Shown here: positions 1-28,368 of the stretch, piece after piece | Layout of the letters: every line of letters starts with the position of its first letter | Numbering within the stretch: position 1 is the first letter of the stretch | Assembly: GCA_963752595.1 (NCBI GenBank) | Contig: CAVVYZ010000028.1 | Location: forward strand, 1-28,368 | Direction: 5' to 3' | DNA length: 28,368 nucleotides | Origin: an uncultured delta proteobacterium | GTDB taxonomy: Bacteria; Desulfobacterota; Desulfomonilia; UBA1062 | The notes under the pieces: generated by a model | Database searches by the model: none | What the model was told of the DNA's origin: nothing | The model's input: only the letters and a program-made list of their open reading frames with translations | Translations under genes and position numbers: made by a program

Positions 1-226
1 ACATGGACGCCACCACCAGCCATTCCAGAAAAATATCTCTACATCTATATCAGGAACAACGTACACGTCGTTTGTATCAGGCACCACTATCACATCGGGA
101 GGTGCCTCAAATACGATGAGTGGCGGCAGAGAAATTCCAAAGGACGATATCTACTTCTGCCATTGCTCGAATAGGAACAACAGTTGTTAATACTAAAAGG
201 ATTGTCCCCAAAAAAGACTTTTTCAT
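1..226 (-). CDS. Secreted Pro/Trp-rich hypothetical protein (5' part only; runs off window; one frameshift near 140)
   Basis: Not in the ORF track. GGAGG SD precedes ATG at 226. Reads MKKSFFGTILLVLTTVVPIRAMAEVDI (signal-peptide-like, AxA site), then after a 1-nt shift GISLPPLIVFEAPPDVIVVPDTNDVYVVPDIDVEIFFWNGWWWRP. Confidence 0.75.
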
Positions 227-621
227 ATTGCCTCCCATATCTTTTTCTCTTGCCTCTTATGACGTACAGGATACCTGTGGTGTCTACATCAGGCAAGAGC
301 GCGACAGAGATTTGCCGGCATATGACAGGAAGCAGAAGTATGTGTACAGATAATCTGTAATGGATGAGAGCTTTTCTGGATCTAATAATTATGATTAACA
401 CAATGCGACCTTCATGAGGTTTCTGGAGGGGGGGTCATCAATGCTAAATCATTCCAATAAAAAAGAAATACCATATCTTTCAGGAATAATCCATCTTAAC
501 CTCGGATTGCACACAATAGAACCGATTATACTGGACCTGTGGGTATAGTTAAGATAGGCTGATCTTTTCCAAAAATGAATCCCGCCATAACCATGAGGTA
601 GGTCAGAAGGAGACCTCAAGA

Positions 622-3600
622 GTGAATGTTGCCAAGACTACGATTCACAAGTCCCTGCTTTCATTAAGGTCACTCCTCAAAGATATATTCGTAAAAAAAC
701 ACCCTCCTGTCGAGCCGCCGCTGCGGGCGGAACTGCTCAGCCGCGACCAGATGAGGCAGCATGGAAAGGAACTGGCGGACTCGCATAAGGTGACGAAGAA
801 ACGCGTCTCCGGAAAAGCTTCTGGCAAGACTGACCGATAATGAAGACGTCCTGGTTGAAACCTGCAGTCTGCTGACTTCGGCCGTCAAGGCGAACCGCCG
901 GATTGCTCCGGCCGGGGAATGGCTGCTTGATAATTTCTACCTGATAAAAGAGCAGATCCGCACAGCCAAAAAACACTTGCCCAAGGGTTACAGCAGGGAA
1001 CTGCCCCGCTTGTTGAGCGGCCCATCGGCCGGGCTTCCGCGCGTGTACGACATCGCCCTGGAGACGATCTCGCACGGCGATGGACGGGTGGATGAGGGAA
1101 GCCTGAGCAGTTTCATTGCAGCCTATCAGCAGGTCACAGCGCTGAAGTTGGGCGAATTGTGGGCAATACCAATCATGCTGCGCCTGGCACTGATCGAGAA
1201 TCTCCGGCGGGTCGGGGCCCGGATCGCCGCTGACAGACTCGATCGGAACCTGGCCGACTCATGGGCGGACCAGATGACGGAGGTTGCCGAGAAGGACCCC
1301 AAGAGCCTGATCATGGTGATCGCGGACATGGCGCGTTCAAACCCGCCCCTGTCGAGCTCATTTGTTGCAGAACTTACGCGCCGGCTGCAGGGCCAGGGCC
1401 ATGCTCTGGCGTTGCCGCTCACCTGGATCGAGCAGTGGCTCTTTGAGTCCGGCCTGACCATCGAGCAGCTGGTCCAGTCGGAGACCCAGCAACAGGCCGC
1501 GGACCAGGTCTCCATCAGCAACAGTATCGGCAGTCTCCGGCTCTTAGGCGCGATTGACTGGCAGGAGTTCGTCGAAACGAGGAGCTTTGTCGAGCAGATA
1601 CTGCGGGAGGATCCTTCCGGGGTCTACCCAGGATGGATTTTGCCACCCGTGATCGATACCGCCACGTAGTTGAGAAGATAGCGAAAAACAGCCTGCTATC
1701 CGAAGAAGAGGTGGCACGGCATGCGATCCGGCTGGCACACGATGGCGCTGACAGTAACGGCGACGCGATCGATCGGCCCATGTCGGGTTTTACCTGATCG
1801 ACAAGGGCCTGCCGCAGCTCGAACGAATGGCTGATATGCGCATATCCACTGCCGACACGTTTCGAAGAACGTGCAGCCGATTTCCTTTGCTCCTCTATCT
1901 AGGCTCGATCACCCTGATAACAGCGATCTTTACCGCAAGCCTGCTGGCAAAGGCTCATGCCGATGGGATTCATGGCCGGCTCCTCACGCTGATCGGTATC
2001 CTCCTGGTTTTGTGCACCAGCCATCTTGCTGTCGCACTGGTGAACTGGCTGGCGACATTGCTGGTGACGCCGCATCCGCTGCCGCGCATGGACTTCTCCG
2101 AAGGAATTCCTCCGGAATTCCACACCCTGGTGGTGATACCGACCATGCTTACGAAGCGCTCAGAACATTGAGAATCTGGTCGAGGCGCTCGAAGTCCGGT
2201 TCCTGGCAAATCGTGACGATAACCTGCACTTCGGCCTGCTGACTGATTTTGCCGACGCCCGCGAGGAAACGCTGCCCGAGGACGAGCCGCTGGTGCAGCT
2301 TGCCCGGAAAAGGATCGAAGAGCTCAATGAAAAGTACCGGGATGCTCATGGCGACATGTTCTTCCTTTTCCATCGGCCGCGCCTCTGGAACCCGCAGGAG
2401 CGGATCTGGATGGGCTACGAGCGTAAGCGGGGGAAGCTTGCGGATTTGAATTCGCTTCTGCGCGGCGGTTCAAAGGATCACTTCTCGCTTCATTGTCGGG
2501 AATACGGCCCTGTTATCGGACGTCAAGTATGTGATCACCCTGGACACGGATACCATGCTCCCGCGCGACTCGGCGCGGCAGTTTGTGGCAGCCATGGCTC
2601 ATCCGCTGAATCGAGCGCTCTATGACGAAAAAATGCGGCGGGTTAGTGAAGGGTACGGCATCCTGCAGCCGCGCGTGGCCGTGAGCCTGCCGGGCACGAA
2701 CCGATCGTGGTATGCCAGGCTGTATGGAAGCGATCCGGGCATTGATCCGTATACCCGCGTCGTATCCGATATTTATCAGGATGTATTCGGTGAGGGTTCG
2801 TTCATCGGCAAGGGAATCTATGATGTCGATGCATTTGAGCTGGCCGTTCATGGGCGCTTTCCCGAGAACAAAATCCTCAGCCACGACCTTGTGGAAGGGT
2901 GCTATGCCCGCTCCGGGCTGCTCTCCGATGTACTGCTCTACGAGGAATATCCATCCCGCTACAGCGCGGACGTGAATCGCCGGTATCGGTGGATCCGGGG
3001 GGATTGGCAGATTTCGCGCTGGCTGTTGTCCCGTGTTCCGGTTCTCGGCGGGCATCGCGAAAAGAATCCGCTCTCGGGGCTGTCCCAATGGAAGATCTTT
3101 GACAACCTGCGCCGCAGTCTCGTGCCTCCGGCATTGACCCTGCTGTTGCTGCTTTCCTGGACCGTCCTGTCACCGGCCTGGCTCTGGACCTTGGCGGTGA
3201 TCGGGATCCTCATGGTTCAGCCCGTGCTTGCATCGGTTCTTGAACTGTTCCGGAAGCCGAGGGATGTGCTGCTGGGCCAGCATCTCTCAGCCTCAGATAC
3301 GCTCGGCCGGCCGGAACTTCGCCCAGGCGGCATTCACTCTCGCCTGCCTTCCCTATGAGGCGTTCTTCAGTCTGGATGCGATTTTACGCACTACATGGCG
3401 GTTGCTGATCGCCCGAAGACGGCTGCTCGAATGGAATCCTTCGGGCAATCCGGATAGACGCACGAACCTTCTCGGCTCGTTCCGGACCATGTGGTTCGCC
3501 CCCTGTATTGCCTTTGCCGCAATTATCCAGCTCGCTTTTTCGAGTCCGGCATCATTGGTTTATGCCTGGCCCATACTGGGCCTCTGGTTTGCCTCGCCGG

Positions 3601-6600
3601 CTGTCGCGTGGTGGATCAGCAGGCCGTTCGCCCGCCCGGAAGCATATTCTGAGCGCCGATCAGACCATCTTTCTCCGGAAGATCTCCCGAAAGACCTGGG
3701 CATTTTTCGAAACATTCGTCGGCCCGGAGGATAATTGGCTGCCGCCTGACAGTTATCAGGAGAATCGTCCTGCTCCGGTTGCACATCGCACATCGCCGAC
3801 CAACATGGGCCTTTCACTTCTTGCAAACCTGTCCGCATACGACTTCGGCTATATACCCTGCCGGACAAGTCCTCGAGCGCACAGCGAACGCAATCCGGAC
3901 GATGGAAGCCTTGGAACGCTACCAGGGCCACTTCTACAACTGGTATGACACGCAGTCCCTGAAGCCGCTGCCGCCTCTGTACATCTCGTCGGTGGACAGC
4001 GGGAATCTCGGGGCTCACCTGCTGATATTGCGCTCAGGCCTGCTCGCGCTTCCCGATCACAAAATAGTGAGTCCGCGGTTGTTTGAGGGGTTGAGCGACA
4101 TACTCGGGGTCTTCATGGAGGCTGCAGGGGAAGACGCAACAGAAGCGCTCACAGGGTTTCAGAATGATCTGGCCTCCGCAACCCTCTCCCGGCCGACTAC
4201 GCTCCAGCGGTACGGCTTGCATCGAGAGGCTGACGACGTCCGCCGAGGATCTGGTCCGCTCCCTGGGTGAGAGCCTGAGAGCGAAGCGAAGTGGTGGGCA
4301 TCGGCCATGGCCCGGCAATGCCGCAGCGCGTTGGATGAGCTGACCTTTCTCGCCCCGTGGACAGCGCTTCCTGCCGTTCCCGGACAGGCTCGGTGATTTC
4401 AAGGTCATCGGAGATATCCCAACGCTCTCCGAACTGGCAAGGCTCGATAAGGAGCTGCTGCCGGCAATCAGCCATCAACAAGCAGGCGCACGCGGCACCC
4501 GAGGAGATCGAGTGGCTTGTTAAGCTTCGGGATCTCATCAGTGAAGCAAGCCGGCGCGCCCGGGAGAGAATAGCAGCCATCGCCACCCTTGCCCGGCAAT
4601 TAAACGAACTGGCGGACATGGAGTATGGCTTCCTGTACGACAAGGCGCGTCATCTGCTCTCGATCGGGTACAATGTCGGGGAGGACCGGCGGGATTCGAG
4701 TTTCTACGACCTGCTGGCTTCGGAGGCGCGACTGTCATGTTTCGTGGCCATTGCCCAGGGACAACTGCCCCAGGAGTCCTGGTTCGCCCTGGGACGCCTT
4801 CTCACAAATGCCGGCGGAGATCCGGTTCTTCTCTCCTGGGACGGCTCGATGTTCGAGTACCTCATGCCGCTCCTGGTAATGCCGACCTACGAAAATACCC
4901 TGCTCGACCGGACCTACAAGGCGGCTGTGGAGAGGCAGATCGAGTATGGGATGCACCGCGGGGTCCCGTGGGGTATTTCGGAATCCGGATACAACATGGT
5001 CGACGTTCATCTGAACTACCAGTACCGGGCATTCGGCGTACCCGGCCTGGGGCTCAAACGCGGATTGGCCGAGGAGCTTGTCATTGCACCGTACGCCTCG
5101 GCGCTGGCGCTGATGGTGGCGCCTGAGGCGGCATGCCTGAATCTGCAGCGGCTCGTCAAAGAGGGGTTTGCGGGAAGATTCGGCCTTTTCGAAGCAATCG
5201 ACTACACGCCTTCACGTCAGACGCGCGGGCAAGCTAACGCCGTGGTCCGGTCCTTCATGTCCCATCACCAGGGCATGAGCCTCCTGGCCCTGGCCTATAC
5301 CCTTCTGGACCGTCCGATGCAGCAACGATTCGAGTCTGATCCGCTTTTCCAGGCGACAACGCTTGCTGCTTCAGGAGCGTGTTCCCAAGGCAACGGCGTT
5401 CTATTCGCACACCACAGAGCTCTCCGATTTACGCACGATTCCCGTCGGCCTGGAGACTCCGGTACGTGTCTTCAGCAGCCCGGACACACCGGTTCCTGAA
5501 GTTCAGTTGTTATCGAACCGCAGATACCACGTTATGGTCACGAATTCGGGAGGCGGCTACAGCCGCTGGAAAGACATCGCCGTCACCCGATGGCGCGAAG
5601 ACACTACCAGCGATAACTGGGGAGCATTCTGTTACATCCGCGACAGTGGAAAGCTCGTGAGTTCTGGTCAAATACCTTTCAGCCGACTCTGAAACAGCCG
5701 AAGCTCTATGAGGTGATTTTTTCAGAGGGCCGTGCAGAGTTCCGCCGCCGCGACAATGATATCGACATGCATACCGAGATCGCCGTCTCGCCCGGAGGAT
5801 GATATCGAGCTGCGCCGAATCCGCATCACCAACCGTTCCCGCAGGCACAGAGAGATCGAGGTGACGAGTTATGCGGAAGTCGTTCTCGCACCGCCTGCCG
5901 GTGATGCGTTGCATCCGGCGTTCAGCAACCTCTTTGTCCAGACCGAGATCCTCCGCCCGCAACGGGCGATCCTCTGTACCCGCCGGCCCCGCTCCAAGGG
6001 TGAGCCCGTAGCCGTGGATGCTTCACCTGATGGCCGTGCACGGGGCGCACACCGGAGAAGTTTCCTATGAGACCGACCGCATGCGGTTCATCGGCCGGGG
6101 AAACAGCCTTGCCTCTCCTCGAGGCAATGAGGAAATCCGCTGTGCTCTCGGGCAGCGACGGCTCCGTGCTCGATCCGATTGTCGCGATCCGGCACCGGAT
6201 CATGCTCGATCCGGGAAAATCGGCAACGATCGATATGGTCACCGGCGTCAGGTGAAACAAGGGACACAGCATTGAGCCTTGTCGGAAAAATACCAGGACC
6301 GGCGCCTTGCGGATCGCGTTTTCGATCTGGCGTGGACGCACTCTCAGGTGATCCTGCAACAGCTCAATATCACGGAGGCCGACGCACAACTCTATGGACG
6401 CCTTGCCGGCTCCGTCATCTATGCCAATTCGTCACTGCGCGCCGACCCGAGCCTCCTCATCAAAAACAATCGCGGGCAATCCGGCCTCTGGGGCTATGCC
6501 ATTTCAGGCGATCTGCCCATTGTGCTGCTGCAGATCAAAGATCCATCCAATATCGAACTGGTGCGCCAGCTCGTCCAGGCCCACGCTTACTGGCGCTTAA

Positions 6601-9348
6601 AGGGACTGACCGTGGACCTGGTGATCTGGAACGAAGATCACGCCGGTTACCGGCAACTTCTGCAAGACCAGATCATGGGGCTCATTGCCGCAGGCATCGA
6701 AGTCAACGTGACGGATCGGCCGGGAGGCATCTTTGTAAGGCTCGCCGAGCAGATATCGAGCGAAGACCGCATCCTCTTCCAGACAGTCGCCCGAGCCATC
6801 ATCAGTGACAGCAAAGGCGCCCTGGCGGAACAGCTCTACCGGCGAGTCGTTGCCGAAGCAGCCTTGCCGCAACTCAATCCGACCCGGACACACCGCCCCG
6901 AACCAAAGTCTGTTGTGGCGTTACCTCGCCTTGACCTGGACTTTTTCAACGGGATCGGAGGATTCACCCCTGACGGGAAAGAGTACGTAATTACGACAGC
7001 GCAGGATCAGTTGACACCGTCGCCATGGGTGAATGTCCTGGCGAATCCGAACTTCGGGACCGTCATCTCGGAGAGCGGGATTGCCTACACCTGGAGCGAA
7101 AACGCCCATGAGTTCCGCCTCACTCCGTGGAACAACGATCCTGTGGGCGATTCAAGCGGAGAAGCGTTTTACCTCCGTGATGAAGAGCGCGGCCACTTCT
7201 GGTCGCCCATGCCGCTGCCCAGCCAGGGAGCCACGCCTTACGTCACCCGGCACGGGTTCGGTTACAGCGTCTTCGAGCATACGGAACGCGGCATCCGCTC
7301 AGAGGTGTGGGTTTACGTGGCAAAGGACGCACCGGTCAAGTTCACCGTACTCAGAGTGCGGAACGAGTCGGGCCGAAGCCGGAAGCTCTCTGTGACGGGT
7401 TACGTCGAATGGGTGCTCGGAGACCTGCGGCCGAAATCGGCCATGCATGTGATTACCGGGATCGACCCGACCAGCGGCGCCCTGTTTGCTCGGAACCCTT
7501 ACAGCACTGAGTTCTCCGGCCGGATCGCCTTCTTCGATGTGGATGACTCTGACCCGGACCGTTAGCGGCGATCGAACTGAGTTTATCGGGCGTGGCGGCA
7601 CGCTACGAAATCCGGCTGCAATGAAGCGGTCGCGGCTTTCCAACAGAGTAGGGGCTGCTTACGATCCCTGCGCCGCTATCCAGGTCCCCTTCGAGCTCGC
7701 AGACGGCCAGGAGCGAGAGATCATCTTCAGGCTCGGTGCAGGGCGGGATGCCGATGACGCTGTCAATCTGGTTCATCGCTTCCGTGGTTCTTTAGCGGCA
7801 CGCGGCGAGCTTGAAACTCTCTGGCAGTACTGGAACCACACGCTCGGGGCAATACAGGTGGAAACCCCTGACATGGCGGTGAACATCATGGCCAACGGCT
7901 GGCTCATGTACCAGACGCTTTCCTGCCGCCTCTGGGCACGGAGCGGTTATTACCAGTCCGGCGGCGCATTCGGTTTCCGCGACCAGCTGCAGGACGTGAT
8001 GGCACTCATCCACACGAAGCCGCACCTCATGCGCGAGCATCTCCTTCATTGCGCGGCCCGCCAGTTCAAAGAGGGAGATGTCCAGCACTGGTGGCATCCT
8101 CCGTTCGGCCGGGGCGTGCGCACACATTGTTCGGACGATTTTCTCTGGCTCGTTATGGCTGCCTGCCGCTACGTTCTGAGCACCGGCGATACCGGCGTGC
8201 TGGATGAACCCATCAGTTTCCTTGAAGGCCGTCCGGTAAACACGGACGAGGATTCTTATTACGATCTGCCCGTCCGGTCTGAAGAAGCGGCCGGTCTGTA
8301 CGAACACTGTGTCCGGGCCATTGTCAAAGGTCTCAATTTCGGTGAGCACGGCCTGCCGCTCATGGGTTCGGGTGACTGGAATGACGGGATGAACCTCGTG
8401 GGCGAACACGGCAAAGGGGAAAGTGTCTGGCTGGCTTTTTTCCTGTATGATGTGCTTATGCAGTTTGCTGAGGTTGCCCGCAAGCGGGGTGATCTGTCCT
8501 TTGCCGAGCACTGCCTTCAGGAGGCGGCTCAATTGCGCTGGAATATCGATCAGAACGGCTGGGACGGAGAGTGGTACCGCCGTGCTTACTTTGACAACGG
8601 GACGCCGCTGGGGTCGGCGGGCAACCCCGAATGCTCCATCGATTCCATTGTGCAAAGCTGGTCCGTTCTCTCCGGGGCAGGAGATGCAAGGCGCTCACGC
8701 ATGGCCATGGATGCTCTTGATAAGCAGCTCGTTGACAGGGAGCATTCCCTGATCCGGCTTCTGGACCCGCCCTTCGACAAGTCGGAATTGGATCCGGGTT
8801 ACATAAAAGGATACGTCCCGGGTGTGAGAGAAAACGGCGGGCAGTACACGCATGGGGCAATCTGGGCGACCATGGCATTCGCCGCGTTGGGCGATGGCGC
8901 TCGTGCCTGGGAACTGCTTGCCATGATCAATCCCATACATCATGCCGGGTCCGCCGACGAGGTCAGCACTTATAAAGTCGAACCATATGTTGTTGCTGCC
9001 GATGTCTATGCACTTTCCCCGCATACCGGCCGCGGTGGCTGGACATGGTACACGGGTTCGGCTGCGTGGATGTACCGGCTGATCGTGGAATCGCTCCTGG
9101 GGCTGAAGCTTGACGGGGACAAACTGCGTTTTGCCCCGTGCCTCCCCGTGAAGGGTTGGGAGACATTCAAGGTCCTTTACCGGTATCGGGAGACGGTCTA
9201 TCACATCACCATCCGGCAAACACATGATGTACCCGGTGAGATGAATGTGGCAGTGGATGGACTCGATCAACAGGACAAGGCGATACCCCTTGTCGACGAC
9301 CACCAGGAACATAAGATCGAGGTGAGAATACCTCTTGCAGGCACCTAA
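622..9348 (+). CDS. ndvB: Cyclic beta-1,2-glucan synthase (GT84 domain + cyclisation domain + GH94 phosphorylase), broken by roughly 15 frameshifts
   Basis: Consecutive ORF fragments carry the family motifs in order: GEWLLDNFY, LPRVYDIALE, LGELWAIPIMLR, WMGYERKRGKL, ITLDTDT, GSFIGKGIYDVDAF, LSHDLVEG, RWIRGDWQ, HRTSPTNMG, GHFYNWYDT, YDLLASEARL, SWDGSMFEYLMP, PWGISES, GGAFGFRDQLQD, GDWNDGMN, RENGGQYTH, WTWYTGSA. AAGGAG SD precedes GTG 622. Confidence 0.93.
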
Positions 9349-9485
9349 CTGTCATTTCTCTGACAAGGGTGCAGGATTGTTAAAAGTGCCTCAGATAAAA
9401 TGTATGATTTTTTAGCATTATGACGGGAGTAACGATTATATCTCATCTCTTAGAAAGTACATATTTTGTGAGGTTATCGGTGGTT

Positions 9486-9508
9486 GCCCTGTTTTGAATA
9501 AAAAGGGC
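9486..9508. terminator. Possible terminator hairpin between convergent cgs and moaC
   Basis: GCCCT-G-TTTT-GAAT-AAAA-AGGGC bulged stem in an AT-rich gap; weak, with no clear U-tract. Confidence 0.25.
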
Positions 9509-9629
9509 TGCTGTTAGTTCTGATTGTATTTTTTATTCTCTGCTTGTAAGATCAAGTTATGGAATACATTATTACTTTGGCGTTTGGGATAAGAATTTCC
9601 CAGAGAAAGAACCTTTGCCGGAAACTGCT

Positions 9630-10103
9630 TTAAGGCCGTACGTAGTGCCCGCTCTTGCCGCCTGATTTTTCGACGAGGCAGATGCCGTCGATCACCATGG
9701 ACCTGTCCATGGCCTTGCACATGTCGTAAATGGTGAGCAATGCGATGCTTGCGGCGTGGAGGGCTTCCATTTCCACACCGGTTTTGCCGGTCACCCTGAC
9801 TTCTGTCTGAACCTCGATGGTTGATGATTCCTCATGGGGAAGGAAATCTACCACAATGTGGTCGATGGGAAGGGGATGACACAGAGGGATGGTGTTCGAG
9901 GTGTTCTTTGCTGCCATGATCGCAGCGATCTTTGCAGTTGCAAGGACATTTCCCTTCTTGATACGGTCTTCCATGACAGCCTGGTATGTATCCCGGTTCA
10001 TGGAGATGAGCCCGCGGGCACGGGCGATTCTTGTGGTTACGTCCTTGGCGCCGACATCCACCATGGATACCCGGCCCTGCTCATCAAGATGGGTAAGTCC
10101 CAC
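9630..10103 (-). CDS. moaC: Cyclic pyranopterin monophosphate synthase MoaC
   Basis: LTHLDEQGRVSMVDV, IPLCHPL, TGVEMEAL, LTIYDMCKA and KSGGKSG motifs; intact 157 aa. Confidence 0.97.
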   Translation of the reverse strand: MGLTHLDEQGRVSMVDVGAKDVTTRIARARGLISMNRDTYQAVMEDRIKKGNVLATAKIAAIMAAKNTSNTIPLCHPLPIDHIVVDFLPHEESSTIEVQTEVRVTGKTGVEMEALHAASIALLTIYDMCKAMDRSMVIDGICLVEKSGGKSGHYVRP

Positions 10104-10118
10104 GTTCGCCTCTACCTG

Positions 10119-10385
10119 TTAATCCGAATCTGATGAAGAGCCGGGCTTATCGGTCGAGACAGGAGAAGACGTTTCGGACTCTGCCTTCGACTCAGAAGGA
10201 CTGCCCTTCTTGGCATAATCCGTGAGATACCAGCCGGAACCTTTCAGATGGAAAGATGAACGCGACATGAGTTTCTTCACGGACCCGCCGCATCCGGGAC
10301 ACTGGAGAAGAGGGGCATCGCTGAACTTCTGCATGGCTTCGAACTGATTTTTGCACCTGGAACACTTATACTCATAAATAGGCAA
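10119..10385 (-). CDS. FmdB-family zinc-ribbon protein
   Basis: (M)PIYEYKCSRC...CPGCGG...FHLKGSGWYLTDY with a Ser-rich tail; TTG start at 10385 follows a GGAGG SD. Confidence 0.9.
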   Translation of the reverse strand: MPIYEYKCSRCKNQFEAMQKFSDAPLLQCPGCGGSVKKLMSRSSFHLKGSGWYLTDYAKKGSPSESKAESETSSPVSTDKPGSSSDSD

Positions 10386-10902
10386 TGTAATACCTCCCAT
10401 GCTCTATAAACATCGTGAAGCTATATAGGGGTGCCGCTTCCACCTTGTCAAGCAGAGTCAGCACGTTTTTCAACCCGGTAACAGGATTTTTTGCCATGAA
10501 AAGCCTCGTGAGGTTATCCACATGAACCTCCTCATCTTCCCGGGGGGCTTCGAAAAAGTCGGCCTTGCCGGTAGAAAACCTGTGAATATGGAGGAGCTCA
10601 TGCGTCATGATAAAGGTGAGGAGGGAGAACATGTCGATCTCCCTTCTCTCCTGTATGAATTCGAATATCCGGATATCCTGGAGACATATCCGGTACAGGG
10701 GCTGCCTTCCCGGGGTATCCGGCTCGAGCCTCATGAGTTTGGCAAAAACACCTTCCTGCCTCTCGTGATCCTCGGTTTCCACGAGGGTTTTCACGTCGTA
10801 GCAGTCGCCACATTTCCAGCTCGTTTCCTTGGAAACGATATGCTCGGCCAGGGCAGTGCTTCTCATGAGCAGCCCTCTCTGTCCAGGCTGAAAATATCCC
10901 AT
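10372..10902 (-). CDS. Conserved hypothetical protein with HExxH zinc-binding motif
   Basis: 176 aa; THELLHIHRF followed by EEVHVD; overlaps the start of the FmdB gene. Confidence 0.8.
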   Translation of the reverse strand: MGYFQPGQRGLLMRSTALAEHIVSKETSWKCGDCYDVKTLVETEDHERQEGVFAKLMRLEPDTPGRQPLYRICLQDIRIFEFIQERREIDMFSLLTFIMTHELLHIHRFSTGKADFFEAPREDEEVHVDNLTRLFMAKNPVTGLKNVLTLLDKVEAAPLYSFTMFIEHGRYYIAYL

Positions 10903-10908
10903 GAATTT

Positions 10909-10937
10909 ATTCTAGTATCTCACCGGGAAAAAAGCAA
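10909..10937 (-). promoter_or_regulatory. Sigma70-type promoter for the HExxH-fmdB-moaC unit (likely leaderless transcript)
   Basis: Minus strand TTGCTT-N17-TAGAAT-N6-ATG(10902); no SD. Confidence 0.6.
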
Positions 10938-10943
10938 GGGGCC

Positions 10944-11963
10944 TTAGATATCCCTGTCCACTGCGCTCGCGATGCGCCTGATCCCTTCCATCACGGCCTT
11001 GAACTCTTTCGGGCGGAGCGACTGGGGACCGTCCGAGAGCGCCTGCTCCGGTCTGGGATGGACTTCGATCATGATCCCGTCCGCACCCGCTGCTATTGCC
11101 GCGTAGGCCATCCGCTCCACATACCGTGCATGGCCGGTTCCGTGGGATGGATCCACAATCACCGGGAGGTGGGTCCTCTCCTTGAGCACGGGCACGGCGG
11201 AGAGGTCCAGGGTGTTACGCGTAGCGGTTTCAAAGGTCCTGATCCCCCGCTCGCAGAGGATGACCTGGCTGTTCCCGCCTGAGAGGACATACTCGGCAGA
11301 CATGAGAAACTCCTCGATGTTTGTCGACATGCCCCGTTTGAGGAGTACGGGCTTCTTTGTCTTTCCCACTTCTTTGAGCAGCTGGAAGTTCTGGATGTTC
11401 CTGGCTCCCACCTGAAGGCAGTCGGCATATTCGAGGATCAGCTCTATGCTGGCGATGTCCATGACCTCGGTAATAACCGGCAGGCCGTATTTCTCACGCG
11501 CCTTTGCGAGCAGGATGAGGCCGTCGCTTTTCAGGCCCTGGAACGCATACGGGGAGGTCCTTGGCTTGAAGGCCCCGCCGCGGAGCATGTGCGCGCCGGA
11601 TTCCTTCAGGGCGGATGCAACCTCCATGATCTGCTCTTCATTTTCCACTGCGCAGGGCCCTGCTATGACCGTGAGCTTTCTGCCTCCGATCGTGACTCCG
11701 AGCCCGAGGTCAACGACGGTCGAGTCGGGTTTCGTCTCCCGCGAAGCAAGTTTATATGGTGCAAGAATAGGGATAACCTTTTCTACTCCGGGCTGTGCCT
11801 CAAGACAGGTAAGCCGCTCCTTGCCCCGCTCGTCTCCGATCGCCCCGTACAATACCCTCTCGGATCCCTTGCTCTCGTGAACCCTGTACCCGAATCCCTC
11901 GATGAGCTCCCTGACATGGCTCATCTGCTCCTGTGTTGCTCCCTTTTTCATCGATATGATCAT
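10944..11963 (-). CDS. aroF: DAHP synthase, type I-beta, with N-terminal ferredoxin-like/ACT regulatory domain
   Basis: [50 protein letters not shown] and DPSHGTG motifs. The true start is MIISMKK at 11963, behind a GGAGG SD; the 12044 start in the ORF track runs through the terminator. Confidence 0.97.
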
Positions 11964-12013
11964 TTCTACCTCCATGAAGTATGACGGCCGCCGATGCTCC
12001 CTTGGCCCAGAAT

Positions 12014-12051
12014 AAAAAAGGCCGTGGGAGGAAGAACCACCCACGGCCTTT
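12014..12051 (-). terminator. Intrinsic terminator (attenuator) in the aroF leader
   Basis: Minus strand AAAGGCCGTGGG-TGGTTCTTCCT-CCCACGGCCTTTTTT: a 9-bp GC-rich stem plus U6, about 50 nt upstream of the aroF start. Confidence 0.9.
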
Positions 12052-12095
12052 GTGTTCAGTTTTATTGAACAGATCAGCCCACAGGCGGTCCTCCC
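12030..12095 (-). promoter_or_regulatory. Antiterminator hairpin of the aroF attenuator
   Basis: GGGAGGACCGCCUGUGG (12095-12079) pairs with CCGUGGGUGGUUCUUCC (12046-12030) over 17 contiguous pairs (11 WC + 6 GU). The inner stem is UGUUCA/UGAACA. Confidence 0.75.
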
Positions 12096-12148
12096 CTGAT
12101 AAACCAGAAGTAATAATAACCAAAATACCTGTCAGCGTTTCTATTCAT
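12074..12148 (-). CDS. Aromatic-rich attenuator leader peptide [24 protein letters not shown]
   Basis: ATG AAT AGA AAC GCT GAC AGG TAT TTT GGT TAT TAT TAC TTC TGG TTT ATC AGG GGA GGA CCG CCT GTG GGC TGA; 4 Tyr, 3 Phe and 1 Trp within codons 8-16. Confidence 0.88.
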
Positions 12149-12154
12149 CTTAAA

Positions 12155-12160
12155 AGTATA
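12155..12160 (-). promoter_or_regulatory. -10 box for the leader-aroF transcript
   Basis: TATACT lies 6 nt upstream of the leader ATG. There is no canonically spaced -35 (TTGAAA is 21 nt away). Confidence 0.5.
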
Positions 12161-12319
12161 TATGGCAAAGATCCTTGCGCTTTTCAAGGAGAAAATGGCC
12201 TATTGAAATTATTGTTTCTTTTTATAGTAACATTTCTTATCTGAAAGAACCCCCGTTCTGCAGGCAAGAGAAGTATTTTCAAGAGCTTTTCATTGACAGA
12301 GTAACCCTGCTTTGCTACG

Positions 12320-12471
12320 AGAGGATAACCCTGCTGCGGATTCAAGGGAACCCGGTGAGATTCCGGGACGGGGCCGCCGCTGTGAACGGTGACAGATGCT
12401 CGCAAGAACGACCACTGCGCGAGCGGGAAGGTAAGGGCATCTGGATGATCCGTGAGCCAGAAGACCTATCC
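12320..12471 (+). ncRNA. Cobalamin (B12) riboswitch
   Basis: AAGGGAA-CCCGGTGAGATTCCGGG-ACGGGGCCGCCGCTGTGA...CCACTG...GGGAAGG...GAGCCAGAAGACCT B12-box; GGATA/TATCC closing stem; sits upstream of a TonB receptor; TTGACA at 12293-12298. Confidence 0.93.
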
Positions 12472-12538
12472 GCAAGTAAAGGACTACATCCGCGGGCCTG
12501 GATGGAGACTCCAAGGGAATATACCATGGAGGTGTCCA

Positions 12539-14434
12539 ATGTATTACCGATGCATTACGCTGTTCCCCGTTTTGGTTTCCTGTCTCTTTTCCCTCATCCC
12601 GTCCGCATGGTCAGAGGAAATAGTCATCACCGCCGCGAATTTTGAAGACTCTTCATTAGAGACCGTGAGTGACAAGGCTCCTACATCGTTTACCGAGGAT
12701 GTAAAAATCCGACCGCTCGCATATGGCCTCACCGATACCCTTGGCGCATTGCGGTTGTCCGTTGATGTCGACCTGCCGGACTACGGGGGGACAATCCCGG
12801 TGCCGGTGTCGCTGCGCGGTTCGAATTTCCAGCAGACACTGGTCATGCTCGATGGAATACCGCTCTCCTCTTCGTTGGGGGATATCGTGGACCTTTCCCT
12901 GTATGCAATACCGGAGATCGAACAGATAGAGATCATCAAAGGAAGCAACTCTGCCGTGTACGGACCTTCGGCCATGGGAGGGGTGATCAATATCGTCACC
13001 AGGAAGCCGAGTTTGAGCAATTCGGTTGAGCTTACCTCATCCCAGGGCAGCTATGGGTACAACCTCTATAATCTCCTCTTAAATGCAGAAGGAGGAGGCC
13101 AGGGCTTCATGCTCGATATTATCCGGAGCTGGGCGGAAAACGATTACCTCTACGAGAAAGAAGACGGCACAGAAGCCCGGAGAGAAAACAACGATTCCGA
13201 TACGACCTCGCTCCTCACGAAACTCCTGCTGGACCTCGGCGGATGGGATACGACACTTTCAGGAAGCATGTCCGAGCAGCTTCTCGGTTCTCCCGGAAGT
13301 GAAGGAAGCATAGGGATGCTCACGCCGACCGATGAGGTGGATACGCATCAGTACCTGTTTGCACTCAGCACAGCCAGAAGCTTCGGCCCTGATCAGGCCA
13401 TCGAGATCAAAGCCTCCAGGCTGCATAACCGCGTCCACAACCTGACATTCTTTTCAGGAGACGTCTGGTCCAAGCTGACGAGCGATTATGCAGACATGAC
13501 ATATGTCAGAAAAATAGGGATCCTGGATGTGCGGCCCGGCATTGCCCTGCGGAGGGAACGGATAGCAAGCGACGATTACGGCATTCACTCCCGATCGACA
13601 GCCTCAGCAATCATAAGCTCTGTCCTGGACCTCGATCCGGTCCTTCTCTCTCTTACCGCAAGGCGCGACCGGAGCTCTGCTTTTGACGGGCAATGGACAT
13701 ACCACAGCGGTGCCCTCTGGAGGGTCATGCCCCACTTCAATCTCCAGGCAAACGTCGGTACCGGATACCATGAGCCTACCATGGGCCATCTCTATACCCC
13801 GTCGTCCTGGTATACCTTCATATCAAATACTGATCTTAAGCCCGAGAAATCGTTGAGTTTCGATTTTGGGCCGGTGGTTGAATACACAACGTTCGGCATG
13901 GGCGCAAGCTACTTTGTCACCAGGTACGAGGATTTGATCAAAATGGCCTTCCCGGCGCCCAATACGTTCACCTACACCAATGTCGACAAAGCCCGTGCCG
14001 CAGGGATCGAGGTCTTTACCTGGATAAAGCCCATAGAATCCGTCAAGCTCTCGGCTAATTACGTATTCAACCAGTTCAGGTACGCCGGCGGCGAGTTCGA
14101 AAGCAAGACCATCAGACTCAAACCAAGGCAGGTTTTTAGCCTTAGAAGTGATTATCTCCCGGTCATTTCGGGCAGGCATACTGATATCTTCCTGGCCTAC
14201 CAGTTCAGAGAGGGAGTCTATAAGGACGATGCCAACACGGAAAAGACCGGGGACAGAAACATCCTCGACACCGGTGTTTCCCTGGAAGTGTCCAAACATG
14301 CAGCCATAGCCTTCAAGGTAAACAACCTGTTCAACGATACCTCGGTCGAATTCGAAGACAAATCCGAATGGGGAACCTTCTGGTACCCGGTAGCCGGAAG
14401 GACATACCGCGGTTCCATCCAGCTGAGCTTCTAG
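12539..14434 (+). CDS. btuB: TonB-dependent outer-membrane receptor, BtuB-like (cobamide uptake)
   Basis: GGAGG SD before ATG 12539; signal peptide; TonB-box-like EEIVITA; plug motifs SLRGS..QQTLVMLDGIP and IEIIKGSNSAVYGPSAMGGVINIVT; C-terminal Phe; B12 riboswitch upstream. Confidence 0.88.
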   Translation: MYYRCITLFPVLVSCLFSLIPSAWSEEIVITAANFEDSSLETVSDKAPTSFTEDVKIRPLAYGLTDTLGALRLSVDVDLPDYGGTIPVPVSLRGSNFQQTLVMLDGIPLSSSLGDIVDLSLYAIPEIEQIEIIKGSNSAVYGPSAMGGVINIVTRKPSLSNSVELTSSQGSYGYNLYNLLLNAEGGGQGFMLDIIRSWAENDYLYEKEDGTEARRENNDSDTTSLLTKLLLDLGGWDTTLSGSMSEQLLGSPGSEGSIGMLTPTDEVDTHQYLFALSTARSFGPDQAIEIKASRLHNRVHNLTFFSGDVWSKLTSDYADMTYVRKIGILDVRPGIALRRERIASDDYGIHSRSTASAIISSVLDLDPVLLSLTARRDRSSAFDGQWTYHSGALWRVMPHFNLQANVGTGYHEPTMGHLYTPSSWYTFISNTDLKPEKSLSFDFGPVVEYTTFGMGASYFVTRYEDLIKMAFPAPNTFTYTNVDKARAAGIEVFTWIKPIESVKLSANYVFNQFRYAGGEFESKTIRLKPRQVFSLRSDYLPVISGRHTDIFLAYQFREGVYKDDANTEKTGDRNILDTGVSLEVSKHAAIAFKVNNLFNDTSVEFEDKSEWGTFWYPVAGRTYRGSIQLSF

Positions 14435-14455
14435 ATTCAAGCTTTGCCCAAACGG

Positions 14456-14486
14456 AATCAGGGGATGTACTCTTCATCCCCTGATT
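14456..14486 (+). terminator. Hairpin terminator after btuB
   Basis: AATCAGGGGATG-TACTCTT-CATCCCCTGATT, a perfect 12-bp stem with a short U run. Confidence 0.7.
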
Positions 14487-14509
14487 TCCATGCCCATATT
14501 TCTCACATG

Positions 14510-14539
14510 TTGACAAAAAGGCAGCCTTTCCATGATAAT
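14510..14539 (+). promoter_or_regulatory. Sigma70 promoter of the aroC cluster
   Basis: TTGACA-N18-GATAAT, followed by an AAGGAGG SD before ATG 14571. Confidence 0.6.
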
Positions 14540-14570
14540 CCGATCCCATTGATTTCTTAAAGGAGGTCGG

Positions 14571-15710
14571 ATGCTCACATTTTATACCGCCGGAGAGTCC
14601 CATGGCAGGGGAGTATTCGCCTTTCTCGACGGCATCCCTGCAGGATTGCAGGTGGACAGGGATACTATCGATGCCGACCTTGCCCGCCGCCAGAAGGGCT
14701 ACGGCAGGGGCGGCAGGATGACGATCGAGAAGGACACCGTGGACGTGCTCTCCGGCATCAGGGGAGGAATTACGCTCGGCAGCTCCGGTCATGCTCGCGG
14801 TGTGGAACAGGGACTTTGAGAAACTGGAACGAGATACATGGACCCCTGGAATATCGAGCCGGGGAAAGAGCTCTATACCCCGAGGCCGGGCCATGCCGAC
14901 CTGGCAGGGGCCGTACGGTTCGGGCATACCGATCTCAGGAACGTCCTCGAGCGCTCCAGCGCTCGGGAAACCGCAGGCAGGGTCGCGGCAGGGGGTCTGC
15001 TCAGGTCTCTGCTTGCCGCTCTCGGCATCGAAGTCTGCTCCTGGGTACTGCGCATCGGCCGGGCCCATTATGAAGGCCCTTTCGACCGGGCTTCAAGGAT
15101 GCTTCGAGCGTGTTCTGCCCTGATCCGGAAGCGACCGAGGCCATGGAGAAAGCAGATCGACGAGGTCAAAGAGCAGCGGCGACACCATCGGCGGCGAATT
15201 CAAGGTCGTGCTTACGGGGCTGCCTGCAGGCATCGGGTCGTACACCCAGTGGGACCAGCGCCTCGATACTCTGGTAGCCGCGCATCTCATGTCCATCCCC
15301 GGCATCAAGGCGGTGCAGATCGGCAAGGGAGTCGAATGCGCAGAGATTCCCGGCTCGAAGCTCCATGACGAGATCCTCCCCGGTACGCCCAAGACGAGAA
15401 CTTCAAACAATGCGGGCGGCATGGAAGGAGGCATATCGAATGGTGAGCCCATCGAGGTGCGCTGCACCATGAAGCCCATCCCCACCTTGAGCAAGGGCCT
15501 GCAAATCGGTCGACATCCGGGACGGCTCACCTGCACAGGCCCAGTATGAGCGCTCGGACTATTGCGCCGTGCCTGCCGCCTCGGTCGTGGGGGAGGCAAT
15601 GGCTGATCATCGCGGTCTCAGAAGCGATCCTTGCAGAGCTTCGGCCTTCCGGACATGGGCTCGCTGAAGCAGGCCTTTGAAAATCACCGGAAGGCTGGGA
15701 GGCCCTATGA
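14571..15710 (+). CDS. aroC: Chorismate synthase (several frameshifts; end approximate)
   Basis: [65 protein letters not shown] and MKPIPT motifs. Confidence 0.95.
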
Positions 15711-17266
15711 TCTTTCTCACCGGATTCATGGGCTCCGGCAAATCGACCGTGGGGGCGAGGCTGGCTACGCTCCTGGAATGCCTTTCATCGGATCTGGATG
15801 CCGTGATCAGCAAAAACGCCGGAACCTCCATACCCGATATCTTCCGCTGTGCAGGCGAGGAGGCCTTCCGGTTCCTGGAGCGCAAGGCCCTGCTCGATAT
15901 CGCGCCGCGGGCAAGCCGGGCGTGATCGCCACAGGCGGGGGACTGCCGGTCAATCCTGCCAACCGGAAGATTATGAAGGCCTCGGCGCTCATCGTGCACC
16001 TCAGAGCCATCCTTCGAGACCATCATGAATCGCATCCCCGACGATCAGAGCAGGCCTTTGTGGAACAGTGACTCCCGCGCCTCTTTCGAATCGAGGAAGG
16101 ATGCGTACGGCGATGCGGACCTCATCGTCGACACCGATACGAAGACCGTAGAGCAGATTGCCGGGCGAGATCTTCGCAGCCGTTTCAGGGTATGTGCAGC
16201 CCACCGGGGTCATCCTGCCGGACAGCCCTTATCCGGTCTATATCGGGAAAGGCATTTTCAGGGATATCCGGTCCCTGATAAGCGCCACACTGCTCCCGAA
16301 GGCCTGTTTGTCCTTGTGGATGAAAATGTCGTGAAACATCACGGAGGGCTCATCGAAAGGCGCCTCGGCATACAGCCGCATTTCATGATGACTGTTCCGT
16401 CCGGAGAGGAATCGAAGTCCTCCGCCTTCCTGAATAAGGTTCTCGAGGAGATGTTCTCCCGCCGGGTGAACCGCCAGTGGGTGTGCCTGGCAATCGGCAG
16501 GAGGGGTGACCGGCGATCTTGCCGGCTTTGCGGCGAGCATCTACATGCGGGGAATCCCGGTCATCCAGGCTGCCACGACACTGCTGTCCCAGATCGATTC
16601 CAGCATCGGCGGCAAGACCGGCATCAACAACGAATTCGGCAAAAATCTCATCGGCTCTTTCCTTCAGCCGCTCTTCGTCCTGTGCGACATGGATTTCCTC
16701 GCCACCCTGGATATGCCCAGATAAAAAGCGCCATGGCAGAGGTGATCAAGTACGGCATCATCATGGACAGCACCCTCTTCGAATACATCGAAAACAGGGC
16801 TGCCATCGATTATGAAAAGATCGTGCGCATGTGCGCCCGGGACAAGGCCCGGGTCGTAAGCGAAGATGAGAGGGAAGGGGGCTTAAGGAGAATCCTCAAT
16901 TTCGGCCATACCCTGGGCCATGCGGTCGAGAAGAGCACGGCTATACCATTCTCCATGGAGAGGCCGTAGCACTGGGCATGGTGTTTGCCGCATGGCTTTC
17001 CTTAAGCAGGGGGATATTCTTCCCGACCCGATTTCGACCGTATCAGAAGTGTTATAGACAGAGAAGGGATTATCCCTGTTTCCTTACGGCTGCCGAGCCC
17101 CCGGGAGGCGGCAGAGGCCATGTCCATGGACAAGAAGGGCGAGGGCAGGGCTATCCACTTTGTGTTGACACCGTCCATAGGGGATGTTAGCGTACAAAAA
17201 CTTTCTGAAATCGTAGTATTGGAAGCTTACAAAGGATTTGCTGATGGATATGCTAAAGGCCTTTGA
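15707..17266 (+). CDS. aroKB: Shikimate kinase / 3-dehydroquinate synthase, apparently fused (frameshifted)
   Basis: AroK part: [34 protein letters not shown]. AroB part: [85 protein letters not shown]; stop TGA at 17264-17266. Confidence 0.85.
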
Positions 17267-17759
17267 GCGAGGCGATTTCCTTCAGATCATTGAGTCTGCC
17301 GATAAAGCAAGCGGCCCTGAAGATCAGCTCCTGCTGGGGATCTCCCTCTATAAGCTCGGGAAGCACCGGGATGCCATGAAGGTATTTCTGAAGCTCTCAG
17401 ATACCGTCAGGGACCTTGCCCAGGTCTTTTACTACATGGCTCTCATCCATAAAGAAAAGGGCGATATGGAGTCGGCGCGCTCCTGCATCGAACACTATAC
17501 CCACTTCTATACGGATGATGAGGAAGCCCTTGAGATCCTGGAATCCGGCCGTGAGCAGCCCCCGCTCGTGAGCGTGCCCTCGCTGGAGCTGGCAAAGGTC
17601 TATGCGGCTCAGGGGCACTTCGCTCAGTCCCTCGAAATATTCGTAAACCTGCTGGAGGAATCGCCGTCGGATCCCGATGTTCGGAAAGAAGCCGAGCGGG
17701 TCCAGACCATGCACGTCGATCAAAACCCTGGAACGATGGCTGGAAAGGATGAAAAATGA
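17244..17759 (+). CDS. Tetratricopeptide-repeat protein
   Basis: TPR-like helices [31 protein letters not shown] and [18 protein letters not shown]; probable frameshift near the 3' end. Confidence 0.8.
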
Positions 17760-18202
17760 AAGTACTGATGATCAACGGACCCAACCTGAACCTTCTGGGC
17801 ACAAGGGAAAAGGTCATTTATGGTACGGCCTCCCTTTCCGATATCGAACAGACCGCCCGGGAGAAGGCCAAGTCCCTCGGGCTGGAGCTCACCGCATTCC
17901 AGTCGAACCACGAGGGGGACATCATAGATAAGATCCATTCCGCGCGCGGCCTCGGGATAAGCTGCATCCTCATCAATCCCGGGGGGTATACGCATACGTC
18001 GGTGGCCATCCGCGATGCCCTGCTCGCCGTGGACATACCGTTCATAGAGGTGCACATCAGCAACGTATCTGCCAGAGAGCCCTTCAGGCAGAAGGACCTG
18101 TTCTCCGACATCGCCATAGGAACCATCTCAGGGCTCGGGACCCTTGGCTATATCCTTGCATTAGAGGCACTGCATGAATTACTCGGATCAAAGGCTCGCT
18201 AA
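17756..18202 (+). CDS. aroQ: Type II 3-dehydroquinate dehydratase
   Basis: [36 protein letters not shown] and EVHISN..RE.FR motifs. Confidence 0.97.
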
Positions 18203-19244
18203 AGCGAGAACATATCTTAAAGGGCTCGACGCCATCCTCCTCTCCTCGCGGACCAATGTGACCTATGTAAGCGGGTATACGGGTTCCGATGCGGTCGCGG
18301 TGTTTACCGACTCATCCGCCGACCTGTTCGTCGACTCCCGCAACACGCTGCAGGCCAAGGAAGAAGCCAACGTGGGCGTGCATGAGCTAAGAAAGAGGTG
18401 GGAAGAGATCTACGAACACCTGACCGGCCAGGGTGTCAAAACCCTTGGCATAGAATCCAATGTCATCGATCTGGATTCCTTCCTCCAGATGAAGGACCTG
18501 TTCAAAGAAATCGAGATGACGCCCATGGGCGGCCAGCTCAAATACCTGAGAAGCATAAAAGATCCGGGAGAGGTCGCCCTGATAAGCGAAGCGTCCCGTA
18601 TCGCCGAGCAGGCGGTAAACGAGGTGCTGGCTGCGGGCATCATCGGCCGGAAAGAAATTGATGTTGCCTTCGAGCTTGAGTGCGGAATGCGCCGGCTCGG
18701 GGCGAGCGGACCGTCCTTCGAGACCATCGTTGCCTCGGGTCCCCGGTCTGCTATGCCCCACGGAGCAGCCTCGGACAGGATTATCCGTGAGACGAACCGG
18801 TGGTGTTCGATTTCGGCGCAGCCTACAAGGGATATGCCTCCGACCAGACCATCACCGTATACACGGGAAAACCCGATAAAGAATTCACGGACGTGTACAA
18901 CCACGTGAGAAAAGCCCAGGAATCGGCCATGAGCGCCGTGAGCAAAGGCATCAAAGCAACGCTGCCGGACAAGGCTGCACGTGACTATCTCGAATCGGTC
19001 GGGCTTGCGCAATACTTCGGCCACGGCCTCGGCCACGGGGTGGGCATGGAGGTACACGAGATGCCTACGGTCTCCTACTCTCTCAAAGGATATCCTGGAG
19101 AACGGCATGGTGTTCACCATCGAGCCGGGCGTATATCTGCCCGGAAAATTCGGGGTGAGGATCGAAGATATGGTCCTGATCACAGATAATTCTTGCAAGC
19201 AGATTACAAAGCTTGATAAAGATGCCATAAAAGTAATAAATTAG
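18174..19244 (+). CDS. Xaa-Pro aminopeptidase (M24B), two frameshifts
   Basis: Creatinase-like N-domain; [48 protein letters not shown] and [14 protein letters not shown] motifs; usual position between aroQ and efp. Confidence 0.92.
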
Positions 19245-19255
19245 GAGACTTTACC

Positions 19256-19819
19256 ATGCAGTACTCAACCGCACAGTTTCGCAAAGGCTTGAAGATCGAG
19301 ATCGCCGGAGAACCGTTGACCATCGTGGACTTCCAGCATGTCAAACCGGGCAAGGGCGGCGCGTTTGTGCGCACCAAGATGAAGAGTCTCATTTCCGGCA
19401 ACACCCTGGAGAAGACCTTCCGGTCCGGCGAAAAAGTGGATGTGCCGAATCTCGAAGAAAAGACCATGTCATTCCTGTACCAGGATGAGTCAGGCTACTG
19501 GTTCATGGACAGCCGGACCTATGATCAGATGAACCTGAAGGAAGACAACATCTCGGAGGCCATGGGGTATCTCAAGGAGAACATAGAGGTGGGGATCCTC
19601 TTTCACAACGACAAACCGATCGGCATCGACCTGCCCATGTTCATGGAGCTTGCCGTGGCCGAAACAGATCCCGGCGTCCGCGGGAACACTGCATCAGGAG
19701 GGTCGAAACCTGCAAAGCTCGAAACAGGCAAGACAATCCAGGTGCCCCTTTTCATCAACGAAGGAGATATCGTCAAGGTAGACACCAGAACTGACGAATA
19801 TATTGAGAGAGTGAGCTAG
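19256..19819 (+). CDS. efp: Elongation factor P
   Basis: HVKPGKGGAFVRTK loop and VPLFINEGD..KVDTR; intact 187 aa. Confidence 0.98.
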   Translation: MQYSTAQFRKGLKIEIAGEPLTIVDFQHVKPGKGGAFVRTKMKSLISGNTLEKTFRSGEKVDVPNLEEKTMSFLYQDESGYWFMDSRTYDQMNLKEDNISEAMGYLKENIEVGILFHNDKPIGIDLPMFMELAVAETDPGVRGNTASGGSKPAKLETGKTIQVPLFINEGDIVKVDTRTDEYIERVS

Positions 19820-20235
<416 letters not shown>

Positions 20236-20239
<4 letters not shown>

Positions 20240-20988
20240 CCCAATGGCACCTCATCCTCGAAGGAAGGTGCCCCTCACGACTGAATATGGCAAGGGACCT
20301 TGCCCTGTTCCAGTCCGTTCTTGAAGGAGATCATCAGGGAATCTTAAGGATCTATAACTGGGATGAACCTGCCGTCACGGCAGGCTTCACCAGAAAGTTT
20401 TCAGTCCCTTTGACCCGACCCTCTCCATCCCCGTCGTAAAGCGGCCCACCGGCGGCGGGGCCGTGCTTCACGTCGACGACATCACGTTCTGCATCTCTGC
20501 GCCCGAATCGGCCGTTTTCCGGCATCATCGGGACATGCAGGCAGGTCTCGTCGATCTTCGCATCTGCCTTGAGAAAATGCGGGCTGGATGTCGAGATGCA
20601 TGGGGACAACACCGCCTTCTCGCCCGTGTGCTTCATGCGGTCCTCGCCCGTTGAACTGTGCCTGCAAGGGGACAAGGTCCTGGGTCTGGCCCTTTTACGC
20701 AAACACGGGCATGTCCTGTTGCAGGGGGTTATGCCCTTGTCCATTGACAAAAAGCTTACCCGGCGGGTTTTCGGCGGCGCGAACGAGCCGGGCTCAATGG
20801 GAATCTACGACCACGCGCCACGGTTCTCGCAGGAGGAATTCATCGGGCATTTAATAGATGCTTTTTTTTCCGAGATGAATATCTCGCTTCTGCAGGGCAG
20901 TTGTGATGATGATAAGCAGCACGACTGCAATGAAGGCGAAATATATCTCCGGAGACAGAAACCGCGAAACAAGGGCCTCTCCGATTAA
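20236..20988 (+). CDS. Lipoate-protein ligase / octanoyltransferase family protein (frameshifted)
   Basis: NMARDLAL, LRIYNWDEPAVTAG, VVKRPTGGGAVLH, CF...EL...GDKVLGLA and LLQGVMP motifs. Confidence 0.85.
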
Positions 20989-21535
20989 GGAATAGAGGAT
21001 CACCGACGGCAGCACGCCTATGGCCGTCGCTTACATAAAGTCCTTCCAGGGACCCCGAAGCAGCGGCTGCCGAGTTTATGGCAACGAACGGGACACGAGC
21101 ATAATCTGAAGCAGCAGCACGATCCGAAAGCCGTTTCTCCTGATGGCTGCCTTGATCCGGGCCATTCTCTCCCCCTTCCCACATCTCCTCGATGGAGAGC
21201 GTCCTGACAAGGAAAAAGGTGATGTTGGCATTGAGGATGGCACCGATAAGGAAAGAATAACCCAGGTAAGGACCGAAGCCTGCCGATCCGGTTATGAAAA
21301 GAAGACTGATCGGCGAAACTAGGGGCATGACGGCTAACATGAGAACAAAGATAAGCATCCCGAAATACCCCAGGTCCTTGAGGGTGAGCCTGAGCTCGAA
21401 CCACCCGCTTAACGGGATGGGTCGGTTATCCTGAACAGCCCGATATCGAAAGAAAGCTGCAATGGTAAGTATGAGGAGGCATATATGGTGCTTAAACCAT
21501 GAGAAGTAGCTTTCGGAATCCAGACATTTTCGCAA
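20851..21535 (-). CDS. TVP38/TMEM64 (DedA/VTT) family membrane protein (frameshifts, one internal TAA; start approximate)
   Basis: LGYFGMLIFVLMLAV.P, AGFGPYLGYSFLIGAILNANITFFLVR, PFVAINSAAAASG and WKDFM*ATAIGVLPSVILYS; reconstructed stop at 20851-20853. Confidence 0.75.
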
Positions 21536-21820
21536 TACGTCTGCACGGTCCGGTAGATCCCTGAGGAAGTGATCGCCTTTTTTGAGAGATGCCACAGGAT
21601 ATATTATCGCTGCCGGAGCACTCATCGCAACACCACAGCCCTGGACGGATGCTGTCAAGCAATAGCGGAGCAGTATGATTCCTGCACTGACAACCGGTAA
21701 TATCGAACGATCGTTATATTTTTAATCTTGTTGCGCTCCTCAAAAGTTGGTACAAGGAATTCTATGATATTCTGATACTTATCACCTAATTGACCATGAG
21801 TAGTGAAAGGAATGGCAAGC

Positions 21821-23953
21821 ATGTCTGAGAATCCTCTTCATAAGATAATGAACCCGGCCTCCATTTCCATTACCGGCGCGAGCAACAACTTCAGAAAATG
21901 GGCACGATCCAGCTGCTGAACCTCATAAAAAGCGGGTTCACCGGTGAGATCATGCCCATCCATCCCACGGAAAAGCAGGTTCTCGGAAAAAAGCAATGCA
22001 TCCCTCGGAAAGTTGCCCTTTGCCCCCGACCTTGCAATCCTCGTGGTGCCCACACGGCTCGTTCCTGAAATGCTCGAAGTTTCGGCAGACTCGGGACCCG
22101 CCCGGCAATCGTCATCACCGCGGGATTCAAGGAGACAGGCGATGAGGCCGCGCACTCGAAAAACGGATCCTCGAAATGCCGCCCGTTACGGCATCCGTTT
22201 TCTCGGGCCGAACTGCCTAGGCATCGTCAATACCAATCAGCCCCTCAACATCACGGTGAGCCCGATCCTCTCATCCGGCGGCCCCTTCAGCCTCGCATCC
22301 CAGAGCGGAACCTATATCGCCCAGACCCTGAGCTATCTCCACCAGAACGGGATCGCCTTCGGCAAGGCCATCAGCGTGGGCAACGAGGCGAACATCGATA
22401 TCGTCGACTGCATCGAATACCTGGGCGACGACGAAGAACCCATGCCATCGGGCTCTACATCGAAGGCGTACGCAATGCTGCACGGTTCCTGGAAACGGCC
22501 CGGAGGATCAGCGCGAAAAAGCCCATCGTCGCCCAGTATGTCGGGGGACCGAGGCAGGGGCCCGGTCGGGATCGAGCCATACCGGGGCAATGGCCGGGCC
22601 GAATTTCATCTATGACGGGCTCTTTGCCAGGCCGGAGTCATCCGGGTGGATACCATCGAAGAGGTGTACAAGATCGGCTGGGCCCTTGCCATAGCCCGCC
22701 GCTCAAGGGCCAACGTATCGCCGTGCTCACCAATTCCGGGGGGCCGGGTTCGGGGATAGCCACGACCTTCGACGCGCTAGGCCTGGACGTGCCTGAGTTC
22801 TCGCCGGAGATCCAGGACGGATAAGTAGGTTTCTTCCCGGCCATGCAAGCGCTCGCAACCCGGTGGACCTCACTTTCCACATAGGCATGGAAACCTCACC
22901 GAAAATATCCCCGAGGTCCTGTTCCACGCGGAACATCTTGACGGGGTGATCATCCACGGGATAATGGACACAGGGTTCATGGAACTCATGTACCGCTACG
23001 TCAAGGAATACCTGACATGTCCAGGGAAGACTTCCTCAAATTCCATGGAAACCCCTCACCTGGACACGCTCCTCAAGATGCCTGAGAAATTCGGCAAGCC
23101 GCTCATGATATCGTCATTCTTCGACCGGAGCGACCACTGCATCCGGGTCTTCCACGAACACGCCATCCCCTGCCTGGACTCGCCGGAAAAGGCGGCCAGG
23201 GCCATGGCGTGCTGTACCGGCATTCACTCGTCCGGGAGAAAGCCTCCACGACGAACCGGTACCCGCTGGGAGGCCTCTCCCCGCGGAGGCACCCGAGATC
23301 ATGGCCCGCCGGAAGGGGTCTGTGGTGGATGAGTCCACGGCTCACGAGATCCTGAGGCGTACGGCATCCCGCACGCACGGAGAGCACTGGCGCAGAGCAG
23401 ACGAGGCATGCTGCCGTGCAGGACATCGGCTGCCCCGTTGCGGTGAAGGCCTGCTCGGCAGCCATCGCCCACAAGACAGAGCAGAACCTCGTGTTCCTCG
23501 ACGTGAAGGACGAAGCGGGGCTTCACGATGCCTGCACGGCCATCCTGTCGCTACCGCCGGCGCGGACATCCTCGTGGCCCGGATGATCAAGGGCAGGCGC
23601 GAGCTCATGGCGGGCATGAGCCGGCACCCGGGTTCCCCTCCGTGCGTCATGTTCGGGCTCGGGGGTATCTTTGCCGAGGCCTTGAAAGACTTCACCATCC
23701 GGCTGGCTCCCTTCAACGTTTAAGACGCGCTGCGACATGATCGGCTCCATCCGCGCCCGCGCTCTCGTGGGCCCGTACCGCGGCATGGAGGCAGCCGACA
23801 GTGACGCGCTGGCCTCGATCCTGGTCCGTCTCGGTGATCTGGCCCTCGATTTCCCCTGTATAAAAGAGATAGATCTGAACCCTTCATCATCGCAGACGGC
23901 CGGCCCTTTATGCGGCGGATGCTGGGCTGATGATCCATCGAGAGGAGCGGTGA
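21821..23953 (+). CDS. NDP-forming acyl-CoA synthetase (acetate-CoA ligase family; CoA-binding + ATP-grasp), heavily frameshifted
   Basis: MNPASISITGASN, RFLGPNCLG, ASQSGT, ISVGNEANI, AVLTNSGGPG, NPVDLT, IAHKTE, VMFGLGGIFAEALKD and KEIDLNP motifs. Confidence 0.9.
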
Positions 23954-23955
23954 CG

Positions 23956-24365
23956 ATGGATATCAGCAAGAGAATCGAAGAAATGATTCGGAAAATCCCC
24001 CCAGAAGGGCTGTGCTTCCCTGCGCGGTGGCCCATTACATTGCTCCACTCCCTTGGCCATCACTCCCCGCGAAGTGGGGGATGTTTCTACGGCACTCAAG
24101 GTGAAGCTCGATCTGTGCCAGCTCGGCCTTTTCGGGTACGGCAGGAAAAACACCAAACGGGATACAAGATCCTCGACAGGCCCGTGGATGTGCCCGAGAA
24201 ACGTGTTAGCCATGATCAGGGCGGCCGTGAAGGACGGCAAGTGTTTCCTGCATGGACCTCTGGGTCATTGCCTGGGGGGAGACCGGCATCACCCGGCCCA
24301 AGGTGGGAAACGCCGCGAACTCCCTGGGAATCAAGGTGAGCCCCTGCCAGCTCGGGGCGATCGAT
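23956..24365 (+). CDS. Small hypothetical protein with two C-x(~30)-CQLG repeats (frameshifted; end approximate)
   Basis: GAGGAG SD before ATG 23956. Repeat 1: LPCAVAHYIA..ITPREVGDVSTALKVKLDLCQLGLF. Repeat 2: VSCMDLWVIA..TGITRPKVGNAANSLGIKVSPCQLGA. Confidence 0.75.
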
Positions 24366-24389
24366 CAGCGAGAAGTTTATTTAAACTAT

Positions 24390-24913
24390 TCAGGACTGAT
24401 AAAGAGTAAGCCTCGGCATCACCATGGCCAGGAGAACGCACTTGAGGGCGTCTCCGGGCAGGAAGACCAAGCCCGCCTTTAAGGCGAGCGTCACGGCCGC
24501 GGGCTTATTCAGAATAAAGGGGAAATATCACGCGAGGTACGGCACGCCCACAAGATAGACGGTGAACATGCCCGCAGCCAGAAGCCAGAGGACATTGCGC
24601 ACGGTCAGCGGCTGTTCCCTTCATGAGAGACCCGAGACGGCAGATGCCGCGATGAAACCGAGGAGATAGCCGAAGGTGGGGCTCATCACGTAGCCGGGAC
24701 CGCCGCCACCGGAGAACACCGGGAGCCCCATGAGGCCCATGAGGAGATAGACGGCCTGGCTCGTGGCCCCTGCCCTCGGCCCCAGCAGCATGCCGGACAT
24801 GACCACGAAGAGGTTCTGCATGGTGACGGGCACCGGGCCACCGGGAACCTGATGAATGCGCCTGCCGCGGTGAGCGCGGCGAAGACAGGGATGAGGGAAA
24901 GTTGGATGTTCAT
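24390..24913 (-). CDS. bioY: Biotin transporter BioY (frameshifted)
   Basis: FAALTAAGAFI, PVPVTMQNLFV, YLLMGLMGLPVFSGGGG, PTFGYLLGF and FLPGDALK motifs. Confidence 0.92.
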
Positions 24914-25041
24914 TCATGAAAACGCCCACATAAGACAACCAAATCATTGAGTAAAGAGGATTTTTCGTTGAAACGGGCAACGCTTCTGTATGATGAGGTC
25001 TGAGTTCTTACAATAAAGACATATTCATGTGGAGGTGCTGT

Positions 25042-25638
25042 ATGCCCGTACAGATCACATGGCTGGGACATGCGAGTGTCATGGTAGGAAGGCTCCGCAC
25101 CGTGTACATCGACCCCTGGAAAACTGGGGCGGACCGCCCAAAGCGGACTTCATCCTCATCACCCACGACCACTACGATCACTATTCCGACCATGACATCG
25201 AGGCTTCTTCCGAGGCTCCACCCGGATACGCGCCCTGCCCCTCCTCTGGTGACGGACATGATCTCCCCCGGGGAAACCATGAACATGGGCGTGATCATTT
25301 AGAGGCTGTCCCGGCATACAACATCGACAAGAATTTCCACCCCAGGTCGAACGGATGGGTGGGGTATGTGATGGTTGGCGGAAGAGGATCTACTATTCCG
25401 GCGATACGGACCATATCCCGAGATGAAAGGGCTGACGGTGGACCTGGCCCTCATTCCTGTGGGAGGAACATATACCATGAACGCGACGAGGCAGCCGGGG
25501 CCGTGGAGACATGTGCGCGCGTCGCCATTCCCATCCATTTCGGCGACATCGTGGCACGAGGAAGATGCGGAGAAATTGCGAGGATCTCAAAAGGAGATGC
25601 ACATCCTTGACCCGGGAGAGGCATATACGCTCGCATGA
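25042..25638 (+). CDS. MBL-fold metallo-hydrolase (frameshifted)
   Basis: GGAGG SD; ITWLGHAS, VYIDPW, ADFILITHDHYDH, AVPAYN...FHP, GDT, LIPVGGTYTM and AIPIHFG motifs. Confidence 0.9.
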
Positions 25639-25644
25639 GAAGAA

Positions 25645-27551
25645 ATGGATATAGTCCGCAATCAGATAAAGATCATTTTCGACACGGCGCCGTTTGCCGT
25701 GTGTGCCTTCGATGCCAGCGGGACGGTCATCTACATCAACCCCCTCCTGGAATCGAACATCGAACCCGGTGCGCTTCCCTTCGTGGGCCAGTCCCTCTAC
25801 GAGCTCATCCACAGGCTCCTCGTGGACGAGAGGCTCGAAAAAAACCTCAAGCGGCTCATCGAGACCGACAAGCCCTTCTCACTGATCGTGGAGACCCTGA
25901 GCTCCAAATTCGTTAAGGCCTCCGGCTTCATCAACATCATCGGCTACAAGCTCAGCGCCGTCTATATCCTCATCGGCGACTTCGTCAGCGGAGGCCTTTC
26001 CCGGGACAGCAGGTACCGCCAGCTCATCGAGGAAGCCCCCGACGCCATCATCATCATGAGCCACGGCGCCATCACCTTCTCCAACCCCGCGTTCAACTCC
26101 ATGATCGGCAACGCCGAAGAGGTACAGGGCAAGGAGATCTTCAGTTTCGTGGACGAAAAGGGCAAGGAGGATCTCGAGGCTGAAGGAGAACTGTGCCAAG
26201 GGCTTCTTCCCCGGTTCAACATGAAGACCCCAAGAGGCGTCAAGATCCTCGAGGGCAATTTCCATTTCATCGAGGAGAGGCCCGGCACGTCCATCGCCCT
26301 GCTGCGGGACGTCACGGAAAAGGTCGCGCTGGAACGGCGCCTCCTGAGGCAGAACCAGGACCTCGCCGCCGTCAACCTGATCTCCAAGACCCTGAGCTCG
26401 TCCATCAACCTGGAAGAAGTGCTCCAGAACACCCTCGGCCAGGTACTCCAGATCATGAACATCGAGACCGGATGGATCTACCTCCTGGACGACCGGAAGC
26501 AGGTTCTAGTGGCCTACGCCTACGGCATCCCTGCGGATGTTGTCCAGACCATCAAGGAGCTCAAGATGGCGAGGGCATTGCCGGCCGGGTCGCGGAAAAG
26601 GGCGAGCCCATCATCATCGAGAACGCCTCCGAAGACCAGCGGATCAACTCGCTGCCTTCAAGAAGCAGGGGATCAAGTCCTTTGCATCCATCCCCCTCTA
26701 TTCTAGGACGCGCATCATCGGCGTGATGAACATCGGCTCCTTCGGCGAGAGGACCATCTCGCCGGACGACGAGCGGCTGCTCATCACCATCGGGGTGCAC
26801 ATGGGAACGGTGATGGAAAACATCCTGCTGTTCCAGGAGATCGCCAACACCTCGAAAGAGCTGAAAGACGCCCTGAGCCTGATCCGGCAGAGGAACGAGG
26901 AGCTCCGCACCCTCGTGTCCACGGTGTCTCACGACCTCAAGAACCCCATCATCGCCATCAACGGTTTCTGCGACCGGTTCATCAAGACCGCGGGCCCCAA
27001 GCTCAACGAAAAGGAAATGGAGTATCTCCATGCGATCCAGGACAGCGGCAAGCACATGGAGAAGTTCGTTTCGAACCTCCTGACCCTCTCCGCGGTGGAA
27101 AGCCTGAAGCTCAAGAAGGAAGAGTTCCCGGTCACGCTCATCGACGAGATCTCCCGCGAGGTGGCACCCAGCTCGACGAGAAGAAGGGCACGATCACCAT
27201 CGACGCCCCTGCCAAGATCAAGGCGGACCGGGTAAGGCTCATGCAGATATTCTCGAACCTCATCTCCAACTCCATCAAGTATTCGAGCCAGGAGCGCGAT
27301 CTCATGATCCGCATCGGCTACCAGGAGAAGCCGAACACCCATGTCTTCTCCGTGAAGGACAACGGCATGGGCATCCAGAAGGAGTACCTCGACAACATCT
27401 TCGACATCTTCTTCAGGCGCACGAAGGCCACGCAGAGGGCACCGGCATCGGCCTCTCCATCGTGAAGAAGGCGGTGAACGTCATGGGCGGAGAGATCTGG
27501 GTCAACTCGGAGAAGGACGAGGGCACGGTCTTCTACTTCTCGCTGCCCTGA
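25645..27551 (+). CDS. Cytoplasmic PAS/PAS/GAF sensor histidine kinase (frameshifted)
   Basis: PAS segments (YRQLIEEAPDAII, RDVTEK); GAF (SSSINLEEVL, SFASIPL); H-box VSHDLKNP; N-box FSNLISNSIKY; G1 DNGMGI; G2 GTGIGLSIVKK...GTVFYFSLP. Confidence 0.92.
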
Positions 27552-27620
27552 AGAAAAAGCATCCCCCTCCCACACCCCAACAGAAACTAACAAGCGCCTC
27601 AGGTTTTTGCCACATTCCTC

Positions 27621-27649
27621 TTGACACCATGCGGGGCGACCGGTATATT
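27621..27649 (+). promoter_or_regulatory. Sigma70 promoter of the tRNA
   Basis: TTGACA-N17-TATATT, 13 nt upstream of the tRNA. Confidence 0.75.
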
Positions 27650-27662
27650 CCAAACTGTTGAT

Positions 27663-27737
27663 GGGCCGCTAGCTCAGGGGGAGAGCGCTACCTTCACACG
27701 GTAGAAGTCGAAGGTTCAAATCCTTCGCGGCCCACCA
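27663..27737 (+). tRNA. tRNA-Val (anticodon CAC)
   Basis: GGGCCGC/GCGGCCC acceptor stem; AGCTCAG D-arm; CTACC-TTCACAC-GGTAG anticodon arm; GAAGG-TTCAAAT-CCTTC T-arm; encoded CCA. Confidence 0.98.
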
Positions 27738-27750
27738 TTAATCCCTCTCA

Positions 27751-27957
27751 TTATAATCGTATGAAAAATGGAAGTATTATCAGCAGGATCCCAATGAGGA
27801 TAAACAGATAAACATTTTGAATTAAATACGGATAAATACAAAGGGCAATTCCTGAAAATAGCGCGACACCCTTCCTCTGCTTCTTGCCATAGACAATATA
27901 TCCCATACCGAATGACCCGAACAAAACACTTAATAGAAGCCAGGTGGAAGTATCCAT
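27751..27957 (-). CDS. Small membrane protein (68 aa, 2-3 TM segments)
   Basis: LFGSFGMGYIVYGKKQ...LCIYPY pattern; hydrophobic; AAGGGG SD. Confidence 0.8.
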   Translation of the reverse strand: MDTSTWLLLSVLFGSFGMGYIVYGKKQRKGVALFSGIALCIYPYLIQNVYLFILIGILLIILPFFIRL

Positions 27958-28270
27958 GGTATCCCCTTATTCCTGAAATCGACGAGTAATATTTCGGTAT
28001 TTGAGTTCCTGAGCATTAAAATTCCAGCCGTCGCAGACAGCCACTCCCGGCTCCCGGCAATGTTTCATCCACTGCCCATCGTTTTTCTGATCAACCGATT
28101 GGGACGGCTGCCCTGCAGATATTCCGGCGAAGATAACCTATATCTCGATAGAGCCCGAAGTTACAATGTACCTGAATGCGCTTCTGTTCGCGGCCGCCGA
28201 CCTGACATGACTTGAATAGAAAGATTATAAGCTTATTTTCTTTTTGTATAATCCCAAAGGGAGGTGAATT

Positions 28271-28368
28271 ATGGCAGTTTCCGGAAAATATGGTAATGTC
28301 TCAATCCCGCATGTAAGCGATAATGAACCGGTATTTATCCTCAGGGCACAGGACAGGCTGGCCCTGGC
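28271..28368 (+). CDS. Hypothetical protein (5' part only)
   Basis: Strong AAGGGAGGTG SD; MAVSGKYGNVSIPHVSDNEPVFILRAQDRLAL is open to the window end. Confidence 0.7.
   Translation, partial: MAVSGKYGNVSIPHVSDNEPVFILRAQDRLAL

Follow-up and report, generated by a model that had tools for sequence, protein, structure and literature searches.

Is the DAHP synthase gene aroF of an uncultured delta proteobacterium controlled by a leader peptide that reads the supply of aromatic amino acids and, if so, of how many of them? The question arises from a short upstream open reading frame (uORF), rich in aromatic codons, that precedes aroF on the minus strand of a 28,368-nucleotide stretch of DNA (hereafter the window). 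The window is contig C28 of an assembly that is 84% complete and frameshift-rich, with a contamination of 6.8%. Our comparisons and folding models point to transcription attenuation of the classical, ribosome-mediated type, with a Phe-, Tyr- and Trp-rich uORF that would control DAHP synthase; we assign this reading a probability of roughly 0.88.

An aromatic uORF and a terminator precede a DAHP synthase gene

An earlier note, made from the letters of this DNA, had proposed a 24-codon uORF dense in aromatic codons, followed by an intrinsic terminator at 12051-12014 and by a DAHP synthase gene, and all three elements were borne out (Table 1). The uORF runs from an ATG at 12148 to a TGA at 12076-12074, and its codons 8-16 comprise four Tyr, three Phe and one Trp codon, as claimed, plus one Gly codon. 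It ranks first among the 45,019 short ATG ORFs of the genome and is the only one with eight aromatic codons in nine; a short uORF with such a run of codons for end products of the pathway is typical of amino-acid attenuators. The uORF is separated from the structural gene by a G+C-rich hairpin (12051-12020, -26.6 kcal/mol) followed by a U6 tract (12019-12014). A simple consensus scanner, run on the window and on locus L007, called neither a promoter nor the aroF-leader terminator; in our reading it missed the terminator because the loop is about 11 nt long and the scanner is limited to loops of 3-8 nt. The aroF product matches PRK08673 (502.9 bits, cut-off 335) and TIGR01361 (400.3 bits) in NCBIfam, and contains the Pfam domains PF00793 and, at its N-terminus, the ferredoxin-like PF18152.

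Table 1. Features of the aroF leader and of the gene behind it, in positions of the window.
Feature	Position	Strand	Basis
Predicted -35 hexamer TTGAAA	12182..12187	-	Sequence; TTG hexamer kept in family
Predicted -10 region CATATATACT	12155..12164	-	Sequence
Leader-peptide uORF, 24 codons + stop	12074..12148	-	Sequence; kept in relatives
Segment 1 (codons 5-8), partner of 12086-12077 in predicted 1:2 pause/anti-antiterminator hairpin	12127..12136	-	MFE fold, pair counts
Control codons 8-16 (Y F G Y Y Y F W F)	12101..12127	-	Top score in genome; Trp retention
Segment 2 (codons 18-24 + first stop base), predicted antiterminator 5' strand	12076..12096	-	Folds, pair counts, fixed synonymous codons
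Small hairpin inside antiterminator loop	12053..12071	-	Folds; weak conservation by eye in alignment
Segment 3, terminator 5' arm + loop; also antiterminator 3' strand	12029..12051	-	Folds, pair counts
Segment 4 + U6 tract, terminator 3' arm	12014..12028	-	Pair counts, RNAalifold consensus
aroF Shine-Dalgarno sequence GGAGGT	11968..11973	-	Sequence; duplex -10.6 kcal/mol
Regulated gene: type Iβ DAHP synthase (aroF-like), 339 aa, N-terminal ferredoxin-like regulatory domain	10944..11963	-	NCBIfam, Pfam

Close 3' of aroF, on the same strand (10902-9630), are genes for a 176-aa protein that matched nothing in Pfam or NCBIfam, for an FmdB zinc-ribbon protein and moaC; no clear terminator separates aroF from the first of them. 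Divergent from the leader, a cobalamin riboswitch (12306-12487, plus strand, 81.2 bits) precedes a gene for a BtuB-like TonB-dependent receptor (12539-14434, plus strand). The plus strand continues at 14571-20239 with aroC, likely aroK, aroB, a TPR protein gene, aroQ, a PepQ-like peptidase gene, efp and likely accB. Several of these genes are split by frameshifts, like many in the assembly, which suggests read errors. No leader was evident by eye 5' of aroC. A tRNA gene lies at 27663-27734 (plus strand).

The leader transcript probably starts at the uORF

A TTG hexamer is found 35-42 nt 5' of the uORF ATG in 22/22 family leaders, and we predict that transcription starts at the ATG or within about 3 nt of it. 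In 20/22 family leaders the uORF has a Shine-Dalgarno duplex weaker than -4 kcal/mol, and that at aroF lies between -9.3 and -11.3 kcal/mol in 20/22. Given the promoter spacing, the missing Shine-Dalgarno match at the uORF and the strong one at aroF, the uORF is probably leaderless.

Alternative foldings suggest a kinetic switch

The 189-nt leader folds with a z-score of -3.55. In nascent RNA folded up to the terminator 3' arm, 12096-12076 paired with 12049-12029 to form an antiterminator, with an energy of -37 kcal/mol for a ribosome at codons 5-10, -32 kcal/mol at Trp15 and -27 kcal/mol at Phe16; this structure was gone once the ribosome had passed codon 19. Folding and pair counts agree that the antiterminator overlaps the terminator 5' arm, is free while the ribosome is on the control codons and is covered when it is at the stop codon. 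Untranslated RNA alternatively pairs 12136-12127 with 12086-12077, a predicted pause or anti-antiterminator hairpin, and the aroF leader shows in this way the 1:2, 2:3, 3:4 arrangement of classical attenuators, its four segments forming pairings that exclude one another. At equilibrium, the full-length leader had a terminator probability of at least 0.85 at nearly every ribosome position, with 0.34 at Phe14. Because the terminator is favored almost everywhere at equilibrium, the switch would have to be kinetic; kinetic behavior was represented solely by truncating the RNA.

We propose the following course of events, which follows the general attenuation mechanism as laid out in the available text of PMC1183508 and PMC11802643. 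Transcription would begin close to the uORF ATG; polymerase would then pause at the 1:2 hairpin until a ribosome has loaded. In a shortage of Phe-, Tyr- or Trp-tRNA the ribosome would stall within codons 8-16, covering segment 1 and leaving segment 2 free, the 2:3 antiterminator would form first and aroF would be transcribed. With all three tRNAs charged, the ribosome would reach the stop codon and lie over segment 2, and the 3:4 terminator would end the transcript near 12014. The main signal would come from Phe and Tyr, with seven codons, and a weaker one from the single Trp codon.

The leader and its helices are conserved among relatives

Forty relative genomes were searched, and loci were obtained from 29 of them; the close relatives are in records labeled Desulfomonilia or Deltaproteobacteria. 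An aromatic uORF and a hairpin were found at 27 of the 29 loci and also at L021; L017 has no upstream DNA, so the two elements are present at 28/28 loci with upstream DNA.

Consensus folding of the leaders with RNAalifold recovered the terminator alone, and the alternative helices were therefore counted separately in an alignment of 23 family leaders. In the 2:3 antiterminator, 95.2% of cells were paired, vs 33-49% when the strands were slid against each other; 98.2% were paired in the 3:4 terminator and 81.3% in the 1:2 hairpin (33-40% when slid). Changes on both sides of a pair occurred in nine cells of the antiterminator (as many in 0/500 shuffles), spread over four pairs (reached by 33/500), in five cells and two pairs of the terminator (0/500 as high) and in four cells and three pairs of the 1:2 hairpin (5/500 as high), but relatedness among the aligned sequences makes the shuffles overstate significance, and the covariation is modest.

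In the folding model, when the ribosome stood at the first aromatic codon, the antiterminator captured seven to nine of the nine terminator-arm bases in 23/23 leaders; when it stood at the stop codon, 0/9 were captured in all 23. A covariance model of the family scored above 90 bits in 43/52 family genomes, training sequences included, and 13-44 bits on the leaders of other families, with many of the latter matches on the reverse strand. Sixteen loci from the covariance search were examined and 13 parsed; three of these repeated training sequences, and all ten new leaders hold Phe, Tyr and Trp codons.

Leaders are widespread and, in a sample of the phylum, lie at operon-leading DAHP synthase genes

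A set of 80 named DAHP synthase loci was reduced to 75 by dropping five with short upstream DNA. At 37 of the 75 (four of which duplicate earlier loci), a uORF with at least five aromatic codons in nine was present; these came from Syntrophales, Smithellaceae, Desulfuromonadales, Nitrospirota, Pirellulales and a few Firmicutes records. As a control for position in the operon we used a sample of the phylum, in which 90 of about 150 listed matches were examined and two dropped for short upstream DNA. A leader with a terminator preceded 31/58 operon-leading genes vs 0/30 operon-internal ones. Together with the conservation and the covarying antiterminator, this operon-position control strongly supports the earlier proposal that DAHP synthase is under attenuator control.

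Codons for all of Phe, Tyr and Trp occur in 74 of 91 distinct leaders. To avoid circularity, leaders were reselected on Phe and Tyr alone (n=90). In this wider set a stalled ribosome led to capture of the terminator arm in 85/90, vs 49% in shuffles, and the full strict switch test was passed by 60/90 and failed by 30/90.

Several variants were seen. A single leader is followed by a tandem of two terminator-like hairpins at L039, L041, L043-L047, L050, L051, L055, L057, L060 and L061, which belong to Syntrophales, Desulfuromonadales, Nitrospirota and related records. Other DAHP synthase copies at L199, L148 and L171 have leaders of an all-Trp type, MLNRNINNRYWWWRWWRMEGSAVL, or of all-Phe types, hinting at paralogues specialized per amino acid. 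The DAHP synthases behind the leaders of L027-L030, L150, L152, L177, L193 and L194 match the query from residue 65-94 and may lack the N-terminal regulatory domain. Three Syntrophomonas loci (L069, L075, L077) have a very short Trp-Trp-Glu-Tyr uORF and a terminator upstream of DAHP synthase, below our threshold.

Leader codons elsewhere in the genome track downstream function

Within the genome, an aromatic uORF with a terminator precedes three of 2,859 operon-leading ORFs, among them the aroF leader and one Phe leader. The latter is purely Phe, MKNITISTSFFFFFV (G000:C9:354348-354492, plus strand; L209:1501-1645), has a strong hairpin with a U tract and stands before the gene for a 403-aa binding protein of the Peripla_BP_6 (LivJ-like) type. 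It likely subjects an amino-acid ABC transporter to attenuation by Phe, in which case the predicted substrate would be Phe. A trpL-like pure-Trp leader, MNTYLPPFTILTTRWWWRIRRDGAVGGLP, with a hairpin and U tract, precedes a frameshifted trpE (G000:C30:87164, plus strand) and, with a TTGACA about 36 nt upstream, is probably leaderless too. The pure-Trp leader at trpE and the pure-Phe leader at the binding protein suggest that leader codons track the function encoded downstream.

A second copy of the aromatic leader (G000:C23:22915, minus strand, 117 bits) lies before a frameshifted DAHP synthase copy. It has GGG at the position where relatives have TGG, and so is without Trp; it may be a paralogue, contamination of the bin (6.8%) or a read error. 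No aromatic leader was found at the third DAHP synthase paralogue (G000:C1:134821) or at pheA (G000:C31:18815).

Does the leader respond to tryptophan?

Codons for Phe, Tyr and Trp are all maintained in the control zone, and we infer that the aroF leader would respond to all three aromatic amino acids, a reading backed by the selection acting on the Trp codon. Alternatively, the attenuator might sense just Phe, or Phe and Tyr, with the Trp codon a passenger or of negligible effect. The single Trp codon stands against seven for Phe and Tyr, it is missing from two of the 23 family leaders (L006 and L012) and from 20/90 of the wider set selected on Phe and Tyr only, and the genome already has a Trp leader at trpE. 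There is also a precedent in Corynebacterium glutamicum, where, in the available text of PMC11802643, the aroR leader answered to Phe limitation and not to Tyr limitation despite its Tyr codon. Modeling, according to the accessible part of PMC1183508, shows that the sensitivity of an attenuator drops when regulatory codons make up a small share of the control region. The precedent and the modeling both call for caution on the Trp input.

Against a sensor of Phe and Tyr alone, Trp is present in the other 70 of the 90 leaders, and among the 520 codons other than Phe and Tyr in these tracts, which were chosen regardless of Trp, TGG occurs 81 times and the compositionally similar TGC and TGT together eight times, even though a rough six-frame estimate makes Cys commoner than Trp in long ORFs of the genome (1.6% vs 1.0%). 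The Trp column lies outside every counted helix. In the folding model, stalling at the Trp codon leaves the antiterminator free, and the terminator arm was captured in 21/21 Trp-bearing family leaders. We consider sensing restricted to Phe, or to Phe and Tyr, unlikely, if still worth serious attention.

The end of the peptide might hint at a different mechanism, in which a C-terminal PPVG-stop would act as a TnaC-like nascent-peptide arrest, responding to a free aromatic amino acid or to EF-P-dependent pausing and not to tRNA charging. PPVG is nearly invariant across the family, ribosomes are known to be slow at Pro-Pro and Pro-stop, and efp lies within the window, though probably by chance as part of the usual aroQ-efp cluster. 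However, the motif is fixed at the codon level: at position -3, CCT is the Pro codon in 22/22 cases against a background of about 22%, and GGC and TGA are found in 21/23 and 22/23 family leaders, respectively. Two leaders, L019 (LPVG) and L020 (LSVG), alter the residues yet preserve the pairing, and the C-termini of leaders in other families are unrelated. Fixation at the codon level and residue swaps that keep the pairing argue for a constraint on the RNA over a peptide arrest signal, which we regard as very improbable.

Least credible of all is that the hairpin terminates constitutively or acts as an RNA- or protein-binding switch beside an incidental U-rich frame, as the terminator-only consensus fold and a match to the Trp repressor family elsewhere in the genome (PF01371, 52 bits; G000:C2:252303-252512, plus strand) might suggest, since the uORF frame is preserved through indels in 23/23 aligned leaders, U is kept at first codon positions while third positions vary, UNN codons for Ser, Cys and Leu are rare, TRAP was not found in the 84%-complete genome and no Rfam family matches the leader at gathering score.

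What a three-way leader would mean

Taking the ribosome-mediated attenuator as the preferred reading, we lean, at slightly better than even odds, toward the aroF leader belonging to a class of genuinely trivalent attenuators, widespread but for the most part unannotated, that act on type Iβ DAHP synthase and candidates for which were encountered in records of Desulfomonilia, Syntrophales/Smithellaceae, Desulfuromonadales, Nitrospirota and Pirellulales. If so, a shortage of any one of Phe, Tyr and Trp would derepress entry to the shikimate pathway through a single run of codons. The selected Trp codon would then supply a Trp input that would be absent from the enzyme's ferredoxin-like domain; in Thermotoga the enzyme with this domain is inhibited by Tyr and Phe. 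Such leaders likely control entry into aromatic amino-acid synthesis in a large group of mostly uncultured anaerobes, and their description supplies a missing annotation, the leader escaping every Rfam family. As a compact RNA switch, the leader comes with natural variants (without Trp, all Phe, all Trp) that are built-in controls for the three-tRNA question. Were derepression by each of the amino acids demonstrated, the leader would stand as an experimentally tested attenuator with three aromatic inputs, and as the representative of a widespread class.

Comparison with known systems

No Rfam family matched the leader at gathering score, and no leader family was found in 20 related loci. Weak matches by E-value were rejected as chance, including Phe_leader (RF01859; 16.9 bits, cut-off 55) and the trpB motif (RF04312; 21.9 bits, cut-off 59), the latter described from Firmicutes and Fusobacteria in the available text of PMC11109978. 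Our literature search found no report of such a leader in Desulfobacterota, although comparative-genomics listings may contain one, and no experimental demonstration of a three-aromatic attenuator. The leader is not described in the available parts of PMC1173090, PMC2965389, PMC4833913, PMC3082878 and PMC8079986, and the PMC8632094 supplement holds no match. The novelty suggested in the earlier note stands in part: no report was found for the lineage, but a DAHP synthase leader with Phe, Tyr and Trp was already listed for Deinococcus deserti (PMC4007540, as far as its accessible text goes).

This peptide, Deide_18471 (MKLRSAFFYWFGVPRA), is a putative DAHP synthase leader peptide with a transcription start at its ATG. 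Compared by description, it resembles the aroF leader in being leaderless, in lying 5' of a DAHP synthase gene and in containing Phe, Tyr and Trp among its 16 residues, and its reads were far above those of the DAHP synthase gene. It differs in belonging to another phylum and in being listed, in the part of PMC4007540 at hand, without RNA structure, conservation analysis or test.

Other DAHP synthase leaders are less alike. The aroR-aroF pair of C. glutamicum, first noted as a leader-peptide attenuator in PMC4046766 (available text), was tested by Neshat et al. 2014, who supported control by ribosome stalling, according to the accessible part of PMC11802643. By description it is, like the aroF leader, a leader-peptide attenuator of a DAHP synthase gene, but it reads Phe-Tyr-Phe without Trp, whereas the leader studied here has eight aromatic codons of three kinds. 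The Acholeplasma uORFC-13-1 motif also combines a uORF and an intrinsic terminator 5' of aroF, and attenuation was proposed for it; it differs in having a ribosome-binding site and at least one Phe codon, with Tyr and Trp unmentioned in the available text of PMC8632094. In Table 7 of PMC1173090, as far as accessible, putative attenuators are placed before aroA-Iβ operons, for example in Thermus thermophilus, without leader peptides. The DAHP synthase genes of Escherichia coli are under TyrR and TrpR (PMC11802643, available text).

In its logic the aroF leader also resembles the leaders trpL, pheL, thrL and ilvL of E. coli, with which it has the four-segment 1:2, 2:3, 3:4 design in common. In trpL and pheL there are runs of the cognate codon, and thrL and ilvL are multivalent and stand at pathway entry points. 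These uORFs are leadered, whereas the aroF uORF is probably leaderless. The mechanism of the aroF leader is a textbook one, and what it adds to these systems is breadth and structural support rather than a new principle.

Follow-up and report, generated by a model that had tools for sequence, protein, structure and literature searches.

The DNA analysed here (the window: 28,368 nucleotides from an uncultured delta proteobacterium) carries on its minus strand an ORF with 8 aromatic codons within a 9-codon tract (codons 8–16), ahead of aroF, the gene of a type I-beta DAHP synthase. The locus raises the question of whether, and how, translation of this short ORF controls transcription of aroF through the region lying 70–130 nt 5′ of the gene. 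We conclude, with a probability of roughly 0.88, that the aroF leader is a classical ribosome-mediated leader-peptide transcription attenuator for Tyr, Phe and Trp, with a predicted promoter and a presumably translated ORF. This reading was built by sequence and comparison, from the ORF, the helices 1:2, 2:3, 3:4 and 4:5 and their conservation, and the downstream gene.

An attenuator is supported by the nature of its target, the first enzyme of the shikimate pathway, and by the match between the aromatic tract and the three end products of that pathway. The locus contains an ORF with end-product codons, an intrinsic terminator between this ORF and the gene, mutually exclusive 2:3 and 3:4 helices and, as a structure, a protector or pause hairpin 1:2. 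In constrained folding, a stalled ribosome is predicted to free segment 2 and further translation to mask it. The features of the leader are collected in the table.

Table. Features of the aroF leader and gene in the window.
Feature	Position	Strand	Basis or detail
aroF, 339 aa	10944..11963	-	NF006421 502.9 bits (cutoff 335), TIGR01361; PF00793 and PF18152 (N-terminal ferredoxin-like regulatory domain)
aroF Shine-Dalgarno GGAGG	11969..11973	-	sequence
Leader ORF, 24 codons, stop TGA 12076-12074	12074..12148	-	ORF, aromatic tract and C-terminal PPVG-stop kept in 40 aligned leaders
Control codons Y8 F9 G Y11 Y12 Y13 F14 W15 F16	12101..12127	-	4 Tyr, 3 Phe, 1 Trp
Predicted promoter: -35 TTGAAA 12187-12182, 17 nt spacer, TG 12167-12166, -10-like CATATA 12164-12159	12159..12187	-	
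Segment 1 (protector arm)	12128..12147	-	12136-12128 pairs 12085-12077; 12147-12140 pairs 12073-12066
Segment 2 (antiterminator 5′ arm)	12076..12096	-	conserved part 12091-12081 and 12079-12076, 12080 bulged
Cap hairpin in antiterminator loop	12053..12071	-	occurs in both folds, compatible with both states
Segment 3 (terminator 5′ arm and loop; antiterminator 3′ arm)	12029..12050	-	
Segment 4 (3′ arm of the terminator; pairs with segment 5 when freed)	12018..12030	-	
U-tract of intrinsic terminator	12011..12019	-	sequence; U-rich tail kept in 40-leader alignment
Segment 5	11997..12008	-	12023-12019 pairs 12008-12004; 12030-12026 pairs 12001-11997
Segment 6, probable relic (second-terminator 3′ arm), no U-tract after it	11986..11992	-	alignment with relatives; inferred

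In the proposed mechanism, a ribosome stalled at codons 8–16 would cover segment 1 and keep segment 2 free, and 2:3 would form before segment 4 leaves the polymerase, so blocking the terminator. With the A site at codons 18–20, the mRNA channel would cover the core of segment 2, 3:4 would form, and transcription would then stop in the U-tract near 12012. Shortage of any one charged tRNA (Tyr, Phe or Trp) would let aroF be transcribed, an OR logic in which one amino acid should suffice. The strength of the response to each amino acid would be expected to follow the number of its codons and the charging of its tRNA, not masking of the arm. After read-through, the freed segment 4 would pair with segment 5.

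A leader-region match was found in 43 of 52 genomes of the window's family, including 31 of the 34 high-quality ones. We aligned 40 leaders (alignment A1), 20 from the first locus set and 20 of 25 further regions, one row being the second copy in the window's own genome; outside A1 are L017 and L033, truncated where their contigs end, and L040, L042, L047 and L048, which the leader pattern missed. Tyr, Phe and Trp codons occur together in 36 of the 40. The promoter-like pattern TTG-17/18 nt-TGn[CTA]A[TG] was present in 30/40 leaders, 6–7 nt 5′ of the ATG in 26 of these; in the window, 10 nt separate the box from the leader ATG. SD-like words precede the leader ORF in 5/40. The closeness of the promoter to the ATG and the rarity of SD-like words suggest that the leader ORF is probably leaderless or nearly so. 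A strict sigma-70 scan called no promoter at the leader, and Pfam gave no match for the leader peptide or for the ORF after aroF.

The sequence-only reading had proposed that the last codons of the leader ORF pair over 17 uninterrupted positions with the 5′ arm and loop of the terminator, all exceptions to Watson–Crick pairing being G–U wobbles. This helix was recovered as described: 12095–12079 pairs contiguously with 12046–12030, with 11 Watson–Crick pairs and 6 others, all of them G–U, and an 18th pair (G12096–U12029) lengthens it. The cap stem (12071–12066/12058–12053) and the stop codon (12076–12074) also lie exactly where that reading had placed them. The antiterminator fold has a free energy of −36.0 kcal/mol (z −6.0) and the terminator fold −25.2 kcal/mol (z −6.9), neither equalled in 200 shuffles. 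Because each requires 12046–12040, the antiterminator excludes the terminator, and the claim that the two are mutually exclusive stands. A simple terminator scan with a loop limit of 8 nt did not call the aroF-leader hairpin, whose loop is 11 nt or holds an inner mismatch.

The length of the helix was compared with several chance expectations. When the upstream 98 nt were dinucleotide-shuffled 5000 times, one shuffle gave at least 17 pairs (shuffle mean 8.7 pairs) and none gave a duplex as good as the real one. Synonymous recoding of the leader gave at least 17 pairs in 26 of 5000 trials. Among 578 background windows, 3 reached this length, two of which correspond by index to the leader helix itself and to the complement of its arm.

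Over the 40 leaders, the 17-pair register was 84.7% paired. Its outer four pairs hold in 30, 20, 7 and 7 leaders, and 8 contiguous pairs outside the core were found in 4/40; the full 17-pair length is specific to this genome and is not a family trait. The family helix comprises 11 bp, a bulge at 12080 and 4 bp, and its 15 pairs were 95.5% paired over the 40 rows, compared with 33–49% in slid controls. At the inner end, the bulged register holds in 38–40 of the 40 leaders and the previously proposed register in 33 and 38. The 15-pair helix shows 36 two-sided changes on 4 pairs, and 0/500 shuffles scored as high. They include A–U, G–C and G–U at 12089:12036, and a change from C–G to U–A at 12087:12038 that replaces Pro with Leu. 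The compensatory changes that the sequence-only reading had suggested looking for thus support the antiterminator helix, through few events: a 20-leaf tree of DAHP synthases from the family places 3–4 changes at 12089:12036 and one at 12087:12038. The antiterminator core is mostly invariant, and the terminator constrains it too.

The other helices are also kept. The terminator was 99.1% paired in the family alignment, with two-sided change at 3 pairs, and the cap hairpin was paired in 78.8% of cells, with two-sided change on 4 of its 6 pairs. The 1:2 protector hairpin (−29.7 kcal/mol, z −4.3) was paired in 76.1% of cells and had 8 two-sided changes, a result matched in 2/500 shuffles; the cognate partner was the better one in 38/39 rows. 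The sequence-only reading had included neither this hairpin nor the 4:5 helix, nor the probable near-leaderless start. RNAalifold on A1 returned the terminator and one 2-bp stem, and nothing else.

Leaders of genus g14 (L010, L034–L039, L044–L046) have a second Trp codon directly 5′ of PPVG, within the antiterminator arm, where it base-pairs with the loop of the terminator. Since a ribosome stalled at this codon would favour termination, the codon is probably set by RNA pairing.

The bacterial mRNA channel measures 11 nt, counted from the P-site codon's first nucleotide, in the relevant passage of PMC7282821. Constrained folding was performed for the window and the 40 leaders with ribosome edges from +9 to +18 and with the upstream 5′ RNA either blocked or free. 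The predicted fold depends on the position of the ribosome, as had been proposed: with the A site on Tyr8–Phe16 and segment 3 out, the probability of the antiterminator core was about 0.9 (in the window 0.85–0.90 for edges +11 to +15, after segment 3 and the loop have emerged), and with the ribosome at the stop codon it was 0.00. The proposal that termination requires a ribosome at the TGA was not borne out in the same models, in which the core was already lost at codons 18–20 (17–19 with free 5′ RNA), five or more codons ahead of the stop. Nor did stalls at the last Trp and Phe codons cover the arm, since a ribosome at Trp15 reaches 12099 and one at Phe16 reaches 12096, masking 0 of the 17 pairs. 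Folding with ribosome footprints, a check put forward with the sequence-only reading, thus upheld the switch by position but neither the flip at the stop nor the masking by late stalls. Across the family the predicted switch is sharp, with a core probability of 0.90 at four or more codons before the first Pro and 0.04 one codon before it (edge +11, upstream blocked).

With upstream RNA blocked, mean core probabilities over the family were nearly equal for stalls at 137 Tyr, 130 Phe and 36 Trp codons (0.89, 0.89 and 0.90, respectively); with it free (+11), they were 0.83, 0.79 and 0.77. Because the stall values are similar and the arm is unmasked at Trp15 and Phe16, masking predicts no stronger response to Tyr than to Trp, and the expectation of such a difference finds no support. 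A version of the same attenuator in which Trp15 and Phe16 stalls antiterminate less than Tyr stalls, nested within our preferred reading, nevertheless has some evidence in its favour. When the 5′ RNA was free to re-pair with segment 2, the core at first exposure reached 0.05–0.37 for Trp15 and 0.30–0.46 for Phe16, compared with 0.68–0.90 for Tyr, and with the edge at +18 the Phe16 core fell to 0.03–0.14 at later exposure. We consider this grading by position unlikely, though the least so among the alternatives. There is no direct masking at +11; the core returned to 0.85–0.90 later for edges +11 to +15 (0.90 for Trp15 seven nt later); the family means differ by at most 0.07; and the first Trp codon exceeded 0.5 in 36/36 leaders with upstream RNA blocked and in 31–33/36 with it free. 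Base pairing around a ribosome is, moreover, sterically doubtful.

In the ribosome-mediated attenuator that we favour, the decision to read through must be kinetic, since on transcripts that stop at the U-tract equilibrium favours the terminator: for RNA ending at 12012, its predicted probability was 0.81–1.00 at nearly every ribosome position among those listed, with one case at 0.34. The findpath barrier from 2:3 to 3:4 was 23.7 kcal/mol in the window and 10.5–24.5 kcal/mol among the 14 rows listed, these values being upper bounds. The genome-specific outer pairs plausibly account for the high refolding barrier of the window. Folding without a ribosome gave a core probability of 0.04–0.25 at first exposure and 0.90 seven nt later (family mean 0.43); as the core reaches 0.90, the model does not clearly predict that untranslated RNA of the window terminates by default.

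The leader ends in Pro-Pro (12088–12083), where an EF-P-dependent pause could possibly hold the ribosome on segment 2. The pair is not invariant, being LP and LS in L019 and L020, and an efp gene lies at 19256–19819 in the window.

Stalling caused by the nascent peptide (TnaC-like arrest), by a ligand (riboswitch) or by an RNA-binding protein, and not by hungry codons, is an explanation that we judge improbable. The almost invariant C-terminal PPVG would suit it, but the codons of PPVG form the antiterminator arm and vary along with it (LPVG, LSVG), distant leaders have other C-terminal residues, and arrest driven by a product would have the wrong sign for a biosynthetic gene. A ligand is suggested by a weak match to the Rfam trpB motif (RF04312) over 12010–12147 (21.9 bits, E 0.93), which is far under the gathering threshold of 59 bits and has no counterpart in 15 homologous loci; the corresponding passage of PMC11109978 assigns the motif to Firmicutes and Fusobacteria. 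The Rfam Phe_leader (RF01859) scored 16.9 bits against a gathering threshold of 55, and no Rfam family reached its gathering score over the aroF leader.

Slightly less probable still is control at the level of aroF translation, by masking of the ribosome-binding site, with the terminator secondary. Segment 4 and the loop contain a CCUCC anti-SD word and segments 5 and 6 lie just 5′ of the SD, yet opening the binding site cost on average 10.8 kcal/mol in either state (of 39 leaders, 19 had the higher cost with the ribosome at the stop and 15 the lower), blocking segment 5 did not raise the SD cost (4.7 vs 4.3), and the terminator with its U-tract is the best-conserved part of the leader. The idea of segment 5 as a Shine-Dalgarno protector was likewise not supported. 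A constitutive terminator with chance upstream complementarity is the least probable of all, for although the terminator is the dominant equilibrium fold of RNA that stops at the U-tract and G–U-rich helices arise easily in shuffled sequence, a 17-pair helix is rare there, compensatory changes occur, the aromatic ORF is conserved, and the terminator sits between a conserved promoter and the gene.

Past the U-tract, the attenuator is extended by the 4:5 helix, in which 12008–11997 pairs with the terminator 3′ arm (−16.7 kcal/mol, z −3.2, 1/200 shuffles). The helix was significant against shuffles (p ≤ 0.05) in 30/40 family leaders. Its cognate partner was the better one in 36/39 rows and 11/13 genera, compared with 15/39 and 7/13 for a control region (L039, being truncated, was left out).

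Aromatic leaders of differing sequence precede aroF in 20 of 21 sister-family regions, and a loose scan of distant aroF loci found them in 33/68, against 11/65 reverse-strand controls. From the sister-family and distant-locus list, 46 distant leaders were chosen by eye, 26 of which have two terminator-like hairpins and 28 significant 4:5 pairing. In controls, all from the window's genome, two hairpins occurred in 0/260 random windows, and a second terminator followed 2 of 27 sampled terminators. With four near-duplicates and L079 (second hairpin distant, no 4:5) left out of the 26, a relay subset of 21 leaders remained; it spans the sister family, Syntrophia, Desulfuromonadia and Nitrospirota, and its kin are not independent. 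Cognate 4:5 pairing beats non-cognate in 19/21. Folding at equilibrium with a stalled ribosome predicted 2:3 in 21/21 and 4:5 in 19/21, and with the ribosome at the stop codon 3:4 in 20/21 and 4:5 in 2/21.

Where a second terminator lies between leader and gene, it requires an antiterminator of its own, for which segment 4 is the candidate. The two terminators would then work as a domino, with 2:3 and 4:5 in the on state and 3:4 and 5:6 in the off state, the freed 3′ arm of the first terminator becoming the antiterminator of the second. On the folding models we lean towards the view that this arrangement, in which one Tyr/Phe/Trp leader peptide would control two serial terminators, is common to the aroF leaders of Desulfomonilia, Syntrophia, Desulfuromonadia and Nitrospirota. 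Plain duplication of a hairpin would likewise yield 4:5 complementarity, yet it would silence the gene unless relayed in this way. Basal leak is named as a design problem of attenuators in part of PMC1183508. If the domino holds, two leak rates would multiply and a longer ribosome stall would be needed, making it a compact means of cutting the leak that could be used for tighter RNA switches.

The second hairpin of the relatives aligns with segments 5 and 6 of the window (alignment A2). A second terminator 5:6 with a U-tract was found in 0/39 leaders of the window's family, and the 5:6 hairpin was not significant in the window (p 0.40) or in 33/39, being significant in 6/39. The sequences suggest that in this family the second terminator decayed and the 4:5 helix was kept under selection. 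The helix may therefore serve some further purpose; we speculate that it could lock the read-through fold or cover a pyrimidine-rich stretch on which Rho might load, or that it is a relic.

Members of genus g6 (L016, L053, L054) retain a strong 5:6 hairpin of −23 to −27 kcal/mol, with an A-run in place of a U-run after it. Aromatic leaders also precede aroF in Planctomycetota, Acidobacteriota and a Thermodesulfovibrio record (L119, L121, L123, L141, L143, L106, L112); these have one terminator (none called in L143), and their 4:5 pairing was not significant. The idea of a ruler in the distant leaders, whereby the antiterminator arm begins at the edge of a ribosome on the last control codon, was not significant: 17/38 fell within +8 to +18 against 13.5 expected from shuffled arms, with 9 cases confounded by the choice of second hairpin.

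Attenuation of aroF has a precedent in the aroR–aroF attenuator of C. glutamicum, which Neshat et al. reportedly studied in 2014. There, an aromatic leader peptide precedes a DAHP synthase gene under ribosome-mediated attenuation, as described in passages of PMC11802643 and first noted in PMC4046766, and the window shares the aromatic-codon leader, the DAHP synthase gene and the predicted mode of control. The phylum is another, and the window differs in having 8 aromatic codons in 9, including Trp; the passages on aroR–aroF mention no 4:5 helix. AroR carries Phe-Tyr-Phe and is described as responding to Phe only (PMC11802643), its Tyr codon giving no response to Tyr, so that the presence of a codon is no proof of sensing.

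The order 1:2, 2:3, 3:4, the control codons 5′ of segment 2 and an antiterminator about as stable as the terminator are also found in E. coli trpL and pheL, going by portions of PMC1183508 and PMC11802643. Those leaders respond to one amino acid each and serve branch-specific operons, whereas the window has codons for three, a gene of the common pathway and the extra 4:5 helix. A kinetic model of attenuators is also given in PMC1183508. The enterobacterial his attenuator, as presented there, likewise goes beyond four pairing segments, an addition proposed to reduce basal read-through; its extra hairpin lies between pause hairpin and terminator, whereas the extra helix of the window comes after the first terminator and, unlike that of his, is predicted to govern a second terminator in relatives. 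The Acholeplasma uORFC-13-1 motif, also predicted by comparison, combines a uORF and a terminator before aroF, but the account in PMC8632094 gives it a run of Phe only, 24 representatives and another phylum. Two serial terminators in one 5′ leader occur in the rimP-leader of some Gammaproteobacteria, for which the passage in PMC2965389 describes no leader peptide and no domino, and the sensor is unknown.

Passages of PMC11109978, PMC1262725 and PMC4833913 contain nothing on the aroF-leader element. The literature searched gave no description of it in these taxa, though paper supplements or the comparative survey of Lopatovskaya et al. 2010, which may extend to delta-proteobacteria, could list it, and it gave no report of one leader peptide controlling two terminators. 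Leader attenuators of aroF as such are already known, and the extra 4:5 helix, or relay from a single leader, is apparently new. The antiterminator helix alone would be a textbook mechanism in one more lineage; the architecture that would matter is a three-amino-acid OR gate at the entry to the shikimate pathway, with, in relatives, one sensor for two terminators.

A strict attenuator scan of the genome found the leader of the window only and missed a second copy. This second aroF, at G000:C23:21736-22883 (−), locus L055, lies in three frames and has its own leader, MITASATRYYGFYFGFIGEEPPVG, without Trp. The region is about 70% identical in DNA to the window over 2.5 kb and resembles L049, from another genus; given this likeness and a genome contamination of 6.8%, the copy may be foreign. 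A third DAHP synthase paralogue at G000:C1:133817-134821 (−), with 56% identity, has no aromatic leader upstream, and the same holds for L056–L058. A genome scan with a 12-nt pattern gave 18 matches, compared with 15 for the control, and no leader was visible at the four inspected.

Divergent from the aroF leader, a cobalamin riboswitch (RF00174, 81.2 bits) lies at 12306–12487 (+), with a TonB-dependent receptor gene 3′ of it whose best model, TonB-B12, scored below its cutoff. Further genes of the shikimate pathway, for chorismate synthase (in pieces), shikimate kinase and type II dehydroquinase, lie at 14571–18202 (+), 2.4 kb from aroF on the opposite strand, and an ORF amid them is presumably a dehydroquinate synthase gene from its resemblance. 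The splitting of many genes of the window into overlapping ORFs suggests indel errors in the assembly. A very long gene in many pieces at 977–9348 (+) resembles what we take to be a cyclic beta-glucan synthase/GH94 phosphorylase. A tRNA gene (RF00005) is located at 27663–27734 (+), with the anticodon read by eye as CAC (Val).
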